From: an uncultured Candidatus Saccharibacteria bacterium
Lineage (GTDB): Bacteria; Patescibacteriota; Minisyncoccia; Phycocordibacterales; CSBR16-119
Assembly: GCA_964426385.1 (NCBI GenBank)
Contig: CAYRQF010000003.1
Coordinates: 22,938-86,937, forward strand
Direction of reading: 5' to 3'
DNA length: 64,000 nucleotides
The translations under genes and the position numbers were made by a program. Under the pieces are notes generated by a model that saw nothing but the letters and a program-made list of their open reading frames with translations, was not told where the DNA came from and did no database searches. Positions 1-64,000 of this stretch are shown here, piece after piece; positions within the stretch are counted from its first letter, which is position 1, and the number at the start of each line of letters is the position of its first letter.

Positions 1-818
1 ACAATAACGAGAAGGGTTATGTAAATGGCACGCGCGGAATCATCGCATACTTCGCCGTGAGTGGTGCGCCAGTGGTGAAGCTTCACGACGGTAGAGAGAT
101 AGAGGTTTCACAGGAGTCCTGGCTTATCGAAGAGAACGGCAAAATAAAAGCTGAGATTACTCAGTATCCGATACGTCTCGCTTGGGCTATCACCATACAC
201 AAGAGCCAGGGGCTTTCGCTCGACTACGCTGAGATAGATCTGTCGAAAACTTTTTCATACGGTATGGGGTATGTTGCTTTGTCACGACTCCGTACACTCG
301 CGGGACTTCGGCTCGTTGGGTTCGACCAGCGTGCCCTCGAGATGGATCCAAGGATACTTGAGCTTGATAATGAGCTTCAGTCCGAGAGCGAGGAGAACGT
401 ATCGCTGTTCAGTAAATTGCCTGATGATGAGTATGACAAACTCTCCCGCGATTTCATCCTGCGGTCTGGTGGAACACTAGACGCAGTCCGCAGAGCGAAA
501 GCGGAGAAGGTTCCGAGTATCCATCTGACCCGTAAGCTGATCGAGGAGAAGAAATCCCTGGCCGAGATGTCAGACAAGCGTGGGTTGGTCATCGGCACCA
601 TCATCAGCCATATCGAACAGCTCTCCGAGGAAGACCCCTCTATAGATATAGACTATCTAGCGCCAGCTAAAAAGCACATCGAGCTAGTTAGGAAGCATCT
701 GGCCAAGAGCGAGGGTAAACTTTCACCCCTCAAATCTGCCCTAAAAAGAGCTGGGACGGACCTGTCATTCGAAGATATCCGCTTGGCGCGGGTATTTGCC
801 AAGATGATGCCAAAATAG
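1..818 (+). CDS. PIF1/RecD-family DNA helicase, C-terminal part; 5' end lies outside the window
   Basis: Frame is open from nt 3. Motifs NGTRGII and [13 protein letters not shown] match the helicase C-terminal motifs of PIF1/RecD-like helicases. A C-terminal helical extension follows. Confidence 0.6.
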
Positions 819-927
819 GGCTGGTAGCCACGAAAGCCTATGATGGCTTTACAATTCTTGTGTATGTGCTATTCTACAATCACTTAGAAATTGAGGTCGG
901 GTTTCTGAAGCAAAAAATAGAAAAAAT

Positions 928-1125
928 ATGACTGGAACAATTAAAACTCTTACGGACAAAGGTTACGGATTCATTGCTCGCGAAGGCGAAGCAAAGGACC
1001 TCTTCTTTCATTCGAAGGACTTGCAGGGAGTAATGTTTGAGGATCTTCAGGTTGGAGATACTCTCAACTTCGAAGTCGCTGAGACTGATAAAGGCCTAAG
1101 TGCTAAGAACGTAACACGCGCGTAA
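928..1125 (+). CDS. cspA: cold-shock protein (CspA family)
   Basis: 65 aa. KGYGFI and FFHS cold-shock domain motifs. Stem-loop terminator follows. Confidence 0.9.
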   Translation: MTGTIKTLTDKGYGFIAREGEAKDLFFHSKDLQGVMFEDLQVGDTLNFEVAETDKGLSAKNVTRA

Positions 1126-1140
1126 TACCGCTGTTAGCAA

Positions 1141-1172
1141 AAAGCCTCTCGAGTGATCGAGAGGCTTTTTGT
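1141..1172 (+). terminator. rho-independent terminator after csp
   Basis: gcctctcga-gtga-tcgagaggc hairpin followed by a T-run. Confidence 0.6.
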
Positions 1173-1220
1173 TTGGAGTTTTCCCGTGCGAAAGACATCA
1201 TGATGTAATAAAATGTATTC

Positions 1221-1877
1221 ATGTTTCAAAGCACATCACGACTCGGACTTCTCGCAGATGGCATCTTCGCCATCGTTATGACGCTACTCGTTCTCGAGAT
1301 CAAAGTTCCAGTCCTCTCATACCCAACGAACGAATCCATCTGGAGAAGTCTCGTTGACTCATACCCATTGTTTCTCTCGTACATGCTCTCGTTCGCAACG
1401 CTTTTCACATACTGGCGAGGATACCACTCCGTAGCGTCAGACTTCGCCAAGACATATAACCTTAACTTCGAGAATCTCTCTGCTGCGTTTCTCTTCTTTG
1501 TGGCGCTCATCCCATTTTCTTCACACATGCTTGGAGTTTACTCCACAACTCCAGCAGGGGTAATAATATTTGCTATCAATGTCGCTGTTATAGGAATACT
1601 ACTTTTTGCCATGCGCGAATATGCTCATTATTCTAAGGAGATAAAAAATAGGAAAACCACGTCGATGGAAGAGCGTCATGCTCATATGCGTATCGCTATT
1701 CCGATCATCTTCTCCCTCGTTGCCATCCCTTTATCATTTGTAAACACGGATTTGGCTCTCTCTATCCTAACTATTGCTATAATATTTAATCTATTCAAGC
1801 GCAGCACTCACGCCTTATCGAGGATCATTGATCCAGTAGATATCGCAGAGGTGTCCGTCAAAAAGAATAAAAAATAA
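1221..1877 (+). CDS. DUF1211/TMEM175-like membrane protein (putative K+ channel family)
   Basis: RLGLLADGIFAIVMTLLVLE matches the DUF1211 signature. Multiple TM helices. Confidence 0.6.
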   Translation: MFQSTSRLGLLADGIFAIVMTLLVLEIKVPVLSYPTNESIWRSLVDSYPLFLSYMLSFATLFTYWRGYHSVASDFAKTYNLNFENLSAAFLFFVALIPFSSHMLGVYSTTPAGVIIFAINVAVIGILLFAMREYAHYSKEIKNRKTTSMEERHAHMRIAIPIIFSLVAIPLSFVNTDLALSILTIAIIFNLFKRSTHALSRIIDPVDIAEVSVKKNKK

Positions 1878-1879
1878 TT

Positions 1880-2800
1880 ATGAAACTCATAAACACAGCC
1901 GAAGCACACGTTCTATATATTGCGGATGAGACTGCAGTCTCGGAGTATTCTGGTTCGAATCCTGATACTCTGTCTGAACCTTTCAACCATGCTGGTAATA
2001 TCATGTTGATGATATATGTCGCCATCATCGTTGGGCTATTGATTATGGTCGCGAAGAAGACACCGGTCATACAGAAACACATACATAACATATTTCATCG
2101 AGCACTTGGATACGCTGATCTCGTGCCGTGGATACTCCGTCTCTCACTCGGTATCGCTCTTATCGGAGCTGGAATCAATGGGTGGCTGGTGAGTCCTATC
2201 CTCGGAGGCTTTGAGACATTCGCCTCGGCGCAGATAGTATTCGGTTTCTTGCTCCTGTCAGGATTCCTAACAACATTCGCAGTATTCGGCGCGATTCTGG
2301 TCTACTTGATGGCGTTATCTCAGAGTTTTTATCTATTTGGGTCGCTCGAGTTCCTAGCCATGTCAGTGTCGCTACTACTCCTCGACGCGCGTCGTCCAGG
2401 AGTCGATCATCTACTTGGCGTGCCTGCAATGTATTTTAGAGAGTTCAAGAAATGGATTCCAGTGATACTCCGTGTCGGGCTCGGAGTATCGTTCGTTTTC
2501 CTTGCAGTGTATGAGAAGTTCATGAATCCAGATCTCGCCGTCTATGTCGTTGATATCGCTAATCTACAAAATGTTATAAACGTGAGCCCCGCTATGTGGG
2601 TACTTGGCTCAGGCATGATCGAGTTCCTACTCGGAACATTACTAATATTTGGATTCGCGGTAAGAGCCGTCACGGCTCTGTCAGTCATCATACTGTCACT
2701 TTCCTTTTTCTACTTTGGAGAAGAAGTCACTTCTCATATTACGTTATTTGGGGCGATGTCAGCCGTATTTGTTCTCGGAGGCAAGAAAATAAAGTTTTAG
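1880..2800 (+). CDS. polytopic membrane protein, possibly DoxX-like
   Basis: 306 aa with about 8 hydrophobic helices. Family assignment is weak. Confidence 0.5.
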   Translation: MKLINTAEAHVLYIADETAVSEYSGSNPDTLSEPFNHAGNIMLMIYVAIIVGLLIMVAKKTPVIQKHIHNIFHRALGYADLVPWILRLSLGIALIGAGINGWLVSPILGGFETFASAQIVFGFLLLSGFLTTFAVFGAILVYLMALSQSFYLFGSLEFLAMSVSLLLLDARRPGVDHLLGVPAMYFREFKKWIPVILRVGLGVSFVFLAVYEKFMNPDLAVYVVDIANLQNVINVSPAMWVLGSGMIEFLLGTLLIFGFAVRAVTALSVIILSLSFFYFGEEVTSHITLFGAMSAVFVLGGKKIKF

Positions 2801-3547
2801 TTATTCGAGTATGACGAGGGTAAACATGGCGAGGACGCCGATAGCGATGGCGAGTATCTGGTATATAGACTGACGTGCGTCACTACCCCTCTGTAGTTCG
2901 GGTATAAGGTCAGCCACAGCGATATATATAAATCCTCCGGCTGCTAGTGGGAGTATCCACAGTGCAAAAGTTTCACTTGCCGAACCTAGTGTTAGGGCAA
3001 CAGCGACTCCAGCGATGGCGAGAAGACCAGAGATGAAGTTGAGCCACAAGGCTCTCTTTTTTGTGTAACCTGCATGGAGAAGTACTCCGAAGTCACCGAT
3101 CTCTTGCGGTATCTCATGCAGGACTACGGCAACAGTTGTGGCGATACCTACGGGGACGCTGACGAGGAAACTCGCGCCGATAATTACACCATCGATGAAG
3201 TTGTGGATGCCGTCAGAGAATATTACGAGCTTACCTACAGGGTGGATGTGATCGAGATGTGCGTCTTCACCATGATGATGCCAATGGAGGAATTTCTCGA
3301 CAATGAAAAATATAAGTATGCCGACGATCACGAGGATGCTGGTTGTGGTCGAGCCGAGAGCACTCTCGAATGCCTCAGGGATGATGTGAATGAAAGCATC
3401 ACCGAGCAACGCACCAACGGCTAGGGAGACTAGGATGAAAATATTTTTCTTCAAGCGCTTCTCATCTATGGATAGAGTGAACACTCCGACTAGGGATACT
3501 AGGCTCACGACGATGACTGCTAATAGTGCATATATTTGTGGTGACAT
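2801..3547 (-). CDS. zupT: ZIP-family zinc transporter
   Basis: HEIPQEIGDFG ZIP signature. His-rich loop HWHHHGEDAHLDHIH. Confidence 0.85.
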   Translation of the reverse strand: MSPQIYALLAVIVVSLVSLVGVFTLSIDEKRLKKNIFILVSLAVGALLGDAFIHIIPEAFESALGSTTTSILVIVGILIFFIVEKFLHWHHHGEDAHLDHIHPVGKLVIFSDGIHNFIDGVIIGASFLVSVPVGIATTVAVVLHEIPQEIGDFGVLLHAGYTKKRALWLNFISGLLAIAGVAVALTLGSASETFALWILPLAAGGFIYIAVADLIPELQRGSDARQSIYQILAIAIGVLAMFTLVILE

Positions 3548-3619
3548 ATATCGATACTAGCCAAAGATGGCGATAAAATCAAACTTTTGAAATCATTAAC
3601 AAAAAGCTAGAATACTTTT

Positions 3620-4036
3620 ATGAGTGATGTAAATAATCGTCCCGGAATCGGAGTTGGTGTGATTGTATTACGTGATGGAAAAATTCTGATTGGCGAAAGA
3701 ACGGGGAATCATGGCTCAGGAACATTTATGATTCCTGGCGGGCACATCGAGTTTGGCGAGACATTCGAACAGGTAGCCGTCCGCGAAACAGAAGAAGAAA
3801 CGGGGCTCAAGGATGTAAAAATCAAAAGCTTAGTCTCGATATCAAATAATATAGATTACGACAAGCATTATGTTTCGATCGGCATGCTGGCCGAATCATC
3901 ATCTGGTAGTCCGTATGACGCTGAGCCAGATAAATCCAGAAATTGGAAATGGTACGATATGCAGAATCTTCCTGAAAATATTTTCCTGCCGAGTCGTCGT
4001 GTGATCGATGCATGGCTTTCGGGAAAAATTTACTAA
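3620..4036 (+). CDS. NUDIX hydrolase
   Basis: Nudix box GGHIEFGETFEQVAVRETEEETGL. Confidence 0.85.
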   Translation: MSDVNNRPGIGVGVIVLRDGKILIGERTGNHGSGTFMIPGGHIEFGETFEQVAVRETEEETGLKDVKIKSLVSISNNIDYDKHYVSIGMLAESSSGSPYDAEPDKSRNWKWYDMQNLPENIFLPSRRVIDAWLSGKIY

Positions 4037-4038
4037 AA

Positions 4039-4084
4039 ACAACACAGGGTCCCTCGCGTGTAGCGGGGACCCTGTTGTTTTTTG
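4039..4084. terminator. stem-loop terminator between convergent genes (likely bidirectional)
   Basis: acagggtccc...gggaccctgt stem followed by a T-run. Confidence 0.55.
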
Positions 4085-4094
4085 GCTGTGCGGC

Positions 4095-4265
4095 TTATTC
4101 GGATGATTGTCCAACCGTATTCAGCTTCTCCAGCGGCCCAGCGCACTTAGTGCAAACCCCGAGTGTGTCGGGATCATCGTCTTGGACATGCATGCATGAG
4201 GTACACTGCCAGCTTGCAGTGTCAGGTACCGCTGTCGTTGAGGTCAGGGCGTTGGTTTCAGGCAT
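4095..4265 (-). CDS. small zinc-ribbon protein (56 aa, CxxC...CxxC)
   Basis: Manual translation: MPETNALTSTTAVPDTASWQCTSCMHVQDDDPDTLGVCTKCAGPLEKLNTVGQSSE. A TTGCAA-17-TAAACT promoter-like sequence lies upstream on the minus strand. Not in the ORF track because it is under 60 aa. Confidence 0.4.
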   Translation of the reverse strand: MPETNALTSTTAVPDTASWQCTSCMHVQDDDPDTLGVCTKCAGPLEKLNTVGQSSE

Positions 4266-4353
4266 GGTCGTTGGTTTTGCTTAATAGTTTATTTAAAAAT
4301 ACAGAGCTTTGCAATCTTTTTGGAAACGTATCTCTGTGATACGATAAATACCT

Positions 4354-6099
4354 ATGGAAATTAATGATTTAGCGAAAAAAAGACATACTTTGGCCCACCT
4401 TTTGGCCGCGGCGACTCTCGAGCACTATCCGGATACGAAATTGACCCTCGGGCCCGCTATAGATAATGGTTTCTACTATGATATGGAGTTTTCGAAGCCT
4501 CTAACTGATGCTGATCTACCAAAAATCGAGAAATCCATGAAGAAACTCCTTTCTAAGTGGACAGAATTCTCTCATAGAGAGGTTTCGGTTGACGAAGCTC
4601 GTCTGATTTTTGCCGAAAACCCTTATAAACTCGAACTTATCGAAGAAATATCCGCAAAAGGTGAGCCAATTACTCTATATATATGTGCTGGCTTCGAAGA
4701 TCTCTGTCGTGGAGGGCATTCCGAGAATCCTGCCAGGGAGATTGACGTTGAGTCATTCAAGCTCGACAAGGTTGCCGGTGCCTATTGGCGCGGAGATGAG
4801 AAAAACAAGATGCTAACCCGTGTTTACGGATTGGCCTTTGAAAATAAAGCCGAATTAGACGTCTATACCAAAATGATGGCTGATGCCAAGGAGCGAGATC
4901 ACCGAAAACTCGGAAAAGAGCTTGATTTGTTTACATTTTCTGAGCTCGTGGGTCCAGGATTACCTCTTTTTACCCCAAAAGGTACTATTTTACGTGATTT
5001 GATTGTAGAAAAGATTCAAAATCTTCAGAAAAAGTATGGCTACCAGAAGGTTACGATCCCGCATATTACTAAAAAGGAACTTTATGAGACTTCCGGCCAC
5101 TGGACTAAGTTCGGAGACGAGCTTTTCAAGGTAAAAGGTGTCAGCAACGTAGAATTTGTGATGAAGCCTATGAATTGCCCTCATCATACTCAGATTTATG
5201 CTTCAAAACCCCGAAGTTATAAGGATTTACCGATTCGATACATGGAAACAGGTGTTGTTTATCGTGATGAACAGGCGGGTGAACTTCTAGGGCTCTCGCG
5301 TGTACGCGCAATTTCACAGGATGACGGACATTTGTTCGTTACACCGGACCAAATAGAGGAAGAAATAACCAATATAGTGAGTATTATCAAGCAATTCTAT
5401 ACATCTCTAGGGATGTGGAAGGAGGGCAACTTCTGGGTTTCTCTTTCTGCTCGCGATCCGGAAAATCCTGATAAATATTTGGGTGGGGCTGATGTTTGGG
5501 ACAACGCTGAAGCCATACTAGAGAGTATCGCCAAGAAAAACGACCTTCCTTATAAGAAAGTCCTTGGAGAAGCCGCATTTTATGGACCAAAACTAGATTT
5601 CCAGTTCAAGGACGCTATTGGCAGACAGTGGCAGCTGGGTACTGCGCAGCTCGACTTCAACCTTCCAGCGAGATTTAAGCTTGAATATACTGATAAAGAT
5701 GGGCTTAAGAAGGCTCCAGTCATGATTCATAGAGCGGTAGCCGGCTCTCTAGAGAGATTTCTCTCGGTCGCTATCGAACACTTTGCCGGCAACTTCCCAT
5801 TCTGGCTCGCGCCGGTTCAATTGGCTATTATTCCTATAAAGGACGACGTGCATGGAGCTTTTGCCAAGGAAATACATGAGAAAATGCTGAATCAAGGCAT
5901 TCGCGCAGACCTAATGGACGGAAACGAAGGTTTCGGCAAGCGTGTCCGAGAAGCCAAGAATCAAAAAGTCACATTTATCATGGTTATCGGTGATAAAGAA
6001 GTTGAATCGAAAATATTCAAACTCGAAGGTGTAGAAACTTTCGAAAATCAAACTTTGGAAGAAATAGAAAGTAAGTTTTCGGAACTCAACTCGATTTAA
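4354..6099 (+). CDS. thrS: threonyl-tRNA synthetase (short form without N-terminal TGS domain)
   Basis: N2 editing domain, class II core, HRKLGKELDLF motif. 581 aa. Confidence 0.95.
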   Translation: MEINDLAKKRHTLAHLLAAATLEHYPDTKLTLGPAIDNGFYYDMEFSKPLTDADLPKIEKSMKKLLSKWTEFSHREVSVDEARLIFAENPYKLELIEEISAKGEPITLYICAGFEDLCRGGHSENPAREIDVESFKLDKVAGAYWRGDEKNKMLTRVYGLAFENKAELDVYTKMMADAKERDHRKLGKELDLFTFSELVGPGLPLFTPKGTILRDLIVEKIQNLQKKYGYQKVTIPHITKKELYETSGHWTKFGDELFKVKGVSNVEFVMKPMNCPHHTQIYASKPRSYKDLPIRYMETGVVYRDEQAGELLGLSRVRAISQDDGHLFVTPDQIEEEITNIVSIIKQFYTSLGMWKEGNFWVSLSARDPENPDKYLGGADVWDNAEAILESIAKKNDLPYKKVLGEAAFYGPKLDFQFKDAIGRQWQLGTAQLDFNLPARFKLEYTDKDGLKKAPVMIHRAVAGSLERFLSVAIEHFAGNFPFWLAPVQLAIIPIKDDVHGAFAKEIHEKMLNQGIRADLMDGNEGFGKRVREAKNQKVTFIMVIGDKEVESKIFKLEGVETFENQTLEEIESKFSELNSI

Positions 6100-6220
6100 T
6101 TTCTAAAACTTTTTAAATCAACATGTTCATAGTTATGAACAGTTTTTTCGTATTGACAGTACGAAACATTTTAATGTCCGATATAATATAGGTATTAAAA
6201 ATTATAAGTTTTATCATTGT

Positions 6221-9200
6221 ATGAAATTGCAACGAGCATTTTTCTTGGTTATCGCATTAGTATTTCTAGTCGGCTTCACAGTTACTGTATCAGGACCGGG
6301 CGGTGCATCACAGAGAGCACAGGTGACTGGTGCTGTATCGAATCAATCTATCAGAGGCTACTCTCTGGTAAACGCAGACACTGATACGATAATCGGACCA
6401 CTCTCCGATGGTCAAACAATCGATCTCGCAGAGCTTGGCACGAATCATGTAAATATCGTTGCAGAGACATCTCCTTCTGTCGTCGGTAGTGTTGCGTTTC
6501 ATCTTGATGATCTTGCTCGTGTTGTCAAGAATAGCGCTCCATATGCTCTCGGCGGACACAACAACGCCGGCAATTTCTACGCGGCGAATCTCTCGGTCGG
6601 AGATCATACACTAAAGACTCAGGCATTTACTCTGGCCCGTGCTCGCGGACTGGGTAGTGCTGTAAGCGAGATTCGATTCAGCGTCGTCGGAGGATCGCCG
6701 AGATCGTCTGGTGGTCAAACTCAGGCTAGTTCTGATTCAACGACACCCATCTCTAACACACAGCAGACTCATTCGACTCCTGGCAATGTTGCGAATGTAA
6801 CAGGTGCTGAAGTCCAAGAAATCAAATCTTTCACTCTAATAAATGCTGACACCAACCAAGAGATAGTGGCGATAGAGAACGGTGCAGTTTTAGATATTCA
6901 GAATCTCGGTACCACGAATCTCACCATCAGGGCCAACGCTACTCCAACTAATGTCGGCTCAGTTAAGTTCTACCTTGATAGTGTGGCGGTGCGGACAGAC
7001 AATCTTTTTCCGTATACCAATGTCGCGAGTACAACAACTGATGATTATCGACCATGGTCATTTACTCCGGGACAAGAGTACTCAATAACAGCAATACCAT
7101 TTAGTCTCTCTCGCGCTCGCGGTGTAGAGGGTACACCGCTAACTGTTTCTTTCACCATCGGGCAAAATCCAGTCGGTGGGCATGAACCTGTAGTTGGACG
7201 ATCTATGGACCCTTCTGTTCCTGCTATGGGGTGTCTAACTGCTACGGTTACCAATGACCCAAATGGTGGCAATAACCCAGGCACCATAACCATCGATTGG
7301 CCAGATGTTTCTGGACATCCATACTATAAAGCTTGGAGAATTCAGAATGGACAAGTGGAAGTATCTACCGAAAATCAGGGTGGTGCCGTTACATATAACT
7401 CTATGACCCCTGGAACATGGACGATCAGAGTAGCTTTCCTTGAAGCGGGCGCACTACCAAACACAAGTGCAGACTGGGGACCAGAGTCTGAAATCAGTAA
7501 TCTCGTCATAAGTACTAGTATCCCAGGTCCTGTAACAACTACAACATGCGGGCAAGAGCCAGTCGAGTCTGCACAGCTCAAAGTGTTCCTTGGTGGAGCA
7601 TACAACTCCTCTACAGGACTTATGTCCACTGCACTTAATGATGCAAACGTTATACCTCTCACTGAACCTTACACGGGAGAAGGTTATCAGTTTACTAACG
7701 GCTCAGGCTCATCGATTTCTTCTGGCGTCCTCAACGCTACAGGAAATGACGCAATCGTTGATTGGGTTATCGTCGAACTACGAAATCAAAACAACAATCT
7801 AGATATAGTAAGTTCTCGCCCAGCACTACTACAAGCAGATGGAGAAGTCGTTGGTCTAAACGGCACTACTCCGATATTTGACTCTTTCTCTTCGGGCACA
7901 TACTACGTAGTCGTCCATCACCGAAACCACTTGGCTGTCATGACTGCGAATCCGGTCAACATCAGTAATTCTGTAGACTTGACCAACTCAACGCTCTGGG
8001 GAACCAATGCCGCCAAATTGGTCAGCGGAACAAAGGTTCTATGGCCAGGTGATGTTAATAATGATGGTCTCGTAAAATACACAGGCGGAAACAACGACAG
8101 AGATCCGATCCTCCAAGTCGTGGGCTCAAATACGCCAAATAATGTTGTTACAAACGCCTATGCAAAAGCTGACCTAAACATGGATAGCACTGTTAAGCAT
8201 ACTGGTACGAAGAACGACAGAGACATTATTTTCCAGTCGATAGGTTCAGTAGATCCAACAGTAGTGAATGTGGAACAATTACCTCAACCATCTAGTACCA
8301 CCATCACTTCTATACAGGTAGTAAATACACAGGGTGTGGTACAGCAGACACTTTCTGCTGGGCAGACTATCAACATAGGTACTCAAAATGGTGGCTACGG
8401 AACAAGCATTGCTCTCAAAGCCAACACTAGTACTAGTCCTGTACCAGGAAGTGTTAAATATACCCTCACGCGCGCAGGCAATACGCATGAAAATATAGAT
8501 AACGCTGCTCCATTCTCATCTCATGGTGATACAGGAGGAAACTATACAGCCTGGACCAGCCTACAGCCAGGCGCATATCATCTAACCGCTTTGCCATATG
8601 ATGGAGCTAATGCCACAGGAGCATCAGGTACGGGTGCAGACTTCGACTTCGTTGTCGTAAACAATGATACTGTCGCCCCTCTCGCGCCACAGAATGTATC
8701 AATCAATTACCGATCGGCAGATGAGATAAGACTCTCATGGAGTCCTTCAGTTGGTGCGACGAACTATCAGGTAGTAAGGACAGGTAATGGACAGACATTC
8801 CCACTTCAGTCTGGTACAACTTTTAACGACACCACTGGGCTAACAAGCAATGGAACATTCTCTTATGTGGTCACTGCCATTAACTCAAATGGTCAGGTGT
8901 CGCCTAACTCAACGTCTATCGATGCTCCGACTCTGTCACCAGCCTTCACAGCCGGTACACTGGTTGCTCCAAATGCCAACAATACCCAGGTTAGAGCACT
9001 GCCAGAGAATCCGACGCTTGTTGGAACTGTTAACACTACGAACAACGGATCTGTTGTTACCGGAACATCACCTTCAGGGCATGTTGTCTGGGTAAAGGGC
9101 GTTACCCCAGCTCCAGATGTCCGATATCTCCGAACCACATTTACCAGCCCTGCACTATCTGGTCCAGGCTGGGTAGATCAGACAAAGCTGATCACGTATG

Positions 9201-12200
9201 TTGCGCCGGCTGCACCACTGCCTCCAACTAACTTCACAGGCTCTGGCACATCAACCTCGAACATCAACCTCACATGGACAGATGTTGCTACAAATGAGAC
9301 AGGGTATGAGGTTCAGAGAGCGGCACTAACTGATACGAATTTTACTAGTCCGACAACGACCACTTACGGACCAAACTCTAACGCCACCTCGATATCTACC
9401 GGCCTCTCTGCGGGTACCGCATATCTATTCCGCATTAGAGCAGTTAGTTCGACAAGCGGACTCAATTCTGTGTGGGTTTACTCTGCCCCTGCTTCGATCT
9501 CTACGCAGGCTGCTCAGACAGCACCGAATGCACCAACTAACCTCACTGGTTCTGCTTCGTCGACATCACAAATAAATCTCTCATGGACAGATAATGCGAA
9601 TAATGAAACAGGCTTCACTCTTAATAGGGCTACAGCTCCTGATTTCAGTTCCGGATTTGTCACCACTAACGTGCCAGCAAACAGTCCGACAGCTCCAAGC
9701 ACGGTTAACCATCCTGTCACAGGGCTTGCTGCAGGACAGACATACTACTTCCAGGTTAAAGCGATAAATGGCACCGGAGATTCCGCTTGGGCAACTCCAA
9801 ACCCTCTTTCTGTGGCTACACAGAATGTTGTGGCCGGCACATGTAATCCTGGTACAGTTGCGCCAATGCTTCCACCGAACAACTCACCGGTTAATGACTT
9901 GTCTAGAACGAATGGTGCCAACAGATCTGTGCAGCTATCATCAGCTGTTACGGGTGCTAATCAGATAACGATATGTTGGGACACTGTTGCTCAGAGAACT
10001 ATAAGCGGCAGTATCTCTGTCTACAGGAAATCAGGTTACACTTCTACGAGCTGGGGTACAGCGATAGCTACTTTGGCTAATACAGAGACAAGTTATGTAG
10101 ACAATAGTGTTACCCAAGGCACTTATTACGAATACAAAGTATCTTTCTCACAGAGTTCAACTTCATCAGCAAGCGGTGTTAGCACTAACGGTACAGCCGC
10201 AGGATACATAGCTACTGGTATAAATGTTCCTGAGGAATCCAGCAGAGGTAAAATGGCCCTAGTTATAGACAACAGTATGGTAACCGGCACTAACGGAAGC
10301 GCTCCAACTGGAGGAGATTCAGCGCTTATGTCTAAAGTAAACACTCTAATAGATGACCTAAATGCTGACCGATGGACCGTCTATCCTATATACGTAGGAC
10401 GTGGTGATACCGTAGCAAGCGTCAAAGCGCTTATCGTTGCGCAGAATCCGGCCGCCATCTACTTGCTAGGACATGTTCCAGTAGATAAGACTCACACAAT
10501 GTCTCCTGACGGTCACGGAGATCAGATACCTTGGTCTTCAGACGCTTATTATTCCGTGTCAGGTACGTACGGAACAACTGTTGCCCCTGTTTATCAGATC
10601 GGCCGAGTCGATGCGTTCAAGATGGAGGTATTCGGCGCCGGTAATCCTTCTAGTGATGCTACCGCCGCTACAGCAGGAGAGAAAACTGTAATAGGAAATT
10701 ATCTGGACAAAGTACACAATTACAAGATTGGCTCCACTACTGTTCAGCAGAGAGCTATTATCAAGGACGCCCTTGATCACGCTTATTCCGGCTTCACTAG
10801 CGCACAAAATGCTACCGTTGGCGCTTGGTCAACATTCCCTTCAGTTGTTGGTTTGGCAAATACATATGTGACCAACGAGAGAGGAACTCTCTTGACTCCG
10901 TCTCTACAGGGCTCGAATGACACATACCTACTCATGCTTGCACAATCTGGTGGACAGTGTGACAGAGATAACGATTCAGCCACTGGAACATCTGCGGGAT
11001 TTGCGGCGATAAGCGGCGGAGCTGTGTTCAACATGGCCGGCGGCAGCCGTTTCGGAAGCTTCGATAACTGTATATCTTTCCGTGAAAATAACTTCTTAAA
11101 AGCGCTGCTGTTCGGTGGTAAAGGAATGGTTAGTCTCTATAGCTTAGATCATCACTGGTATCTCCACTCTCTGGCCATGGGACAGAATATTGGTTATGCG
11201 ACCAAGGTGTCCATGAATAATCACTCTACTCAGGTTTATACACCAGTCAGTTGGTATCAACAGCGAAATTACAACGCTTTTATGAGTCCACTCGGCGATC
11301 CATCTATTCGCGCCTCATACTTTACCATCCCGTCGACGTTTACTGCGAGCGGTACGGCAGGAAACCCTATAAACTTCTCATGGAGCAGTGTTTCAGGAGC
11401 AGAAGGCTACAATGTCTACAAGATTACTTCATCTGCTGTGACTAAACTTAACAGCTCGATGATAGCAAGTACGTCATACACAGGATCTGAAATATATACC
11501 TCAGGAGCCAAATACATGGTGACTGCGCTCGACCTTACGACCTCAGGAAGCGGTGGAACATATTATAGAGAATCCCTCGGAAAGATGACTCTCACAACAG
11601 GTGGAGGCGGAGGAGACTTGGCAGCTCCGACTACACCAGGAAGCTTCGCGGTGAGTGGAACAACTGCCTCAAGCGTAAATCTTACATGGACGGCCTCTAC
11701 AGGTAATCCAGTAGGAGAGGCGGTAACTTACAAGATCCTCCGAAGCAGTGCGACAAACGGCACATATACTCAGGTTGGAACCGATACTGCTTCACCTTAC
11801 TCCGACACGACTGTTACTGCAGGCAACACTTACTACTACAGGATTACAGCTTCTGATGCTGCAAGTAACACTTCACAGCCTGCACCCTCAGCGTCTACAG
11901 GCATCTCTGCTACAACTGTAGACAACCAAGCACCTTCTGCACCGGCAGGACTTATGTCGACAGCACAGACGACGGGAAGCATTACACTCACTTGGAACGC
12001 CTCCACGGGTAACCCTGTAGGCGAGACCATTAACTACAAGGTCTTCCGAAGTACGACAGCTAACGGAACATACACTCAGACAGGTAGCTCTACAACTAAT
12101 ACAACATTCACTGATTCAGGACTAACAGCGGGAACAACTTATTACTATAAAGTGTCTGCAACAGACGCTTCCAATAACTCTTCCGCTCAAAATCCTTCTT

Positions 12201-14989
12201 CGGGTTACGGTGCTGCGACAAGTGCTCAAGCGGACACTCAGCCACCAACCGTACCGACAGGTCTTGCTGTTACAGCAACTACAGCTTCAAGTATTTCGTT
12301 ATCTTGGAATGCTTCAACTGATGTTGGAGGAAGTATCGTACAAGGGTATCTCATTTATCGTAGCGCAACGAGCGGTGGTACATATGACACCATAGGAAGT
12401 TCTAGTGGTACTTCATATACTGATTCTGGTCTTGCCCCTAATACAACTTACTATTACAAGGTTACGGCAATTGATAACTCCCCTAACGGCAATCAGTCTG
12501 CTCAGACACAGTATGTTTCTGGTACAACTGCTGCTGTTACCGGAGGTGGCTCAGGACAGGTACTTGGTCTCATGGGTGTATACGCAGGACCAAACAACAG
12601 TGAGGACGTAACACCGGGAGCTAACCCAGCAGGTGTGTCAGACTACTACGTTGACTGCGTCGCTGGAAATGACAGTAATAATGGAACTTCAGCCGCTACT
12701 GCATGGAGAACACTAGAAAAATTCAACACTTCAGGCGCCGGCCAGATGCAACCAGGATCTAGAGCGTTCTTCAAGAGAGGATGTACGTTCTATAAAACAG
12801 ATGTATATCCGATGGGAATATATGATGGTGGAATCCTCAGGGTTTCTAACTCAGGAAATGCATCAAACTATGTAGAATATAGGGCCTACGGCACAGGAGC
12901 GGCTCCAGTATTCTCTGGCGCGGTACCTGTTACTGGCTGGACTCAACACCAGGGAAATATTTACAAGGCAAACATCGGAGCAAATAAGAACGTTCGATAC
13001 TTGTTTGCCAACAACTCTGGCCAGACACTCGCTCGCTTCCCAAACAAGAGTGCTGGTAATACAGTCTGGATGAAGACAGATCATATCACTAACCCTGGAG
13101 GAGTATCTCTCAATGTCGAAGACTCGTCTTCTACTGATGGAGCACTTCCAACCTCTACAGCAAATAACCTAGCTGGAGGTGAATATGCAGCTAGGTTTAT
13201 GAACTGGGCCTTCGTGGTTGCGCCGATTACAGCCCATTCAGGTCAGACCATTACCGTTTCATTCCAGGGTGGAATGAACCAGGTGCCATGCTACATACCA
13301 AACTGCTCTAACACCATTTATCCTGAAGCTGGCTGGGGATACTTCGTTCAGAACAAGCTATCCCTCCTAGACACCGCAGGTGAGTGGTACTACGACAATG
13401 CCTCTGGTCAACTCTACTTCTGGGCGCCAGGCGGAGTGAATCCGAGCACTATGACTGTAGAAGCGGCAGTTCACCGAAACGGTGTTCACATGCTCGGTGG
13501 TATCCATCATGTAAAGGTAAAGAACCTTGCGTTCGAGAAGTTCAACAAATTCAGTTACGGAAGTTCTGACAAGGGTGCGGCGGTGTTCATTCAAGACTGG
13601 GATGGATCGTCTGGAGTACTCAGTAACATCGTTGAGAATGTTGAGATCAAGAATACTCCTATCGGTGTTCGCGTCGAAGGTGTCGAATCAACAGGACCAT
13701 CAAACGGTAACAAAATACTCAATTCTTATATTCATGACATATTCGACATTGGAATGCTCTCATACGGTCTCGGCCACCTCTACCAGGGTAACGTGATTGA
13801 GAATATCGCTCTGGCCCCTGAGCTTGCCGCTGACACCGATGAGTGGAACCATATGTACGGCTTCGTCTCAACCGGTGGTAACGTTGACTTCATCGGCAAT
13901 ATAGTACGAAATATCGGTTACATCGGAGTTAACTATGTTCAGAACGGTGAAATCCGGAATAACTTAATCGAAAACATATCTCTAACTATTAACGATGGTT
14001 GTGGTATCTGCGCCGATGGAGCAGAGAATGATCTCCTCGTGAAGAGAAATGTTGTTAACCATGTGTACGGAAACATTGTTGGCCTACCTTCAACATTCGT
14101 TCATGCGACAGCGCTTGGCTCAGGTATATCAACAGGCGATAGGAATAGTATCGGTGGAATCTTCGAGGAGAATGTTGTTAACGATGCTGGAAACTCTGGT
14201 ATCACGTTCGACAACAATACCTTCTCGGCGAATATGCAGATGAGGAATAACACGATTTACACGAATCAGCCGGGTAACTCTAACGGTGCTAAGGGTATCT
14301 CAATGTATGATCAGTCTGTGGGCGTATATCACCCAGGAGAGAACAATGCCCAGTCACTCTATGACTTCGATTTGGGTCACAGTGTATACGGTAACAAGGT
14401 TTACACACTACATCAGAACAACAACAGTCTCTATGAGGCACGCGTTCTAACTTCTACAAGTGGTGGACATACAGACTTTGGAGATTATTGGGGCAATTAC
14501 TTCTTCCACCCATACTCTACTAACACAATCGTGAATTATCGACCAGCACCGTTGGTAACCACAGGAGACCTTATCTGGACTCTCACAAATGCACCAGTTT
14601 ATTCAACGGCAAGCACGAACACATCTTCCGGCACTGTGTCAACAGGAACAAAAGGTTATATCTCAGGTACTGAGTCAAACTACCGATGGTTCGTAACTTT
14701 CAACAACGGACAATCTGGCTGGATGAGGTCTTATGAAATCGCAATGGCAAAGAAGAACATCGCAGAATTCCAGCAGGTTTATAACCAGCCTCCATCCGGA
14801 CAGCCTCAGAACACACAGCGTGGAGTAGGGGATTCACTGCCGACGCTTTATGTCAACACAACTGGCTCTCCGATGTCCGCGAATATCGGTTCCGGTAAGT
14901 GCGGAAGTAATGGTCAGACACTCGCAAATCCTTACCCACTTAACACCTTTGCTGATGCGATTGTTCCAGAGATATGTAGCGAGCAATAA
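6221..14989 (+). CDS. giant secreted surface protein (2922 aa): N-terminal repeated beta-sandwich-like domains, dockerin-like Ca-binding repeat pair, at least 6 fibronectin-III domains, central Cys/His globular domain, C-terminal right-handed parallel beta-helix
   Basis: Signal peptide. FN3 signature xAPxNLxxxxxSxxxIxLxWT...NETGY repeated. DVNNDG...NDRD appears twice. NxxIxNN beta-helix rungs near the C-terminus. Confidence 0.9.
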   Translation: MKLQRAFFLVIALVFLVGFTVTVSGPGGASQRAQVTGAVSNQSIRGYSLVNADTDTIIGPLSDGQTIDLAELGTNHVNIVAETSPSVVGSVAFHLDDLARVVKNSAPYALGGHNNAGNFYAANLSVGDHTLKTQAFTLARARGLGSAVSEIRFSVVGGSPRSSGGQTQASSDSTTPISNTQQTHSTPGNVANVTGAEVQEIKSFTLINADTNQEIVAIENGAVLDIQNLGTTNLTIRANATPTNVGSVKFYLDSVAVRTDNLFPYTNVASTTTDDYRPWSFTPGQEYSITAIPFSLSRARGVEGTPLTVSFTIGQNPVGGHEPVVGRSMDPSVPAMGCLTATVTNDPNGGNNPGTITIDWPDVSGHPYYKAWRIQNGQVEVSTENQGGAVTYNSMTPGTWTIRVAFLEAGALPNTSADWGPESEISNLVISTSIPGPVTTTTCGQEPVESAQLKVFLGGAYNSSTGLMSTALNDANVIPLTEPYTGEGYQFTNGSGSSISSGVLNATGNDAIVDWVIVELRNQNNNLDIVSSRPALLQADGEVVGLNGTTPIFDSFSSGTYYVVVHHRNHLAVMTANPVNISNSVDLTNSTLWGTNAAKLVSGTKVLWPGDVNNDGLVKYTGGNNDRDPILQVVGSNTPNNVVTNAYAKADLNMDSTVKHTGTKNDRDIIFQSIGSVDPTVVNVEQLPQPSSTTITSIQVVNTQGVVQQTLSAGQTINIGTQNGGYGTSIALKANTSTSPVPGSVKYTLTRAGNTHENIDNAAPFSSHGDTGGNYTAWTSLQPGAYHLTALPYDGANATGASGTGADFDFVVVNNDTVAPLAPQNVSINYRSADEIRLSWSPSVGATNYQVVRTGNGQTFPLQSGTTFNDTTGLTSNGTFSYVVTAINSNGQVSPNSTSIDAPTLSPAFTAGTLVAPNANNTQVRALPENPTLVGTVNTTNNGSVVTGTSPSGHVVWVKGVTPAPDVRYLRTTFTSPALSGPGWVDQTKLITYVAPAAPLPPTNFTGSGTSTSNINLTWTDVATNETGYEVQRAALTDTNFTSPTTTTYGPNSNATSISTGLSAGTAYLFRIRAVSSTSGLNSVWVYSAPASISTQAAQTAPNAPTNLTGSASSTSQINLSWTDNANNETGFTLNRATAPDFSSGFVTTNVPANSPTAPSTVNHPVTGLAAGQTYYFQVKAINGTGDSAWATPNPLSVATQNVVAGTCNPGTVAPMLPPNNSPVNDLSRTNGANRSVQLSSAVTGANQITICWDTVAQRTISGSISVYRKSGYTSTSWGTAIATLANTETSYVDNSVTQGTYYEYKVSFSQSSTSSASGVSTNGTAAGYIATGINVPEESSRGKMALVIDNSMVTGTNGSAPTGGDSALMSKVNTLIDDLNADRWTVYPIYVGRGDTVASVKALIVAQNPAAIYLLGHVPVDKTHTMSPDGHGDQIPWSSDAYYSVSGTYGTTVAPVYQIGRVDAFKMEVFGAGNPSSDATAATAGEKTVIGNYLDKVHNYKIGSTTVQQRAIIKDALDHAYSGFTSAQNATVGAWSTFPSVVGLANTYVTNERGTLLTPSLQGSNDTYLLMLAQSGGQCDRDNDSATGTSAGFAAISGGAVFNMAGGSRFGSFDNCISFRENNFLKALLFGGKGMVSLYSLDHHWYLHSLAMGQNIGYATKVSMNNHSTQVYTPVSWYQQRNYNAFMSPLGDPSIRASYFTIPSTFTASGTAGNPINFSWSSVSGAEGYNVYKITSSAVTKLNSSMIASTSYTGSEIYTSGAKYMVTALDLTTSGSGGTYYRESLGKMTLTTGGGGGDLAAPTTPGSFAVSGTTASSVNLTWTASTGNPVGEAVTYKILRSSATNGTYTQVGTDTASPYSDTTVTAGNTYYYRITASDAASNTSQPAPSASTGISATTVDNQAPSAPAGLMSTAQTTGSITLTWNASTGNPVGETINYKVFRSTTANGTYTQTGSSTTNTTFTDSGLTAGTTYYYKVSATDASNNSSAQNPSSGYGAATSAQADTQPPTVPTGLAVTATTASSISLSWNASTDVGGSIVQGYLIYRSATSGGTYDTIGSSSGTSYTDSGLAPNTTYYYKVTAIDNSPNGNQSAQTQYVSGTTAAVTGGGSGQVLGLMGVYAGPNNSEDVTPGANPAGVSDYYVDCVAGNDSNNGTSAATAWRTLEKFNTSGAGQMQPGSRAFFKRGCTFYKTDVYPMGIYDGGILRVSNSGNASNYVEYRAYGTGAAPVFSGAVPVTGWTQHQGNIYKANIGANKNVRYLFANNSGQTLARFPNKSAGNTVWMKTDHITNPGGVSLNVEDSSSTDGALPTSTANNLAGGEYAARFMNWAFVVAPITAHSGQTITVSFQGGMNQVPCYIPNCSNTIYPEAGWGYFVQNKLSLLDTAGEWYYDNASGQLYFWAPGGVNPSTMTVEAAVHRNGVHMLGGIHHVKVKNLAFEKFNKFSYGSSDKGAAVFIQDWDGSSGVLSNIVENVEIKNTPIGVRVEGVESTGPSNGNKILNSYIHDIFDIGMLSYGLGHLYQGNVIENIALAPELAADTDEWNHMYGFVSTGGNVDFIGNIVRNIGYIGVNYVQNGEIRNNLIENISLTINDGCGICADGAENDLLVKRNVVNHVYGNIVGLPSTFVHATALGSGISTGDRNSIGGIFEENVVNDAGNSGITFDNNTFSANMQMRNNTIYTNQPGNSNGAKGISMYDQSVGVYHPGENNAQSLYDFDLGHSVYGNKVYTLHQNNNSLYEARVLTSTSGGHTDFGDYWGNYFFHPYSTNTIVNYRPAPLVTTGDLIWTLTNAPVYSTASTNTSSGTVSTGTKGYISGTESNYRWFVTFNNGQSGWMRSYEIAMAKKNIAEFQQVYNQPPSGQPQNTQRGVGDSLPTLYVNTTGSPMSANIGSGKCGSNGQTLANPYPLNTFADAIVPEICSEQ

Positions 14990-15014
14990 AATTATCAGTT
15001 AATATTGAACATAT

Positions 15015-15623
15015 ATGAAAAACTCTCTAATCTTTCTGGTCATCGCAGTTGTGATTGTCGCGGGATACATGTTACTAAAGAAGTCGATCGATAAGGGCAA
15101 CACTCCTGACGCATCCGACTTTGAAAGTTCACAGACTGAAATCGGTGGAAAGCGACTAGAATCTCCATCGGCAAACGAAAGTGGGACTTATAAAGTAGAT
15201 CAGAAAGCATCTTCTATACACTTCATTCCTTCATCTGGAGATACTGTAGAGTTTGATCTAAAATCAGGAGAGCTACTTGTTCAATCAGGCGATATTGTCG
15301 GCGGGAAGACCATAGCCTCTTCCTCTCGTATGGATAAGTTGCCTGGTTTCGAGATGGTATCTAGCGATGAAGTACAGCTCGAGGTAAAGTCGCTGGTGTT
15401 CGAGAGGGCACGAAGTACCTCAGATAACCTAGTTTATAGAACGGATACAGAGCTTACAGTTAATGGAAAAACTTACCCAGTATCGTTTGATTCTATTTTT
15501 AGATATCAGGCGGGTGAGTATTATATAACCGGCCAAGCAACACCAGATTGGAAGAATTGGGGAATCAATCTTGCTCCTGGGCAAACAATGTCGGTAGATA
15601 TAACCATTCTCGCAAAAAAATAA
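15015..15623 (+). CDS. YceI-like domain protein, membrane-anchored
   Basis: N-terminal TM helix followed by a YceI-like beta-barrel pattern. Terminator follows. Confidence 0.6.
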   Translation: MKNSLIFLVIAVVIVAGYMLLKKSIDKGNTPDASDFESSQTEIGGKRLESPSANESGTYKVDQKASSIHFIPSSGDTVEFDLKSGELLVQSGDIVGGKTIASSSRMDKLPGFEMVSSDEVQLEVKSLVFERARSTSDNLVYRTDTELTVNGKTYPVSFDSIFRYQAGEYYITGQATPDWKNWGINLAPGQTMSVDITILAKK

Positions 15624-15632
15624 TCTTCTATA

Positions 15633-15663
15633 ACACAAAAGCCCCGACCGGGGCTTTTGTGTT
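15633..15663 (+). terminator. rho-independent terminator
   Basis: aaagccccgaccggggcttt hairpin followed by T-rich sequence. Confidence 0.6.
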
Positions 15664-15674
15664 ATAATCCTCCC

Positions 15675-16091
15675 ATGACACAGGGTGAAAAGGTGGCCAA
15701 TGCCGATGACTTCAAAATAGTTAGGCCAAAAAAGGGTCTCGGAATGGGGCTTGTAACGCTACGCTCATGGAAGAAGGGTGAGAAAATTATCGAATATATC
15801 GGCATCAGGAAGACGAATAAATCTGTAGAAGGGGATGAGACTAAATATCTCTTCGAGGTGAACAGTAAGTATACTGTCGACGGAAGTCCTCGTTGGAATA
15901 TCGCCAGATACATCAATCATTCGTGCTTGCCGAATGCCGAAGCGGATATCATAAAAGGGAAGATCTGGATCAAGGCAGAGAAGAATATCTTGGCAGGGGA
16001 AGAACTGACTTATGATTATGGAAAAGAGTATTTTGATGAGTTTATAAAGCCATCTGGCTGTAAGTGCCAGAAGTGCGATAAGAATAAATAA
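15675..16091 (+). CDS. SET-domain protein (putative protein-lysine methyltransferase)
   Basis: NHSCLPNAE, ELTYDYG and a post-SET Cys cluster CKCQKCDK. The ORF-track start at 15657 overlaps the terminator, so the ATG at 15675 is preferred. Confidence 0.85.
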   Translation: MTQGEKVANADDFKIVRPKKGLGMGLVTLRSWKKGEKIIEYIGIRKTNKSVEGDETKYLFEVNSKYTVDGSPRWNIARYINHSCLPNAEADIIKGKIWIKAEKNILAGEELTYDYGKEYFDEFIKPSGCKCQKCDKNK

Positions 16092-16092
16092 T

Positions 16093-16803
16093 ATGGAAAT
16101 ACAAGAGAAACCAACACAGGATACTCCAACCGAAAGTACGAACCCGCCCGAAATTAAGAAGAGTGCCCTCGGACTACCCGGAGCTATCGTCATAGCCGGC
16201 CTTATTATAGGTGGGGCGATATTTATGAATAAAACTAGTGGTTTCTCCGTTGACTCAGAGATGAATCCGCTTGATCTAGTCGCAGAGGTTTCTAGCGAAG
16301 ATGTCGTGAGGGGGGATGCGAAAGCCGAGGTCACTATTATCGAGTATGCAGATTTTTCTTGTCACTTCTGCGCACAGTATCATCCAACCCTTCAGCGAAT
16401 AGTTTCGGAGTCAGACGGCAATGTACAGTGGGTTTACCGTCATCTTCCGATATTTAACAAAGAGGCCGCCATGGCTAGTTCCTGTGTAGCCAAACTAGGG
16501 GGAAATGAGGCGTTCTGGAGTTACGCCGACATGCTTTATCAGAACACGGATAAGTTTAGTGCAGTTTTTTATGAAAATGGAGCCCAAGATCTAGGCATCG
16601 AAGTCAGTGCGTATAATGCCTGTTTGAGTGATGAGACCCTAAAGTCGAAAATAGATAGGGAGTTCACACAGGCGAGGCTTCTTCTAGGGTTTAACGCCAC
16701 ACCATATACAGTACTGATTGACAAGGATGGCAGGAAATTCTCATTTGCTGGAGCCCTGCCGTATGAGGACCTTATGAGTGCTATTGAGGGTTTGGCAAAA
16801 TAG
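16093..16803 (+). CDS. DsbA-family thiol:disulfide oxidoreductase, membrane-anchored
   Basis: CHFC active site within a thioredoxin fold. N-terminal TM helix. Confidence 0.8.
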   Translation: MEIQEKPTQDTPTESTNPPEIKKSALGLPGAIVIAGLIIGGAIFMNKTSGFSVDSEMNPLDLVAEVSSEDVVRGDAKAEVTIIEYADFSCHFCAQYHPTLQRIVSESDGNVQWVYRHLPIFNKEAAMASSCVAKLGGNEAFWSYADMLYQNTDKFSAVFYENGAQDLGIEVSAYNACLSDETLKSKIDREFTQARLLLGFNATPYTVLIDKDGRKFSFAGALPYEDLMSAIEGLAK

Positions 16804-16878
16804 CGAAAGTGCTATAATGACCTCGATTAGATGGGATGCGTAACTAACCCGTCTATTTATAATTAATAACTTTAAAAC

Positions 16879-17382
16879 ATGAAATTAATGTATTCAATAA
16901 TTATCGTGCTCGTCGCAGCTGCAGTTCTGTTCTATGTACTTAAAAAAACTGATAAAACTGAAATACAAACTATGCAATACCAAGATACAAGCGCTAGTAC
17001 ACCTGGCGATAATATGACTCCGGAACCTACACCAGCACCTCAGCCTACAACTGCTGGTACAGAGATGCTTATGACCACGACCAGAGAAGGGTCTGGAGAG
17101 GGTGCTAAAGATGGCGACACACTATCTGTGCACTATACTGGCTACCTAGAGGATGGGACTAAGTTCGATTCTAGTGTAGATCGCGGAACACCATTCGAAC
17201 TTACACTCGGTTCTGGGATGGTTATTCAGGGCTGGGATATTGGTCTCAAGGGTATGAAAAAGGGTGAGATGAGGAAACTCGTCATACCTTCGAAATATGC
17301 TTATGGTGAGAACGGATTCCCTGGAGTTATCCCGCCTAACGCTACTCTCATATTCGAAGTTGAGTTAGTAGATATCAAATAA
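16879..17382 (+). CDS. FKBP-type peptidyl-prolyl cis-trans isomerase
   Basis: Canonical FKBP domain ([14 protein letters not shown]...[10 protein letters not shown]) with an N-terminal TM anchor. Confidence 0.9.
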
Positions 17383-17388
17383 TCTATC

Positions 17389-18063
17389 ATGGAAATACGC
17401 ACTAAGGAGGTATTGAGACTGGGCTGGACCAAGACCAAGGAAAATCTCTGGTTCATCATCGCTTTTGAGCTTCTTGCCTTCGCTGTTACAGGAGCGGGCA
17501 TGCATATATTTGGCGATGAGTCACTTTTTGGCTTCATCGTTAGTACTCTTGTCGGATTCGTATTCACGAGTGTTTTCCTACGGATTAGTCGGGGTGAGAA
17601 GATAGACTTCAATAATATATTTGTAGGATTTTCAGGTAATAAGTTCTTCCATTACTTGCTAGCAACTATCGTGGTCGGCCTGTTCGTGATAGCCGGAATC
17701 ATACTACTCGTCGTGCCTGGTGTGATAGTCGCCCTGGCTACATGTTTCGCAAGTTACGTTATCATCGACATGGATAAAAACGTGCCTGTTGTTGGTAGGT
17801 CATTTTGGGTCGCGATAAAGGAAAGCTACCAGATGACCAAGGGTATGAAATGGAGATTGTTTGGATTCTTCCTCGTACTTTTCGGAATCAATATTCTTGG
17901 AGCGATAGCTTTGATAGTCGGACTATTGGTGACAATCCCAGTCAGCATGATTGCCCTCGCAGCTGTATATAATAAGCTGAAAGCCAGAGTTGTTGAGCCG
18001 ACAGTAGTCGTGGCTGATCCAGTGAGTAATTCTACAGAGTCTCAATCGTCTACAATCTCGTAG
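17389..18063 (+). CDS. hypothetical polytopic membrane protein (DUF975-like)
   Basis: Several TM helices. No enzymatic motif recognised. Confidence 0.6.
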   Translation: MEIRTKEVLRLGWTKTKENLWFIIAFELLAFAVTGAGMHIFGDESLFGFIVSTLVGFVFTSVFLRISRGEKIDFNNIFVGFSGNKFFHYLLATIVVGLFVIAGIILLVVPGVIVALATCFASYVIIDMDKNVPVVGRSFWVAIKESYQMTKGMKWRLFGFFLVLFGINILGAIALIVGLLVTIPVSMIALAAVYNKLKARVVEPTVVVADPVSNSTESQSSTIS

Positions 18064-18084
18064 TTAATAAATTATATAAATAAT

Positions 18085-18876
18085 ATGGAATCAGCATATC
18101 AAAAGACGATAAAAAACGCGGTTTTAGCCCTGACAGTGCTCCTAGTACTATTGTCGGTTTTTGTCGTATTCAAGGTTTTTGGCGAGATGAATGTCGTAAA
18201 CGCAGATGAGCAGAATACTATCACTGTAGAGGGGGATGCAGAGGTGTTCTCTGCGCCAAACATCGCAACTATCTCATTTAGCGTACGCGCTGAGAATCTC
18301 GACCTAGTCAAAGCCCAAGAAGAAGCTGAGCTATCTGTTTCTGCCGCGATTGACGCTATGACGGCACTCGGCGTGGAGGAGAAGGATATCCAGACAACAT
18401 ACTACAATGCTAACCCTCGTTATGAATGGGACAACAAGTGTGGACAGTATGGATGTGAGACTGGAGATAGAAAACTCGTCGGTTATGAAGTTAGTGAAAC
18501 TGTTACTGTCAAAGTTAGAGACCTAGCCAAAGCGTCACCTGTTATCGGCGCTCTCGGCACCGCCAAGGTTACTGATATCCAGGGACCAAGCTTCGACATA
18601 GAGGATCGCGATGCCCTAATGCAGGAAGCTCGCAAGGAAGCCATAAAAGAAGCAAAAGAGAAGGCAAAAGTCCTCGCCGATGAGCTCGGTGTGAACCTAG
18701 GCAGAATCGTTCAGTACTATGACTCTAATAGTGGTGGATACCCAGTACCGATGTACGCCAAAGCAGAAATGGATATGGCTGTATCTCAGGAATCAAGAGA
18801 TTCAGTCGCCCCAACCATCGTAGCTGGCGAGAACCGCATCTATTCATCTGTTTCGATAGTGTACAAGATTAAATAA
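18085..18876 (+). CDS. SIMPL-domain (BP26/DUF541) protein
   Basis: TM anchor followed by a SIMPL-like pattern. Terminator follows. Confidence 0.75.
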   Translation: MESAYQKTIKNAVLALTVLLVLLSVFVVFKVFGEMNVVNADEQNTITVEGDAEVFSAPNIATISFSVRAENLDLVKAQEEAELSVSAAIDAMTALGVEEKDIQTTYYNANPRYEWDNKCGQYGCETGDRKLVGYEVSETVTVKVRDLAKASPVIGALGTAKVTDIQGPSFDIEDRDALMQEARKEAIKEAKEKAKVLADELGVNLGRIVQYYDSNSGGYPVPMYAKAEMDMAVSQESRDSVAPTIVAGENRIYSSVSIVYKIK

Positions 18877-18890
18877 CAAGCAGATTCTAG

Positions 18891-18914
18891 AAAGGCCCCG
18901 CAAGGGGCTTTTCG
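18891..18914 (+). terminator. rho-independent terminator
   Basis: ggccccgcaaggggc hairpin followed by a T-run. Confidence 0.6.
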
Positions 18915-18947
18915 TATGGGAAACAAGGATTTGATACAATATAACTT

Positions 18948-19643
18948 ATGCAAGAAATTACGATATTTACAGATGGTAGTTCTCTCGGTAATCCGGGTCC
19001 TGGTGGATGGGGGACGATAATTTGGAATAAGGGCAAGAAAGAGGTGGTAGAACTCGGCGGACACCATCCGAAAACGACGAACAACAGGATGGAGATGACG
19101 GCTGCCATTGAGGCTTTGGGCTACCTCGAAAGTCTCAGTCAGGAGGAGCTCGAGATTACCGTCTTCACCGATTCACAGTATCTCATAAACGGTATAACCA
19201 AATGGGTCTATGGCTGGGAAGAGTCTGGTTGGGTCACGAAAAAGAAGGAGTCGGTACTCAACAAGGACCTCTGGCAGATATTGGTCACCAAGACTCGTAA
19301 TCTCGAGATAGAGTGGAAATACGTCGAGGGTCACGCCGGCATCGCAGGTAACGACAGAGTAGATGCTATCGCGACCGAATACGCCGCTGGTAGAAGCCCA
19401 GCGCTATTCAAAGGGCGTTTCGAGGGGTATGACATAGACCTCAAAAACCTGACGCCATTATTCGCTTCGAAGGGTAAGAAAGATGGTAAGGTTTACTCAT
19501 ATCTAAGCCAAGTAGATGGTGAGATTCAAACCCACAAGACTTGGGCAGAGTGCGAGGCGAGAGTTAAAGGCAAAAAGGCCAAATTCAAAAAAACATTTTC
19601 CAAGTCCGACGAAGAGGAGATCATAAAAGAGTGGCTCGGATAG
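18948..19643 (+). CDS. rnhA: ribonuclease HI with a C-terminal hybrid-binding-like extension
   Basis: RNase H fold with DGS...E...D...HAG...D catalytic residues. C-terminal ~80 aa resemble a hybrid-binding (cauli_VI-like) domain pattern Y..G...W.EC...V.G....F. Confidence 0.9.
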   Translation: MQEITIFTDGSSLGNPGPGGWGTIIWNKGKKEVVELGGHHPKTTNNRMEMTAAIEALGYLESLSQEELEITVFTDSQYLINGITKWVYGWEESGWVTKKKESVLNKDLWQILVTKTRNLEIEWKYVEGHAGIAGNDRVDAIATEYAAGRSPALFKGRFEGYDIDLKNLTPLFASKGKKDGKVYSYLSQVDGEIQTHKTWAECEARVKGKKAKFKKTFSKSDEEEIIKEWLG

Positions 19644-19671
19644 GGTATTAAAAGCCTAGCTTTTATCTGCT

Positions 19672-19789
19672 TGTCCCGTTAGAGATGCTTCGTTAAAATT
19701 TTAAGAGTCGGAGAACTATAAGATGTTCATTTATTATTTGCAAAATAATAATTTAATACGCAAACCGAAGGTTTGCTATCTCTAACGGG
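19672..19789. repeat. ~118-bp intergenic element with 12-bp perfect terminal inverted repeats (CCCGTTAGAGAT / ATCTCTAACGGG), copy 1; right end abuts the comEC ATG
   Basis: Direct sequence comparison with copy 2 at 45305-45424. Confidence 0.7.
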
Positions 19790-21289
19790 ATGAAAAGTAG
19801 AATATTTCTTTCTATAGTTTTCGGGTTCTTGGTGGGTGTACTCCTAAGTTCGTTTTATACGTTCGGCCTCGCTATCGTCGGGCTAGTGGCACTAATAGGC
19901 CTAACTTTTCTCATCATCAGCATATTTGAGCATAACCTTCGCACGACATTTATTATTATTTCAATATTTCTTCTTTGCTCCTCAGCTGGGATACTCCGGT
20001 TTCATGCCAAGGATGCAGGTGAACCGAAGAATACACTGGATAATTTCGTAAACGAAAGCGTAGTTCTCGAGGGCGTGATTCTGAGTGAAGTCGAGAGACG
20101 TGAGGGAAGTCAGCGTGTCGTACTATCGGCTAATAATATAACTCTACGTGACGTCGTATATCCGATAAATCAAAAGATTCTAGTTTCGACAGAATTATTC
20201 CCAGAGTTTTCTTATGGTGAGAGAGTGTCAGTGAGCGGAAAGCTAGAGAAGCCCGAGAATTTCATAACTGATGTCGGTAAAGAGTTCGACTATGTGAACT
20301 ATCTAAAAAGAGAAAGTATCTATTACATCACTTCATTTGCAGAGGTAGAATTTGAAAGTGATGGCCATGGTAGCCGACTCAAGACAAGCATTCTGTCGAT
20401 CAAGAAAAAGTTCCTCAGCTCGATCGAGCGCGCCGTACCGGCTCCAGAATCTGCCCTCCTTTCCGGACTATTGCTCGGAGTGAAGTCCTCACTCGGAGAC
20501 CGGTTACAACAGGATTTCGTCAATACCGGGTTGGTACATATCATTGTTCTCTCAGGATACAATGTCACGATTATTGCTGAGGCGCTTATCAAGATGCTAT
20601 CGTTCGCCTCTATATCTGCCGGCATATATTTTGGCTCGCTCGCGATCATCCTGTTCGCTATCATGACTGGTGCCGGAGCCACAATCATCCGTGCCAGTAT
20701 CATGGCGATACTCGCACTCGTCGCGAGAGCTACAGGGAGAAATTATGATATAACTCGTGCACTACTTATCGCTGGCGTCGTGATGATCATCCAGAATCCA
20801 TATATCCTGGTTTTCGATATATCATTTCAGTTGTCGTTCCTCGCTACGCTCGGGCTCATATATGTTTCACCGATATTTCAGAAATGGTTTCATTTTCTTC
20901 CTGAAAGGTTCGGTATCAGAGAAGTCGCCGGGGCGACCGTCGGAGTGCAGGCTTTTGTTCTGCCTTTTATCCTCTACAAGATGGGCAACCTTTCCCTCAT
21001 AGCCCCGATTACAAATGTACTAGTTTTACCCTTTATTCCGGTGACGATGCTTCTCGGATTCCTCGCCGGATCAGTATCTTTTATCCTGCCAGTATTGGGA
21101 TTACCATTCGCCTGGGCCACATATTTATTGCTACATGGAGAGATCTGGATCGTAGAGACGTTCTCACGGATACCGTTCGGGAGTATTGAGATTATGCGTT
21201 TTCCGTTAGTGCTCGTTATTATTTTCTACGCCGTTATAACCTGGCTTCTGTGTAGATATTATAGGAAAATAGAAAAGCGCATTGTATGA
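19790..21289 (+). CDS. comEC: ComEC/Rec2 competence membrane channel (DUF4131 + ComEC transmembrane domains)
   Basis: Competence domain motif GLVHIIVLSGYNV. Polytopic membrane protein. Confidence 0.85.
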   Translation: MKSRIFLSIVFGFLVGVLLSSFYTFGLAIVGLVALIGLTFLIISIFEHNLRTTFIIISIFLLCSSAGILRFHAKDAGEPKNTLDNFVNESVVLEGVILSEVERREGSQRVVLSANNITLRDVVYPINQKILVSTELFPEFSYGERVSVSGKLEKPENFITDVGKEFDYVNYLKRESIYYITSFAEVEFESDGHGSRLKTSILSIKKKFLSSIERAVPAPESALLSGLLLGVKSSLGDRLQQDFVNTGLVHIIVLSGYNVTIIAEALIKMLSFASISAGIYFGSLAIILFAIMTGAGATIIRASIMAILALVARATGRNYDITRALLIAGVVMIIQNPYILVFDISFQLSFLATLGLIYVSPIFQKWFHFLPERFGIREVAGATVGVQAFVLPFILYKMGNLSLIAPITNVLVLPFIPVTMLLGFLAGSVSFILPVLGLPFAWATYLLLHGEIWIVETFSRIPFGSIEIMRFPLVLVIIFYAVITWLLCRYYRKIEKRIV

Positions 21290-22149
21290 AAAGGGACTTT
21301 TATCAAAAATACTCTCTGATATTTCTGCTCATTCTCACGAATCTTTTTATCTGGTCATATCATATAGAGAACCGAGGACGTGATCTTCTAAAAGTATATT
21401 TTCTAGATGTTGGGCAGGGGGACTCTATACTAATCGAGGCACCAAACGGTAGACAGCTACTTATCGACGGGGGACGAGACAGTTCTGTTCTAAATGAGCT
21501 CGGACGAGTTATGGGGTTCTTCGACCGCTCCATCGATATCGTCCTCGCGACGCATCCTGATGCCGACCATGTGACGGGACTTCCACTTGTTCTAGACAGA
21601 TATAGAGTCGAGACGTTCATCGACTCTATCGCAGAAGCCGAATCACTCCCGTACACGGCACTCCAGCAGAAGGCGCGAGGAGAAGGTGCCGAGTACTATG
21701 TCGGTTTTCGGGGGATGGTTATCACTCTCGATGAGGAAGCTGGCGTATATCTCCATGTTCTATATCCATATGATGACGAATTTCGATTTACTGACACGAA
21801 CGATCTCTCGATTATTACTAAACTTGTTTATGGTGACACTAGCTTTATGCTGACAGGCGATGCGCCGAAGATTGTTGAAACGATGCTCACGACGACGGAT
21901 GGGGAATACCTTAAAAGTTCTGTTCTCAAAGCTGGACACCATGGCTCTAATACTTCGAGCGGAACCTCGTTCGTCGAGATGGTAGACCCGGAATATGTCG
22001 TTATCTCTGCTGGACGAGATAACAGCTACGGTCATCCGCACCCAGAGGTTATAGAGACTTTCGAGGAACAGGGCGCCGAGATCCACAGCACTATCGAAGA
22101 GGGAACGATAGAATTTAGAAGTAACGGATTTGATGTTTGGGTAAAGTAA
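21286..22149 (+). CDS. ComEC metallo-beta-lactamase domain, encoded as a separate ORF
   Basis: MBL motif HPDADH. Overlaps the upstream comEC gene by 4 nt (ATGA). Confidence 0.85.
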   Translation: MKRDFYQKYSLIFLLILTNLFIWSYHIENRGRDLLKVYFLDVGQGDSILIEAPNGRQLLIDGGRDSSVLNELGRVMGFFDRSIDIVLATHPDADHVTGLPLVLDRYRVETFIDSIAEAESLPYTALQQKARGEGAEYYVGFRGMVITLDEEAGVYLHVLYPYDDEFRFTDTNDLSIITKLVYGDTSFMLTGDAPKIVETMLTTTDGEYLKSSVLKAGHHGSNTSSGTSFVEMVDPEYVVISAGRDNSYGHPHPEVIETFEEQGAEIHSTIEEGTIEFRSNGFDVWVK

Positions 22150-22173
22150 AAACCCTCGTTTGAGGGCTTTTAC
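22148..22173. terminator. bidirectional stem-loop terminator between convergent genes
   Basis: aaccctcgtttgagggtt followed by T-rich sequence. Confidence 0.55.
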
Positions 22174-22174
22174 T

Positions 22175-22426
22175 TTAGATGACTCCAGCTTTCTTTAGTG
22201 TAACGTAGGCTCCGCGTTTGTTGATGGTTTTGATGCCTTTGGTCGAGAGTGACATGCGGATCGATCGGTTGAGTTCAGGGATGAAGATCGTCTTCTTCTG
22301 CATGTTCGGCTTCTGGCGGCGGCTACCGCAGGGGTTGAACTGAGTAGCACGAACACGGTTCGAGTAGGACCCGGCGACATTTACGCGTTTATTGGTTATT
22401 GGACATGTATTAGCCATTGCCGACAT
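22175..22426 (-). CDS. rpmB: 50S ribosomal protein L28
   Basis: C.ITNKR...R..F.PN pattern typical of L28. The start may instead be the second Met at 22417. Confidence 0.85.
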   Translation of the reverse strand: MSAMANTCPITNKRVNVAGSYSNRVRATQFNPCGSRRQKPNMQKKTIFIPELNRSIRMSLSTKGIKTINKRGAYVTLKKAGVI

Positions 22427-22449
22427 ATGCTAACATAGGGCTTATAACT

Positions 22450-23076
22450 ATGCAAGAAATCAATTCCATATTCTACATATTAGTCTTGATCATGTCTGTT
22501 GTGATCCATGAGATAGCTCATGGGTACGCGGCCCTGCACTACGGTGACCATACAGCCGAATATCAGGGTAGGCTTACCCTTAACCCCATAAAACACCTTG
22601 ATTTATATGGGTCAGTCCTCCTCCCGATAATCCTAATTGTCACAAATGCGCCATTCCTGATCGGCTGGGCTAAGCCTGTTCCCTATAATCCAGATAATTT
22701 CAAGCCCGAGGAGCGACGGGTAGCAAGTATCTGGGTAGCCTCAGCGGGTATATTGGCGAATCTCGCAATTGTTGCTTTTTTCTCGGTAGTAATAAGGCTT
22801 TCGAACGTACTTACGTTTATCCCAGAATCCTTCATTCCACTTGCTGGGGTGATAGTGCTACTCAATATTGTTCTTGCCATGTTTAACCTTATTCCGATCC
22901 CGCCTCTTGATGGGTCCAAAATTCTTTTTGGCCTACTTGGTTACAAAGCACATCGCTTTGAGAGGTTTTTCGAGAAGTATTCCATCCTTATTCTGCTATT
23001 TTTCGTGTTTTTTATCTGGCAGTTCATCACACCGGTAGTTTATTCGTTGTTCAGCATTTTGACGGGGCTTTCGTAG
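22450..23076 (+). CDS. site-2 protease family (M50) membrane metallopeptidase
   Basis: HEIAHG zinc motif in a polytopic membrane protein. The ORF-track start at 22417 is TTG; the ATG at 22450 is preferred. Confidence 0.7.
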   Translation: MQEINSIFYILVLIMSVVIHEIAHGYAALHYGDHTAEYQGRLTLNPIKHLDLYGSVLLPIILIVTNAPFLIGWAKPVPYNPDNFKPEERRVASIWVASAGILANLAIVAFFSVVIRLSNVLTFIPESFIPLAGVIVLLNIVLAMFNLIPIPPLDGSKILFGLLGYKAHRFERFFEKYSILILLFFVFFIWQFITPVVYSLFSILTGLS

Positions 23077-23082
23077 TATAAT

Positions 23083-26000
23083 GTGGTAGCAAATATGTGT
23101 CTTTCATCGCGAATAATAAAAAAAAGCATCGCTTTATTTTCCTTGATTATATTAGGCTTTTTCTTTGCTTGTACTGCTGACGCAGCAACAATTACGGTAA
23201 ACAATGGTACGTCGACCGTGGCAGTCGATGCTTCGTGCTCAATTCGTGAAGCGATAGAGAATGCAAATGATAACGCAGCTACGAATGTGGATTGTACGGC
23301 AGGTTCAGGGACAGACACTCTCGATATACAAACAGATATAGCGCTAACGCTACTTGATCACTCAGGAGTTTCTTCAGATTTTGCAGTTCCTTCGATAATG
23401 GAACCAGTAGTTATACAGGGTAATGGTCATAGCATCGCTCGTTCTGGAGTTACTAGTTTTGGTTTTGCAGACTTTTCAACCACGGTATCTTTGTCTGATA
23501 TTACTATGAGTAACTTTTCTCAGAATGTTTTTGAGGGAGATGGACCACTTACTATTGAAAATTCTACTTTTTCTGAGAACGCTGACTCTGTCGCATATAC
23601 TAATTTCGGTGGTAGTGCGCATCCTTGGGTCATAACAGACTCAGTGTTTACAAACAATAGCAGTACTGATCATGGGGTAATAACCAAAGAGGATGGTGGA
23701 ACTTTGACTATTTCAGGCACTATTTTTTCCGATAATACAAATTACGGTACGTTTGATGGAAGTGCGGTGAGATATTTAAATGGCAATTCCTCGGAAGTCG
23801 TATCTATATCAGACAGCGTGTTCGAGAATAATGTTTATACTGTAGGTGGATGCGGTGCGTTTGGTGTTTCCGCTTCTCAAGATGTAAACATCGAGATAGA
23901 TAATACTGTTTTTGATTCGAACATATCAGAAGCTTGCGGAGGAGGGGTGTCTGTTGAATCAGGATTTGCTTTTGCAACTATCTCGCTTGATATTACAAAC
24001 TCTCTTTTTAAGAATAATGTTGCCCGCGGAACAGGTATTTCTGCAAAAAGCGGGGGAGCTATGTACGTTCAGAATGGGATGAACCTAACACTTACGAACA
24101 ATACTTTTTTCGGTAATTCTTCGCAGGTGAATGGAGGGGCCATCCAGATTCACAATGAGGCAGGAGTGATTGCTATCGAAGCAAAACACAATACTTTCTA
24201 TGGCAATTCTTCTGCGGATGGTGATGGTAATGACATTTACATAGAAACAGGAGCAGGTGATACTTCAGTTTTTGAGAATAATATTTTTGCTAGTGGAGGT
24301 GATGAGTGTGGGGGTGATCTTAGTAGTTTCACTTTTACGAACAATCTTTCGAGTGATGTAGACTGTGGCGGGACCCCGGCTACGTCTTTGGCTAGTGCGC
24401 TTGCTATGAACGGGGCAGGGATAGAGACACTCGCACTTCTAGCAGGAAGTAACGCAATTAATACTGGAATTGCGGGAACTTTAGGGTGTCCAGCAACAGA
24501 TGCTCGAGGTACGGCTAGACCTTCGGGTGTTGCTTGCGATATCGGAGCGTTTGAATTTGTGAACTCTGCTCCCACAGATATTTCCATATCAAATTCTTCT
24601 ATAGAGGAAGGTCAGGAGGTGGGTAATGCTATCGGAGGCCTTGATACTGTTGATGCAGACACTGGTGATACTCATACATATACTATAGCGTGCACCGTCC
24701 CGGGCGCTGATGATGGATCTTTTAGTATCTCAGGGGATTCACTCCGAAGTGACGAAGTGTTTAATCATGAAGTAAAAAGTTCATACATAGTTTGCATACG
24801 AACGACAGATAGTTTTGGTGGGACCTACGATGAGATATTTACTATAACCATAGATCAGGCAGACACATCCTCGAGCGGTAGCAGTTCTGGTCCATCCACA
24901 CCAACACCTCCTGTGCAACCAGTCGTACCAGTAACCCCAATTATTCCAGTCTCTCCTTTGCCCGAGATTCCAGCACCGGTACCAGGCCCTATTTTAGAAA
25001 CTCCAGAAACACCATCTCCGACTCCTGAGACACAGGACGAAACCCCAACAGATGATAATCCTGGGCAAGACCCCTCTCCGAGCTTTCCAGGCGGTGATAG
25101 TGAATCAGATGCGAGTCCTCAAGGCTCGAGTGATGTGATCAGGGATATCGGGGGAGTTCTCGGGGCGGCAATAGAAGAGATTCCGACCAATGTCACGGAC
25201 ACTATCGCAGTAGCTGGCGTAGCGCTACCGGCAATAGTATTCGCACTGAGCCAGCCTGCCGTCGTTGTTAATGTGGTATCTATCCCAATACGATTGTTTA
25301 ATCTAATCCCTGTTTGGCTAGGACTACGTCGCAAGAAGCGACCTTGGGGAACGGTCTATGATTCTGTGACCAAACAACCTCTTGATCCTGTTTATGTAGT
25401 ATTAAAGGATTTGCGTGGAAGAGAAGTCGCCACAACGATAACTGATATAGATGGGCGATTCGGATTCTTGGTTCCAGCGGGTAAATACAATATATCTGTT
25501 AAAAAGGATAATTACGAGTTTCCGTCAAAGAAACTTTCAAACAACTCCAAAGATGAACTTTATGAGAATCTCTATTTTGGAGAGCCTGTAGAAATATCTG
25601 GACAAGAAGATTTACTCATAAAGAATATACCGATGGATGCTACGAATTTTAACTGGAACGAGTTTGAGAAATCTCAGAATAAGTCCCTAATGAAGTTCTA
25701 CTCCAAGAGTGAGCTATTTATCGCTCGTTTCGCCAGTGTGTTATTTTGGGCAGGCCTCGTCGTTTCGATAGTTCTATTGTTTGGCGACCCGACGACACTA
25801 AACTACGTATTATTCGGGGTATATGCCGTTGTCATGATTCTGAGGGTGCTAGGTGTGAGACCAAAGAAGCCGGGTTATGTAACGGAGCAATCGACAGGAT
25901 ACCCTCTATCCTTTGGTGTTATCAAAGTATATTCAGAATCGACCGATACTGAGATCGCTCATAGTGTTATAAGTAAAACCGGTAAATACTACGTTTTGGT

Positions 26001-26124
26001 TCCTAAGGGAAGATATTACGTATCTATACTTAAAAAAGTCGGAGAAGACGAGTACTCAAACGTTTTCAGGTCAGAAAGTATGTTGGTAAAGAGGGGATAT
26101 ATCGCAGACAATCTAAGCGTCTAG
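23083..26124 (+). CDS. large surface protein: Pmp-like (GGAI) parallel beta-helix + choice-of-anchor-Q-like CDIGAFEF motif + cadherin-like domain + Pro-rich stalk + TM segments + two carboxypeptidase-regulatory-like domains
   Basis: Signal peptide. Repeated GGA(I/M) rungs. Linker PSTPTPPVQPVVPV. Hydrophobic helices near 25140-25330 and 25700-25860. Confidence 0.8.
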   Translation: MVANMCLSSRIIKKSIALFSLIILGFFFACTADAATITVNNGTSTVAVDASCSIREAIENANDNAATNVDCTAGSGTDTLDIQTDIALTLLDHSGVSSDFAVPSIMEPVVIQGNGHSIARSGVTSFGFADFSTTVSLSDITMSNFSQNVFEGDGPLTIENSTFSENADSVAYTNFGGSAHPWVITDSVFTNNSSTDHGVITKEDGGTLTISGTIFSDNTNYGTFDGSAVRYLNGNSSEVVSISDSVFENNVYTVGGCGAFGVSASQDVNIEIDNTVFDSNISEACGGGVSVESGFAFATISLDITNSLFKNNVARGTGISAKSGGAMYVQNGMNLTLTNNTFFGNSSQVNGGAIQIHNEAGVIAIEAKHNTFYGNSSADGDGNDIYIETGAGDTSVFENNIFASGGDECGGDLSSFTFTNNLSSDVDCGGTPATSLASALAMNGAGIETLALLAGSNAINTGIAGTLGCPATDARGTARPSGVACDIGAFEFVNSAPTDISISNSSIEEGQEVGNAIGGLDTVDADTGDTHTYTIACTVPGADDGSFSISGDSLRSDEVFNHEVKSSYIVCIRTTDSFGGTYDEIFTITIDQADTSSSGSSSGPSTPTPPVQPVVPVTPIIPVSPLPEIPAPVPGPILETPETPSPTPETQDETPTDDNPGQDPSPSFPGGDSESDASPQGSSDVIRDIGGVLGAAIEEIPTNVTDTIAVAGVALPAIVFALSQPAVVVNVVSIPIRLFNLIPVWLGLRRKKRPWGTVYDSVTKQPLDPVYVVLKDLRGREVATTITDIDGRFGFLVPAGKYNISVKKDNYEFPSKKLSNNSKDELYENLYFGEPVEISGQEDLLIKNIPMDATNFNWNEFEKSQNKSLMKFYSKSELFIARFASVLFWAGLVVSIVLLFGDPTTLNYVLFGVYAVVMILRVLGVRPKKPGYVTEQSTGYPLSFGVIKVYSESTDTEIAHSVISKTGKYYVLVPKGRYYVSILKKVGEDEYSNVFRSESMLVKRGYIADNLSV

Positions 26125-26166
26125 TTACTGTTGACACTGGGCAATAAATAATGCATAATACGGCAT

Positions 26167-27690
26167 ATGAAAATTAGTAAGTTTCTATTTCGCATACTGA
26201 TTGTGTCTTTGGGGCTCTATATGGCCCCATCTGTCTGGGCTGCCGATATTTCGACGGGGGAATATTGCTCATTGGCGGACGCTATCCTTTCAGCAGAGTC
26301 TGACACCGCAATCTCTGGCTGTAGTAGTGGGCAGGGGGCAGATACCATCAGGCTAAGTCAGGATGAAAACATCACCTCGATTCCTCCAGGAGACTTCCCA
26401 GATGGTCAGAATGCTTTCAAGACCATTACTTCAACCATTAGCATACTCGGTTATAACCACACTGTAAGTTTCCAGAATAATACTGCTATCTCCGGGAGAG
26501 TGTTCAACGTTATTGCGGGTGGGAATCTAACTATTTCTGACGTCTTTTTCACAGACTTAAACTCGACTGCAGCATCTATGGAAAACGGTGGATTTATTTT
26601 TGCAGAGGATAGCCGGGTCAAACTGACCAATGTTTCGATTGATGGTTTCCGCGCTACATCATTTGGTGGTGCGATATATTCGGCGAATTCTTCGATTGAT
26701 CTCGTTAAAACAACATTATCTGGTAACCAGATAACATCAGATGGATTTATACTTGGTGGAGGTGCAATATTTCTAGATGCAGGAAGTTTGAAGATTCAAA
26801 ACTCGAAATTTATCGGCAATATTTCTGGTGGGCAGGGTGGAGCGATATTAAATATTGCAGGTTTCGAAGACTTCATAATCTCGCGTTCATTATTTGCCGA
26901 CAACGTGGCAGATTACGGTTCTGCGATAAGCGCTGGCTCAGCGTCATTTAATGATTCGTTGGCTATCGACCGGACTCAGTTTGAGAATAATACTTCAAAT
27001 AACGGGGGAGCGTTCGTTTGGCGTGGAGCAAGTGGAAATATATCTATCTCGAGTTCAACGTTTACTAAAAATCATGGCTTGTCCAGCGCTGCGGCCTTTC
27101 AGAATGATGGAAGTAATAACTTTGTTGCGATTATCAATTCGACCTTCTCACAAAATATTTCAGCCGGAGCTGGTTCGGCAATACTTAATATTGGTAACAA
27201 CAACCAGTTCAGAATCGCCTACGATACTTTTATAAAAAATACCGCCGGTGTCGGGGGTAGGACTTTTAGAAGTTTTTCAATAGAACCTTGGAATAATTCT
27301 GTTTTAGAAAATAGTATTTTTGATAAAAACATTGGTGGAGACTGCGGATTTGTGTCAGTGACCAACTTCACAAAGACCAATAATCTGTCTGGGGATGCGA
27401 CGTGTGGTGATCTCGTCGCTACCAACATATCTATGAATTCGGCATTAAACGGGGGAGTGGTTTTGAATAATGCGCTTCTCGCGGGAAGTAATGCCATAGA
27501 CAAAGCCGTAACCGACGTATCTCTGGTCAGAGTTCCGTGTCCTGGTCTGGATCAAAGAGGGGTTATGAGACCACTAGACGGTAATGCAGATGGATTCGTT
27601 AAATGCGACATTGGAGCTTTTGAGTATAAGCCTAAACATACGACCCTTGTGAGTACGGTGAAAAATAGCCTAAAAACCCAAGTAAAATAA
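26167..27690 (+). CDS. secreted Pmp-like beta-helix protein, paralog of the N-terminal part of the 23083 gene
   Basis: Signal peptide. GGAIY, GGAIFL and GGAILNI rungs. C-terminal CDIGAFEY motif. Confidence 0.8.
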   Translation: MKISKFLFRILIVSLGLYMAPSVWAADISTGEYCSLADAILSAESDTAISGCSSGQGADTIRLSQDENITSIPPGDFPDGQNAFKTITSTISILGYNHTVSFQNNTAISGRVFNVIAGGNLTISDVFFTDLNSTAASMENGGFIFAEDSRVKLTNVSIDGFRATSFGGAIYSANSSIDLVKTTLSGNQITSDGFILGGGAIFLDAGSLKIQNSKFIGNISGGQGGAILNIAGFEDFIISRSLFADNVADYGSAISAGSASFNDSLAIDRTQFENNTSNNGGAFVWRGASGNISISSSTFTKNHGLSSAAAFQNDGSNNFVAIINSTFSQNISAGAGSAILNIGNNNQFRIAYDTFIKNTAGVGGRTFRSFSIEPWNNSVLENSIFDKNIGGDCGFVSVTNFTKTNNLSGDATCGDLVATNISMNSALNGGVVLNNALLAGSNAIDKAVTDVSLVRVPCPGLDQRGVMRPLDGNADGFVKCDIGAFEYKPKHTTLVSTVKNSLKTQVK

Positions 27691-27714
27691 GAACTTTTGT
27701 CACTGTGGATAAGC

Positions 27715-27743
27715 TTGACTTTTAGGCCAATAAATGGTATAAA
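27715..27743 (+). promoter_or_regulatory. sigma70-like promoter TTGACT-17-TATAAA
   Basis: Hexamer spacing counted directly from the sequence. Confidence 0.45.
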
Positions 27744-27810
27744 GGAAGTCACACCTGTAGTACCTTGAAAAAGGTCACGAAAATTAAACCAACCAAACCT
27801 AAAACGGAAC

Positions 27811-29583
27811 ATGAAGAACTTGCTTTACCTTACCGGTTTTGCGTTTTTTGCCATCACGGCATCGGCGCAAGAGTACAAGATCGAACCGGGGGTGGGCGAG
27901 ACTATCTCTCCGCTTTCTGGTTCGTATGTCGGTGGAAACAGCTATGTCATCTCTGGCTCTGTGTATCAGGGCTATGACGCTGGCATGGTCTATCGCACCA
28001 ACGCCACCTCTCTCGCATGGGCGAAGAAGGTCTTCGCACTGTCTGAAATTCAAGGCCAAACTATCACCGGTAACGGTGATGTGGTCGCAGTAGGGCAGGC
28101 GAATGGTGACGCACTCATCGTACGTTTGAGTCAGACTGGAGCTACCCTTTGGGCGAAAACCATCGGGAACAGTGCATCCATCGAGCTCATGCGTGGCGTT
28201 GTGGAAGACGCCGCTGGCAACCTTATCGTTGTCGGCGGTATCCGAGACAATACTACAAACGACGAGAATGAATTGGTCATCAAGTTCGACCAGGACGGTA
28301 ACCTGTTGTGGTCTCGCGAGGTCCTGCCGCCATTCGGTAGCATTGACCCAGCGAATCACTTCAACAAGGTGGTCATCCAGAACGATACGATCTTCGCTTT
28401 CGGCACACGGCTTCACAGTCTGAGTCCGGCGGATATATCGATCGGGAAGTTCTCAAGCGATGGAAACTACTCCGAGTTCTACACGGCAGGAAGCATTAGT
28501 AGTGAAATATTCTGCGATGTGACGATGTCCGGACAGGACTTTGTTATATCGTACCTCATGGGGAGTTACACCGGTCTAATCCGGCTCGACCCGAATCTTT
28601 CGATGCTCGCTTCGGTCCAGCTAACACCGACTCTCGGTGTTGGAACCCTCGGTATGAGCGGAGGAATAGTGTCCTGTGGCAGCAACTTCATCATCTGTGG
28701 TGATCGGGTTGTCGTAGGATCAAACTCCTTCGTTGCTGCGGTTGATCAGAACTTCTCGCCCCAATGGGCTGAGATCGTCGAAGCCAATGCTAGTGCAACG
28801 GTCAAGCCGATCGTAGGCTCGATGGGACAAGTGATGATCGTTGGAGCCTCGCAGGTGAACTTTGGAGCGGTGATGTCGGTGGTAGATGGTGCAACTGGGT
28901 TTCCTGTCATGGGATCCTGCGAACCACCACAAACTTTCGGCATCACCAAGACTTCGAATTTCCTCTACAGCGTTGAAATCATTCGCTCGGTCGTACCAGT
29001 TAACTTTGCTAACGTTGGCACTGTTACACTGGTTCCGTATCAGCCTGGTTTCGACCTGTGTGGAGTAACCACCCTTCCGATACATCTCCTGTCGTTCACG
29101 GCGAAAGCTGTTGGACACGATGTGTTGCTCGAGTGGAGCACGGCAACGGAACAGAACAATGATCATTACACGATCGAGAAATCGCGCGATGGTCAGAGTT
29201 TTGAAGAAGTTGTCCGTGTGAATGGCGCTGGCAACAGTGTTAGTACTCAGAGCTACGACGCCGTAGATCATCATCCTTATACAGGGGAGAGCTACTACCG
29301 GTTGAAGCAGACCGATACTGACGGAGCATATACTTACTCCGACCTAGTGCCGGTTACTGTGGATGCTCCAGTGGAGCTCGTGGTTTGGCCGAATCCTATC
29401 GGGAACGGCCAAGTGCTCAGTCTACCGCCTGATGCTGGTGGATATGAACTCCGAGACGTAACAGGGAGGTTGGTAAGTGTCGTTCATGGTACGACTTTGA
29501 TGAGCGGTCTGTCTTCTGGACAGTACACCGTTCGATCGATATCGAACCCCGAGCTTCACACCCAACTACTCGTGACCTTCTAG
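27811..29583 (+). CDS. secreted beta-propeller-like protein with a Bacteroidetes-type C-terminal sorting (T9SS-like) domain
   Basis: Signal peptide ending ASAQ. C-terminal LLSFTAK...LEWSTATEQNNDHYTIEKSRDGQSF...YYRLKQTDTDG motif followed by a ~80-aa beta-sandwich tail. Elevated GC. Confidence 0.75.
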   Translation: MKNLLYLTGFAFFAITASAQEYKIEPGVGETISPLSGSYVGGNSYVISGSVYQGYDAGMVYRTNATSLAWAKKVFALSEIQGQTITGNGDVVAVGQANGDALIVRLSQTGATLWAKTIGNSASIELMRGVVEDAAGNLIVVGGIRDNTTNDENELVIKFDQDGNLLWSREVLPPFGSIDPANHFNKVVIQNDTIFAFGTRLHSLSPADISIGKFSSDGNYSEFYTAGSISSEIFCDVTMSGQDFVISYLMGSYTGLIRLDPNLSMLASVQLTPTLGVGTLGMSGGIVSCGSNFIICGDRVVVGSNSFVAAVDQNFSPQWAEIVEANASATVKPIVGSMGQVMIVGASQVNFGAVMSVVDGATGFPVMGSCEPPQTFGITKTSNFLYSVEIIRSVVPVNFANVGTVTLVPYQPGFDLCGVTTLPIHLLSFTAKAVGHDVLLEWSTATEQNNDHYTIEKSRDGQSFEEVVRVNGAGNSVSTQSYDAVDHHPYTGESYYRLKQTDTDGAYTYSDLVPVTVDAPVELVVWPNPIGNGQVLSLPPDAGGYELRDVTGRLVSVVHGTTLMSGLSSGQYTVRSISNPELHTQLLVTF

Positions 29584-29616
29584 CGCTTACTCCTTCAAGA
29601 CGAACCCGTCTTGAAT

Positions 29617-29649
29617 AGGGGAACCCCGGCTTTGGCCGGGGTTTTTCGT
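29617..29649 (+). terminator. rho-independent terminator
   Basis: ccccggctttggccgggg hairpin followed by a T-run. Confidence 0.6.
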
Positions 29650-29665
29650 TTATAGGTGTGGGGGC

Positions 29666-29694
29666 TTGCATTCTAAAGGCCACCATAGTAAAGT
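29666..29694 (+). promoter_or_regulatory. sigma70-like promoter TTGCAT-17-TAAAGT upstream of rpsL
   Basis: Hexamer spacing counted directly. Confidence 0.4.
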
Positions 29695-29728
29695 ATTGCC
29701 ACTAGTCTTTTCTGGACTATTTTTTTAA

Positions 29729-30145
29729 ATGGCGACGATAAATCAACTAATCAAAAAACCGCGAAAGAAGATGGTGAGGAAGTCAAAAACCCTCGCTCTT
29801 ACTCGTGGCTTCAACTCGATCACTAACCGACCAACATCATATAATTCGCCTTTCAAGAGAGGGGTTTGTACGAAGGTCTCTACAACAACTCCAAAGAAGC
29901 CTAACTCAGCCCTCCGTAAAATCGCCCGAGTACGCCTAACTAACGGTATGGAAGTCACCGCATACATCCCAGGTGAGGGACATAACCTCCAGGAACACTC
30001 CGTCGTTATGCTACGATCCGGTCGTGTAAAGGACCTCATCGGGGTTCGATATACTGTGGTCCGCGGAGTTCTCGATGCTCAGGGTGTAGAGAAACGTCGC
30101 AACGCTCGCAGTAAATACGGTAACAAGAAACCAAAAGCTAAATAA
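29729..30145 (+). CDS. rpsL: 30S ribosomal protein S12
   Basis: [12 protein letters not shown] and [10 protein letters not shown] motifs. Confidence 0.95.
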
Positions 30146-30147
30146 AT

Positions 30148-30618
30148 ATGAGACGAAAAGTAAAAAATCGAAATCAGGTCATGCCAGACAAGGTGTATAA
30201 CTCCGAGAAACTTTCTCGCTTCATGAACTATGTCATGTTGGATGGCAAGAGGATCACTGCTCAGAAGGTGGTCTACAAGTGCCTCGAGAACCTAAAAGAG
30301 AAGAGTGGTAATCCTAACCCTCTCGAGATATTTGACCTATCTCTCAAGAACGCATCTCCAAACATGGAGGTCCGATCACGCCGAGTTGGAGGAGCTAACT
30401 ACCAGGTTCCAAGAGAAGTTCGCGCCGAGCGCCGACTACAGCTCGCTATGCGCTGGATAATTACAGCTGCTCGCGACCGAAAGGGCGTCCCTATGGACAA
30501 GGCTCTAACTGAAGAGCTAATGGCTGCCTACAACAATGAAGGCTTCGCTATCAAGAAGCGTGATGATACTCACAAGATGGCCGAGGCCAACAAGGCGTTC
30601 GCTCACTTCGCTTGGTAA
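30148..30618 (+). CDS. rpsG: 30S ribosomal protein S7
   Basis: S7 family pattern. Immediately follows rpsL. Confidence 0.95.
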   Translation: MRRKVKNRNQVMPDKVYNSEKLSRFMNYVMLDGKRITAQKVVYKCLENLKEKSGNPNPLEIFDLSLKNASPNMEVRSRRVGGANYQVPREVRAERRLQLAMRWIITAARDRKGVPMDKALTEELMAAYNNEGFAIKKRDDTHKMAEANKAFAHFAW

Positions 30619-30695
30619 TTTTTGCTAGCGCAAAAATCATCTAACGATTTGTCCCGGGGTTTAAGTTTATTTTTAATAATTAGATAATTTTTTAT

Positions 30696-32858
30696 ATGTC
30701 TCGCGACTATCCACTGAACAAAGTTAGGAATTTCGGAATCATTGCCCACATCGATGCCGGCAAGACCACCACATCTGAGCGTGTGCTTTTTTACACAGGG
30801 ATGTCTCACAAAATCGGGGAAGTGCATGAGGGTGATACCGTCATGGACTGGATGGAACAGGAGCGAGAGCGAGGCATTACTATTACTTCAGCTGCTACGA
30901 CATGCTTCTGGAGCCCTTCATACATGCCAAAGGACGATGTTTCTAAGAAAACTCGTTTCAACTTGATCGACACCCCAGGACACATCGACTTCACTATCGA
31001 GGTGAAGCGCTCACTTCGTGTCCTCGACGGCGCCGTTGTCGTATTCGACGGAGTTGCGGGAGTAGAGCCTCAGTCAGAGACTAACTGGCGTTATGCCGAT
31101 GAGGGTAACGTTCCACGTCTTTGCTTCATCAACAAGCTCGATCGAACAGGAGCCTCTTATGACAAGTCGTATCAGAGCATCCTTGATCGTTTGACCAAGA
31201 AAGCTGTCCGTATCCAGATCCCAGTTGGACTCGAAGACCAGTTCTCTGCAGTTATCGACCTTCTCAAGATGAAGGCTTATAAATTCGAAGGCGACAAAGG
31301 TAAAGACATCATCGAGATGGAAATACCTGAGAGTCACAAGGTAGAAGCTGAGAAGCTTCACCTAGAGCTCATCGAGAAAATCGTTGAGAATGATGAGACT
31401 ATGATGTCTGCATACCTAGACGGTAAGACAGATTTCCCAATAGACGAACTCAAGGCAGTATTGCGAAAAGCGGTTATCAAGAACGAAATCTTCCCAGTAT
31501 TCTGCGGATCAGCTCTAAAGAATAAGGGTGTTCAGCTCGTTCTCGACGGCGTTATCGATTACTTACCATCTCCTCTAGATATCCCGATGACACATGGTAT
31601 CGACCCGAATACTGGCGAGACTATAACTCGCGAGCCTTCTGATACCGCGCCACTTTCAGCTCTCGCTTTCAAGCTCCAGTCTGATCCATACGTTGGACAG
31701 CTTACTTTTATCCGTGTCTACTCTGGATCTCTCGAGGCAGGATCATATGTATACAACGCAACAAAAAATACCAAAGAACGCATCGGCCGAATCCTCCGTA
31801 TGCATGCTAACGAGCGTGAAGAGGTGAAGACTGTCTACGCTGGAGAGATTGCTGCGGCTGTCGGACTTAAAGATACGACAACATCAGATACTCTCTGTGA
31901 TGAGAACAATCCTATCATTCTAGAGCGAATTATCGCCCCAGAACCTGTTATCTCGATGCGTATCGAACCGAAGACCAAGGCTGACCAGGAGAAAATGGGA
32001 CTTGCGCTCAACAGACTCTCTGCTGAGGACCCAACATTCCGTGTGTCATCTGATCCAGAAACAGGCGAGACTATTATCGCCGGTATGGGAGAGCTACACC
32101 TAGAAATTCTCGTCGACCGTATGAAGAGAGAGTTCACTGTCGAAGCGAACACTTCTGCTCCACAGGTTGCATTCCGCGAAACCATCAAAGGCAATGCCGA
32201 TGTCGATCACAAGTACGTAAAACAGTCTGGAGGACGAGGACAGTACGGTCATGTCAAAATCAGACTTTCGCCGATCGACTACTCTGTTGCAGAGGAAGAT
32301 TTACCGAAGAATACAACTCGTGAGAACGGATTCGAGTTCGTTAACTCTATCCGCGGAGGAGTTATTCCTAACGAGTACATCCCAGCAGTTGAGAAGGGTA
32401 TCATCGAGAGTATGCAACGAGGAGTTGTTGCTGGATATCCTATTACAGACGTTCGCGTAGAGCTATACGATGGTTCGTATCACGATGTCGACTCCTCAGA
32501 AATCGCCTTCAAGATCGCTGCATCCATGGCGTTCCAAGAAGCAGCAAAGAAAGCGAACCCTGTAATCCTCGAACCAGTCATGAAAGTCGAAGTTGTGGCC
32601 CCTCACTCATATATGGGAGACATCACTGGAGATATCGCTTCGAAGCGTGGTCTCGTAGAAGGAACTGAAGACCGTGGTATGGTCCAGGCTATCCGCGCCA
32701 TGATCCCACTATCTGAAATGTTCGGATATATCAACAACCTCCGCTCGATGACTGCAGGACGCGGAAACTTCACTATGGAATTCGCAAAGTATGATGTTGT
32801 TCCAAAGAACGTTGCCGAGGACATCATCAAGAAGAGAATGGGAACACCAGCGAAATAG
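30696..32858 (+). CDS. fusA: elongation factor G
   Basis: [10 protein letters not shown]1 motif, DTPGHIDF. 720 aa. Confidence 0.95.
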
Positions 32859-32867
32859 TGAGCTTTG

Positions 32868-32963
32868 AGTGGCTAGCTTATAGCTTTTAGAAATCAAAAA
32901 TCCCCGTGAGGGGATTTTTGATTGGTGTCCCATAAGCTAAAAGCAATCAGCTAGAAGCTACTT
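32868..32963. repeat. inverted pair of the short AGCTAKAAGCTAAAAGC repeat family flanking the fusA terminator
   Basis: Left arm ctagcttatagcttttag (reverse orientation) and right arm ataagctaaaagcaatcagctagaagcta bracket the hairpin at 32896-32919. Confidence 0.7.
32896..32919. terminator. stem-loop terminator aaaaatccccgtgaggggattttt
   Basis: Perfect hairpin with A and T runs on both sides, so bidirectional. Confidence 0.65.
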
Positions 32964-33248
32964 TGTGGCGAAATAGCTCATAGCGATGCCGAATATGCAC
33001 ATGGCTCCTATAACAGGTCCTAGCACCCAGACGTTTGACGGTGTGATGGCAACAACTAGAGCGGTCATGATGACTGCCGCCGTACCAACGCTCTTGGATA
33101 TGGATATCAAATGAAATTCGTCTACAGGTGGTCGTTTGGCGACGACAACTTTGTCTTGGAGAGGCTTTGAACCAAAACCTTTACGAACCTTCTTCTTTGA
33201 GGAAGATTTTTTCTTTGGTTTAATTTGTAATTCTATTTCGTTAGCCAT
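32958..33248 (-). CDS. small basic membrane protein (hypothetical)
   Basis: Lys-rich N-terminus and two C-terminal TM helices. Start chosen at MANEIE; the ORF track extends to 33314. Confidence 0.45.
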   Translation of the reverse strand: MANEIELQIKPKKKSSSKKKVRKGFGSKPLQDKVVVAKRPPVDEFHLISISKSVGTAAVIMTALVVAITPSNVWVLGPVIGAMCIFGIAMSYFATK

Positions 33249-33373
33249 AGTTAGAAGTTTAACGCTCATTAAGTATAAACAATGATACGTAAAAAAGATA
33301 AGAGTTTTGCACACATTTTTATTTTTCAGCAGTTTTTGTTCGCGACAAGATGTAATTTTGATATAATTTAAGC

Positions 33374-36300
33374 ATGAAAAAAATGAAAAACCTCTCCGAT
33401 GAATTCGTGATTTCTATCGGACTACTCCTTATGTCCTTTTTTATTTTTCATGTCGTGATATTTCCCAGCATAATTCGAGAATCAAACGTCGCGGTGGTTT
33501 CACTCTCTTCGACTAGAAATATTTACAATATGACTCCTTCGGATAATTTTCCAGGAGTCTTCAATTTTAATTACAAGTACGAAGGTTCTCGTGCTAAGAG
33601 TGGAGATCTAAAAAAATTTGATTTCGCTATAGTGTCACTTGATGAGAAAAAAGCTTATGCTGAGCTACCCGAAGGGAAGAATCTCGGTGTTATAAGAGAC
33701 ACGTGGGGTTATCCAGTTAAGGAAAATGCATTTATGAAAACATCTCGCATTCAGGATAAGAAGAATGGGGATGGTCGCGCCGATGAAGATCCTGATGTGC
33801 CCGGGCTCGTAAACTGTAGATCTAATGAGGGTGTTACTGGTTATTTTAAAGCATACTTTGAAGACGTAGCATTGGAAAACGGTGTTGGTTACGATGACTT
33901 GGCACTTGGGGAAGGTAGGAGAGAAGAGGTGTGCCAGGTGCTTCAGGATATTGCGGCACTCATAAAGCTCGATGAAACTGACGTGACCCCAGAGATACTA
34001 TTTACCGATAGTAGTAATATTTCAATCTCATCTTTGGCGGCGGCCTCGGCCTATATGGGGTATTATTCTGTGGGTCCGGATAATGGATCTCTTCACAGGC
34101 ACATCATTTCCCGCAACGACCCTACGCCTGGGGATGGTATGTTTGATGCTTTTGTTATGACGAACTTTACCAATGTCTCATGGGATGTTGATTCTGATCT
34201 TAATACTGGTACATACGATTTTTATACTGTGATATACCATGAAATCATGCACGCGCTTGGCTTCCGAGGTCTCCTGCCTGCAACTGTTACAGGTAGTGGT
34301 GTTGCTCACCAGCACGATACCTTTGATTATTTTAGTTACAAAGACGTCGCTCTCGCAGATCCATTCATTGACCCTGTTACCGCGCAACTCGAGGCTCCGG
34401 TTGGCGCACCATCTCCTTGGTATATAAGTAACAATGTGGTCTATCGAGGAATAAAAAATTTAATTGGCGCTTTACCTGATGACGCACACCCCGTCTATAG
34501 CCCAGTTACATGGGAGCAAGGAGCTTCCTTGTCACACTTTGATATGTCTAGAGCTTCCGGTCAGACATATGTCATGAATCCCTCTATCGCAACAAATACT
34601 GAAAGGGATATACATATTCATGAGAAAGAGGTTCTGTGTCATCTCGGGTATCAGGTAGAAGGTGTTACCGGGTGTTTACAAGAGACTCCGTTTGCAGTTG
34701 ACGATATTGTGGATTTTGAAGTAGGTGATTCGGTGTGTATTAAGCCTCTTGTTAATGATGAAGGCTTCGCTGGACAGGTAGTAGGGCAATCATTGTCTCC
34801 TATCTCACTCGAGTCGGGCGATAATCTAACATATTATTCTGGTGCTGACTGTACGGGTTCGACAGCTACTACATTTGAGAATGCGAGGTCTGTTCTTTTT
34901 GATTCTGCTTCTGTCGACGTCGTGCGCACACTTCGTTATGAGATAAAAGATACAGTGTCGAATAGAATATCTAACCAAGCCCTGATAGTGCTGTCGTCTT
35001 GTGGTGTTGCCGCTGAAGAATATTTATGTAATGGAGATTTTGAATCAGGATATATCGACACAGGGGATATCGGCAGTATTCAGGTTATGGAATGTCCTTC
35101 AGTGTTCCCAGACATTTGTCCATTTTGGGGGTCTCCGGATATTTATAATAGAGATTTTGATTTTACTTCTTATTGGCTGTATCAGGGGCCAACCGATACG
35201 CATAATGGTGCACCAAACAATAGGTATCTATTCGGCGGCGGTTCGTCAGGTGGTGAAATGGTAAGTGTTGGGGGAGAGATTTATCGAAACGAAAGAGCTT
35301 ATCTGAAAACCAAAGCCCCTCTGCCACCTGGAGAATATATAATCTCATGGTATGGCGTATATGCTGGAGGTAACCTAACTCAAGTCGATAACGCCTCAGT
35401 TAACGCATATATAACTAGTGAGATACCGATAACTCCTACTGATGTAGAGGCTCGTTATATATCAAATCCTGAAGATGTGTTGGTGAATGTTCCCGTGGAT
35501 ATGGTTACTAGCTTTGTCGTGAATGATCCTACTAATTGGAGATACTACGAAACCACTTTAACCATACCGGATAACAATCTCGATTATGAATACCTGATAC
35601 TCGAACCAAAAAGAGTCGCCATCGTTGAAACAGACAATTTTGGCGGGATTAGAAATGTTTTTGACGACGTTAGTATTAGGCTCGTAAGTGAAAATCTCGC
35701 AGATGATAGTGTTACAGGTATTGTCTATGAAGATGAAAACCAAGATGGTGTTAGGCAAAACGGCGAAACAGCCCTTGGCGGTGTTTCCGTTCACCTGTTT
35801 GATGTTGGCAGTACAACACCACTTCAAACTGTTGTCACACAAGACTTGCCTGACGCTGGGGCATATGGTTTCTCAAATATTTCAGATGGAACATATAATG
35901 TAGCACTGGATGGGGAGTCGCTATATTCAATCATTACCGAACCTTTGATGAATAATATAATTCCGGGATATTCACATGCTCGTCAGGTTGTTGTGTCGAA
36001 TGGAGTTGTTTCATCTGGTAATGATTTCGGTGTGGTGTTAGGTGCAAACAATACAGATTTTGGTTCTGCAAATCTACACATAAAGAAAGCCCTAATAGAC
36101 TCGTCGCTATCAATAATAGATAGAAACATAACTTGGCAGGTAGAAGTAACTAACTTTGGTCCCGATACGGCAACAGCGGTAAATATCATTGACGCTATAC
36201 CTGTTTCGCTCGAATATTACGCTCATGCAACCAATTATCCATATACTTATAACCCTGTTACAGGTATATGGCAGATTCCTGAACTTGGGGTGGGGGAAAC

Positions 36301-36472
36301 AGCTTACATAAATATAACAATGAGGGTGCCTCAAGGGACTTGCGGGCTAAAAACAAACATGGCCAACATTTTGGATATGGATCAGACAGATTCGGATACA
36401 TCAGATAATACTGCAATTGCGAATATCAAGCTCAAGAATTGTGCCACAACCGCCCCAGGTCTGCGGAAATAG
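33374..36472 (+). CDS. secreted/anchored zinc metalloprotease (zincin HExxH) with SdrD-B-like and DUF11 repeat domains
   Basis: YHEIMHALGF motif. VTGIVYEDENQDGVRQNGE (SdrD B-like). DUF11-like ITWQVEVTNFGPDTATAVNIID. Confidence 0.75.
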   Translation: MKKMKNLSDEFVISIGLLLMSFFIFHVVIFPSIIRESNVAVVSLSSTRNIYNMTPSDNFPGVFNFNYKYEGSRAKSGDLKKFDFAIVSLDEKKAYAELPEGKNLGVIRDTWGYPVKENAFMKTSRIQDKKNGDGRADEDPDVPGLVNCRSNEGVTGYFKAYFEDVALENGVGYDDLALGEGRREEVCQVLQDIAALIKLDETDVTPEILFTDSSNISISSLAAASAYMGYYSVGPDNGSLHRHIISRNDPTPGDGMFDAFVMTNFTNVSWDVDSDLNTGTYDFYTVIYHEIMHALGFRGLLPATVTGSGVAHQHDTFDYFSYKDVALADPFIDPVTAQLEAPVGAPSPWYISNNVVYRGIKNLIGALPDDAHPVYSPVTWEQGASLSHFDMSRASGQTYVMNPSIATNTERDIHIHEKEVLCHLGYQVEGVTGCLQETPFAVDDIVDFEVGDSVCIKPLVNDEGFAGQVVGQSLSPISLESGDNLTYYSGADCTGSTATTFENARSVLFDSASVDVVRTLRYEIKDTVSNRISNQALIVLSSCGVAAEEYLCNGDFESGYIDTGDIGSIQVMECPSVFPDICPFWGSPDIYNRDFDFTSYWLYQGPTDTHNGAPNNRYLFGGGSSGGEMVSVGGEIYRNERAYLKTKAPLPPGEYIISWYGVYAGGNLTQVDNASVNAYITSEIPITPTDVEARYISNPEDVLVNVPVDMVTSFVVNDPTNWRYYETTLTIPDNNLDYEYLILEPKRVAIVETDNFGGIRNVFDDVSIRLVSENLADDSVTGIVYEDENQDGVRQNGETALGGVSVHLFDVGSTTPLQTVVTQDLPDAGAYGFSNISDGTYNVALDGESLYSIITEPLMNNIIPGYSHARQVVVSNGVVSSGNDFGVVLGANNTDFGSANLHIKKALIDSSLSIIDRNITWQVEVTNFGPDTATAVNIIDAIPVSLEYYAHATNYPYTYNPVTGIWQIPELGVGETAYINITMRVPQGTCGLKTNMANILDMDQTDSDTSDNTAIANIKLKNCATTAPGLRK

Positions 36473-36507
36473 GGTTGTTGACATTTTCGGGGTTATGGAG
36501 TATTCTC

Positions 36508-36531
36508 TAAATAACCCCGCGGGGGTTTTTT
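36508..36531 (+). terminator. rho-independent terminator
   Basis: aaccccgcgggggtt hairpin followed by a T-run. Confidence 0.6.
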
Positions 36532-36587
36532 AGTAAGGGTAAAATTAACAATAATAAGAGCACTCGCAAAGCTTCTCATTAGGAAAT

Positions 36588-36767
36588 ATGAAATTCTTCA
36601 CATACATCAAAGAGTCATTCGGGGAGGTGCGCCACATCAAATGGCCGACTCGCCAGGAAACGATACTTTTCACATTGGCGGTTATCGTCATCTCACTCAT
36701 CGTTGCCTACTATCTCGGATTCCTCGATATCGTTTTCGCCAAAGGACTAAAACTAATCATCGAATAA
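36588..36767 (+). CDS. secE: preprotein translocase subunit SecE (59 aa)
   Basis: Manual translation: MKFFTYIKESFGEVRHIKWPTRQETILFTLAVIVISLIVAYYLGFLDIVFAKGLKLIIE. Position immediately upstream of nusG. Not in the ORF track because it is under 60 aa. Confidence 0.8.
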   Translation: MKFFTYIKESFGEVRHIKWPTRQETILFTLAVIVISLIVAYYLGFLDIVFAKGLKLIIE

Positions 36768-36768
36768 T

Positions 36769-37317
36769 ATGGCTAAACAGGAATTATCAGGTGAAAGAAA
36801 TTGGTATGCTATCCATACATATGCTGGATACGAGAATGCCGTTCTACGAAATCTAAAACAGCGTATTGAGTCTCTCGGTATGCAGGACAAAATATTTGAA
36901 GTAATCGTTCCGACAGAGAAAAATATCAAGATAAAAGCTGGTAAGCGCGTTGAAGTAGAGGAGAAGATTTATCCTGGTTATGTCCTCGTTGATATGATCG
37001 TGAATGATGACTCATGGTACGTAGTTCGTAACACTCCACGTGTTACCGGGTTCGTCGGGGCAGGGGTCAACCCAGTTCCAGTCTCGAAGGCTGAGATAGA
37101 CATGCTTCTCGGCCGTATGAGGAAGGACGAAGGGGCAAAACATGCCATCGACCTCGTTATCGGCGAGACTATTTCTATCGTTGACGGCCCATTCAAGGAG
37201 CTCGAAGGCCGAGTTAACAATATCGACAAAGAAAGGGGTAAAATCAATGTTCTCGTGTCCATGTTCGGTCGTGAGACTCCGGTAGAACTCGACTTCTTGC
37301 AAGTAAGGAAGATATAA
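36769..37317 (+). CDS. nusG: transcription antiterminator NusG
   Basis: NGN and KOW domains (WYAIHTYAGYE...). Confidence 0.95.
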   Translation: MAKQELSGERNWYAIHTYAGYENAVLRNLKQRIESLGMQDKIFEVIVPTEKNIKIKAGKRVEVEEKIYPGYVLVDMIVNDDSWYVVRNTPRVTGFVGAGVNPVPVSKAEIDMLLGRMRKDEGAKHAIDLVIGETISIVDGPFKELEGRVNNIDKERGKINVLVSMFGRETPVELDFLQVRKI

Positions 37318-37335
37318 GCTAATCTATTACCCATT

Positions 37336-37767
37336 ATGGCATCAAAGAAAAAGATAGTTAAAAACGTCAAACTACAGATCGAAGCCGGTCGTGCGACCCC
37401 AGCTCCGCCTATTGGTCCTGCCATCGGTCAGGCCGGTGTTAACATCGGTACATTCGTGACCGAGTTCAACGAGCGAACCAAGTCTATGGCTGGTCAGGGT
37501 AAGGTCTCCGTCAAGCTCCGTGTATATGAGGACCGCTCATACGACTTCGATGCCAAGACCCCTCTTACAGCCCCTCTCATCCTCAAAGCTGCTGGTATCG
37601 ACAAGGGTTCATCCAAGAACGCTACCAAGCGAGCAGGAAGCATCTCTAGAGCCAAGCTCGAGGAGATCGCTGAGATGAAGCTCAAGGATCTGTCGGCGAA
37701 CGACATCCCGGCTGCGATGAAGATTCTCGAAGGACAGTGCCGATCGATGGGAATCGAAGTCAAGTAG
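37336..37767 (+). CDS. rplK: 50S ribosomal protein L11
   Basis: PPIGPAIGQAGVNI motif. Confidence 0.95.
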   Translation: MASKKKIVKNVKLQIEAGRATPAPPIGPAIGQAGVNIGTFVTEFNERTKSMAGQGKVSVKLRVYEDRSYDFDAKTPLTAPLILKAAGIDKGSSKNATKRAGSISRAKLEEIAEMKLKDLSANDIPAAMKILEGQCRSMGIEVK

Positions 37768-37792
37768 CGCTCCGCAAAATATCTATTTGAAA

Positions 37793-37905
37793 AGGCTCCG
37801 GAAATCGGGGCTTTTTCAACTCCTCGAAAACGCAAGCGCCGGCTTTTGTCTAAACGACAAAACCGGTTACGTTCTCGGACTTTCAAAAGCCCCGATTTCC
37901 TTCGT
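37793..37905. repeat. nested long inverted repeat / stem-loop
   Basis: Outer 16-bp stem GGAAATCGGGGCTTTT / AAAAGCCCCGATTTCC. Inner imperfect stem ccggcttttgtc...gacaaaaccgg. Confidence 0.6.
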
Positions 37906-37985
37906 TTTAATTTTCAAATGTATATTTTGCTCCGCTTAGGGGGGAAAGGGGTGGACCTTGCCAAGTAGATGTTTTTTGTCTAAGG

Positions 37986-38813
37986 TTGGGTCAGGAAACG
38001 AAACGAAAACCAGAACCTTCCATGAGAAGTACAGAAACTAAGACTCTCGTCTTTCCGGGACTTCCACATTACGGGGTCTGGCGGACACTCCAGATCGAAC
38101 ACGAGGCGGTGATACGTTGGGGGCCATATCGTGAGTGCAATACGCGCTTGCACGAGCAAACAAACCTGCACCACATCGTCAGCCTGCTGCGCATCAGTGA
38201 TCTGTACCTGCGTAACCTTCTCGGGTACGTGGTGTTCAACCTCGGTATGGTGAACACAGTGGCACAATGCCACGAGGATGGAGAAGCGGTACTCGGCAGG
38301 GATGTGAACTACAATGTGAAGACTGGTGCAGATGACTTCGCAGAGTGGGTGGCATTCCGGGATATGTTGAGTGGGGCACTCAAGGAGATGAAGCAGAGAG
38401 AGGAGCTACATAAGGCTTTTCTCCTTCAGTTCATTCTCGGCGACGTGTCTCATTTTGAGCAAGACCCCGAGGCGTTTGCCATCATCCAGGATCTCCAGCA
38501 TTACAGTTTGCTGGAGGCCAGACTCTTCAACGCCCTCGAGCGTCTCGATTATATCTACTACGCATGGCAGGCGTATGAGGACACTGGGGACGTGGTGATC
38601 CTGACACATGTGCTTCGCAGACATGTCCCTAAACTGAAGGAGTATGCATCCGGCATGATCGACGGCTTCAGCAAGGTGATGTGGACACCAGAGCAGCAGT
38701 CGCAAGCCGAGGAGATCATCGAGATGTTCAGGGAGATGCCTGGTCCGGACGGAGAGGAGATGTGGCCGGCCTACGAATGGGCAATTAAGAACGGCCACTG
38801 GAAGCCGAGATGA
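37986..38813 (+). CDS. hypothetical protein, family not recognised
   Basis: 275-aa ORF with distinct GC-rich codon usage (CTG/GTG/CAG-rich). Strong hairpin terminator follows. Confidence 0.6.
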   Translation: MGQETKRKPEPSMRSTETKTLVFPGLPHYGVWRTLQIEHEAVIRWGPYRECNTRLHEQTNLHHIVSLLRISDLYLRNLLGYVVFNLGMVNTVAQCHEDGEAVLGRDVNYNVKTGADDFAEWVAFRDMLSGALKEMKQREELHKAFLLQFILGDVSHFEQDPEAFAIIQDLQHYSLLEARLFNALERLDYIYYAWQAYEDTGDVVILTHVLRRHVPKLKEYASGMIDGFSKVMWTPEQQSQAEEIIEMFREMPGPDGEEMWPAYEWAIKNGHWKPR

Positions 38814-38827
38814 GACAAACACACGAC

Positions 38828-38860
38828 GCAAAGGGGTCCTGAGAAGGACCCCTTGCCTTT
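38828..38860 (+). terminator. rho-independent terminator
   Basis: aaggggtcc-tgagaa-ggacccctt hairpin followed by a T-run. Confidence 0.6.
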
Positions 38861-39083
38861 TGGGGGAATGTTATGTAATATGCTGACCGAACCTTTAACA
38901 CCATCTATCATGGCAAGCAGTAAGAACAAGCGTCTCGCGACCAATGTTTACGTGACTCGTGGTCACAATACGGTAGGGGGCTCTTCGAGACTTCATGTCC
39001 GTGTGACGAATGGCACGGATCAAGACAGGCGCTCTTTCCACGAAATGCTCGCGCACGCCAAGTTCATTGTTGGAGCGAAGTAG
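38853..39083 (+). CDS. small hypothetical protein (60-76 aa)
   Basis: ORF in the same GC-rich island. The start is uncertain (MLCNM, MLTEP or MASSK). Confidence 0.35.
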   Translation: MPFGGMLCNMLTEPLTPSIMASSKNKRLATNVYVTRGHNTVGGSSRLHVRVTNGTDQDRRSFHEMLAHAKFIVGAK

Positions 39084-39104
39084 GCCGTAGGCCGCTTCAG
39101 TCGA

Positions 39105-39134
39105 AAAGGACCGCCTTGCGCGGTCCTTCTTGCT
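39105..39134. terminator. bidirectional stem-loop terminator
   Basis: ggaccgc-cttg-gcggtcc hairpin flanked by A and T runs. Confidence 0.55.
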
Positions 39135-39136
39135 AG

Positions 39137-39628
39137 CTACTTCTTTTTATAGTCGACGAAATAGTATTCAGCGCCATCGGCTGAGCGGAATGGTCCGACG
39201 CGGTTCGATTCAATAAAATCTTTTTTATATTCAGGGAAATAAACATCAGCATCTTTATGTCCCTCGATCTCGGTTAGACATAGGATGTCGGTGTAGGGGA
39301 GCGCCTCCTCGAAGATCCGAGCTCCGCCGATGACGGCGATGTTCTCATCTATCTTTTTTCCATACTCGAGAGCTTCCTCTATCGTTTTGACCACCACCGC
39401 TCCCGGGAACTCACCATGATCGAGAGACGTAACCACGATATTTGTCCGATTTGGCAAGGGGCGGAATTTCTCGGGTAGGGACTCCCAAGTACGCCTGCCC
39501 ATGATGACTGGGTGCCCCAGGGTTAGGTCCTTGAAACGGCGCATATCATCAGGGATCTTGTATAAAAGGTCGTTTTTGTGCCCGAGGCCTCGGTCAGACT
39601 TTTGGATGGATGAAACGATATAAATCAT
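39137..39628 (-). CDS. folA: dihydrofolate reductase
   Basis: DHFR pattern MIY...GLG..N.L....P.D...FK..T.G..VIMGRRTWESLP. Confidence 0.9.
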   Translation of the reverse strand: MIYIVSSIQKSDRGLGHKNDLLYKIPDDMRRFKDLTLGHPVIMGRRTWESLPEKFRPLPNRTNIVVTSLDHGEFPGAVVVKTIEEALEYGKKIDENIAVIGGARIFEEALPYTDILCLTEIEGHKDADVYFPEYKKDFIESNRVGPFRSADGAEYYFVDYKKK

Positions 39629-39691
39629 ATATTTCTTATCATAGTGTCAATCATAATTTTTGCCAAATATTCTAGTATAATTGGGTTACTT

Positions 39692-40369
39692 ATGGCTATA
39701 TCAAAAGAGATCGAAATCAAGTGCCTCCTCGGCGAGGAAGCTAACGCTAACGCATTTCGTGAGAAAGTTATTGCTAAATATCCTGACGCGAAAGTGTTGC
39801 CGAAGACTAGCCAGCTCAATCATTATTTTATTAATGGAGATTTTAAATTGCTCCAAGAAAAGATCACACCATTTTTAAATGACGAGCAGAATAAAACACT
39901 CGCAGAAATAATTGAGAAGGGAAATAATTTCTCACTCCGTACTCGTTCAGTCGACGGCAGGATTCTGCTCGTCGTGAAGGCTTCTCTCGGAGCTGACACC
40001 AGCGCTAACGGCGTCTCAAGGATGGAGTTCGAAGAATCGGTTAACATGACTCTCGCCGAACTCGACAAGCTTCTCGAAGATGTAGGATTTAAATATCAGG
40101 CCAAGTGGTCTCGCGAGCGCGTCGAGTATGTCCTCCCAAATATGAATATTACTCTCGACAAGAATGCCGGTTACGGATACCTGACAGAGTTCGAGACGGT
40201 GATAGGGGACGATGCCGATGTCGAGGCGACTCGCGCGACTCTCATGCAGGAGATAGAGTCATTCGGGCTCGAGGAACTTCCGCAGGAGCGTATAGAGCGG
40301 ATGTTTGCATATTATAACGAGCACTGGCCCGAGTATTATGGGACGGAGAAGACTTTTACTATTAAATAA
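39692..40369 (+). CDS. CYTH-domain (triphosphate tunnel metalloenzyme) protein
   Basis: EIEIKCL N-terminal CYTH signature. The ORF-track start is a GTG at 39644; the internal Met at 39692 is preferred. The start offset is uncertain by 1 nt. Confidence 0.65.
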   Translation: MAISKEIEIKCLLGEEANANAFREKVIAKYPDAKVLPKTSQLNHYFINGDFKLLQEKITPFLNDEQNKTLAEIIEKGNNFSLRTRSVDGRILLVVKASLGADTSANGVSRMEFEESVNMTLAELDKLLEDVGFKYQAKWSRERVEYVLPNMNITLDKNAGYGYLTEFETVIGDDADVEATRATLMQEIESFGLEELPQERIERMFAYYNEHWPEYYGTEKTFTIK

Positions 40370-40375
40370 ACTCAC

Positions 40376-40972
40376 ATGTTTCTATCAGACGTTGATATAA
40401 AAAAGGGTGTAAAAAACGGTTCTATCGTCATCAAGCCTTTTTCCGAGAAGAAGTTACAGCTCGCGAGTTACGACGTCACCCTCGATAACGAGTTCAAGGT
40501 CATCGATAGGCACGACACGATATTCGTTGATCCGGTGAACAAGATCTTCCCGAAGACCAAGACGACGATAGTCAAAGATGGCGATGCGTTCGTTCTGCAT
40601 CCAGGTGAGACTGTCCTAGGGAAGCAGAGAGAATTCATCGGAGTTGATCACAGCCACCTCATCCTTCTCTCCGGCAAGTCTTCGCTCGCGCGTATCGGTA
40701 TCGCCGTACACACAACAGCTATGCTATTTAACCCGGGACACCATTTCTATCCAACGTTCGAACTCCTCAACACCAGCAATGTCCCAGTTATCCTCCGTCC
40801 AGGTATGGAGATCGCACAGATAATCTTCGCCAAGCTCACCAGCGAGTCGAGCAAGAACTACGAAGGCGTCCTAGGAATCGGTCGATTCGATAGTCAGAAC
40901 TCGGACCACTTCAGAATCAAGAAAATCCTTAAAAAAGCTAAGACTAAGAAACCTGGCCGGTCAGGCAAATAA
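40376..40972 (+). CDS. dcd: dCTP deaminase
   Basis: Matches the Dcd/dUTPase-like fold pattern. Confidence 0.85.
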   Translation: MFLSDVDIKKGVKNGSIVIKPFSEKKLQLASYDVTLDNEFKVIDRHDTIFVDPVNKIFPKTKTTIVKDGDAFVLHPGETVLGKQREFIGVDHSHLILLSGKSSLARIGIAVHTTAMLFNPGHHFYPTFELLNTSNVPVILRPGMEIAQIIFAKLTSESSKNYEGVLGIGRFDSQNSDHFRIKKILKKAKTKKPGRSGK

Positions 40973-40973
40973 T

Positions 40974-41960
40974 ATGGAAAAAAGACATCCAGAATATCAA
41001 TACTTAGATCTTCTCCAGGAAATCATGGACGGAGGATTCGAGAAACAAGTGTTCGGCACTGATAAATCTGTGAAGTCAGTGTTCGGTCGGATGATGAGAT
41101 ATGATCTGTCCAAAGATTTTCCACTACTTACAACGAAGAAAGTTTTCTGGAAGGGTATCGTGCATGAACTCATCTGGTTTTTGAAGGGCGATACAAATAT
41201 TAAATACCTAGCCGATAGAGGCGTGCACATCTGGGATGACTGGCCATACAAAGACTATAAGCTTGCTGTGGAGAAGGGCGAGGCACCTGCTATGACTCAG
41301 GAGGAATTTATTAACAAGATCAAAGAGGGGGCGGTAGACAGCGAGTTCGTCAAAAAGTGGGGAGAGCTCGGTCCGGTCTATGGACGCCAGTGGCGTAAAT
41401 GGCCGGCCGCAGATGGGCGTATCATCGACCAGCTTTATTGGGCTATCGAGAAGACCAAGAAGTACCCCGACAGGAAACACGTCGTGGTGTCCGCCTGGAA
41501 CCCAGAGTACATATACGAGATGGCGAAGCCTGGCACATCGATGGCTATACCGCCATGTCATACACTGTTCAATATCAATGTGACGAACGGCCGGCTCTCG
41601 CTCGCGCTATATCAACGCAGTGCAGATATGTTTCTCGGCGTACCATTTAACATCGCGAGTTATTCGCTCCTAACAGTTATCCTGGCGCAGGTGACAGGAT
41701 ATCAACCTGGAGAGTTCGTGCATTTCCTGGGCGATACCCATATCTATAGTGACCACTATGAACAGGTCAAAGAACAGCTCTCGCGCGAGCCTCGTCCATT
41801 CCCAAAGGTTCGTATAAACCCAGAAAAGAAAAATATTGATGACTTCGTCTTCGAAGATTTTGAGCTCCTAGACTATGATCCGAACGAGTCTATCAAGGCT
41901 GACATCACAGTTGTGGGAGGATTCAACGAGAAAGATCGAGATAGTTTCACCAAGAAGTAG
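40974..41960 (+). CDS. thyA: thymidylate synthase
   Basis: PPCHTLFNINV with the active-site Cys. Other ThyA motifs present. Confidence 0.95.
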   Translation: MEKRHPEYQYLDLLQEIMDGGFEKQVFGTDKSVKSVFGRMMRYDLSKDFPLLTTKKVFWKGIVHELIWFLKGDTNIKYLADRGVHIWDDWPYKDYKLAVEKGEAPAMTQEEFINKIKEGAVDSEFVKKWGELGPVYGRQWRKWPAADGRIIDQLYWAIEKTKKYPDRKHVVVSAWNPEYIYEMAKPGTSMAIPPCHTLFNINVTNGRLSLALYQRSADMFLGVPFNIASYSLLTVILAQVTGYQPGEFVHFLGDTHIYSDHYEQVKEQLSREPRPFPKVRINPEKKNIDDFVFEDFELLDYDPNESIKADITVVGGFNEKDRDSFTKK

Positions 41961-42187
41961 TTCTCGGGTATCTTTACAGACTGCTTTCATGGGTGTAGTG
42001 TCTCCTCAAACCCTACGCCCATGTACAACATCATTCCGAAGATAGCCATGGTGATACGGAACTCGATCGCAGGATTCTTTGCATTTTTGGTCATTACATC
42101 CGCGTGTAACTTGATGTACCAAAAGGCAGAGCTTGTTGCGGGAGAGATCCTTGCCGAAGCTCACCGGCGAGTAAGTCGGTCCGGTCT

Positions 42188-42421
42188 TTGACAGCGGAGC
42201 TTCTCCGATGTAACCTCGAAACAAACTCGACACCTATGAGCGCAACTATGAACGTTCCGGCCAGCGGTGGTGGACCACCAGATATTGACGAGTACTACAG
42301 GGGAGGAGATGACGACCACGACAAGGATGATGGGCCTCAGAATAAACCACCTAGCCCTTTCAAACTCTGGCTAGTCGCCGCAGCTCTCTGTATTATCGCA
42401 CTGCTCAAGGCTTGTTCTTAG
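42188..42421 (+). CDS. small acidic protein with a C-terminal TM helix (hypothetical)
   Basis: A GCCCAGCC...GGCTGGGC hairpin plus T-run terminator follows at about 42437-42480. The start is uncertain. Confidence 0.3.
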   Translation: MTAELLRCNLETNSTPMSATMNVPASGGGPPDIDEYYRGGDDDHDKDDGPQNKPPSPFKLWLVAAALCIIALLKACS

Positions 42422-42496
42422 CGGATGAGCCTAGCATGATGCCCAGCCTCTCGGATTATCTCCGAAGGGCTGGGCATTTTCGTTTCATGCTTTTCC

Positions 42497-42505
42497 TGTT
42501 AAAAT
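42497..42505 (+). promoter_or_regulatory. extended -10 element TGtTAAAAT, 7 nt upstream of the glyA ATG
   Basis: Distance to the ATG counted directly. Implies a leaderless or near-leaderless mRNA. Confidence 0.35.
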
Positions 42506-42511
42506 GCCTGC

Positions 42512-43774
42512 ATGTCCAAGAGCTATATAGAACAACAAGACCCCGAAGTCTTCGCAGCTATCGAGGGCGAGGAGAAGCGCGAATTCGAGGGACTCGAGCT
42601 CATACCGTCCGAGAACTATGTGTCGCTCGCTGTTCGCGAGGCGAATGGCTCGGTTTTCACCAACAAATACTCAGAGGGTTACCCGGGACGCCGCTACTAT
42701 GGCGGACAGGAGTTCACTGACGTCGTCGAGAATCTCGCTATCGAGCGTGCTTGTAAACTTTTCAACTGCAAATTTGCGAACGTTCAGCCACTATCCGGTG
42801 CTCCGGCGAACATGGCAGTATATGCGGCACTACTTGAGCCTGGCGACACAGTGCTAGGGATGGATCTGTCGCACGGGGGACACCTCACACACGGGCACCC
42901 GGTGACATTCCCGGCGAAAGTTTTCCGATTCATTCGTTACAAAATGAAAGATATCGAAACAGGAGAGATCGATTATGATGAGCTCCGCGAAACGGCACTA
43001 CGAGAGAGGCCGAAAATAATTCTCGCCGGATTTTCTGCGTATCCTCGGAATCTCGACTACAAGAAATTCGTCGACATTGCTCGAGAAGTCGGCGCCATCA
43101 CCGTCGCTGATATGGCGCATATCGCTGGACTCATCGCCGGGGGAGCGCTAGAGAACCCATTTGACGCAGGGTTTGATGTTATCACGACTACTACTCACAA
43201 AACTCTCCGAGGTCCACGTGGAGGGATGATACTCGTCCGAGAAAGTGAGGAGATCATCCAGAAAATCAACAAAGCCATTTTCCCAGGTCTACAGGGCGGT
43301 CCACATATGAATGTCATCGCCGCCAAAGCTGTCGCCTTCGGCGAGGCTTTGAAGCCATCGTTTGCAGAGTACGCCAAGCAGATATTACTCAATGCGAAAG
43401 CTATGGAGGCAGTATTTGCCCGTGAGAACGTCCGCATGATCACAGGCGGAACGAGCAATCACCTAATCCTCGCTGATGTTTTCGGCTCGCTCGGGGTAAC
43501 AGGCAAGGAGGCTCAGACCGTGCTCGATGAGGTGGGTATTACACTCAACATGAACGCCATCGCAGACGATGTGCGTAAGCCTATGGATCCGTCGGGTATC
43601 AGATTCGGCACGCCCGCGATAACAACTCGAGGATTCAAGGAAACAGAATGCGCGCGTGTTGCGGAGATCATGATCGAAGTCCTAAGGAATAAAGATAACG
43701 CTGATATGAAGGCTAAAGCCAAGTCAGAAATCAAATCCCTCGCCGCTAAATTCCCGATACCTGAGACTTTCTAA
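42512..43774 (+). CDS. glyA: serine hydroxymethyltransferase
   Basis: Canonical SHMT motifs including the PLP-Lys region TTTTHKTLRGPRGG. Confidence 0.95.
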   Translation: MSKSYIEQQDPEVFAAIEGEEKREFEGLELIPSENYVSLAVREANGSVFTNKYSEGYPGRRYYGGQEFTDVVENLAIERACKLFNCKFANVQPLSGAPANMAVYAALLEPGDTVLGMDLSHGGHLTHGHPVTFPAKVFRFIRYKMKDIETGEIDYDELRETALRERPKIILAGFSAYPRNLDYKKFVDIAREVGAITVADMAHIAGLIAGGALENPFDAGFDVITTTTHKTLRGPRGGMILVRESEEIIQKINKAIFPGLQGGPHMNVIAAKAVAFGEALKPSFAEYAKQILLNAKAMEAVFARENVRMITGGTSNHLILADVFGSLGVTGKEAQTVLDEVGITLNMNAIADDVRKPMDPSGIRFGTPAITTRGFKETECARVAEIMIEVLRNKDNADMKAKAKSEIKSLAAKFPIPETF

Positions 43775-43858
43775 GAACTCTTGCCAAAGCGCCGAATTGG
43801 CGTAATATCCATACTTGGCAACGCTGTTTTTTCGTTCACAACAAAACAACATAGAATC

Positions 43859-44827
43859 ATGGAAACGCCACTGTCAAAGCACATCAAAGCTGTCCATCAA
43901 GGAGCTGCATGGTTTCGAGCTGCGTTCTGGAACCAACATCCCGAGCTCGCTATAATTACGGGTACTTCGGGACCAAAATCCCTAAGCAAACATTTCGAGC
44001 CGGACTCTGTTGAGCTCGATCTGCCTGCCGACATCTTTCCTCAGCCTAGGACAGAAGGTCATGAGCACAGGGTGCAATTCGGCAGCATCCGAGGCGTCAA
44101 GGTCATCGTGATCAAAGGTCGAGCTCACTTCTGGGAAGAAGAGAACGACCCCTATCGCCCTGCCGTCATGGCAAGAGCTCTCGGACTCTGGGGGGTCAAT
44201 AACCTCGCTTTGACCAATGCGGCAGGGGGTCTTGATCTCAGTCTGAGGCCGGGAACGATCTGTGTGGTTGCAGATCATAACTCCAAGCACATGGGGCATA
44301 GCCCGCTCCGCGGTCGGCACGAGGATATGCCCGAAACATTCGGTCTGCCTCACGCGCCGATGAATCCGGTGTACGACCGCAAATTCAACAAACTGGCTGC
44401 TCAGGTGGAATACACCAGCGGCACAGTTGTCGAAAATGCGCGCTATGTCATGGTGCCAGGGCCAGAGTTTGAGACTGCCATGGAAGCAGATGAGCTAAAG
44501 GCACTTGGCGCCAACATCGTCGGCATGTCTTCTATTCCGGAGGCTATGGTGTGGCGAGCAATGGCCAATGCCTGCATAGATGGTAAGCTCGTGAAGCGGC
44601 CAATGCGCGTCATGCTTCTGTCTCTGGTTACCAACCGTGTACCGAACCAACTGCTGACAGACGAGAGTGCTGTTACTCACGAGAGTGTTCAGGAATTCGT
44701 CGCCAAAAAAGATGAGGCCTTCGCTGGGTACCTGGCAGGAGTTATCGAAATGGTCGGCAAGGATCTACGTGGAGAGATCAAAAGCTCACCTGAGAAACGT
44801 CTTCGGGTCTCTCGATTGGGACGGTGA
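43859..44827 (+). CDS. purine nucleoside / MTA phosphorylase (PNP_UDP_1 family)
   Basis: TNAAGGL and VGMSSIPEAMV motifs. The ORF track starts at 43781; the internal Met at 43859 is preferred. Confidence 0.75.
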   Translation: METPLSKHIKAVHQGAAWFRAAFWNQHPELAIITGTSGPKSLSKHFEPDSVELDLPADIFPQPRTEGHEHRVQFGSIRGVKVIVIKGRAHFWEEENDPYRPAVMARALGLWGVNNLALTNAAGGLDLSLRPGTICVVADHNSKHMGHSPLRGRHEDMPETFGLPHAPMNPVYDRKFNKLAAQVEYTSGTVVENARYVMVPGPEFETAMEADELKALGANIVGMSSIPEAMVWRAMANACIDGKLVKRPMRVMLLSLVTNRVPNQLLTDESAVTHESVQEFVAKKDEAFAGYLAGVIEMVGKDLRGEIKSSPEKRLRVSRLGR

Positions 44828-44866
44828 TGAGCATGTGCCTCACGGGTATGTGTGTGAACTAAGGGG

Positions 44867-44890
44867 AAAGGGGGCCTCGGCCCCCTTTTT
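44867..44890 (+). terminator. rho-independent terminator
   Basis: gggggcctcggccccc hairpin followed by a T-run. Confidence 0.6.
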
Positions 44891-44937
44891 CATTTCATGC
44901 TAAAATGGGTTTACAGTTATCAGTTAATACAATATTT

Positions 44938-45303
44938 ATGGAAATAATATATTTGCTCGGACGCATACTTTTGGGAGGGTACTTCATCTACAACGGCTAC
45001 AATCATTTCGCGAACTTGGACAATCTCACTGGCTACGCCAAGTCTAAAAAAGTCCCCATGGCCAAAGAGGGTGTTGTCGTGACAGGTCTGATGATGATCA
45101 TCGGTGGAGCGACTATCCTCACTGGACTCAGTATGACTATCGGTCTATGGATACTAGTAGCATTCCTCATCGTTACGAGTTTCATGATGCATCAGTTCTG
45201 GAAGATGACTGACCCGATGGCACGTATGGGCGAGGAGATCAACTTTACTAAAAATATCGCACTTGCTGGAGCACTCCTCCTCATCCTTGCGATGAAAATG
45301 TAA
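44938..45303 (+). CDS. DoxX-family small membrane protein
   Basis: LGRILLGGYFIYNGYNHF DoxX pattern. The ORF-track start at 44905 may be the real start. Confidence 0.65.
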   Translation: MEIIYLLGRILLGGYFIYNGYNHFANLDNLTGYAKSKKVPMAKEGVVVTGLMMIIGGATILTGLSMTIGLWILVAFLIVTSFMMHQFWKMTDPMARMGEEINFTKNIALAGALLLILAMKM

Positions 45304-45304
45304 T

Positions 45305-45424
45305 TTATCCCGTTAGAGATGTTTTTGTTTAAAGATATTTCAGAGGGTCAATAATTACTGAAAGTTATTTTACTAGAGGAATTAACCAAGATACGCATAT
45401 TAATAATTTGCTATCTCTAATGGG
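45305..45424. repeat. ~118-bp element with terminal inverted repeats CCCGTTAGAGAT / ATCTCTAATGGG, copy 2; right end abuts the ATG of the PCD gene
   Basis: Same termini and shared internal blocks (aataatt...atacgca...tttgct) as copy 1 at 19672-19789. Confidence 0.7.
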
Positions 45425-45748
45425 ATGGATCTAGCTCAGAAAAAATGCATTCCGTGTGAGGTGGGCGGTATGCCTCTCTCGGCAGAGAGATTGGAAACGC
45501 TTAGACCTCACGTACCTCTATGGGAGATAGAAGGGAATAAGTCTATTTCTCGTGAATTTGAATTCAAAGACTTTGTTGAAAACATGGCTTTTGTGAATAG
45601 GGTAGCGGAACTTGCCGAATCCGAAGGTCATCATCCGGATATGAATATCCATGATTGGAATAAGCTCACGATCAAGCTTAGTACTCACGCTATCGGGGGA
45701 CTGTCAGAGAATGACTTTATTTTGGCTTCAAAAATCGATACTCTGTAG
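45425..45748 (+). CDS. pterin-4a-carbinolamine dehydratase (PCD/DCoH)
   Basis: EGHHPD signature motif. Confidence 0.85.
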   Translation: MDLAQKKCIPCEVGGMPLSAERLETLRPHVPLWEIEGNKSISREFEFKDFVENMAFVNRVAELAESEGHHPDMNIHDWNKLTIKLSTHAIGGLSENDFILASKIDTL

Positions 45749-45823
45749 TTGACGAATCGCTAAAGTTGTAGTATGTTCTAGCTGAACAATTCCGTTCTCT
45801 AACGTTCCAAAACCACTAGCTTC

Positions 45824-46258
45824 ATGCACAGCGTCGTACGAACCCCTTCAGTTTTTTTTGCTGACCCTCTACCGATGGTCGCGCTACAGCGTCTTACCTT
45901 GGATGTCACATCGGCCGAGCACGTCGTCCGATGCGCCCAAGGGGGAACTGGTACTCTTTTCTGCGAGGATGCGCAAGGTCAAACCTTCAGTTTATCCTTG
46001 CGGACAAGCATCAAGCCGAGCAGCTTGTGCCCGTTACTGCAAGAGTTTCTTCGCCGCCAAGGCGTCGATCTCTACAAGCAGGGGTCAGTGATCTTCATCA
46101 CCTTCGCTCACTACAGCGATGGGCGACCCACTGATTCACCTTTCTATCTCGTCTTCTTCGGACAGGACGAAAGCCGTGTCGTCCAATTCGTCGAGATCAG
46201 TCGCGAAGAAGTTTCGCTGGCAGTACACCTCGAGAGGGGTCAAGCGTTTGCAGCCTGA
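45824..46258 (+). CDS. hypothetical protein (GC-rich ORF)
   Basis: 144-aa ORF, no recognised family. Terminator follows. Confidence 0.45.
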   Translation: MHSVVRTPSVFFADPLPMVALQRLTLDVTSAEHVVRCAQGGTGTLFCEDAQGQTFSLSLRTSIKPSSLCPLLQEFLRRQGVDLYKQGSVIFITFAHYSDGRPTDSPFYLVFFGQDESRVVQFVEISREEVSLAVHLERGQAFAA

Positions 46259-46279
46259 GAACTGGCTGCTTTGGAACGG

Positions 46280-46308
46280 AAAAAGCCCGGCGGGAGCCGG
46301 GCTTTTCC
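46280..46308. terminator. bidirectional stem-loop terminator
   Basis: agcccggc-ggga-gccgggct hairpin followed by a T-run. Confidence 0.6.
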
Positions 46309-46318
46309 ATTTCTAAAT

Positions 46319-47029
46319 CTATTTCGTTACCGCTTTGAACTCGAGAGTGAACTCATCGTTGATGACGTTGTCTCCAAGGTCAGTGAAGAATTTACCAGAG
46401 CCGAATTTTACATCATAGACAGTTCGGTCAATTGTCGCAGTTCCTGATATTGTCGCGACGCCGTTTAGTGTCGTCACTTCGATAGGGAACGATTCACTGT
46501 TCGTTTTACCTTTGATGGTGAGGTCGCCGGTTACGAGGTAAGTATTGTCAGATTCTTTTGCTGCACTTTTGATAACAAACTTTGCCTCAGGGAAAGCCGT
46601 GGCATCGAAGAAGTCTGGGGATTTTAGGTGCCCCGCCATTTTTGATGTTGTGTCCGCGTCATCTCCTTTGCCTGTTGATGTTGTGGCGATGCTCGTCATA
46701 TCAAACACTACCTCTCCGCCAATTAGCATGCCTGATGCGAATACCGCAGTACCACTTTTGATATTGAGCGTACCTTTATCGTAATAATCCTTGATGAGAG
46801 TCTTGGACCCAGTCCATGTCGCCTCGCTCTTTGTGGTATCAAGGTCTTTGCTTCCATTAAACGATGAGTCAACACCACCGTTCGCATCTGGGTTGGAAGG
46901 CATTTCGTCACCAGTTCCTGCTGTTGGCACATTTTCATCAACTACTATTGGACTATCAGCCTTGTTAGTTAGCATGAGTATGCCACCCACTATCACTACT
47001 CCTCCTAAAAATATCGCTAAACTTCGCAT
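46319..47029 (-). CDS. YceI-family periplasmic protein
   Basis: TM anchor followed by a YceI-like domain (TWTGSK...KGKTNSESF...DRTVYDVKFG). Confidence 0.8.
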   Translation of the reverse strand: MRSLAIFLGGVVIVGGILMLTNKADSPIVVDENVPTAGTGDEMPSNPDANGGVDSSFNGSKDLDTTKSEATWTGSKTLIKDYYDKGTLNIKSGTAVFASGMLIGGEVVFDMTSIATTSTGKGDDADTTSKMAGHLKSPDFFDATAFPEAKFVIKSAAKESDNTYLVTGDLTIKGKTNSESFPIEVTTLNGVATISGTATIDRTVYDVKFGSGKFFTDLGDNVINDEFTLEFKAVTK

Positions 47030-47096
47030 ATCTTGTATTTGTTACTGATAACAGGGGTATTTTATCATAACTACTAGGATGTGATAAAATAGGCCT

Positions 47097-47627
47097 ATGG
47101 AGACAATATATCTGGCCGGTGGATGCTTTTGGTGCACCGACGCCGTGTTTCGGGCTCTTCATGGCGTTATGCTGGTCACTCCGGGTTATATCGGGGGACA
47201 CACCAATAATCCGACCTATAGTCAGGTCTGCACCGGAGATACCGGTCACGCGGAGGCAGTCAAGATCGAATACGATCCAAATATTCTACCCACAGAAAGA
47301 TTGCTTAGAGTTTTTTTTGATACTCATGATCCAACGACGCTCGATCGGCAAGGAGCCGATGTCGGTAGTCAGTATCGCTCGGCGATATTTTATACCGATC
47401 ATCATCAGCGTGAGATTGCTGAGAGGGTGATTATGGAATATAGCGAGAGGTTACCTGCGGGTAAAAGTGTTGTGACCGAGGTCGTGCAGGCCGATGAGTT
47501 TTACCAAGCTGAGGACTATCACCATGATTACTATCAGCAGAACAAGGACAAGATGTATTGCCAACTCGTCATTACTCCCAAATTACAAAAATTAAAAAAA
47601 GAACACGATGACATACTCAACAAATAA
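47097..47627 (+). CDS. msrA: peptide methionine sulfoxide reductase A
   Basis: GGCFWC active site. Confidence 0.9.
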   Translation: METIYLAGGCFWCTDAVFRALHGVMLVTPGYIGGHTNNPTYSQVCTGDTGHAEAVKIEYDPNILPTERLLRVFFDTHDPTTLDRQGADVGSQYRSAIFYTDHHQREIAERVIMEYSERLPAGKSVVTEVVQADEFYQAEDYHHDYYQQNKDKMYCQLVITPKLQKLKKEHDDILNK

Positions 47628-48864
47628 AAAAGTTATCAAATGGATACTCTTGATACTAGGTCTTCTAATGGTTCTTTTTATTGGTTACAAATATTATGGT
47701 GGGGAGATACTGGGGAAGGTCGGCGTATTAGAGGACGAGACCCTTGTCCCAAGCATCAAGTTCAACCAAAAGGCCTCTATTTTCAATCAAGATGTCTCAG
47801 TGCTTGCTCTCGGTGTTGATAAAGTCGGGTATTACCTCAGACTTTCTCCAAATGAAAGATATATGATGTGGGGAGGACTCACCGATAATCCGGATGAGTC
47901 AGTCAATAAATTCTTCGTGACAGATCTCATAAATGACGAGACGTGGCAAATACCTGGAATGCCGATCAATACATGGGATACGGACAATCTCCTCATCACT
48001 GTGACAGAGACAGGTATCGTACTAAACGATCTCGAGAAGCGAACATCAGAAGAAGTTAGCGAGAAGGAAATATTTTTCTCTGGCAGTGTCTCGCCTGACG
48101 GCAAGAAGTTCGCCTACAATACCAAAAAGGGTATAAGAGTTCTCGATCTCGTGACCAAAAGAATCGATGCCGTCTCCGCTAAACAGTATGATGGAGCATA
48201 CGCTTGGTTCTCTGACTCAGTCCGGATACTCGGATACAAGGAAAACCCAAAGGATAACCTCTTCGAGGCGGGTAAAGGGAGACTTCTGGCTGTATGGGAT
48301 AGGCAGACAAAACTTGCCGACACAGATCTCGGGATAGAAATGCCTAGCTCTTCACTAAGAAGTATCAAATGGATTATCCCGGACCAGGTCGCTCTAGTAA
48401 ATGCCGGATATGATGACGGGTCTTTTGACTATATTGTCGATATATCGAACAAGTCTGTAACTGATCTAGGTGAAACATCAGGCATGCTTATGGGCGGAGT
48501 GAAGCTTGATGAGGATTTAAGTCTTATCGGTATGGTGGGTGAGGAAATCGATGGTCCGGGAGAGCTATCGCCACTTAATGTCGCTAAAATCCTCGACAAA
48601 ACCGGCGCTACGATTCATCGAAAGGGGTTTGATGATAATTATCGTCGTGAATATATAAATATTGTCGATAGCAATAAGGTGTTGTATCTCAGGAAGGGTG
48701 AGGGGGCTTCAGGTACGACCGAGGTTATCCTTCTCGATTTCCGAAGTGGAGCAGAGAAAGTTCTGGCAACACTCACGGACAATACCAATAGCCTGATCCT
48801 CTCAAAAGATAAAAAATACTGGATCGTTCCAAGTAATGGCATGATAATGGTGGAACCCCTCTAA
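47608..48864 (+). CDS. membrane-anchored TolB-like beta-propeller protein (hypothetical)
   Basis: N-terminal TM helix. Repeated SPDGKKFAY-type propeller blades. Confidence 0.6.
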   Translation: MTYSTNKKVIKWILLILGLLMVLFIGYKYYGGEILGKVGVLEDETLVPSIKFNQKASIFNQDVSVLALGVDKVGYYLRLSPNERYMMWGGLTDNPDESVNKFFVTDLINDETWQIPGMPINTWDTDNLLITVTETGIVLNDLEKRTSEEVSEKEIFFSGSVSPDGKKFAYNTKKGIRVLDLVTKRIDAVSAKQYDGAYAWFSDSVRILGYKENPKDNLFEAGKGRLLAVWDRQTKLADTDLGIEMPSSSLRSIKWIIPDQVALVNAGYDDGSFDYIVDISNKSVTDLGETSGMLMGGVKLDEDLSLIGMVGEEIDGPGELSPLNVAKILDKTGATIHRKGFDDNYRREYINIVDSNKVLYLRKGEGASGTTEVILLDFRSGAEKVLATLTDNTNSLILSKDKKYWIVPSNGMIMVEPL

Positions 48865-48868
48865 ACAT

Positions 48869-50563
48869 ATGGACATAAGGACGACGATAAAGAATCTCAT
48901 AAAGGAAGCGTTAGATGACCTCGATATTGAAGTAGGGGATATTTTGCTCGATCACCCGACGGAGCTCGGTCACGGCGATTATTCGACTAACGTTGCTATG
49001 TCACTCGCCAAAGCGCTGAAATCTTCACCAAAAGATTTGGCCGAGAAAATTGCGTCCAATATAGACAAACATGAATATATCGAATCAGTAAATGTTGCCG
49101 GGGCAGGTTTCATCAACTTTCATCTATCTCGTAAGTTCTTTGAAGAGTGTGTGCTAGGGATAGATTTTGAATTTGGCAAAACTGATATTCATGATGGGGA
49201 AACTATTCTCGTCGAGCACTCTAGTCCTAACTTGTTCAAGCCTTTTCATGTGGGTCACGTGATGAACAACACCATCGGTGAATCTATCGCGCGCCTTGCG
49301 GAATACTCTGGAGCTAATATCATCAAAGTATCATATCCGTCAGATGTCTCCCTCGGCATCGGCAAGTCCGTCTGGGCTCTACTAGAGCACGGAGTCGCTG
49401 AGCTAGAGGAGAAGTACTCTCTGTCCGAGAAGCTCGCATTTCTCGGCGAGTGTTATGTCGAAGGCACGAAAGCATACGAAGAAAATCCAACCATTGTGCG
49501 CCGGATCAAAGACATCACTGACATCATATACAAGAAAACTCCGAGTCCGGAGTACGATGCGTATCTGCTCGGCAAGGACATAACCCTCCAGTATTTCCAG
49601 GACATCACGGCGAGACTCGGATCAGAGTTCAATGAGTATATATTCGAGTCCGAGGCAGGCGAGGTTGGAAGAAAGCTCGTACTTGAAAATATCGGTAAGC
49701 CTACCCAGCCAGGAATATTCGAGGAATCTGAGGGTGCGATAGTTTATAAGGGCGAGGCTGAAGGACTCCACACCCGTGTATTTATTAACCAAGAAAACTA
49801 TCCAACATACGAGGCCAAAGATATCGGACTCTTGTGGCTCAAATTTGAACGTTACAATCCAGACATTTCAATACTCGTGACCGACAGGGAGCAGAAGAAT
49901 TACTATGAGGTGGTTCTGACTGCCGCGGGAAAAATAGAAAAAGCTTGGCAGGATAGGACTATCCACAAGACTCACGGAAGAATGTCCTTCAAGGGCCAGA
50001 AGATGTCGAGCCGTCTCGGTGGCGTGCCGATAGCAGCGGATATCCTCGACACTGTTGCTGAGGAGCTTAAGGGTAGAATGAAAGAAGAAAGCGACACCGA
50101 TAAGCTAGACTCGATAGCTATATCAGCGCTCAAGTTCACCATTCTCAAAACCATGGCTGGCAAAGACATCAACTTCGACCCTGAGACGTCGCTGTCATTC
50201 GAGGGTGACTCCGGGCCATATCTCCAGTACACTAACGCGCGTATCAACTCAGTTCTCGAGAAAGCGAGAGACCTCGATATAAGAGATGGTAAGGGCGAGG
50301 ATAGACTCACAACCGATGTCGAGAAGTTGCTCTATAGATTCCCCGAAGTTGTGGAGCTCGCTATTAACGAATGGGCACCGCATCATATCGCGGGATATCT
50401 CATCCTGCTCGCTCAGAGTTTCAACTCTTGGTATGGAAACACGAAACTTATTGACGAGGGGAATCCAAACATGGCTTACAATCTCCTCATCGCCAAAGCC
50501 GTTAGTCAGACTATCCAAAACGGACTATATCTCCTAGGTATCAAATCTCCAGAGAGGATGTAA
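48869..50563 (+). CDS. argS: arginyl-tRNA synthetase
   Basis: HVGHV (HIGH) motif, KMSSRLG, DALR anticodon-binding domain. Confidence 0.95.
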   Translation: MDIRTTIKNLIKEALDDLDIEVGDILLDHPTELGHGDYSTNVAMSLAKALKSSPKDLAEKIASNIDKHEYIESVNVAGAGFINFHLSRKFFEECVLGIDFEFGKTDIHDGETILVEHSSPNLFKPFHVGHVMNNTIGESIARLAEYSGANIIKVSYPSDVSLGIGKSVWALLEHGVAELEEKYSLSEKLAFLGECYVEGTKAYEENPTIVRRIKDITDIIYKKTPSPEYDAYLLGKDITLQYFQDITARLGSEFNEYIFESEAGEVGRKLVLENIGKPTQPGIFEESEGAIVYKGEAEGLHTRVFINQENYPTYEAKDIGLLWLKFERYNPDISILVTDREQKNYYEVVLTAAGKIEKAWQDRTIHKTHGRMSFKGQKMSSRLGGVPIAADILDTVAEELKGRMKEESDTDKLDSIAISALKFTILKTMAGKDINFDPETSLSFEGDSGPYLQYTNARINSVLEKARDLDIRDGKGEDRLTTDVEKLLYRFPEVVELAINEWAPHHIAGYLILLAQSFNSWYGNTKLIDEGNPNMAYNLLIAKAVSQTIQNGLYLLGIKSPERM

Positions 50564-50569
50564 AACACT

Positions 50570-50592
50570 CAGGAGCCCGTGAGGGCTCCTAG
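50570..50592. terminator. bidirectional stem-loop between convergent genes
   Basis: ggagccc-gtga-gggctcc hairpin. Confidence 0.45.
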
Positions 50593-50603
50593 TAGTCGTG
50601 CTT

Positions 50604-50876
50604 TCATCTGCCATCCTTGAGGGTGGCCTCGATCAATTGATCGATGGTTTCAGGTACGTCCATCCAGCGACGATATTCACGCATGAAGCGGAGTCGGATT
50701 CGCTTCATCATGCTTTCTTCGCGCAGTTTCGCCACTAACTCTTGGCCAGTTGATCGCAATTTGTTATCAACGATGAACCTATCGATAGTGGATCTCATGA
50801 CCCATTTTCTCCTGAAACAGAACGGGTCCAGGAGACGGCTTCTGGTTCTGCAGAGCCAGTGAGGTTTTGTCGCCAT
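50604..50876 (-). CDS. small basic hypothetical protein (possible HTH)
   Basis: 90-aa ORF between argS and ileS. No family recognised. The start may be an internal Met. Confidence 0.35.
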   Translation of the reverse strand: MATKPHWLCRTRSRLLDPFCFRRKWVMRSTIDRFIVDNKLRSTGQELVAKLREESMMKRIRLRFMREYRRWMDVPETIDQLIEATLKDGR

Positions 50877-50963
50877 GGTGGTTCAAGTTTGTAATACTTA
50901 TAACCCGAATCATGTTATTTCACAATCTTTTTCAAACACCTTTTTTGTGCTAAATTTAGCCTT

Positions 50964-53900
50964 ATGGATAAGGATACATCTACTCCGAAGAAGTCCGACG
51001 CCGCTCTCAAGGAAGAGGCGGTACTTAAATTCTGGGCGGATAATGGTATTTTCGAGAAAAGCTTGGCCAAGGATTCACCAAAAGGCGAGTTCGTTTTCTT
51101 CGAGGGTCCGCCAACGGCGAACGCCAAGCCAGCACTTCACCACCTAGAAGCCCGCGCCTTCAAAGACGTTATCCCTCGTTACAAGACCATGCAGGGCTTC
51201 CATGTCCGTCGCCAGGGAGGCTGGGACACTCACGGACTTCCTGTAGAGCTCCAGATCGAGAAGAAGCTCGGACTCAACTCGAAGAAAGCTATCGAGGAGT
51301 ATGGTATCGAGAAATTTAACCGTGAATGTCGGGAGAGCGTTTTCCAGTACATTAAAGACTGGGAAGACTTCACCGACCGTATCGGATACTGGGTGGACAA
51401 AAAGAACGCGTACTTCACATTCGACAATTCCTACATCGAGTCTGTCTGGAATGTCATGGCCAAGGTAAACGAGCGGGGACTACTCTACAAAGACTACCGT
51501 ATCGTGCCATGGTGTTCACGTTGCGGAACGCCACTCGCGTCACATGAGCTCGCACAGGGCTACGAAGATGTAAAAGATCTTTCGATATTCGTAAAATTCA
51601 AAGTAGTAGGCGCCACGAATACATATCTGCTCGCTTGGACGACGACGCCTTGGACTCTCCCCGGCAATGTCGCGTTGGCTGTTGGAGAAAAGATTGATTA
51701 TGTGAAAGTGAAAATCGGCGAAGAACTTCTGATTCTTGCCAAAACTCGGCTTGAGGTTTTAACCGAAAGTTACGAAATAGTAGAAGAAATAAAAGGTTCA
51801 GACCTGGTAGGGCTTTCATACGAACCACTATATCCATTCATCGCCAATTCACTAGAAGCTAAAAGCGATAAGCTAGAAGCTAGTTTTAAAGTATATTCTG
51901 CAGACTTCGTCACGACCGAGGATGGAACAGGTATCGTTCACATCGCACCTATGTATGGCCAGGACGACTTCGAGCTTGGGACCAAGATCGGGCTTCCGAA
52001 AGAACATGTAGTTGGAGTTGATGGTAAATTCCTCCCAGACACCGGTTTTTTCTCTGGAAGATTCGCTATGGAGAAAGATGAGAACGGCAAACCGACACTC
52101 GCTGTTGATGTCATAAACGACCTTACTACACGGGGGCTATTCTTTGGGAAGAAAAATTACGAACACACGTATCCACATTGTTGGCGATGTAAAACTCCGC
52201 TCATATATTACGCACGCGATTCTTGGTACATCCGCATGTCGGAGCTTCGTGATGAGCTGGTTAGAGAAAATGAAAGCATCAACTGGGAACCATCTCATAT
52301 AAAAGAGGGTCGCTTCGGCGAATGGCTACGTGAAATCAAAGACTGGGCAATATCCCGTGAGCGTTACTGGGGTACACCGCTCCCAGTCTGGGTAGCCGAA
52401 GACGGAGAGAAGTGGGTTGTGGGAAGCGTCGACGAACTCCGCAAGCATACCAAGCAATCTATAACTAAGATTATTTTTGTAAGACACGGACAGTCCGATG
52501 CAAATGTTGCACTTGTTTCTTCTAGTGTTCGTGACGCCCACCCACTAACGGAGCTTGGTCAAAAGCAGGCCAGGGATACCGCTGAGAAACTCCAGAGTCA
52601 TGACATTGACGTCGTTTATTGTTCGCCGATTCTACGTGCGAGACAAACAGCAGAGGCTTATCTGGAGTTGGCTGGAAAAGAAATGATGTTAGATGATCGT
52701 CTCGCTGAGATTGGTAGTGGTAGTTGGGAGGAGAAGACCCAACATGACCCGAGTATAAAGGCAGAGCGTGATGCTTATAAAGCTATGTCGCCAGATGAGA
52801 GGTTCGTGTTTAAACGCGGAAGTACTGGCGAGAGTTGGTCTGACTTACAAACTCGGGTAAAAGATTTTTTAGATGAAGTGCTCGCGAAGCATGCTGGCAA
52901 GACTATTGTTTGTTTTGCCCATCAGGGGACTGACGAGATAGGAATAAAACTGCTAAGAAGTTTGGATAACAAATATGCCGCAGAAAATCTCTTTCATGAG
53001 ATTGAGAATGGGGAAGTATTTCCTTTGTATATTGATGACAGAACTCAGAAGGAGTTCGATCTCCATCGTCCATTTATTGATGACGTAGTTCTAGAAAAGG
53101 ATGGTAAAGAATTCCGCCGAGTCAAAGAAGTCATGGATGTCTGGTTCGACTCTGGCGCCATGCCGTTCGCTCAACACCACTATCCGTTCGAGAACAAAGA
53201 GTACGTTGATGGCCCGGGCTATCCGGCAGACTTCATCTCCGAAGCCGTCGACCAAACTCGTGGTTGGTTCTATACGCTTCATGCCGTGGGAGTGCTTATG
53301 GGCAAGGGCCGTGCATACAACAATTGTATCTGTCTCGGGCACATCCTCGACGACAAGGGCAAGAAGATGAGCAAATCTATCGGTAACATCGTGAACCCTT
53401 GGGAGATGATGGACAAATACGGCGTAGATACTCTACGTCTCTGGATGTACTCGGTGAACCAGCCGGGAGACTCGAAAAACTTCGACGAGAAAACTGTGGC
53501 GGAGCTCCGTAATAAAATATTTAACCTACTTTATAACGTCATTGCATTCTACGAGCTTTATCGCGACAAATCACTAGAAGCTAAAAGCGATAAACTAGAA
53601 GCTAGTTCTAACGTTCTGGATATCTGGATACTAGAACGCCTCGCCGAGCTCTCGAATACCATGACGACGGGTCTAGATAGTTACAAACTGATGGAGCCGG
53701 TTCGAGCTATGCGTGAATTTATCGATGAACTTTCCACGTGGTATGTTCGTCGTTCGCGTGATCGCCTGAAGGACGGTGATCAAGATGCAAAACGTACTCT
53801 ATATATCGTACTGAAGAATATGGCCCGTTTCCTGGCTCCATTTGCTCCTTTTGCCGCCGAGGATATTTGGCAGACTTTACGTACGGACGCTGACCCATTG

Positions 53901-54368
53901 AGTGTGCACCTCGCAAACTGGCCCGACCAGAAGCCGACTGACCCGAAAATCTCCGAGGATATGCAGTCTGTCCGTGAGCTTGTTACTCTAGGTCTCGAGC
54001 TCCGTCAGAAGAGTGGAGTTAAGGTCAAACAACCTCTCGCAAGCTTTACTGTAACCAAGGAGCTAGCAGTCGAATACCAAGAGCTTCTAAAAGATGAGCT
54101 CAACGTTAAAGAGATTGCCGTCGGCGAAGCTGTTGGTTTAAACACGGACATCACACCAGAGCTCAAGAGGGAGGGAGACTTCCGAGAATTCCTGCGAAAC
54201 GTTCAGGGTCTTCGTAAAGACGCAGAACTTTCTCCGAACGACATGGTTACTTTGATTGCCCCAGAATCCTCTAAAGAGGTAATCATCGGTTTTGAAGGTG
54301 AGCTCAAGAAAGTTGCCGGGATAAAAGAAATAAAATTCGAAGGAGAGGAAATTAGGATAGAAAAATAA
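50964..54368 (+). CDS. ileS: isoleucyl-tRNA synthetase with an inserted histidine-phosphatase (PGAM-like) domain and two in-frame SLEAKSDKLEAS repeat insertions
   Basis: PHCWRCKTPLIYY, KMSKS, WFDSGAMP and DIWILERL motifs. Insert ~52465-53050 carries RHGQSDAN, LTELGQKQA, SPILRARQTA and AHQGT motifs. Confidence 0.95.
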   Translation: MDKDTSTPKKSDAALKEEAVLKFWADNGIFEKSLAKDSPKGEFVFFEGPPTANAKPALHHLEARAFKDVIPRYKTMQGFHVRRQGGWDTHGLPVELQIEKKLGLNSKKAIEEYGIEKFNRECRESVFQYIKDWEDFTDRIGYWVDKKNAYFTFDNSYIESVWNVMAKVNERGLLYKDYRIVPWCSRCGTPLASHELAQGYEDVKDLSIFVKFKVVGATNTYLLAWTTTPWTLPGNVALAVGEKIDYVKVKIGEELLILAKTRLEVLTESYEIVEEIKGSDLVGLSYEPLYPFIANSLEAKSDKLEASFKVYSADFVTTEDGTGIVHIAPMYGQDDFELGTKIGLPKEHVVGVDGKFLPDTGFFSGRFAMEKDENGKPTLAVDVINDLTTRGLFFGKKNYEHTYPHCWRCKTPLIYYARDSWYIRMSELRDELVRENESINWEPSHIKEGRFGEWLREIKDWAISRERYWGTPLPVWVAEDGEKWVVGSVDELRKHTKQSITKIIFVRHGQSDANVALVSSSVRDAHPLTELGQKQARDTAEKLQSHDIDVVYCSPILRARQTAEAYLELAGKEMMLDDRLAEIGSGSWEEKTQHDPSIKAERDAYKAMSPDERFVFKRGSTGESWSDLQTRVKDFLDEVLAKHAGKTIVCFAHQGTDEIGIKLLRSLDNKYAAENLFHEIENGEVFPLYIDDRTQKEFDLHRPFIDDVVLEKDGKEFRRVKEVMDVWFDSGAMPFAQHHYPFENKEYVDGPGYPADFISEAVDQTRGWFYTLHAVGVLMGKGRAYNNCICLGHILDDKGKKMSKSIGNIVNPWEMMDKYGVDTLRLWMYSVNQPGDSKNFDEKTVAELRNKIFNLLYNVIAFYELYRDKSLEAKSDKLEASSNVLDIWILERLAELSNTMTTGLDSYKLMEPVRAMREFIDELSTWYVRRSRDRLKDGDQDAKRTLYIVLKNMARFLAPFAPFAAEDIWQTLRTDADPLSVHLANWPDQKPTDPKISEDMQSVRELVTLGLELRQKSGVKVKQPLASFTVTKELAVEYQELLKDELNVKEIAVGEAVGLNTDITPELKREGDFREFLRNVQGLRKDAELSPNDMVTLIAPESSKEVIIGFEGELKKVAGIKEIKFEGEEIRIEK
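51849..51885 (+). repeat. 36-bp repeat cactagaagctaaaagcgataagctagaagctag, in-frame within the ileS editing-domain region
   Basis: Near-identical copy at 53571-53606; related copies at 61387-61417 and 32868-32963. Confidence 0.8.
53571..53606 (+). repeat. 36-bp repeat copy, in-frame within the ileS anticodon-binding region (1 nt different from copy 1)
   Basis: tcactagaagctaaaagcgataaactagaagctagt. Confidence 0.8.
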
Positions 54369-54413
54369 ACAAAGGAGCCCTTTTCGGGGCCCCTTCGAGG
54401 TAGAGTCCTGTGA

Positions 54414-54836
54414 CTACTTCTTGCCAGCAATCAGCCAGATGGCCGCGCAAGCAAACAGGTAGCCGATACCCATTCTCCAGCTTACAGGCTCTTTGAGGGC
54501 CAAGTTGGAGAAGAGTCCGTTCATAATGATCACCAATGTCGAGATGAGGGGTATCGAGACCGATAGCCCAGTGGCTGTCTCTACAGCGATTACCTTCCCG
54601 AAACAGTATGCTCCAAGTCCTGCCAGTATGCCTGATAGGATTAGGAAGCCGAGTGGTAGAGCGGTCGGAATCGGCCCGTAAGAGCCTTTTGCCTGGATCG
54701 TCAGTATAACCGCCAGCGATGTTGATGAGACTACGGCCCTCAGCCAGTAAGTTGACGCACCGCTCACTCTTCCCACTATGGGATAGAAAGTGAAGAATAC
54801 GGCGGTCATGAGGCACAGGAAGAAAACGTATCTCAT
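54414..54836 (-). CDS. small 4-TM membrane protein (hypothetical)
   Basis: Hydrophobic ORF. Start chosen at MRYVFF to avoid overlap with the recO start; the ORF track extends to 54914. Confidence 0.5.
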   Translation of the reverse strand: MRYVFFLCLMTAVFFTFYPIVGRVSGASTYWLRAVVSSTSLAVILTIQAKGSYGPIPTALPLGFLILSGILAGLGAYCFGKVIAVETATGLSVSIPLISTLVIIMNGLFSNLALKEPVSWRMGIGYLFACAAIWLIAGKK

Positions 54837-54912
54837 AGTGGTTCGTTTGACAGGAACTCTATAATACTCAAGAACATGTGTCAATTTGGAGAGATAAACT
54901 ATAATTAGATCC

Positions 54913-55497
54913 ATGTCTCACACCATCTACAACACAGAAGCTTTTGTTATTTCGTCACGAGGGTCTGGCGAGGCTGATAAGACGTTTCATCTCTTTACCA
55001 AGGATTTCGGGACGCTACGCGTCAAAGCGACCGGTATCAGGAAGATAGAGTCACGCTTGCGTTACTTCGTCCAGGACTTCAAATACATCGAGGCGAGCTT
55101 GGTCAAGGGCAAGAGCTACTGGCGACTAGTATCAGCTCGACCTATTCATGAATTGAACTCACGTAAAAGCTTAGCCACACCTTCACGTATCCGTGGACTC
55201 CAGCTTGTAGGGAAACTCGCTCCGGAGGAGGAGCCTCATCCGAACCTATTTGCCGAGCTAGTCGCAGCTTATACCTTTACCTCCCGAGTCCAGGCGGTGG
55301 GCGAAGATGTTGATAGTGTCGAGGCGCTAATTGCTCTCAAGATACTCCACGCGCTCGGGTATTGGGGGGATGAGCAGGGAGATATCGACTTCATCATGAG
55401 TCCATTCAGCGAAGTCTCTATCGATAAGATAAAGTCTGTCAGAAAGTCTATCGTCAAAGAGTTGAACAAATCCCTGGCCGCTACACAGCTCATCTAA
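54913..55497 (+). CDS. recO: DNA repair protein RecO (short form)
   Basis: N-terminal OB-fold pattern (AFVISSRGSGEADKTFHLFTKDFGTLRVKATG). Confidence 0.65.
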   Translation: MSHTIYNTEAFVISSRGSGEADKTFHLFTKDFGTLRVKATGIRKIESRLRYFVQDFKYIEASLVKGKSYWRLVSARPIHELNSRKSLATPSRIRGLQLVGKLAPEEEPHPNLFAELVAAYTFTSRVQAVGEDVDSVEALIALKILHALGYWGDEQGDIDFIMSPFSEVSIDKIKSVRKSIVKELNKSLAATQLI

Positions 55498-55568
55498 CAC
55501 ATGTTATGCGGGGCTAGGAGACTTCGCTCGTATATTTCTGTCGTTCGGATGTCGTGCAAGGTTATGCC

Positions 55569-55597
55569 TTGCACACATCCTCAGTAGCAAATATAAT
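55569..55597 (+). promoter_or_regulatory. sigma70-like promoter TTGCAC-17-TATAAT, ~12 nt upstream of the ATG at 55610 (near-leaderless)
   Basis: Hexamers and spacing counted directly. Preceded by a gtgcaagg-ttat-gccttgcac hairpin. Confidence 0.5.
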
Positions 55598-55609
55598 CAA
55601 ACAGTATTT

Positions 55610-57508
55610 ATGCCTCCAAAGAAAAAAAGTAAAATCGAACATTTGAAAGAAAGACTTTATAGTCCGAAGTCTAAGGATATACAGGCAAAGCCTCGTGCGG
55701 AGATATATGAAGACCCGCACGCTGTTCCAAATAATTGGACCAAAGAACCTATGGTTACTCACAAGAAAAAGAAAAACTTACTTCATAACAGTATGTTCCG
55801 CAAATTTTTTATTGCGGCGATACTATTCTTCGTCGTATCTGTCGGATTCGGGATGTTTATGTTTTTTGGTGGATCAAACACAGTTTCCGCGGATAATATA
55901 GATATCGTTATTCTCGGCAATGCCTTCGTCTCCGGTGGCGAAGAACTACCACTTGAAATCCAGCTGGTGAATAGGAACAATGTCCCTCTCGAATACGGTG
56001 ACCTAATCATCGAATACCAGAAAGGCTCTGGCGGAGGTGAAGAAATACATAGCGACCGCGTCGCAGTCGGGACTATTCCCGCAGGAGGCATGATAGAAAA
56101 GCTTGTTAATGTTACTATTTTTGGCCAGCAGGGTACGACAAGAGACCTCAATATTACTCTAGAATATCGAGTCAAAGGCTCTAGTGCTATTTTCGTTAAA
56201 CAAAAACCTTATGTGGTGAATATCTCGTCAACGCCAGTCAATCTCCTGATTGAGGGTCCTGAGGTCACAAACTCGAACCAAGAAATAACTTTTGATATAA
56301 CTGCGAGCCTAAACACCGAGAGCTCAGTCAAGGATATGATGATCGTGGTAAATTATCCACCAGGATTTGATCTAGACGAGACGATTCCAGAGGCGACATT
56401 TTCAAATAATATCTGGTCCCTCGGAGACCTTCAGAAAGGGGCTGAGAAGAAAATAACAATAACAGGTACTGTTGTAGCAGATTCCGGTGAGGATAGAGCT
56501 TTCAATGTGTATATCGGCAGTGCCGACCCAGAAAATGAACAGCGCATAGGCGTACAATTTAATTCTCAGAACTACATCGTCGCTATAGAAAAGCCGTTCC
56601 TTGATCTCAAATTCAAAATTAACGGCAACTCTGCTCCGGAAGTGTCGGTGTTTAGTAGTAAGCAAACAAAAGGTGAGATAGACCTGATAAACGCTCTCGA
56701 CACAAAGATGACGGATATTGAGGTTGTGGCTAAATTTTCTGGCAATGCATTCGATCCCACATCGGTTGTTCCTGAAGAAGGTTTCTATGACTCGACTAAG
56801 CAGTCAATAATTTGGAATAGTCAGACTCTAGAGAATCTACAGAGCTTTGATCCTGGAGATAAGCAGACACTTAAATTCTCATACCTACCATTGTCATCTT
56901 CTGATTCGAGTATCAAGAATCCTGAGGTAAATATAGAAATATCAGTTCAGGGTCGTCAGCCATCGCTTGGAAATCTAACACGGGAGATAGAGAACTACGT
57001 AAAGAAGAGGGTGAAATACGGATCTTCTATGCAGATAACAGGGAATGCGCTTTATAATTCGGGACCATTCCAGAATACTGGGCCACTCCCTCCAAAGCCA
57101 GGATCTTCTACGACGTATACGGTCGTCTGGAATATCGCGAGTGGTAATAACAAAATAGTTGATGCGGTAGCCTCTACGACTCTTCCACTGTATGTCGAAT
57201 GGACAGGAAAAATAAGTCCAGCAAATCAGGACGTTACGTACAATGCGACAACCAATGAAATCGTCTGGAATATCGGGACACTTGAGCCTTTTGTTGGAAC
57301 GAACACCTCAGCTCGACAGCTGTATTTTCAAGTCAAACTAACGCCATCAGCATCTCAGTCTGGAAGCACAGTAGATCTGACGACTGAAACCGTGATGAGG
57401 GGTAAGGACTCATTTACAGGGTCTGAGATGAATCGCTCGATGTCGAGTATAAATACTAGACTAAATCTCGATAGCAACTATAATCCAGAGAATGATAAAA
57501 TCGAATAA
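55610..57508 (+). CDS. membrane-anchored exported repeat protein (hypothetical; DUF11/CARDB-like beta-sandwich repeats)
   Basis: Lys-rich N-terminal tail, one TM helix, ~550-aa beta-rich ectodomain. Confidence 0.7.
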   Translation: MPPKKKSKIEHLKERLYSPKSKDIQAKPRAEIYEDPHAVPNNWTKEPMVTHKKKKNLLHNSMFRKFFIAAILFFVVSVGFGMFMFFGGSNTVSADNIDIVILGNAFVSGGEELPLEIQLVNRNNVPLEYGDLIIEYQKGSGGGEEIHSDRVAVGTIPAGGMIEKLVNVTIFGQQGTTRDLNITLEYRVKGSSAIFVKQKPYVVNISSTPVNLLIEGPEVTNSNQEITFDITASLNTESSVKDMMIVVNYPPGFDLDETIPEATFSNNIWSLGDLQKGAEKKITITGTVVADSGEDRAFNVYIGSADPENEQRIGVQFNSQNYIVAIEKPFLDLKFKINGNSAPEVSVFSSKQTKGEIDLINALDTKMTDIEVVAKFSGNAFDPTSVVPEEGFYDSTKQSIIWNSQTLENLQSFDPGDKQTLKFSYLPLSSSDSSIKNPEVNIEISVQGRQPSLGNLTREIENYVKKRVKYGSSMQITGNALYNSGPFQNTGPLPPKPGSSTTYTVVWNIASGNNKIVDAVASTTLPLYVEWTGKISPANQDVTYNATTNEIVWNIGTLEPFVGTNTSARQLYFQVKLTPSASQSGSTVDLTTETVMRGKDSFTGSEMNRSMSSINTRLNLDSNYNPENDKIE

Positions 57509-57509
57509 T

Positions 57510-58832
57510 ATGAAAGAGGATTTGATGCAAAAACTGGTGTCGCTCGGCAAAAGAAGGGGGTTCGTCTTCCAGGGGTCAGAGATATACGGCGGATTGGCTG
57601 GAACATACGACTACGGACCACTTGGCTCACTTCTCAAAGAGAATGTGAAATCTTCATGGAAGAACAAATTCGTATCTGGACGAGAAGATATGCACCTCCT
57701 CGATGCGGCCATACTTATGAATCAGAGAGTCTGGCAGACTACGGGGCACGTGGACCATTTCTCTGACCCCCTAGTCGAGTGCAAGAAATGCAAGAAGCGC
57801 TTTCGTGCTGACCAACTCGCTGTACCACCACCCGAAGGTAAGTGCCCAGAATGTAAAGGAGAGTTTGGTCCTGTTCGTCAGTTCAACATGATGCTCGCTA
57901 CTCAGGTGGGTGCTGCGGAGGATTCTAGTGCGACCTCATACCTTCGCCCAGAGACAGCACAGGGAATATTTGTGAACTTCAAAAACGTCGTCGATTCGAT
58001 GCAGCCGAAAGTCCCTTTTGGTATCGCCCAGATCGGCAAAGCCTTTCGAAACGAGATCACTCCTCGTGACTTCATCTTCCGCCTGCGGGAGCTAGAGCAG
58101 ATGGAGATCGAATACTTCGTGCACCCAGATGAGTGGCAAAAACATTTCGAATATTGGAAGGATGAGATGCTCGAATGGATGGCAGAGATCGGTCTCGACA
58201 TGTCAAAAGTTCATGATGTCGAGATAGCTGATGGAGACCGTGCCCACTACTCATCACGCACCATAGACTTTGAATTCGAGTATCCTTTCGGTCAGAAAGA
58301 ACTCTACGGGCTCGCTTATCGTGGGGACTACGATCTGAGTAAACACGCCGAAGCTTCCGGCGAGAAGCTAGAATATAGATTTCAGGATGAATCCGGAGTC
58401 CAGGTATTCACGCCTCATGTTATCGAGCCATCGTTTGGATTAGATAGAACTATTCTCGCACTCCTTGCCTCTGCATATCGCGAGGAAGGGGTGGGGGATG
58501 ATACTAGGGTGTATCTCGCTCTAGATCCAAAAATCGCACCATACAAGATGTGTGTCTCACCACTTCTAAAAAACAAGCCAGAGCTGGTTGCTAAAGCTCG
58601 CGAAGTATTCGGGCATCTCAAGTCAGAATTTCGTAATGTTGTTTGGGATGACAGTGGCAATATCGGCAAGCGTTATCGCCGTCAGGACGAGATAGGTACT
58701 CCGTATTGTGTGGTTGTCGACTTCGAATCCCTAGAAGACGAGTCAGTTACTATCCGTCATCGAAATAGTGGTGAGCAGGAAAGGATGAAGATCTCAGAAC
58801 TTGCCCCATATCTACGCGATTCCCTCAAATAG
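57510..58832 (+). CDS. glyQS: glycyl-tRNA synthetase (alpha2 type)
   Basis: GFVFQGSEIYGGLAGTYDYGPLG. Class II motifs. The ORF track starts at 57492; the Met at 57510 is preferred. Confidence 0.95.
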   Translation: MKEDLMQKLVSLGKRRGFVFQGSEIYGGLAGTYDYGPLGSLLKENVKSSWKNKFVSGREDMHLLDAAILMNQRVWQTTGHVDHFSDPLVECKKCKKRFRADQLAVPPPEGKCPECKGEFGPVRQFNMMLATQVGAAEDSSATSYLRPETAQGIFVNFKNVVDSMQPKVPFGIAQIGKAFRNEITPRDFIFRLRELEQMEIEYFVHPDEWQKHFEYWKDEMLEWMAEIGLDMSKVHDVEIADGDRAHYSSRTIDFEFEYPFGQKELYGLAYRGDYDLSKHAEASGEKLEYRFQDESGVQVFTPHVIEPSFGLDRTILALLASAYREEGVGDDTRVYLALDPKIAPYKMCVSPLLKNKPELVAKAREVFGHLKSEFRNVVWDDSGNIGKRYRRQDEIGTPYCVVVDFESLEDESVTIRHRNSGEQERMKISELAPYLRDSLK

Positions 58833-58866
58833 CCACAAACTCGAAAAAAGAGTATTATTGTCCGTA

Positions 58867-59934
58867 ATGATAGATCGAACATACACTATAAATATAAGCC
58901 GTCGAACCCTATCTAATATCGTGATTCTGGGTTTGGTAGTCTTCGCTCTGTTCATTATGAAAGAGCTTGTTTTCGTTATTCTTACCTCTGTAGTCTTGGC
59001 CTCGTTCATCCGCACAGCTGCGGTGTCAGTGAAAAATCGCTTCGGACTGTCTAGGATACTATCCGTTGCGCTGATGTATCTCATTACATTCTGTGCATTG
59101 GCGGGAATATTCTATTTCTTCATTCCTGTGTTAGTGGTTGAGATATCTAACCTCTTGCCGGTTTTGACCAAATACCTACCAGCAAATCTGCCAATAGTTC
59201 AGAATCTTGATATCGATACATTGGGGGCTATAAGTACAGAGGGTGTTGCGGCGGGAGAGAGCCTCGGTCCGCTCGTCGACAATTTCCGGTCTTTTTTGCT
59301 CATACTAGCGTCAGGATTCGGCAATACTTTGTCTGCATTCTTCGGCGGGGTATTGAACATAGTGGTAGTCATCGTCGTTTCGTTCTATCTCTCGGTCTCG
59401 GCAGATGGTATCGAGTCATTCCTGCGTATACTTTCACCTATCGATAAAGAGGCCTATGTGATAGATCTGTGGAAGAGGTCTCAGCGCAAGATTGCCCTTT
59501 GGATGCAGGGTCAGCTTTTTCTCGGAGTCGTTATCGGAATCCTGACGTTTATCGGACTCACACTTCTCGGTGTTCCGCAGGCGATACTTCTCGCCGTTGT
59601 CGCCGCGATATTTGAACTCATTCCGTTTGGAATATTTTTGGCAGCTGTACCAGCGATATCTATCGCTTACGGTGGAGGAGGTATATCTCTCGCATTGATG
59701 GTCGCCGCACTTTATACCATTATCCAACAGCTCGAGGGCTATCTCATCTCGCCACTCGTTATGAACAAGATGACAGGAGTTTCCCCGCTGGTGGTCATCC
59801 TTTCAGTTTTGGTGGGTGTTCATCTGGCTGGATTCTGGGGGTTGATACTCGCTGTCCCTGTCGCCGTAACTCTGCTTGAGTATGTTAACGATCTCGAAAA
59901 AGAACGCATCCTTCGATTACAAAATGAGCAATAG
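58867..59934 (+). CDS. AI-2E family transporter (UPF0118/PerM-like)
   Basis: 8-TM pattern. AVVAAIFELIPFGIFLAAVP. The ORF track starts at 58801, overlapping glyQS. Confidence 0.75.
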   Translation: MIDRTYTINISRRTLSNIVILGLVVFALFIMKELVFVILTSVVLASFIRTAAVSVKNRFGLSRILSVALMYLITFCALAGIFYFFIPVLVVEISNLLPVLTKYLPANLPIVQNLDIDTLGAISTEGVAAGESLGPLVDNFRSFLLILASGFGNTLSAFFGGVLNIVVVIVVSFYLSVSADGIESFLRILSPIDKEAYVIDLWKRSQRKIALWMQGQLFLGVVIGILTFIGLTLLGVPQAILLAVVAAIFELIPFGIFLAAVPAISIAYGGGGISLALMVAALYTIIQQLEGYLISPLVMNKMTGVSPLVVILSVLVGVHLAGFWGLILAVPVAVTLLEYVNDLEKERILRLQNEQ

Positions 59935-61405
59935 ACCTGTATATATAACTACGACGCTTCCATACGTGAACAACGACCCTCATGTCGGTTTTGCCATGGA
60001 GATAATCCGTGCGGACGTACTAGCTCGATACCATAAGCTTATGGGTAAAGAGGTTTTTTTCAATACCGGAACAGACGAGCATGGACAGAAACTCCTCGCT
60101 GACGCAATGAAGGCAGGGAAGGAGGTCAAAGACTACGTCGATTTTTACGCCGAGAAGTTCCGTGGACTGAAAGACCTCCTTAATATCACCGACGAAGTCC
60201 ACTTTATCCGCACGACCGATGTCCATCATGAGGCAGCAGCACAGGCTCTCTGGAAGCTCGTCGATGGCAATGGCTACATCTACAAGAAAAATTACCAGAC
60301 CAAATACTGTGTCGGCTGCGAGCTCGAGAAAACAGATTCTGAACTAGGTGACAAGGGTCAGTGTCCGATACATCCAAACAAGGAAATAGAACTAATCGAT
60401 GAGGAGAATTACTTCTTCGCTTTTTCAAAGCTCGAGGGAAAACTTAAAGAGCTATATGATAATAATCCTCGTCTCGTTATTCCGGAATTCCGTTTCAACG
60501 AGATGAAGGCATTCCTCGACAGGGGTCTCCAGGACTTTTCTATATCCCGTCAGAAGGAAAAGATGTCGTGGGGTGTGCCGGTACCAGGGGATGACAAACA
60601 TGTCATGTATGTTTGGTTCGACGCACTCACGAACTATATCTCTACACTAGGGTGGCCAGAGGACGCTGAAGGCAACTATGCGAAATTCTGGCAGGACGGC
60701 CTAAAAATCCAGTACTGCGGTAAGGATAACCTCCGTCAGCAATCTATGATGTGGCAGGCGATACTTCTCGCAGCGAATCTACCAAATACAGATCATATAA
60801 TCATCGATGGGTTCATAAACTCTGGTGGACAGAAGATGAGTAAGTCTTTGGGAAACGTTATAAATCCTTACGACCTTATAAAAGACTATGAATCTGTTGC
60901 AGGAGATCTTGCACCAGATGTTTTGCGTTATTACATGCTTCGTCATGTAAATCCTTTCGAGGATTCAGACATGACACTTGATACATTTAAGGAAGCCTAT
61001 AATTCAGGTCTAACAAACGGACTAGGTAATTTGGTTTCTAGGGTGATGAAAATGGCCACTACTTATGGTGTGAGTCTTTCGGAGGATGAAAAAACAATGA
61101 CTTATTATGGTACAGGAACAGAAGATTTTTTGAATGACTACAATATGATGATAAAAATGGATGAGATTTGGGCAAATTTTAAAAGTATTGATGAGTCTAT
61201 AACAAGAACTGAACCCTTTAAGAAAATAAAGACAGATCCAGATCAAGCAAAAAGCGACGTCCATACAATGTTGGTCCATTTGCTTGGAGGTGCTCTCGCG
61301 TTGGAACCATTTTTACCTAAAACATCTTTAATTCTGCAAGTTCTAATAAAAGAGAATAAGATGCCTGAAACTCCGCTCTTTAACCGTCTAGAAGCTAAAA
61401 GCTAA
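59924..61405 (+). CDS. metG: methionyl-tRNA synthetase (short form); the last codons come from the short repeat (…RLEAKS)
   Basis: HVGF (HIGH-like) motif, KMSKS, single Zn-knuckle. The ORF track starts at 59876. Confidence 0.9.
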   Translation: MSNRPVYITTTLPYVNNDPHVGFAMEIIRADVLARYHKLMGKEVFFNTGTDEHGQKLLADAMKAGKEVKDYVDFYAEKFRGLKDLLNITDEVHFIRTTDVHHEAAAQALWKLVDGNGYIYKKNYQTKYCVGCELEKTDSELGDKGQCPIHPNKEIELIDEENYFFAFSKLEGKLKELYDNNPRLVIPEFRFNEMKAFLDRGLQDFSISRQKEKMSWGVPVPGDDKHVMYVWFDALTNYISTLGWPEDAEGNYAKFWQDGLKIQYCGKDNLRQQSMMWQAILLAANLPNTDHIIIDGFINSGGQKMSKSLGNVINPYDLIKDYESVAGDLAPDVLRYYMLRHVNPFEDSDMTLDTFKEAYNSGLTNGLGNLVSRVMKMATTYGVSLSEDEKTMTYYGTGTEDFLNDYNMMIKMDEIWANFKSIDESITRTEPFKKIKTDPDQAKSDVHTMLVHLLGGALALEPFLPKTSLILQVLIKENKMPETPLFNRLEAKS

Positions 61406-61417
61406 CAGCTATAAGCT
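61387..61417 (+). repeat. short-repeat copy ctagaagctaaaagctaacagctataagct spanning the metG stop and ending at the tatD ATG
   Basis: Matches the AGCTAKAAGCTAAAAGC-N4-AGCTAKAAGCT family. Confidence 0.7.
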
Positions 61418-62203
61418 ATGCGTTACTTCGATATCCATTCGCATCTAAACCTTTCGCCTCTATCGGAAGATAAGGCGAGGATCATAAAAACTCTCGAGGA
61501 AAAAGAAGTGAGTACAATTACTGTGGGTGTTGATCTCGTAACTTCTGAACAAGCTGTCGAGATCGCACAGGATAGCGTGAATCTTTTTGCTTCTGTAGGC
61601 TTTCACCCATCAGACGCGGGGAAGAAAGAGTTTGATGCAGAAAAATTCCGCGATCTCGCGGGTAGGGAAAAAGTAGTCGCCATCGGCGAATGCGGATTAG
61701 ATTACTTCCGGGTAGAGTCGAGCGACACTGAGACCAAGAATTTGCAGAAAGAAATTTTTATAAAACAAATCGATTTATCTATCGATAAAAATTTACCACT
61801 TATCCTCCATGTTCGTCCACAGAAGGGGACAATGGACGCCTATGAAGATGTTTTGGAAATTCTCCAATCTTACTCTCGCAAAAAACCAAGAGGCGACGTG
61901 CATTTTTTCGTTGGTTCTCCGGAAATTGCCCAAAGATTTTTGAGTCTAGGTTTTTACTTGTCATTCACTGGGGTTGTCACATTTGCCCGAGACTATGACG
62001 AAGTCATCAGACTCACCCCATTAGACCGTATCCTTACAGAAACCGATGCACCATTCGTCACACCCGTTCCATATAGGGGGCAGACATGCGAGCCATGGAT
62101 GGTGGAGGAGGTAGTCAGAAAGATTGCTGATATCAAGGGGCTCGAACTGGAAGAATTCCGTCTCCAAGTGATTCAGAACACCAAAAGCCTTTTTGGGGTC
62201 TAG
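61418..62203 (+). CDS. tatD: TatD-family metal-dependent deoxyribonuclease
   Basis: MRYFDIHSHL, ...HFF..., ETDAPF motifs. Confidence 0.9.
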   Translation: MRYFDIHSHLNLSPLSEDKARIIKTLEEKEVSTITVGVDLVTSEQAVEIAQDSVNLFASVGFHPSDAGKKEFDAEKFRDLAGREKVVAIGECGLDYFRVESSDTETKNLQKEIFIKQIDLSIDKNLPLILHVRPQKGTMDAYEDVLEILQSYSRKKPRGDVHFFVGSPEIAQRFLSLGFYLSFTGVVTFARDYDEVIRLTPLDRILTETDAPFVTPVPYRGQTCEPWMVEEVVRKIADIKGLELEEFRLQVIQNTKSLFGV

Positions 62204-62234
62204 GTACTTGACAGAAGTGCGTACCCATGATATC

Positions 62235-62690
62235 TTTTGAAATATAGAAATTGGTGATTCACCCGAAGAGATCTCCTGGGCTGTCGCTCCAGGAACAAGA
62301 CTTTTAGGGTATGCGGGTCACTCCGTTAAACTGAACGAACTGCAGTTTCTGGTGGGTTCTCGGCGGGGAGTCGTGCGCGTTGGCGAACAGTCGCACGCTC
62401 TCCTCTGGGAACCATGTTCTTCAATCAACACCCTTCGGGGTTCATCATAAGTGAGCGTGCGTCTGTTCCTGCAGGGAAAACGGGCTTGGTGGTGGCCTTG
62501 CCATCCTTGCGACGATGCATTTCTCGCCCACGAGCCTAGCGACCATGTCGCTGGGCTCGTTCCTTTTTTACCTAATATTGCGCCCATTTACTATTACCAA
62601 GCCTTCTGATAGTATGACCCTAACGTTTCGTTCGACTGCCTTGAAATTACAGGCCGTCGCTTGGTCCGATACGATGCGTTTTTTCTTTAT
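62235..62690 (+). ncRNA. candidate structured non-coding RNA, unidentified class; strand uncertain
   Basis: ~450 nt with no credible ORF in any frame. GC clearly above flanks. Multiple perfect hairpins (CGAGCC-AGCGAC-catg-GTCGCT-GGCTCG; ACCC-UUCG-GGGU). Ends in a T-run. TTGACA-17-TATCTT promoter-like sequence at 62207-62235. Confidence 0.3.
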
Positions 62691-62726
62691 CAAAAATTGA
62701 AAATTATTAATTAAAGTTAAACAAAA

Positions 62727-63230
62727 ATGGAAGAAACAGCAAAGAAACAAATCTACGAGCTCGGATACCATGTCCTCCCGACATTGTCCGAAGACGAGGT
62801 GACGAAAGTAGTAGGGGGCATCAAAGATCTCCTGTCTGGAGCAGAGGCTACTGTTATCGCTGAACAGTTTCCACAGATGATGAATCTAGCTTATGAGATA
62901 GGTAAAGACCTCGAGAACAAGAACAGGAAGTTCGGTAGTGCCTATTTCGGCTGGATTAAGTTCGAGATCCCGACTATGGCTATCGAAGGTTTCAAGGAAA
63001 CTATGGACAAGAATCTAAGTATCCTACGCTTCATTATCATCAAGACTGTGCGCGAGAGTACTCTAGCGACACCAAAGCTTGCTCACAAGGGCATGATTCG
63101 CCGAACGCCTACAGATACTGATGCTGCGGCACCTATGGATGAGGCCGCTGTCGACAAGAAGATCGACGCCATGCTTGAAGAAGATGCAGCCGTTCCAGCA
63201 GTTGAAGGAGCGTTGCCAGAAGTTAAATAG
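62727..63230 (+). CDS. rpsF: 30S ribosomal protein S6 with an acidic C-terminal tail
   Basis: S6 pattern YELGYHVLP...; rpsF-ssb-rpsR gene order. Confidence 0.9.
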   Translation: MEETAKKQIYELGYHVLPTLSEDEVTKVVGGIKDLLSGAEATVIAEQFPQMMNLAYEIGKDLENKNRKFGSAYFGWIKFEIPTMAIEGFKETMDKNLSILRFIIIKTVRESTLATPKLAHKGMIRRTPTDTDAAAPMDEAAVDKKIDAMLEEDAAVPAVEGALPEVK

Positions 63231-63273
63231 TCTCTTACAATAGGGCTAGCATTATAAATAACTTCTCAATCAA

Positions 63274-63738
63274 ATGTATCTAAATAAAGCTATGGTTATC
63301 GGGAATCTCACCCGCGACCCTGAGACAAAAGCTCTCCCGTCTGGTATAAAAGTCTGTAACTTCAGTGTCGCCACTAACAGGACATGGAAGGACAAGAACG
63401 GTGCCAAACAAGAGTCCGCAGACTTCCACAACGTCGTGGTGTTCGGACGTCAGGCCGAGATAGTTCAGCAGTATATGAAGAAGGGGAGCTCGATCATGGT
63501 AGAGGGTCGCATGCAGACTCGCTCGTGGGATGCAGATGGGGGCAAGAAATACCGCACCGAGATCATCGCTGACCGTATCCAATTCGGACCACGGGCGGGC
63601 GGAACAGGGGGTGGTGGAAACTTTGGCGGAGGTCAGAATCAGACGAATCCTCAGGACTCTGAGTCGATGAAAGCTCCAGAACTCGAAACCATAGAGTATC
63701 CAGAAGATGACATCAACCCAGAAGACATACCGTTCTAG
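63274..63738 (+). CDS. ssb: single-stranded DNA-binding protein
   Basis: OB fold, Gly-rich linker, C-terminal acidic DIPF tail. Confidence 0.9.
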   Translation: MYLNKAMVIGNLTRDPETKALPSGIKVCNFSVATNRTWKDKNGAKQESADFHNVVVFGRQAEIVQQYMKKGSSIMVEGRMQTRSWDADGGKKYRTEIIADRIQFGPRAGGTGGGGNFGGGQNQTNPQDSESMKAPELETIEYPEDDINPEDIPF

Positions 63739-63771
63739 AACCCAACAATCATTAATAATAACCTAATCAAC

Positions 63772-63969
63772 ATGCAAGATTATTTCTCATCGAACAATAT
63801 CAAACACGTCGACTACAAAGACGTTGCGATTCTGAAGCAGTTCCTCGATCCTTCTGCTCGCCTTATGGGCAAGCGCAAGACGAAGCTTTCTGCCAAGAAT
63901 CAGAAGCACGTCACGACAGCGGTCAAACGCGCTCGCATCATGGGACTCCTCCCATTCGTAGCCGAATAA
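63772..63969 (+). CDS. rpsR: 30S ribosomal protein S18
   Basis: S18 pattern (DYKDVAILKQFL...KRARIMGLLPF). Confidence 0.9.
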   Translation: MQDYFSSNNIKHVDYKDVAILKQFLDPSARLMGKRKTKLSAKNQKHVTTAVKRARIMGLLPFVAE

Positions 63970-63971
63970 CA

Positions 63972-63998
63972 AAATCCACCCGAAAGGGTGGTTTTTGT
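63972..63998 (+). terminator. rho-independent terminator
   Basis: ccaccc-gaaa-gggtgg hairpin followed by a T-run. Confidence 0.6.
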
Positions 63999-64000
63999 TT

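Follow-up and report, generated by a model that had tools for sequence, protein, structure and literature searches.

A predicted HD-domain phosphohydrolase gene in the rplK-folA interval of Saccharibacteria, with signs of allele replacement

The window analysed here, a 64-kb stretch of DNA from an uncultured Saccharibacteria bacterium, carries between rplK and folA a gene, referred to as X, which is a resident Saccharibacteria gene with a fixed slot. One account of the whole locus appears probable to us: X codes for an HD_3-type enzyme with a dNMP role, its allele was swapped, the long hairpin in front of it is a 3′ structure of the preceding gene, and the 57-aa ORF behind it is a separate element. 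In this account we count as established the synteny and composition of X, its catalytic residues and the discordance of sequence identities, and, at the level of a model, the fold.

Layout of the locus

The features of the locus are the following (coordinates in the window, strand where assigned):

36588-36767, secE, in the upstream block with nusG and rplK
36769-37317, nusG, between secE and rplK
37336-37767, plus strand, rplK (ribosomal protein L11; Pfam Ribosomal_L11_N and Ribosomal_L11, E about 1e-23)
37774-37930, plus strand, long nested hairpin immediately 3′ of the rplK stop codon
37974-38021, plus strand, conserved X leader
38022-38813, plus strand, X, 263 aa, divergent HD-domain phosphohydrolase of the YfbR/HDDC2/OxsA type (homologues, fold, profiles)
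38831-38854, plus strand, X terminator hairpin (10-bp perfect stem, 4-nt loop)
38853-38881, plus strand, promoter-like segment (TTGCCT, 17 nt, TAATAT), read from the sequence
38910-39083, plus strand, orphan basic ORF, 57 aa, pI 11.4, a variable segment, putatively coding
39106-39128, strandless, bidirectional terminator hairpin (9 bp, perfect), common to the small ORF and the convergent folA
39137-39628, minus strand, folA (dihydrofolate reductase; Pfam DHFR_1, 4e-42)
39692-40369, plus strand, CYTH-domain protein (Pfam CYTH, 3.9e-7)
40376-40972, plus strand, dcd
40974-41960, plus strand, thyA
42512-43774, plus strand, glyA

The last three genes (DCD, Thymidylat_synt, SHMT) were assigned from gene calls in syntenic relatives, with 73-97% identity. 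The slot of X is bordered upstream by rplK, the final gene of the secE-nusG-rplK block, and downstream by folA. As the sequence-only reading had pointed out, rplA is missing after secE-nusG-rplK and folA lies convergently on the minus strand. Searches with E. coli queries, confined to the 64-kb window, found neither rplA nor a trimeric dut there. The window has no tRNA or tmRNA genes. Rfam gave nothing credible over the whole window at the gathering threshold, nor at E≤10 between 37700 and 39200.

Coding region and composition of X

The most likely start codon of X is the ATG at 38022, in agreement with the homologues and the gene calls; the 275-aa version starting from TTG 37986, proposed earlier, was given up for this reason. 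X had also been described as foreign-looking in its codon usage, and for the allele of this window a codon-usage comparison agrees. With 0.66, X has the highest GC3 among 51 ORFs (mean 0.49, sd 0.07). When GC3 was simulated from the amino acids of X and the pooled codon usage of the window, 0.496±0.029 was expected and 0.676 was observed, a significant deviation (z=6.1, 0/5000 simulations). G-ending codons are favoured in X, unlike in ribosomal and translation genes. Two of the four codons named as typical of the island, CTG (0.29 vs 0.11) and GTG (0.72 vs 0.20), are indeed enriched, whereas CAG (0.67 vs 0.69) and CGC (0.19 vs 0.19) are not.

The composition of X is deviant in most relatives as well, and X ranks first in GC3 at 7 of 11 loci. 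We propose that X looks foreign because its allele was acquired by recombination (see below). The high GC3 of X in many lineages could come from a recombination-associated GC bias or from a gene-specific property, rather than from donor composition.

Fold and family of X

The AF2 model of X (pLDDT 87, pTM 0.86) was compared with the PDB by Foldseek. The best 20 matches were all of HD_3 type (probability 0.99-1.0, target TM 0.48-0.66), with HDDC2, 3KH1, 1XX7, OxsA, Lin2634, YfbR and PH0347 among the HD_3-type proteins matched. The E-values of the Foldseek matches are modest, none being below 6e-3, and the query TM is near 0.5, since X exceeds the templates by about 70 aa.

Searched directly, the sequence of X gave no significant match in Pfam, NCBIfam or the PDB. 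The Pfam scan had no hit at E≤0.1 (the thresholds of PF13023, PF12917 and PF01966 were not reached), and a PDB sequence search with a shallow 11-sequence profile found nothing. Homologues exist at 36-42% identity, and the family comprises 325 representative clusters. Among 50 diverse members Pfam HD_3 matches 17 (E≤0.1; best 7e-14) and the YfbR-like Pfam family matches 8, thus the link of X to HD_3 is transitive. The family profile matched OxsA (2e-5), PH0347 (1.4e-4) and 1XX7 (7e-4) in the PDB, and hhalign aligned X with E. coli YfbR at E 1.4e-4. Motifs specific to the family are LLQF, E..F..LE..DY..YA, GDVVIL.HVLRN and WT.

That neither protein belongs to a recognisable family is true as far as direct scans with Pfam, PHROGs and PADLOC go; for X it gives way to profile and structure comparison, which place it among HD_3-type enzymes. 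As modelled, X is an HD_3-type protein whose subfamily is unannotated and carries about 70 aa of additional C-terminal helices.

Two other assignments were rejected. An all-alpha dimeric dUTPase or MazG-like pyrophosphatase does not agree with the structure matches, in which the L. major dUTPase ranks 33rd with a probability of 0.09. Nor is X a replacement or divergent form of ribosomal protein L1, as it is acidic (pI 5.4) and has an HD fold; that Saccharibacteria keep L1, according to the literature, is a further argument.

It is scarcely credible that the region is non-coding, a GC-rich structured RNA with accidental ORFs. Its GC content is above that of much of the window, strong hairpins stand at both ends and neither ORF has a direct family match, but the protein has hundreds of homologues that keep the catalytic motifs, its fold is predicted with confidence and Rfam has no match. 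Moreover, in the closely similar X CDS of the relative L007 five of the six differences are synonymous and one is non-synonymous. For X the homologues, the synonymous bias and the fold refute the idea; the 57-aa ORF taken by itself may be non-coding.

Catalytic residues

The motifs of X are R32-W33, H51, H84-E85, E88, D94, K100 and D176. In the hhalign alignment with YfbR they pair as R32W33/R18W19, H51/H33, H84E85/H68D69, E88/E72, D94/D77 and K100/K82. H51, H84, E88 and D94 are invariant in the 50 members; R32 is kept in 49 and W33 in 46. Position 85 is Asp in 37 and Glu in 13 of the 50, position 176 Asp in 40 and Glu in 10. Three residues of the metal tetrad H...HD...D are present in X (H51, H84 and D176). 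The dyad Asp is Glu85, a conservative change, and His-Glu in place of the canonical His-Asp is a feature of the X clade; the L012 allele is of the His-Asp type. As this allele has Glu instead of the dyad Asp, its activity is not guaranteed. In YfbR the substrate and catalytic residues are reportedly R18, W19, E72 and D77, of which R18, W19 and D77 are said to hold the monophosphate and the deoxyribose.

Gene neighbourhood in relatives

Relatives of X were sought in genome contigs by a profile search with an 11-sequence alignment as query. Because every locus compared lies on a metagenome contig, assembly chimeras may occur; the pattern was seen in several independent assemblies. In every examined relative whose contig reaches the upstream flank of X, an X homologue follows directly after rplK (L001, L005, L007, L009, L010, L012, L017, L021, L025 and L028). 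Longer contigs run on past X into folA or other dTMP genes. folA adjoins X in L001, L006, L007, L010, L014 and L025, and the order rplK-X-folA(-)-CYTH-dcd-thyA-glyA is common to the window, L001, L007, L010 and L025.

Elsewhere X is accompanied by dCMP deaminase, MazG-like and folA genes (L005, L014, L017), with thyA and SHMT genes also nearby in L005 and thyA also in L014. The order ThyX-DCD-X was found in L019 and L026. X tracks dTMP genes even outside Saccharibacteria. Three relatives with 28-35% identity (L022, L023, L024) are not beside dTMP genes. Among the genes called beside X, in the window and in the relatives alike, none is an integrase, a transposase or another mobility gene. The idea that an island was inserted into a conserved operon must be abandoned, because the X homologue sits in the same slot in all relatives that reach the upstream flank. 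Relatives with both genes at the same locus and in native composition had been named as the counter-evidence to look for: the same locus was found for X, yet in most of them X is compositionally deviant.

Probable allele exchange at X

The history of X differs from that of its flanks, which points to lateral exchange. Between the window and L012 the NusG and RplK proteins are 98% identical, the flanks have 92% DNA identity and the 296 bp downstream of the X cassette are 100% identical, whereas the X proteins share only 34% of their amino acids. Sharp breakpoints mark the edges of the CDS, one at the start codon of X and one just past the terminator. L012 shares the X leader up to the start codon, beyond which the two CDSs show no relation in their DNA. 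The opposite relation was found with L007, where the flanks have 78.6-85.9% nucleotide identity and the X cassette, from 37974 onward, 98.4%. Between allele types all X identities are low (32-45%).

The leader common to the window, L007 and L012 bounds the exchanged cassette on its 5′ side. Within it are TTTTGTCTAAGGTTGGG and an A/C-rich stretch that has no obvious Shine-Dalgarno sequence. The X terminator is part of the cassette; it is kept in L007, and the L012 allele carries its own, different hairpin. thyA behaves in a similar way: the thyA of L007, the closest relative, is 57% identical to that of the window, as opposed to 87-88% in the more distant L001 and L010. In L019 and L026 ThyX stands in for ThyA.

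Judged from these sequence comparisons, the evidence points to replacement of the X allele by recombination, not to insertion of an island. Horizontal acquisition, suspected earlier from composition, thus gains support from the discordance between X and its flanks. Homologous recombination in the conserved flanks would have brought the present allele into this genome, a xenologous allele replacement; the direction and the donor of the transfer we infer.

Strictly vertical descent would require that relaxed or diversifying selection let X evolve at extreme speed and that its GC3 excess be gene-specific or due to gBGC; in our judgement this is very unlikely. It would fit the uniformly low identities between allele types and the recurrence of the GC3 excess in many lineages, and proteins of CPR bacteria generally evolve fast. 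Vertical descent cannot, however, yield an X of 34% amino acid identity amid the L012 flanks and their 100% identical downstream segment, or an almost identical X amid the 79-86% flanks of L007. The sharp breakpoints at the edges of the CDS and the same kind of replacement in thyA also argue for recombination. Allele replacement at both genes hints that, in these reduced genomes, gene exchange is unexpectedly active in the thymidylate module.

The small ORF downstream of X

The second ORF had been given a length of 60-76 aa. A small ORF does exist, and most plausibly it has 57 aa and starts at ATG 38910, as the start of the 76-aa version lies inside the terminator/promoter-like segment. A search of 5.8 billion proteins returned identical copies only. 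The single-sequence AF2 model has a pLDDT of 73 and a beta-beta-alpha topology, for which there was no fold match. RNA folding of 38886-39136 was unremarkable (z -1.6).

The small ORF is absent from most relatives, including L001, L010 and L005. In L007 X is kept and an unrelated 59-aa ORF replaces the small one; in L012 the small ORF is 100% identical and X is replaced. The linker at 38850-38901, which holds the promoter-like segment, is identical or nearly so in the window, L007 and L012, and similar TTGCmT-17-TAATAT elements stand upstream of other variable small ORFs in L001 and L010. The element remains promoter-like by inspection, as the promoter consensus scan listed 38883-38911 and not 38853-38881. 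An exact-pattern search of JGI metagenomes for the linker between X and the small ORF found nothing. Both ORFs end in a strong terminator hairpin, as had been described (38831-38854 and 39106-39128); the latter is kept in L007. The 57-aa ORF is therefore a separate, strain-variable segment with a promoter-like element, not a partner of X, and the proposed two-gene module dissolves: the small ORF is absent, replaced or kept independently of X.

With it we find it highly improbable that X and the small ORF form a horizontally acquired defence or toxin-antitoxin-like cassette in the ribosomal operon, as first suggested. Nucleotide-depleting enzymes are known defence effectors. The deviant codon usage of X, its hypervariable and laterally exchanged alleles, the separate terminator of each ORF and a marginal PADLOC match to PDC-S15 (E 0.005) are what such a cassette might show. 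The PADLOC match was obtained with 1 of 50 members of the X family, though, and X occupies the same locus in all relatives reaching the rplK side and tracks dTMP genes, while the small ORF has no homologues and segregates independently. X had no phage relatives by tblastn against 50,697 phage records and none in an IMG/VR scan, the PHROGs scan of both ORFs gave no usable match, and fold matches in BFVD were weak HD proteins only. The lack of tRNA genes in the window and of called mobility genes beside X also speaks against a mobile cassette. A defence or toxin-antitoxin function thus found no support.

The nested hairpin after rplK

The hairpin following rplK is the longest inverted repeat of the 64-kb window. 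Its outer arms are 37774-37793/37911-37930 (20 nt each). The middle arms, 37800-37828/37872-37900, contain the perfect 16-mer GGAAATCGGGGCTTTT and its complement, with TTCGTTTTAATTTTC after the middle stem; the inner stem comprises 37839-37850/37856-37866. The 113-bp palindrome with a 16-bp stem described earlier is therefore real and was understated in size, the additional 20-nt outer arms having been missed. The fold has a z-score of -5.7. The consensus terminator scan omitted the hairpin because its loop exceeds the limit of the scan.

Counterparts stand at the same position in L007, L001 and L010, where folding gave z-scores of -11.5 to -12.8, and in L025, where the hairpin was recognised by inspection of the sequence; this makes five lineages with a strong fold at the same place after rplK. 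The sequences differ between lineages, but all start with GCAAA (GTAAA in L025) and end with TTTGC. The outer stems covary: 14 of 21 pairs differ in both partners, and pairing is kept in 95% of cells. Going by these alignments, the hairpin is probably an elaborated terminator or a 3′ structure of the rplK transcript, and it would act at the RNA level, as a conserved terminator or other 3′ element of secE-nusG-rplK. Alternatively, it may be a DNA-level palindrome or the relic of a MITE.

Possible function of X

We infer the substrate and the physiological role of X. It would be a metal-dependent hydrolase of pyrimidine deoxynucleotides, most likely a 5′-deoxynucleotidase acting on dCMP, dUMP or dTMP, and together with Dcd, ThyA, FolA and GlyA it would route and balance the dUMP/dTMP pool. 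Such a role would resemble that of E. coli YfbR in feeding the deoxycytidine route to thymidylate. PMC8475336, citing Weiss 2007, places YfbR in the deoxycytidine pathway to thymidylate synthesis, and an HD 5′-nucleotidase acts on dCMP, dUMP and dTMP (PMC5098729).

The same fold could also serve another chemistry. X might hydrolyse dUTP/dCTP, be it as a dUTPase-like enzyme, stepwise like OxsA or as a dNTP triphosphohydrolase, and thereby feed dUMP to ThyA after Dcd or sanitise the dNTP pool. HD_3 relatives do differ: YfbR is a monophosphatase, OxsA hydrolyses triphosphates stepwise and DatZ is a dNTP triphosphohydrolase. The product of Dcd is dUTP and a trimeric dut was not found in the 64-kb window, but that search was confined to the window and some DCDs are bifunctional. 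OxsA, the best profile match of X, hydrolyses tri-, di- and monophosphates, and further down the fold lists of X come DatZ-type dATPases and SAMHD1-like dNTPases. On the other side, the YfbR residues for monophosphate and deoxyribose are kept in X as R32, W33 and D94, and the dCMP deaminase and MazG-like pyrophosphatase found beside X would already supply dUMP. We regard this chemistry as unlikely, if the strongest competitor of the dNMP role.

A bolder reading, which we think unlikely, is that X is a deoxynucleotide hydrolase and the target or effector of a biological conflict, with very divergent alleles kept in the population and shuffled by recombination because phages, or the host bacterium, attack or exploit the pyrimidine deoxynucleotide pool. 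X might then clear phage-modified dNMPs/dNTPs or escape phage-encoded inhibitors. If this were true, the rplK-folA interval, with its linkers, promoter-bearing variable ORFs and hairpin, would be a dedicated recombination hotspot.

Comparison with known systems

Saccharibacteria and other CPR bacteria have no de novo nucleotide synthesis and live on the supply of the host; management of the deoxynucleotide pool is therefore central to their biology. For a family of roughly 300 sequence clusters our results offer a testable identity, that of a predicted HD-domain deoxynucleotide hydrolase. The X clade has had no direct Pfam, NCBIfam, PHROGs or PADLOC assignment, and the family is repeatedly tied to ThyA or ThyX, DCD or dCMP deaminase, and DHFR. 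The locus is also a clean natural case of allele replacement at 34% identity inside near-identical strains.

X shares the all-alpha HD fold of E. coli YfbR, a dCMP phosphohydrolase/5′-deoxynucleotidase (PF12917, PF13023 HD_3), and of human HDDC2. HDDC2 (4L7E) was its top Foldseek match and YfbR (2PAU) had a target TM of 0.66; the R-W, H, H-[D/E]-x-x-E, D, K and distal D motifs align. Both E. coli YfbR and X are linked to thymidylate synthesis, X by its gene neighbourhood. X differs by its length (263 aa vs about 190-200 aa) and extra C-terminal helices, by the His-Glu of its clade in place of His-Asp and by the lack of a significant direct HMM match. Unlike YfbR and HDDC2, X lies within a dTMP gene cluster, has hypervariable, laterally exchanged alleles and is so far a predicted enzyme.

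OxsA of Bacillus megaterium (PDB 5TK6-5TKA) is both the best profile match (E 2e-5) and a fold match of X; the match extends over the RW...H...HD..E...K region and the helix of the distal D. OxsA acts in nucleoside antibiotic biosynthesis, where it removes phosphates stepwise from a triphosphate. X lies in another genomic context, is about 14% identical to OxsA and has an extra C-terminal region.

In the replaceability of its alleles X resembles the xenologous displacements of ThyA/ThyX and DHFR, in which very divergent or non-orthologous versions occupy one conserved position of a pathway. Unlike in those cases, X is an accessory hydrolase and was swapped between near-identical strains exactly at the CDS borders. 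With nucleotide-depleting anti-phage enzymes (dCTP deaminase, dGTPase, SAMHD1-like) X shares the HD hydrolase type, hypervariability and lateral exchange, and SAMHD1-like and dGTPase structures are weak, partial fold matches; in contrast to them, X matches no defence model and stands in a housekeeping context, not in defence islands. X is thus a divergent member of a well-known enzyme superfamily and not a new kind of system.

Gene order around X

The region studied contains an ORF, here called X, between rplK and folA (window GC content 46%). Its features are:

upstream of secE: rpsL-rpsG-fusA, then a large DUF11/SdrD surface protein
36588-36767: secE
36769-37317: nusG
37336-37767: rplK
37774-37930: long nested hairpin, after rplK
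38022-38813, plus strand: X
38831-38854: hairpin, after X
38910-39083, plus strand: small ORF
39106-39128: hairpin, after the small ORF
39137-39628, minus strand: folA
beyond folA, plus strand: CYTH-domain protein, dcd, thyA, glyA

A search with an approximate rplA query found no rplA after rplK, as an earlier sequence-only reading had stated, nor anywhere else in the 64-kb window. The most closely related genomes are MAGs of Candidatus Saccharibacteria. Among related loci on metagenome contigs (numbered with the prefix L), the order secE-nusG-rplK-X-folA(-)-CYTH-dcd-thyA-glyA recurs in L001/L008, L007, L010 and L025.

Two neighbours of this region deserve mention. The CYTH (triphosphate tunnel metalloenzyme) domain protein between folA and dcd (39692-40369) keeps its position in the window, L001, L007, L010 and L025 with 73-92% identity; a triphosphate-acting enzyme within a dcd-thyA operon is unusual, and this protein may have a bearing on the step of dUTP hydrolysis, which appears to be missing. 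The DUF11/SdrD-B protein (33374-36472) diverges far more than the neighbouring genes: it is 75% identical in L007 (4684-7788), versus 91-100% for its neighbours, and 43% identical in L010 (800-3853), and it is missing from L001, a pattern typical of a fast-evolving surface protein.

X is a protein-coding gene with deviant codon usage

Gene callers and homologues agree on ATG 38022 as the start of X (263 aa). A word-indexed search returned ten homologues with 36-42% identity, none with Pfam domains, and an exhaustive profile search extended the family to 325 representative clusters (283 with E<1e-10). The coding sequences of the window and L007 alleles differ at six positions, five of which are synonymous, and no Rfam family matches the X region. 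X is a real protein-coding gene.

The GC3 of X (0.66) is the highest among the 51 ORFs of at least 100 aa, the others averaging 0.49 (sd 0.07). When synonymous codons for the amino acids of X were redrawn from the pooled usage of the window in 5000 simulations, the expected GC3 was 0.496±0.029 versus 0.676 observed (z 6.1, 0/5000 simulations); the claimed deviation in codon usage thus holds. The bias is towards G-ending codons: the GTG fraction is 0.72 in X, 0.20 in the pooled window genes and 0.12 in translation genes, and the corresponding values for CTG are 0.29, 0.11 and 0.02. GGG, CCG, GAG and AAG are also enriched. Of the codons named in the sequence-only reading, CTG and GTG were therefore correctly singled out, whereas CAG and CGC are not deviant. 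The codon preference of X is unlike that of the ribosomal-protein, fusA and nusG genes, and X has the highest GC3 of its own locus in seven of 11 loci.

Probable allele exchange in a conserved slot

The slot of X is kept across relatives, but an identity matrix showed that its content is discordant with genome history. L012, a JGI contig, is 98% identical to the window in the NusG and RplK proteins and 92% in DNA from secE to the X leader, which the two have in common as far as the start codon. The final 296 bp of L012, comprising the linker, small ORF and terminator, are 100% identical to the window, but its X (276 aa, with a canonical HDDGE motif) has 34% identity to the window protein and no DNA similarity, and brings its own terminator hairpin. 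L007 presents the converse case: DNA identity is 78.6% upstream and 82.8-85.9% downstream, yet the X cassette (leader, coding sequence, terminator hairpin and linker; window 37974-38901) is 98.4% identical despite these divergent flanks. In L001 and L010 the flanking proteins are 73-93% identical to those of the window (FolA lower, at 61-65%), whereas X is only 37-42% identical. The allele types are discrete, with at most 45% identity between types.

The simplest reading of these comparisons is that X has undergone repeated xenologous allele replacement, probably by homologous recombination in the conserved flanks, an unusual pattern. Judged by sequence identities, thyA also appears to have been xenologously replaced: window ThyA (40974-41960) shares 57% identity with the ThyA of L007 (12943-13962), the closest relative, and 55% with that of L025 (5530-6483), but 87-88% with the proteins of L001 and L010, which are more distant. 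A recombination-prone thymidylate neighbourhood is the simplest interpretation. The foreign island proposed earlier is thus vindicated in part, in its composition; it is not an insertion, since the slot is conserved and the allele has most probably been replaced.

A further comparison concerns L011, a contig 99.3% identical to the window. All 25 differences lie outside 37177-39547; these 2.4 kb, which take in most of folA as well as rplK, X and the small ORF, are free of them, as could result from a recent sweep or recombination there.

The small ORF

The plausible version of the small ORF, a putative coding segment (57 aa, pI 11.4), is preceded by a linker, conserved in the window, L007 and L012, that contains TTGCCT-17-TAATAT. 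No homologues were found beyond identical copies. A single-sequence AF2 model of moderate confidence (pLDDT 73) has beta-beta-alpha topology and no fold match. In L007 exactly this position is taken by an unrelated 59-aa ORF, and L001 and L010 lack the segment. L012 retains the small ORF although its X has been exchanged, and L007 shows the reverse. The small ORF is therefore not a partner of X; the proposed two-gene module is contradicted by this independent exchange.

The hairpin after rplK and the interval up to X

The palindrome after rplK, which no other inverted repeat in the 64-kb window exceeds in length, contains the perfect 16-mer pair and inner stem-loop already described, and proved larger than reported: an additional outer pair of 20-nt arms extends it to 157 nt. 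Its predicted fold is much more stable than those of shuffled sequence (z -5.7). Equally extreme hairpins lie directly 3′ of rplK in L007, L001 and L010 (z -11.5 to -12.8), and sequence inspection identified an equivalent in L025. The hairpins of the relatives start with GCAAA (GTAAA in L025) and end with TTTGC; CGCTCCG and GCTCCGC flank most of them, and the stems vary in sequence. Of the 21 bp of the outer stem, 14 show changes in both partners, and pairing is kept in 95% of cells, a caveat being that the arms were chosen as inverted repeats. Inner hairpins with a common TGTAAAC loop but differing stems occur in L001 (5281-5401), L010 (5297-5431) and L025 (~2045-2160). An [A/C]TTCAAAA loop is also common to L001 and L010, where the two inner hairpins stand in opposite order. 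The window element carries a related TGTCTAAACGACA stem-loop. In L005 and L009, which are more distant, a simple terminator occupies this site. For the rplK transcript the hairpin is probably an elaborated terminator or 3′ structure; less probably, it may be a MITE relic or a DNA-level palindrome.

The interval between hairpin and X holds an NlpC/P60 gene in L007 (9290-9901), a 142-aa ORF in L001/L002 (L002 2543-2971), a 104-aa ORF in L010 (5503-5817), and a small ORF with an inverted folA 3′-end relic (aa 120-149, E 2e-5) in L025 (~2170-2770). With different inserts in different relatives, and none in the window, it is a variable region. The insert is preceded by a promoter-like TTGCmT-17-TAATAT element in L001 and L010, and by a TTGACT-type element in L025.

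Elsewhere, in L017 (7653-8252), the MazG-like gene is separated from folA by an HTH_3/Gp49 (HigA/HigB-like) toxin-antitoxin pair, a further example of accessory inserts being accepted in this neighbourhood. The second-longest inverted repeat of the window (62385-62468; 23-nt arms, 83% complementary, 38 nt apart) sits in a ~520-bp intergenic gap ahead of a likely rpsS6/ssb block and has no Rfam match at E<=1.

X is an HD-domain protein

The AlphaFold model of X, built from an 11-sequence alignment, is confident (pLDDT 87, pTM 0.86) and all-helical. When it was compared with the PDB by Foldseek, each of the best 20 matches was an HD-domain phosphohydrolase of the HD_3 type: human HDDC2, 3KH1, P. 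furiosus 1XX7, OxsA, Lin2634, E. coli YfbR and PH0347 (probability 0.99-1.0, target TM 0.48-0.66). X itself falls below every curated HMM threshold; among 50 diverse family members Pfam identified HD_3 in 17 (best 7e-14), YfbR-like in eight and HD in eight. A profile of 50 family sequences matches OxsA (2e-5), PH0347 (1.4e-4) and 1XX7 (7e-4), and hhalign against E. coli YfbR (from NC_000913) gave E 1.4e-4, pairing R32-W33 of X with R18-W19, H51 with H33, H84-E85 with H68-D69, E88 with E72, D94 with D77 and K100 with K82. In the OxsA alignment D176 falls on the distal metal-binding Asp. H51, H84, E88 and D94 are unchanged in all 50 members. At position 85, 37 members have Asp; the other 13, a Saccharibacteria-like clade that includes X, have Glu.

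Predicted role of X

The recurrent partners of X are enzymes of the dUMP-to-dTMP cycle. L005 and L017 have nusG-rplK-X-dCMP deaminase-MazG-like ... folA, L005 going on to thyA and SHMT; L006 has X-folA-dcd-thyA-tmk-SHMT; L009, L021 and L028 have rplK-X. Members at ~30% identity retain the metabolic association without rplK: L014 has dCMP deaminase-MazG-Vut_1-F420 ligase-like-X-folA-thyA, and L019 and L026 have ThyX-DCD-X, with ThyX in place of ThyA. Three still more distant members (28-35% identity) lie in unrelated contexts. In E. coli, YfbR is described as the enzyme that hydrolyses dCMP when thymidylate is made by way of deoxycytidine (PMC8475336, citing Weiss 2007), and a trypanosome homologue prefers dCMP, dUMP and dTMP (PMC5098729). 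From these partners and the YfbR-type literature we therefore predict that X is a deoxynucleotide phosphohydrolase within pyrimidine deoxynucleotide/dTMP metabolism, most likely a 5′-deoxynucleotidase; an enzyme hydrolysing dUTP/dCTP is the main alternative.

The defence or toxin-antitoxin-like role suggested earlier found no favour in any evidence tested. PADLOC gave one marginal match, in one of 50 family members; X had no PHROG matches, and neither phage records nor IMG/VR yielded a relative; no tRNA lies in the window, no mobility gene was called next to X in the window or relatives, and X has no conserved partner gene. We rejected X as such a module. Since a nucleotide hydrolase is hypervariable here at strain level, involvement in conflict over the deoxynucleotide pool is retained as an improbable, minority possibility. 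The earlier observation was largely confirmed, its interpretation in part only.

The predicted 5′-deoxynucleotidase offers a clear, testable biochemical hypothesis for a divergent variant of a known enzyme kind. Compared with YfbR and HDDC2, X is ~70 residues longer and has family-specific motifs, and it therefore represents a divergent subfamily of the known HD superfamily.

Follow-up and report, generated by a model that had tools for sequence, protein, structure and literature searches.

The window, that is, the whole stretch of 64,000 nucleotides analysed here, carries the same element twice, at 45309–45424 and 19675–19789, with terminal inverted repeats (TIRs) as the boundaries of both copies (Table 1). 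The former, referred to as copy 2, is 116 bases long and stands in front of the gene for pterin-4a-carbinolamine dehydratase; its left arm begins five bases on from the stop codon (45301–45303) of a DoxX-family gene. The latter, copy 1, stands in front of comEC. Both are delimited by CCCGTTAGAGAT on the left and ATCTCTAAYGGG on the right, and each right end adjoins the ATG of a real gene (comEC, 19790; Pterin_4a, 45425), as the first-pass annotation had stated. When the window was searched for the 12-mer ATCTCTAACGGG with at most one mismatch, four matches were obtained, namely 19675–19686(−), 19778–19789(+), 45309–45320(−) and 45413–45424(+), which form two inverted pairs with gaps of 91 and 92 nt. 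Shuffled windows gave 0.24 matches on average, and four were reached in 0 of 100 shuffles. The pair of TIR-bounded copies noticed initially is therefore real. The arms of copy 1 are perfect; in copy 2, the single C-to-T change that had been noticed in the right arm is found at 45413–45424. Furthermore, the family profile and the covariance model both return exactly two copies in the 64 kb, both on the + strand, with covariance scores of 82.8 bits for copy 1 (+ strand) and 78.7 bits for copy 2.

Several details of the earlier description are revised. Its 12-mers stand, but the full repeat is 13 bp long and includes the A of the ATG, and the element starts not at 45305 but at 45309 (45308 with the 13th paired base included). 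Among the internal blocks said to be common to both copies, ‘atacgca’ and ‘tttgctatctctaa’ hold, but ‘aataatt’ is mere AT-rich background.

Table 1. Positions of the two element copies, their parts and the genes on either side of copy 2
Feature	Position	Strand	Remark
Left TIR, copy 2 (T + CCCGTTAGAGAT)	45308–45320	+	Exact 12-mer; 13th base pairs in 119 of 124 family members
Variable AT-rich core, copy 2	45321–45391	+	Unconserved across the family
Conserved TAC 5′ of hairpin, copy 2	45392–45394	+	
Subterminal hairpin, copy 2 (GCATATT-AAT-AATTTGC)	45395–45411	+	One T·T mismatch; covariation in the family
Right TIR, copy 2 (ATCTCTAATGGG + A)	45413–45425	+	Carries the C-to-T change; final A is base 1 of the dehydratase start codon
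Left TIR, copy 1	19674–19686	+	
TAC and hairpin, copy 1 (GCAAACC-GAA-GGTTTGC)	19757–19776	+	
Right TIR, copy 1	19778–19790	+	Final A is base 1 of the comEC start codon
Pterin-4a-carbinolamine dehydratase gene, downstream of copy 2	45425–45748	+	Pfam PF01329, E = 9e-31
DoxX-family gene, upstream of copy 2	44905–45303	+	1 or 7 nt from the dehydratase gene in two relatives

The element is not confined to the window. One genome per species was scanned for CCCGTTAGAGAT-N(75–105)-ATYTYTAAYGGG, and at least 119 loci were found in this collection of species-representative genomes; other copies thus exist, as the first-pass annotation required of a real element. The loci carry the labels of many Patescibacteria lineages (Saccharibacteria, Paceibacteria/Parcubacteria, Kazan and others), Omnitrophota, Planctomycetota and Elusimicrobia, and single contigs are labelled Ignavibacteria and Clostridia. 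This spread is argued to be real, rather than an artefact of binning or of mis-binned contigs, since the terminal base pair tracks the phylum label: among the copies from Omnitrophota, Ratteibacteria, Planctomycetota and Elusimicrobia, 31 of 32 have C..G, and 56 of the 69 Patescibacteria copies have T..A. Several copies can occur in one genome, with two in the 64-kb window, up to four in a single 8-kb locus (L102), and copies on four contigs of one assembly, CAZPCF01. The same arm pattern had 0 matches in 2.9 million viral contigs, so carriage by phages is unsupported. Neither the window, searched at the gathering score, nor five representative loci, searched at E ≤ 1, gave a match in Rfam. 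A full-text literature search with the arm sequences returned one match only, in an unrelated preprint on plant biosensors, and no description of the family came up in literature searches on MITEs (miniature transposable elements with inverted repeats) in Patescibacteria, the Candidate Phyla Radiation, Omnitrophota and related names.

For the anatomy of the family, 124 copies were oriented by their internal hairpin. They measure 99–127 bp, plus one variant of 190 bp. The TIRs, YCCCGTTAGAGAT ... ATCTCTAACGGGR, are invariant in their outer 9 bp, while the inner 4 vary yet stay complementary between the arms. The base before the left arm complements the base after the right arm in 119 of the 124 copies (T..A in 63, C..G in 56), hence an inverted repeat of 13 bp. 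Copies that share a locus with a primary match were not selected for perfect arms; here the outer eight bases, CCCGTTAG / CTAACGGG, are fixed, and arm positions 9–12 occur in seven variants, all complementary between arms (GAGAC/GTCTC, GAAGT/ACTTC, GAAGC/GCTTC, GAGGC/GCCTC, GAAAT/ATTTC, GAGAA/TTCTC and a triple change in L102).

Between the left arm, CCCGTTAGAGAT, and the hairpin lies an AT-rich core of about 55–70 nt without sequence conservation across the family. The hairpin is preceded by T, A and C in 56%, 79% and 75% of the Patescibacteria-type copies, respectively, the A and C being at least 90% conserved in a seed alignment of 42 sequences, and the right arm, ATCTCTAACGGG, follows one or two bases past the hairpin. 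The stem comprises 7–9 bp with an invariant closing G–C pair. Six of seven pairs change on both sides, 98% of the cells are paired, the observed level of covariation was reached in 0 of 500 shuffles, and 21 different stems occur among 42 copies. Since the stems vary and pairing is kept, the hairpin is conserved in structure, not in sequence. The two shared blocks that held, ‘atacgca’ and ‘tttgctatctctaa’, correspond to the conserved TAC–G junction and the hairpin; indeed, both window copies have ATACGCA and TTTGC near the right end.

No copy has coding capacity, the longest stop-free run being 42 codons. An internal promoter was considered and rejected: the only motif before the TAC is a weak TAAnnT, neither a conserved −35 element nor an extended −10 was found, and consensus scans of the window copies give scattered matches at differing positions. 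The 190-bp member (L035 859–1048) has about 75 extra nt in the hairpin loop and directly precedes the gene of a 310-aa XerC/D-like tyrosine recombinase.

Measured against orthologous sites, the element is an insertion, as copy 2 shows. Relatives keep the genes in the order SHMT, PNP-like, DoxX, dehydratase. The DoxX–dehydratase spacer contains the element in the window itself, in L120–122 (three assemblies of the same species) and in four assemblies of a relative (L203–206) whose dehydratase is 82% identical to that of the window, and it is empty in L207 (7 nt, dehydratase 81% identical) and L208 (1 nt, 82%). A one-codon difference at the N terminus is common to both filled lineages, which agrees with copy 2 having been gained once, in the ancestor of both. 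At comEC, no such element was present in about 60 loci of relatives that were inspected (ComEC 40–50% identical), most of which keep RNase H directly upstream with a spacer of roughly 0–30 nt.

The flanks carry a further trace of insertion. In 56% of the copies, positions −5 to −2 equal +2 to +5 exactly, giving a 4-bp direct repeat, and a short flanking direct repeat is the usual mark of a staggered transposase cut. The central dinucleotide of the repeat is identical in 75 of 124 copies, against 29 expected, a level reached in 0 of 2000 shuffles in which right flanks were shuffled within class. The commonest repeats are TGAA (25), TTCA (7), TTTA (6), TGGA (5), TAAA (4) and TTGA (4), with the consensus TNNA. 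A 6-bp target duplication was rejected, because −6 often differs from +1 and −1 from +6 (ATAAAC / GTAAAC, TTTGAC / GTTGAC). Separately, at least 12 copies without flanking duplication have CTTGC or CTTGT (CTTGY) as their left flank, paired with a right flank GTGAA, GTAAA or ATGAA; among them are L012, L020, L030, L050, L055, L063, L077, L099 and window copy 1 (19670–19674).

In addition, tandem copies with one common junction, GGG-GTTCAC-CCC, occur at L117 3370–3634 and L018 492–636, and a copy nested inside another copy at L001 3774–4159. The element is thus portable, as had been proposed: orthologous sites are filled or empty, about 60 comEC loci are free of it, at least 119 further copies precede unrelated genes, and 4-bp repeats as well as tandem and nested copies are found.

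The placement of the copies is strongly biased towards gene starts. In 56 of the 124 copies, the right arm is followed directly by ATG, which in almost every case is the start of a long ORF; the claim that the element supplies the immediate upstream context of genes extends in this way to the family. In the other phyla, the ORF usually starts 6–20 nt past the element, often after a GGAG-type ribosome-binding site, and in phyla that use such sites the copies sit just upstream of them. Of the Patescibacteria-type copies, 49 of 60 have their hairpin-bearing end towards the gene start, as do 28 of 48 others; in 14 copies it is the non-hairpin end alone that points there. The position of the upstream stop codon is not fixed. 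About half of the stops lie within 26 nt and the others 30–130 nt away, and the stop is sometimes the TGA of the left ATGA or a TAG inside the left arm. A juxtaposition of stop and start was therefore rejected as a general rule, and the variable distance indicates that the element is tied to the downstream start, not to the upstream stop.

The absence of a functional link between comEC and the dehydratase gene, pointed out in the first-pass annotation, holds family-wide. The 83 downstream proteins match 141 Pfam families, with no family in more than four proteins, and the products include tRNA synthetases, ribosome recycling factor, ribosomal protein S8, EF-G-type GTPases, SMC and glycosyltransferases. 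This diversity rules out a regulon of genes preceded by the element, and as the downstream genes are unrelated housekeeping genes, common expression behaviour is not to be expected. The first-pass observation is therefore partly confirmed, and its reading, that of a portable element providing the sequence up to the start codon, is supported.

None of the approximately 55 genes of the window is preceded by a Shine-Dalgarno-like sequence, and many have a TATAAT-like hexamer 6–12 nt before the ATG. This suggests that the window genes initiate without a ribosome-binding site, possibly on leaderless mRNAs. Where genes have no recognisable ribosome-binding sequence, a start preceded only by element sequence is not obviously handicapped.

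We consider it likely that the element represents a family of MITEs, that is, small non-coding mobile DNA, and it is best filed as a new family of that kind. Its features match the MITE definition of Delihas (2011, PMC3184786). It is short (under about 400 bp), has no transposase gene, carries TIRs and a flanking duplication, occupies sites that are filled or empty, and is present in several copies per genome. We infer that a transposase acting in trans would bind the conserved outer bases and paste the element into TNNA targets. In Patescibacteria, the geometry is A-TGRA-[T...A]-TGRA: the A that had opened the start codon remains on the left, and the terminal A of the element together with the duplicated TGRA rebuilds an intact ATG on the right; the gene survives, with all sequence upstream of its start codon now being element. 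The commonest intact duplication in Patescibacteria is TGAA (25 of the 69 exact-repeat copies), TGGA (5) being next among those that begin with TG. Retention of the original A on the left also explains why ATGNAT is so common in this group. A preference for ATGRA targets, together with the loss of copies that interrupted genes, could account for the Patescibacteria pattern; such a preference alone leaves the placement upstream of ribosome-binding sites in other phyla unaccounted for. The bias towards gene starts may reflect target choice or selection among survivors.

The source of such a transposase was sought at several levels. In 1.35 Mb of fetched loci, no autonomous or long element bearing these ends turned up; no gene is enclosed by a pair of arms, and only composites of separate small copies were seen there. 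Scans of the genome collection spanned gaps of up to 600 nt. The window ORFs tested are all ordinary genes, with no transposase among them. Likewise, no transposase lies between clustered copies, where housekeeping genes and one Xer-like integrase were found, and all-against-all clustering of 1238 ORFs gave no conserved neighbour family in more than 10 of 119 loci.

Some observations sit less easily with the MITE reading. An intact flanking repeat is missing from 44% of the copies, including both window copies; ends that are identical across phyla, with unrelated cores between them, are unusual; and abutment to the start codon persists where the upstream spacer is 30–120 nt, so that it is not a mere lack of room. 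Moreover, the complementary changes in the inner arms, together with a hairpin whose structure alone is conserved, point to recognition of a folded single strand, either DNA during transposition or RNA, for which a simple model of transposase binding does not account. Single mismatches in the arms are A·C about as often as G·U, and the hairpin has 6 G·U against 3 A·C; the mismatches thus show no strand preference that would favour DNA or RNA.

The role of RNA structure was weighed as an explanation in its own right. The element could be a cis-acting RNA leader in which the arms form a helix of 13–18 bp with the start codon at its base, mobility being secondary or ancient, and in which helix and hairpin would govern how the downstream gene is translated or its transcript processed by RNase III. 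Both window copies indeed fold with the arms paired (z = −6.5 and −3.4), and in both G·U pairs extend the helix over the AUG. The covariation of inner arm positions and hairpin and the predominance, among Patescibacteria-type copies, of those with the hairpin end towards the gene agree with such a role, as does the recurrent left flank CTTGY, which pairs with RUGA via wobble and lengthens the helix over the start codon. We nevertheless regard this explanation as unlikely, given that the downstream genes have no common function, that no Rfam family matches, that the arm mismatches on the hairpin-defined strand are A·C as often as G·U, that the arm of copy 2 is decaying around a near-neutral core, and that close relatives (L207, L208) do without the element. 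An excess of G·U over A·C in the flanks (44 against 5) was discarded as an artefact, as this comparison is confounded by the start codon, which fixes +2 and +3 as TG. The hallmarks of a riboswitch or a gene-specific cis-regulatory RNA are absent as well, with incoherent downstream genes and no match to a curated RNA family. A combination of both ideas, in our estimate improbable, would be a mobile ‘start-codon cassette’, more than a tolerated parasite and targeted to translation starts in at least four phyla, that rebuilds the ATG and gates or insulates initiation through an mRNA helix and hairpin; for example, the AUG would be held at the base of a 13–18 bp helix, and this helix would be opened by RNase III or by an upstream ribosome. 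If true, this would be a portable module of translational control in organisms without ribosome-binding sites.

Site-specific recombination, for example by a tyrosine recombinase, or inversion of the core as a phase switch, seems very doubtful. According to this explanation, the tandem junction ATCTCTAACGGG-GTTCAC-CCCGTTAGAGAT is a lox/dif-like site with 12-bp arms and a 6-bp spacer. Exactly one 6-nt junction is common to the tandem copies, a minority of copies is oppositely oriented within similar flanks (L003 versus L049), one copy precedes the XerC/D-like integrase gene, and we take GTTAGAG / CTCTAAC to resemble integron core sites. However, a flanking repeat that is 4 bp long and variable is more in keeping with a staggered transposase cut than with a fixed crossover core, integron attC sites have the opposite order to GTT...AAC, copies are mostly solitary among housekeeping genes, and integrase genes are not enriched near them. 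In addition, the eight copy 2 assemblies and the three copy 1 assemblies, which are consensus assemblies, have the element in one orientation only; both orientations at one locus, the trait of an invertible promoter (inverton), were not observed among these. A chance resemblance of two AT-rich intergenic regions, finally, is refuted. Outside the termini and the hairpin the window copies are 62% identical, about as similar as they are to members from unrelated genomes (best 0.61–0.65); of the similarity expected beyond the termini, the hairpin module is shared and the remaining sequence is no closer than between unrelated members. Against chance stand the 12-mer count (4 versus 0.24 expected), covariance scores of 79–83 bits and the same architecture at at least 119 other loci.

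Returning to the MITE reading, the window copies are old and probably immobile relics, for neither has an intact flanking repeat (CTTG versus TGAA in copy 1, TTTA versus TGGA in copy 2), the right arm of copy 2 is mutated and its core is nearly neutral. In the L203 ortholog of copy 2, the right arm has not only the same C-to-T change but a further one. Identity between the core of copy 2 and that ortholog is 74%, within the range of the 4-fold degenerate sites of the flanking genes (61% and 82%), so this core changes at a roughly neutral rate. Two further assemblies carry an identical copy 1.

The spacer at 45749–45823, in front of a 144-aa ORF, had been thought to contain fragments of both repeat families. 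None was detected by the nhmmer profile of the family (E ≤ 10) or by the covariance model (E ≤ 0.01), and the proposed fragment ‘ttctctaacg’ is unconserved, reading TTCTCCAACG in the orthologous spacer of a relative. The spacer as a whole is 89% identical to its L203 ortholog, above the 4-fold degenerate sites of the flanking genes, and contains a promoter-like TTGACG-17-TATGTT. This spacer has the look of an ordinary promoter or leader that is conserved, and the proposed repeat fragments are not real.

Among known systems, the Correia elements (CREE/NEMIS) of Neisseria are about 100–155 bp long, have TIRs and a short duplication but no transposase gene, and lie in many copies 5′ of genes, with a long stem possible in RNA; the Correia repeats are 26 bp and confined to one genus (Delihas 2011, PMC3184786). 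The present element is Correia-like in size, TIRs, short duplication, lack of a transposase gene, placement 5′ of genes and potential for an RNA stem. The Correia target duplication is TA. In contrast, the present element has 13-bp repeats, a 4-bp TNNA duplication and a structure-only hairpin, occurs in more than one phylum (several), and adjoins or rebuilds the start codon. Correia elements have been shown to act as promoters; for the present element such activity is unsupported, with no conserved −35 element found and only scattered consensus matches in the window copies. Neisseria REP2 and the IR repeats of Borrelia plasmids also lie directly upstream of genes and include the ATG as well as internal stem-loops (PMC3184786). 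These are described with a promoter and a ribosome-binding site, and not with TIRs and a target duplication; unlike them, the present element gives only the A of the ATG and no ribosome-binding site.

Likeness to other mobile systems is more partial. REPINs, mobilised by RAYT, are about 100 nt long, with two inverted arms round a variable spacer and compensatory changes in the arms, and single-strand Y1 transposition produces no flanking direct repeat. Unlike these, the arms of the present element are not self-complementary, so that there are no palindromic REP units, a 4-bp duplication is present, and among the genes inspected none encodes a RAYT. Integron attC sites have short cores, GTTRRRY / RYYYAAC, the remainder being conserved in structure and variable in length. 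The present element differs in the reversed order of its cores, GTTAGAG ... CTCTAAC on both strands, with GTT in the 5′ arm and AAC in the 3′ arm, and in having a 4-bp flank duplication, no cassette arrays and no adjacent integron integrase. PiggyBac has a 13-bp repeat that begins with CCC and a TTAA duplication. The 13-bp TIR, the CCC one base in, the 4-bp T..A duplication and the clean empty sites may point towards a cut-and-paste transposon of the piggyBac or IS1380 type, a likeness that we take as a lead only; unlike the TTAA of piggyBac, the target here is TNNA. What is unusual about the family, then, is the combination of outer ends identical across phyla, a covarying hairpin and a strong bias towards start sites, including the rebuilt ATG.

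Patescibacteria and Omnitrophota have small, tightly packed genomes, in which, to our knowledge, few mobile elements have been described. Identical 9-bp ends in several phyla would mark gene flow among co-occurring lineages, and the family would give a handle for finding its transposase. It would also offer a natural experiment on how genes tolerate replacement of their entire upstream region, and rebuilding of the ATG is a simple route to harmless insertion where genes overlap or have no ribosome-binding sites. For annotation, copies of the element account for puzzling gaps of 120–150 nt inside operons.

Other features were observed in the window. A family of 51-nt repeats occurs at 51842–51892 and 53564–53614, and also at 32920–32970 and 61378–61428. 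The first two copies are 90% identical and lie in frame within the ORF of a 1134-aa isoleucyl-tRNA synthetase (50964–54368), where both encode SLEAKSDKLEAS and bracket a stretch with an inserted histidine phosphatase domain (His_Phos_1, residues 503–667). At 19650–19664, straight after the stop codon of RNase H, lies a small hairpin, AAAAGC-CTA-GCTTTT, which is separated from copy 1 by 10 nt and is similar in sequence to the AGCTAAAAGC motif of this 51-nt family. Lastly, positions 6221–14989 hold an ORF of 2922 aa with fibronectin type III repeats and PhoD-like and GH141-like segments, which looks like a giant surface protein.

Follow-up and report, generated by a model that had tools for sequence, protein, structure and literature searches.

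We analysed a stretch of 64,000 nt of DNA (hereafter, the window) from an uncultured, ultra-small bacterium of the CPR, in which the gene ileS carries two nearly identical copies of a short repeat, and in which related arrays lie downstream of fusA and at the junction of metG and tatD (Table 1). The ileS product matched the IleRS 8c8w of the PDB (E = 1.8e-235), and the Pfam domains tRNA-synt_1, His_Phos_1 and Anticodon_1 were detected in it. A histidine-phosphatase domain was found to be inserted in this IleRS at aa 503-667. The gene is visibly mosaic, and this mosaicism blurs its ancestral state. Its DNA showed 0 differences over 3405 nt in two further, independent assemblies (Logan SRR12762275 and ENA ERZ3602260), which rules out an assembly artefact as the source of the copies, and the array length at both sites was constant across the three independent assemblies.

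A single mismatch in 37 nt, which is synonymous (AAG versus AAA), separates the two ileS copies, and no comparable pair of matching blocks arose in 100 shuffles. Both are in the reading frame of ileS, and the distance between them (1722 nt) is a multiple of 3. Site 1 lies directly before GTGIVHIAP in the CP1/editing region, and site 2 directly before the Anticodon_1 domain, which starts at aa 886. A reading of the sequence alone had already reported such a pair with one mismatch, its frame, its placement in these domains and the presence of related copies elsewhere in the window, and our results agree with it on each of these points. It had also described the element as a 36-bp repeat. The repetition is real, but the block is no arbitrary 36-mer: in it, a 7-nt unit (CTANAAG) follows itself head to tail five times. 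Tandem Repeats Finder assigned a period of 7 and 4.4-4.6 copies to the arrays at 51852-51883, 53574-53605 and 61388-61418, with unit matches of only 72-83%; that is, the arrays are degenerate. Sites 1 and 2 additionally share a non-canonical CGATAAG unit (hereafter, the GAT unit) and the non-repeat flanks TCA and AGTT.

Table 1. Positions of ileS, its two repeat copies and the related arrays in the window
Feature	Coordinates	Strand	Description
ileS	50964..54368	+	Type-2, eukaryote-like IleRS, 1134 aa; host of both coding copies (ORF list)
Site-1 copy	51849..51885	+	37-nt identity block TCACTAGAAGCTAAAAGCGATAAGCTAGAAGCTAGTT; encodes SLEAKSDKLEAS, aa 296-307; loop of the CP1/editing domain
Site-1 heptamer array proper	51852-51883	+	CTAGAAG CTAAAAG CGATAAG CTAGAAG CTAG
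Site-2 copy	53571..53607	+	Encodes SLEAKSDKLEAS, aa 870-881; linker joining the catalytic core to the anticodon-binding domain
Left arm of inverted array pair	32870..32890	-	Reverse complement CTAAAAGCTATAAGCTAGCCA; 12 nt past the fusA stop codon
Core hairpin of two-way terminator	32891..32923	.	AAATCAAAAATCCCC GTGA GGGGATTTTTGATT; between fusA and a convergent 118-aa minus-strand ORF
Right arm of inverted array pair	32930..32960	+	CCATAAG CTAAAAG CAATCAG CTAGAAG CTA
metG/tatD junction array	61388..61417	+	CTAGAAG CTAAAAG CTAACAG CTATAAG CT

Scanning the window for four CTANAAG units (score of at least 18 of 24) yielded 12 overlapping matches, all at five places, namely the two ileS sites, the two arms at the fusA terminator and the metG/tatD junction; shuffled sequences yielded 0. 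The 15-mer CTAGAAGCTAAAAGC occurs exactly three times in the window, also outside ileS, and when two mismatches were allowed, 6 matches were found against 0.11 expected. The density of the arrays is five arms in 64 kb, and near-identity is confined to the two ileS copies. Downstream of fusA, the left arm pairs with the right arm and lengthens the terminator stem (region 32855-32975: folding energy -46.4 kcal/mol, z = -5.9), and the last three bases of the right arm are the complement of the stop codon of the minus-strand ORF at 32958-33314. The junction array provides the final five codons of metG (LEAKS) and its TAA stop codon (61403-61405), and abuts the ATG of tatD (61418). No Rfam family matched at the gathering threshold anywhere in the window, the fusA arms giving only sub-threshold hairpin look-alikes, and identification of the arrays with a known RNA family was rejected on this basis. 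Likewise, a promoter or terminator reading of the metG-tatD array was dropped after a consensus scan detected no promoter-like or terminator-like site there.

We also considered where the two copies lie in the predicted structure of the protein. At site 1, the pLDDT falls to 74-80 over aa 291-310, and at site 2 a coil (pLDDT 73) is predicted between the helices at 842-865 and 884-905. Across homologues, the corresponding loops vary in length from 10 to 28 aa at site 1 and from 15 to 28 aa at site 2. Relative to the nearest homologue, the protein is longer by a net 8 aa at site 1 and by a net 2 aa at site 2, and not by 12 residues at each site as had been proposed; at site 2, the native KSLE...SS frame is retained. 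The alignments indicate that both copies replace pre-existing, length-variable loops and that neither is a clean insertion of 12 residues. At site 1, overwriting and insertion cannot be cleanly separated, because distant homologues natively have a long loop there that is similar to the peptide (ANTL..E...KLE.AFKVY).

Occurrence among relatives and in other genomes

If the repeated segments were ancestral protein sequence, they would be expected to be encoded broadly by IleRS homologues. When orthologues were compared, 117 of 120 homologues lacked a SLEAKS-like segment, and it was present in three (P0001, P0007 and P0009). Site 2 was observed, among the 120 listed homologues, in the organism of the window only, and the site-1 copy is common to two other lineages (L121 and L122) whose IleRS is 70-73% identical. 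The sequence-only reading had proposed a recently spreading element; this description suits site 2, but not site 1, given its presence in these two lineages. Over 33 nt, site 1 is identical to L122 at 32 positions (P = 7.6e-5) and to L121 at 30 positions (P = 0.003), and the metG/tatD junction array, which is orthologous in L121, is identical at 28 of 30 nt (P = 0.0015), these P values being computed against a gene-wide nucleotide identity of 0.69. The arrays are far better conserved than the DNA around them; the junction array has been kept in the window and in L121 despite an identity of only 54% between their metG genes. The GAT unit of both window copies corresponds to GAA in L122 and to CAA in L121. 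Windows of 10 codons in which all ten are identical to L122 were found at site 1 only. A recent recombination tract as the cause of the conservation of site 1 was rejected, because the excess of codon identity with L122 does not extend beyond the element.

In the nearest homologue (P0002, locus L123, 81% identical), neither of the ileS copies is present, nor is the metG-tatD array; this absence covers three of the four window loci, as the fusA region of L123 was not recovered. In L122 and L123, which both lack the metG/tatD array, the gap between stop and start codons is 1 nt, and the fusA arms are absent at the same position in three relatives with 90-94% identical EF-G. No arrays were found in ~110 kb of L123, L125, L126, L136 and L137, in contrast to five in 22 kb of L121. 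In L121, an array of 32 nt lies upstream of rpsF, and the sequences on either side of it are conserved both in the window and in L123. The arrays at ileS, at metG-tatD and before rpsR of L121 have in common the order of their units, CTAGAAG-CTAAAAG-.... A trait of mobile elements, namely that orthologous sites are filled in some related genomes and empty in others, was observed at all four window loci and at rpsF of L121, and relatives differ by the presence or absence of whole modules, not by unit number. In an N-terminal IleRS tree, P0002, which has no element, is placed between P0001 and P0007, which have it, and P0009 lies far off; since the tree interleaves P0002 with carriers, site 1 requires at least two gains or losses, or recombination. 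At the position downstream of fusA, L135 carries another heptamer (AAGATTT).

Since 7 and 3 are coprime, TAA or TAG comes up every 21 nt in each reading frame of a regular array. The suggestion that a single stop-free frame dictates how the copies are read therefore reverses cause and effect: in coding copies the stop-giving unit is altered (to CGATAAG in ileS, and to TAT, TAC, CAA, TCA or TTG elsewhere), and at metG the TAA of the array is used as the stop codon. On this arithmetic and this pattern of altered units, a permitted reading frame was rejected as a constraint. Seven further in-frame arrays were found in Pfam-confirmed genes of CPR-type genomes, with the stop-giving unit altered in each; the further host genes, in CPR-type genomes only, were those of RNase HII, TilS, glycosyltransferases and PEP synthase. 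In-frame coding arrays occurred at 5 of 21 CPR-labelled loci compared with 0 of 96 in other phyla (P = 1.2e-4). The intergenic arrays and the in-frame copies together support the earlier view that short repetitive DNA is tolerated in coding sequence.

Many unrelated phyla carry long, near-perfect arrays of the AAGCTAN unit (~60 units at most, by extension), which often adjoin arrays of other heptamers; culturable carriers include Chitinophaga, Dyadobacter and Shewanella. Of 123 arrays, 17 are followed, when read in the AAGCTA orientation, by the start of an ORF of 100 aa or more no further than 15 nt away, compared with 1 in the reverse orientation. The exact 32-mer of the ileS type matched 1 of 241 million metagenome records, in a generic intergenic array of a GC-rich organism; a widespread mobile element defined by this 32-mer was rejected on these grounds. 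A phage as vector was regarded as improbable, as only 6 hits were found among 2.9 million viral contigs. Our literature search found no paper on AAGCTAN arrays or on heptamer repeats in Patescibacteria.

Comparison with known repeat systems

Several classes of short repeats share some properties with these arrays. The DUS of Neisseria, the USS of Pasteurellaceae and the HIP1 of cyanobacteria are motifs of 8-12 nt that occur about once per kb genome-wide. Like the arrays, they occur inside genes in frames that the protein tolerates, form inverted pairs in terminators, and are conserved at the nucleotide level. In contrast, the five arms in 64 kb and the lack of any array in ~110 kb of related loci, including several close relatives, fall far below the density of ~1 per kb seen for DNA-uptake sequences. 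REP/BIME elements are imperfect palindromes of 20-40 bp with a GTAG/CTAC tag, accompanied by a RAYT transposase gene in the genome. The pair downstream of fusA forms a long hairpin, and the C at 32961 after its right arm gives CTAC; the ileS and metG copies are non-palindromic. Cyanobacterial SDRs are reportedly dispersed elements of 21-27 nt, and are said to resemble the arrays in measuring tens of nt, in being dispersed, heptamer-associated and occasionally intragenic, and in having no known mobilising enzyme. They reportedly belong to other sequence families and to another phylum, and have heptamer arrays as their insertion sites; in the present case, what is repeated is the heptamer array.

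A parallel within genes is offered by Rickettsia palindromic elements (RPEs), which are described as palindromic elements of ~100-150 bp in ten families (Ogata et al. 2000, 2002; reviewed in PMC10969869). RPEs, like the ileS arrays, are short repeats found both between genes and in frame in unrelated housekeeping genes, at positions tolerated by the fold, and are present or absent among related genomes (PMC10969869). The ileS arrays likewise occupy, in frame, tolerated and surface-exposed parts of the protein, both sites being loops of variable length with dips in pLDDT. However, the elements studied here are tandems of 30-37 nt of a 7-nt unit without a long palindrome, and they replace loop residues, whereas RPEs, as described there, add a whole peptide module; moreover, the RPE host is described as an intracellular alphaproteobacterium, and the host here is a CPR bacterium.

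As for heptanucleotide repeats, TAACTGA direct repeats are known from Beggiatoaceae, cyanobacteria and Bacteroidetes, and, like long heptanucleotide simple-sequence repeats (SSR) and cyanobacterial STRR, have been described as essentially intergenic (PMC4679880). AAGCTAN arrays resemble such SSR, STRR and TAACTGA repeats in their 7-nt unit, in their patchy occurrence across phyla, in their position directly before start codons in one orientation, and in the stop codons that restrict coding overlap in every frame. The head-to-tail 7-nt units typical of STRRs were recovered both by Tandem Repeats Finder and by the scan for four CTANAAG units; the near-perfect units of strain-variable number were not, the units being degenerate and the length being constant in three assemblies. 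Unlike these repeats, the arrays described here are short, degenerate and fixed in the order of their units; they are located within conserved genes, where the unit that would give a stop is repaired, and different loci share copies. In neuO of E. coli K1, 3-53 perfect units of AAGACTC at the 5' end cause phase switching by slippage, and, as in ileS, the 7-nt repeats are translated, three units giving a 7-residue peptide repeat (PMC13001214). The ileS arrays differ in comprising 4.6 degenerate units in an essential gene without length variation in three assemblies, and thus do not behave as a phase-variable contingency locus of the neuO type.

Probable origin and tolerance of the ileS copies

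Judged from the sequence, the repetition is a DNA-level phenomenon of a short dispersed repeat family and not inherited protein sequence. It could be argued that SLEAKSDKLEAS-like loops are inherited IleRS features whose nucleotide likeness is incidental, as the loops of distant homologues are similar in length and partly in sequence (...EK.KLEKAFKVY at site 1 and YRDKSLE... at site 2). However, given the same peptide, the chance that at least 11 of 12 codons are identical is small (P = 2.2e-5), and the L125 homologue, which has a similar native loop (e.g. ANTLPESEKGKLEKAFKVY), encodes it with unrelated codons (CTT, GCG and others). The presence of the 15-mer outside ileS, the lack of the segment in nearly all homologues and the lack of both copies in the closest relative also speak against inheritance, which we regard as highly improbable; convergence or ancestry at the protein level was refuted by the codon statistics, the homologue survey and the DNA of the look-alike loop.

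The arrays might instead have been born in place by local slippage, each from a chance AAGCTA-AAGCTA seed such as K-L-E-A encoded by AAG CTA GAA GCT, with convergence accounting for the similarity of the copies; long heptanucleotide simple-sequence repeats of other bacteria are presumed to originate in this way. The strict period of 7, the long near-perfect AAGCTAN arrays beside other heptamers in many unrelated phyla and the AAGATTT heptamer of L135 are consistent with this origin, as is the statement attributed to Mrazek et al. 2007 in PMC4679880 that, among the long simple-sequence repeats of prokaryotes, no class is more abundant than the heptanucleotide repeats. Slippage is nevertheless unlikely, as the ileS copies share the CGATAAG unit and the non-repeat flanks, the same unit order recurs at separate loci, the units are degenerate, one-unit slips would shift the frame of an essential gene, and three assemblies agree in array length. 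It is also improbable, in our estimation, that the ileS copies persist because the array is a DNA or RNA signal selected wherever it is located, for example as a translation-start leader, a protein-binding site, a DNA-uptake-type signal or an extension of a terminator; persistence of this kind has been proposed for uptake sequences and HIP1 within genes. The high conservation of the arrays relative to the flanking coding DNA, including that of the junction array, could indeed reflect a function of the array inside the gene; the strong orientation bias, the lengthened terminator stem and the parallel with TAACTGA heptamers upstream of start codons in Beggiatoaceae (PMC4679880) point in the same direction. 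The low density, the five related loci free of arrays, the lack of a start codon or gene boundary after the ileS copies, the lack of Rfam matches and the negative consensus scan at metG-tatD argue against it.

The joint explanation that best fits these results, and that we consider fairly probable, is that the ileS segments are copies of a dispersed heptamer repeat, of which the older one at site 1 was patch-copied to site 2, and that both are neutrally tolerated. The repeat module would be a heptamer (AAGCTAN, read as CTANAAG) repeated four to five times in degenerate form, and its usual place in this Paceibacterota-like CPR lineage would be the boundary of a gene, either in the stem of a terminator or just ahead of a start codon. 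At site 1, an array may have overwritten the surface loop of the editing domain some time ago, being either common to the three lineages or recurrently acquired. A 37-nt patch might later have been copied from site 1 into the linker at site 2 in the lineage of the window. Two shared features, the GAT unit, which is specific to this lineage, and the TCA and AGTT flanks, lead us to infer that site 2 was recently copied from site 1; the direction follows from the fact that site 1 is common to L121 and L122 and site 2 is unique. A third copy outside the window could also have been the donor of both.

With regard to the mechanism, we favour conversion by a short templated patch over transposition. 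Terminal inverted repeats are absent from the ileS copies, whose ends show only the 4-nt palindrome CTAG with no inverted partner nearby, and comparison of filled with empty sites at both ileS sites, at metG-tatD and at rpsF of L121 revealed no target-site duplication, native bases having been replaced. Such a patch might have arisen by gene conversion or by template switching during replication, aided by native partial similarity (CTgGAg...AGTTC, which encodes SLE...SS) and by microhomology where patch and host sequence meet (CAA-N-TCA to the left and AGTT to the right), these microhomologies being of 3-4 nt only and the ancestral sequence being taken from the 81%-identical relative. The sense translation, LEAKSxKLEA, would be a hydrophilic, helix-prone heptad peptide, and both copies may be tolerated because of this property and because both sites are loops of naturally varying length. 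The SLEAKSDKLEAS peptide itself is probably without specific function; function, if any, possibly resides in the intergenic arrays, as mRNA leader or terminator elements.

A more general possibility, which we consider somewhat unlikely, is that CPR/Patescibacteria harbor a class of very small, previously undescribed copy-and-paste modules of ~30-70 nt, built of AGCT-centred 7-nt units and devoid of the hallmarks of transposons, which spread, time and again overwrite surface loops in essential proteins and are kept at the nucleotide level as a recognised signal. Such modules would spread among gene boundaries and hit loops in IleRS, the MetRS C-terminus, TilS, RNase HII, PEP synthase and glycosyltransferases, and the signal that retains them might be a translation-start leader, a terminator arm, a protein-binding site or a DNA-uptake tag. 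In that case, some of the diversity of loops in CPR proteins would have its source in non-coding repeat DNA and not in evolution at the protein level.

These results suggest that housekeeping proteins can have surface loops overwritten by repeat DNA that normally lies between genes and yet remain intact. Repeat DNA in protein-coding genes, known mainly from Rickettsia, is now also observed in CPR, with a much smaller element of different build. A heptamer array inherently bears stop codons in all frames and needs repair to survive in a gene, and here it appears twice in an essential aminoacyl-tRNA synthetase; site 2 would represent a concrete, datable case in which a loop was rewritten in one step by a copied short patch of DNA of the non-coding type. 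If the wider pattern at CPR-labelled loci holds, loop variation in CPR proteomes would need a different reading, annotators should expect low-complexity segments of the LEAKS or KLKA type in CPR genes, and the role of the intergenic arrays beside start codons and terminators in many phyla would be reopened.

Two copies of a heptamer array in ileS

The isoleucyl-tRNA synthetase (IleRS) gene ileS (ORF 50964-54368, 1134 codons; PDB 8c8w, E = 1.8e-235; Pfam) contains two nearly identical 37-nt copies, site 1 and site 2, that share its reading frame. This agrees with the sequence-only reading, which had described an in-frame repeat pair, and the sole difference between the copies, AAG to AAA, is synonymous. 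No comparable pair was obtained in 100 shuffles. Each block consists of five tandem 7-nt units (CTAGAAG CTAAAAG CGATAAG CTAGAAG CTAG), and Tandem Repeats Finder independently called period-7 arrays at 51852-51883, 53574-53605 and 61388-61418. An assembly artefact was ruled out, because ileS showed 0 differences over 3405 nt from two other independent assemblies of other samples. The spacing of 1722 nt between the copies is divisible by 3; were these direct repeats (51849-53607) to recombine, an essential gene would lose 574 codons in frame, which is a potential liability.

Arrays of 7-nt units in the window and in other loci
Feature	Locus	Position	Strand	Detail
ileS site 1	window	51849-51885	+	TCACTAGAAGCTAAAAGCGATAAGCTAGAAGCTAGTT; encodes SLEAKSDKLEAS, aa 296-307
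ileS site 2	window	53571-53607	+	one difference from TCACTAGAAGCTAAAAGCGATAAGCTAGAAGCTAGTT; encodes SLEAKSDKLEAS, aa 870-881
metG/tatD array	window	61388-61417		supplies last five codons of metG (LEAKS) and TAA stop
fusA-terminator arm	window	32870-32890	-	inverted pair; CTANAAG scan
fusA-terminator arm	window	32930-32960	+	inverted pair; CTANAAG scan
Upstream array	L121	19505-19535		immediately upstream of rpsF
Upstream array	L121	20728-20758		immediately upstream of rpsR
Upstream array	L121	21115-21142		immediately upstream of adk
RNase HII	L008	7723-7749		in frame
TilS	L010	1730-1800		in frame; about ten AGCTNNN units, roughly 70 nt, translated as AKQAKSQELKAKSRGYQLSANSCQL
Family-4 glycosyltransferase (GT4)	L024	2450-2476		in frame
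GT4	L024	4724-4750		in frame
GT4	L044	7046-7072		in frame
GT4	L094	2827-2853		in frame
PEP synthase	L042	7049-7075		in frame; interdomain linker

We considered the possibility that the repetition is inherited protein sequence, which predicts that IleRS homologues broadly encode such segments without DNA identity. Among the best 120 homologues, only three (P0001, the window's own protein, P0007 and P0009) contained LEAKSxKLEAS, in each case at site 1 only, and the site-2 copy was confined to the window's organism. In P0002, the closest homologue (81% identical; locus L123), the two loops read DFIKPNDKSHKVY (site 1) and KSLETSEVPKSS (site 2), and their codons are unrelated to those of the window. 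The native site-1 loop of distant homologues is somewhat similar in protein (P0039, ANTLPESEKGKLEKAFKVY), but its DNA (CTT, GCG and so on) lacks the 7-nt periodicity. Given the peptide and the codon usage of the window, two encodings that arose independently would match in 11 or more of the 12 codons with a probability of 2.2e-5. Inherited protein sequence was thus ruled out; the repetition is at the nucleotide level, and the two copies are paralogous.

The placement of both copies in the domain structure was also correct in the sequence-only reading, as judged from the AlphaFold model and from the start of Pfam Anticodon_1 at aa 886. However, they are not clean insertions of 12 residues each: relative to P0002, the window's protein shows a net gain of 8 aa at the first site and 2 aa at the second, and both lie in length-variable loops. 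Loop length at site 1 falls into two classes, 10 aa in close and about 19 aa in distant relatives, with 18 in the window; at site 2 the commonest length is 16 aa, and the window again has 18. At site 2, the native K-S-L-E...S-S frame of P0002 is kept while the codons are swapped, from AGC CTG GAG...AGT TCC to TCA CTA GAA...AGT TCT. The AlphaFold model (mean pLDDT 87.7) dips exactly at aa 291-310 and 871-880, and models site 2 as coil between helices 842-865 and 884-905. The ileS pair provides a well-documented case in which repeat DNA has overwritten protein loops. The coding copies are probably by-products tolerated in such loops; their sense translation, L-E/K-A-K-S-x-K, is a hydrophilic heptad, whereas the antisense would be hydrophobic and full of TAG.

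The same protein contains a complete histidine-phosphatase domain (aa 503-667, 52470-52964; Pfam His_Phos_1, E = 4.8e-36, RHG motif), which interrupts the catalytic core between the counterparts of 8c8w residues 480 and 484. This insert occurred in all of the best 120 homologues (Paceibacterota, Nomurabacteria and similar), three of which (P0050, P0089 and P0105) also contain an HD domain. Our literature search found no paper on a histidine-phosphatase domain within IleRS.

Arrays at gene boundaries and their presence in relatives

Within the 64 kb, a scan for four CTANAAG units hit five sites only, and shuffles gave no hit; the exact 15-mer CTAGAAGCTAAAAGC is common to three of the window's copies. 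The metG/tatD array directly abuts the tatD ATG. Near fusA, the inverted arms flank the hairpin of a bidirectional terminator, which separates fusA from a small convergent ORF, and lengthen its stem; with the arms, the structure folds at -46.4 kcal/mol (z = -5.9). This ORF (32958-33314, minus strand, 118 aa) has its stop codon inside the right arm and had no Pfam match; comparable small minus-strand ORFs follow fusA in locus L136.

Relatives differed in whether they carry arrays at the orthologous positions. The metG-tatD array was present in the window and L121 and absent from L122 and L123, where stop and start are 1 nt apart. The terminator arms were absent in three relatives with 90-94% identical EF-G. 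In one of them, L135 (EF-G 94% identical), an AAGATTT repeat of about four units (2929-2991) occupies the position of the window's AAGCTAN arm, before the terminator hairpin, and the position downstream of fusA seems to attract heptamer arrays of differing sequence. L121 carries a 32-nt array 5' of rpsF whose flanks are conserved in the window and L123, and the array itself was absent from the orthologous region of both; its rpsR upstream array was absent from that of L123. Several L121 arrays open with a TCAC...CTAGAAGC lead-in, as the ileS copies do. No arrays were found in about 110 kb of five related loci.

Where shared, the arrays were better conserved than their surroundings, the gene-wide nucleotide identity being 0.69. 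Site 1 of the window was identical to that of L122 at 32/33 positions (P = 7.6e-5) and to that of L121 at 30/33 (P = 0.003), and the metG-tatD array matched L121 at 28/30 (P = 0.0015), despite a metG protein identity of 54%. Windows of ten codons with all ten the same as in L122 occurred on the site-1 element only. These results show a dispersed, labile, nucleotide-level repeat of 7-nt units at gene boundaries and, in this lineage, in protein loops.

Related arrays in other genomes

Scanning one genome per species for AAGCTAAAAGC-N6-CTANAAGCTA yielded at least 120 loci, against about 1 expected (our own estimate, assuming uniform base composition). The matches listed, to which the following counts refer, span Acidobacteriota, Bacteroidota, cyanobacteria, gammaproteobacteria and many groups of CPR (Patescibacteria-type ultra-small) bacteria. 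By unit-by-unit extension, most are tandem arrays, mostly of three to eight units, the longest having about 60, and they often adjoin arrays of other heptamers or come right after terminator hairpins. The arrays are strongly oriented: 17/123 are followed, no more than 15 nt downstream in the AAGCTA orientation, by the start of an ORF of 100 aa or more, compared with 1 in the reverse. In Chitinophaga, arrays lie directly 3' of terminator hairpins, and at several CPR loci they form inverted pairs. In 2.9 million viral contigs, the pattern occurred in six (L129-L134), two of which are labelled giant-virus bins.

Seven arrays lie in frame deep within long ORFs, all in CPR-type genomes (5/21 arrays in CPR-labelled loci versus 0/96 in other phyla; Fisher P = 1.2e-4). 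Two orthologous glycosyltransferases share an array at the same position, and only one of them has an array at a second position. Non-coding arrays were closed in all six frames in 95/116 cases. As 7 and 3 are coprime, a regular array runs into a stop every 21 nt in each frame, and in every coding copy the unit that would read TAA or TAG is altered to TAT, TAC, CAA, TCA, TTG or GAT; in metG, an unrepaired TAA serves as the stop codon. The single open frame thus reflects the choice of repaired unit and is not a constraint on insertion. The earlier interpretation is supported in part: it stands as to a DNA-level dispersed repeat tolerated in frame, but neither as to clean 12-aa insertion nor as to the significance of the single open frame.

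Origin and affinities of the element

Site 1 reads TCG CTA GAA GCC AAA AGC CAA AAG CTA GAA GCT AGT in L121 and CCA CTA GAA GCT AAA AGC GAA AAG CTA GAA GCT AGT in L122. In both window copies the irregular third unit has GAT, compared with CAA or GAA in the relatives, and the non-repeat flanks (TCA, AGTT) are also common to the two. On the simplest reading, site 2 derives from site 1 of the window's own lineage, or the two share an unseen donor, and the copying postdates the split from the L121 and L122 lineages. The arrays have the period 7 of heptanucleotide simple-sequence repeats, but slippage alone accounts neither for the irregular unit and flanks common to both copies nor for the unit order recurring across loci. 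Copying from site 1 probably involved a short templated patch, made by either gene conversion or template switching across 1.7 kb. Such an origin fits the junction microhomology of 3-4 nt (left, CAA-N-TCA; right, AGTT) and the native site-2 sequence, which already resembled both block ends.

In the N-terminal IleRS tree, P0002 (without the element) is the sister of P0001, with P0007 (with the element; carried by L121) just outside and P0009 (with the element) far away; the distribution of the site-1 element therefore calls for two or more gains or losses, or for recombination between lineages. Trees of the N-terminal, phosphatase and C-terminal segments of ileS disagreed with one another, and neighbouring genes across L121-L126 had inconsistent nearest relatives, metG being 78% identical to L126 versus only 54% (protein) to L121, and argS 70% to L122 versus 54% to L123. 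Taken together, these comparisons point to frequent recombination or gene replacement within a conserved gene order.

Among known systems, the closest functional parallel is the Rickettsia palindromic elements (RPEs), which occur in frame within housekeeping genes (PMC10969869). However, the ileS-type element does not qualify as a MITE or RPE: it lacks inverted ends and target duplications, measures only 30-37 nt, and is tandem instead of palindromic. Among the long simple-sequence repeats of prokaryotes, heptanucleotides are the most frequent class, and the oriented AAGCTAN arrays near ORF starts resemble the TAACTGA heptamer repeats upstream of start codons in Beggiatoaceae (PMC4679880). Unlike neuO (PMC13001214), the window's arrays do not behave as a slippage tract. 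The arrays are too sparse for a DNA-uptake sequence. No Rfam family matched, and the literature search found no paper on AAGCTAN arrays or on coding heptamer arrays in CPR bacteria. Candidate roles for the intergenic arrays are an mRNA leader, a terminator role or a recognition signal. We place the ileS-type arrays with selfish or simple repeat DNA inside genes, and the broader CPR-specific pattern of in-frame arrays merits a systematic survey.
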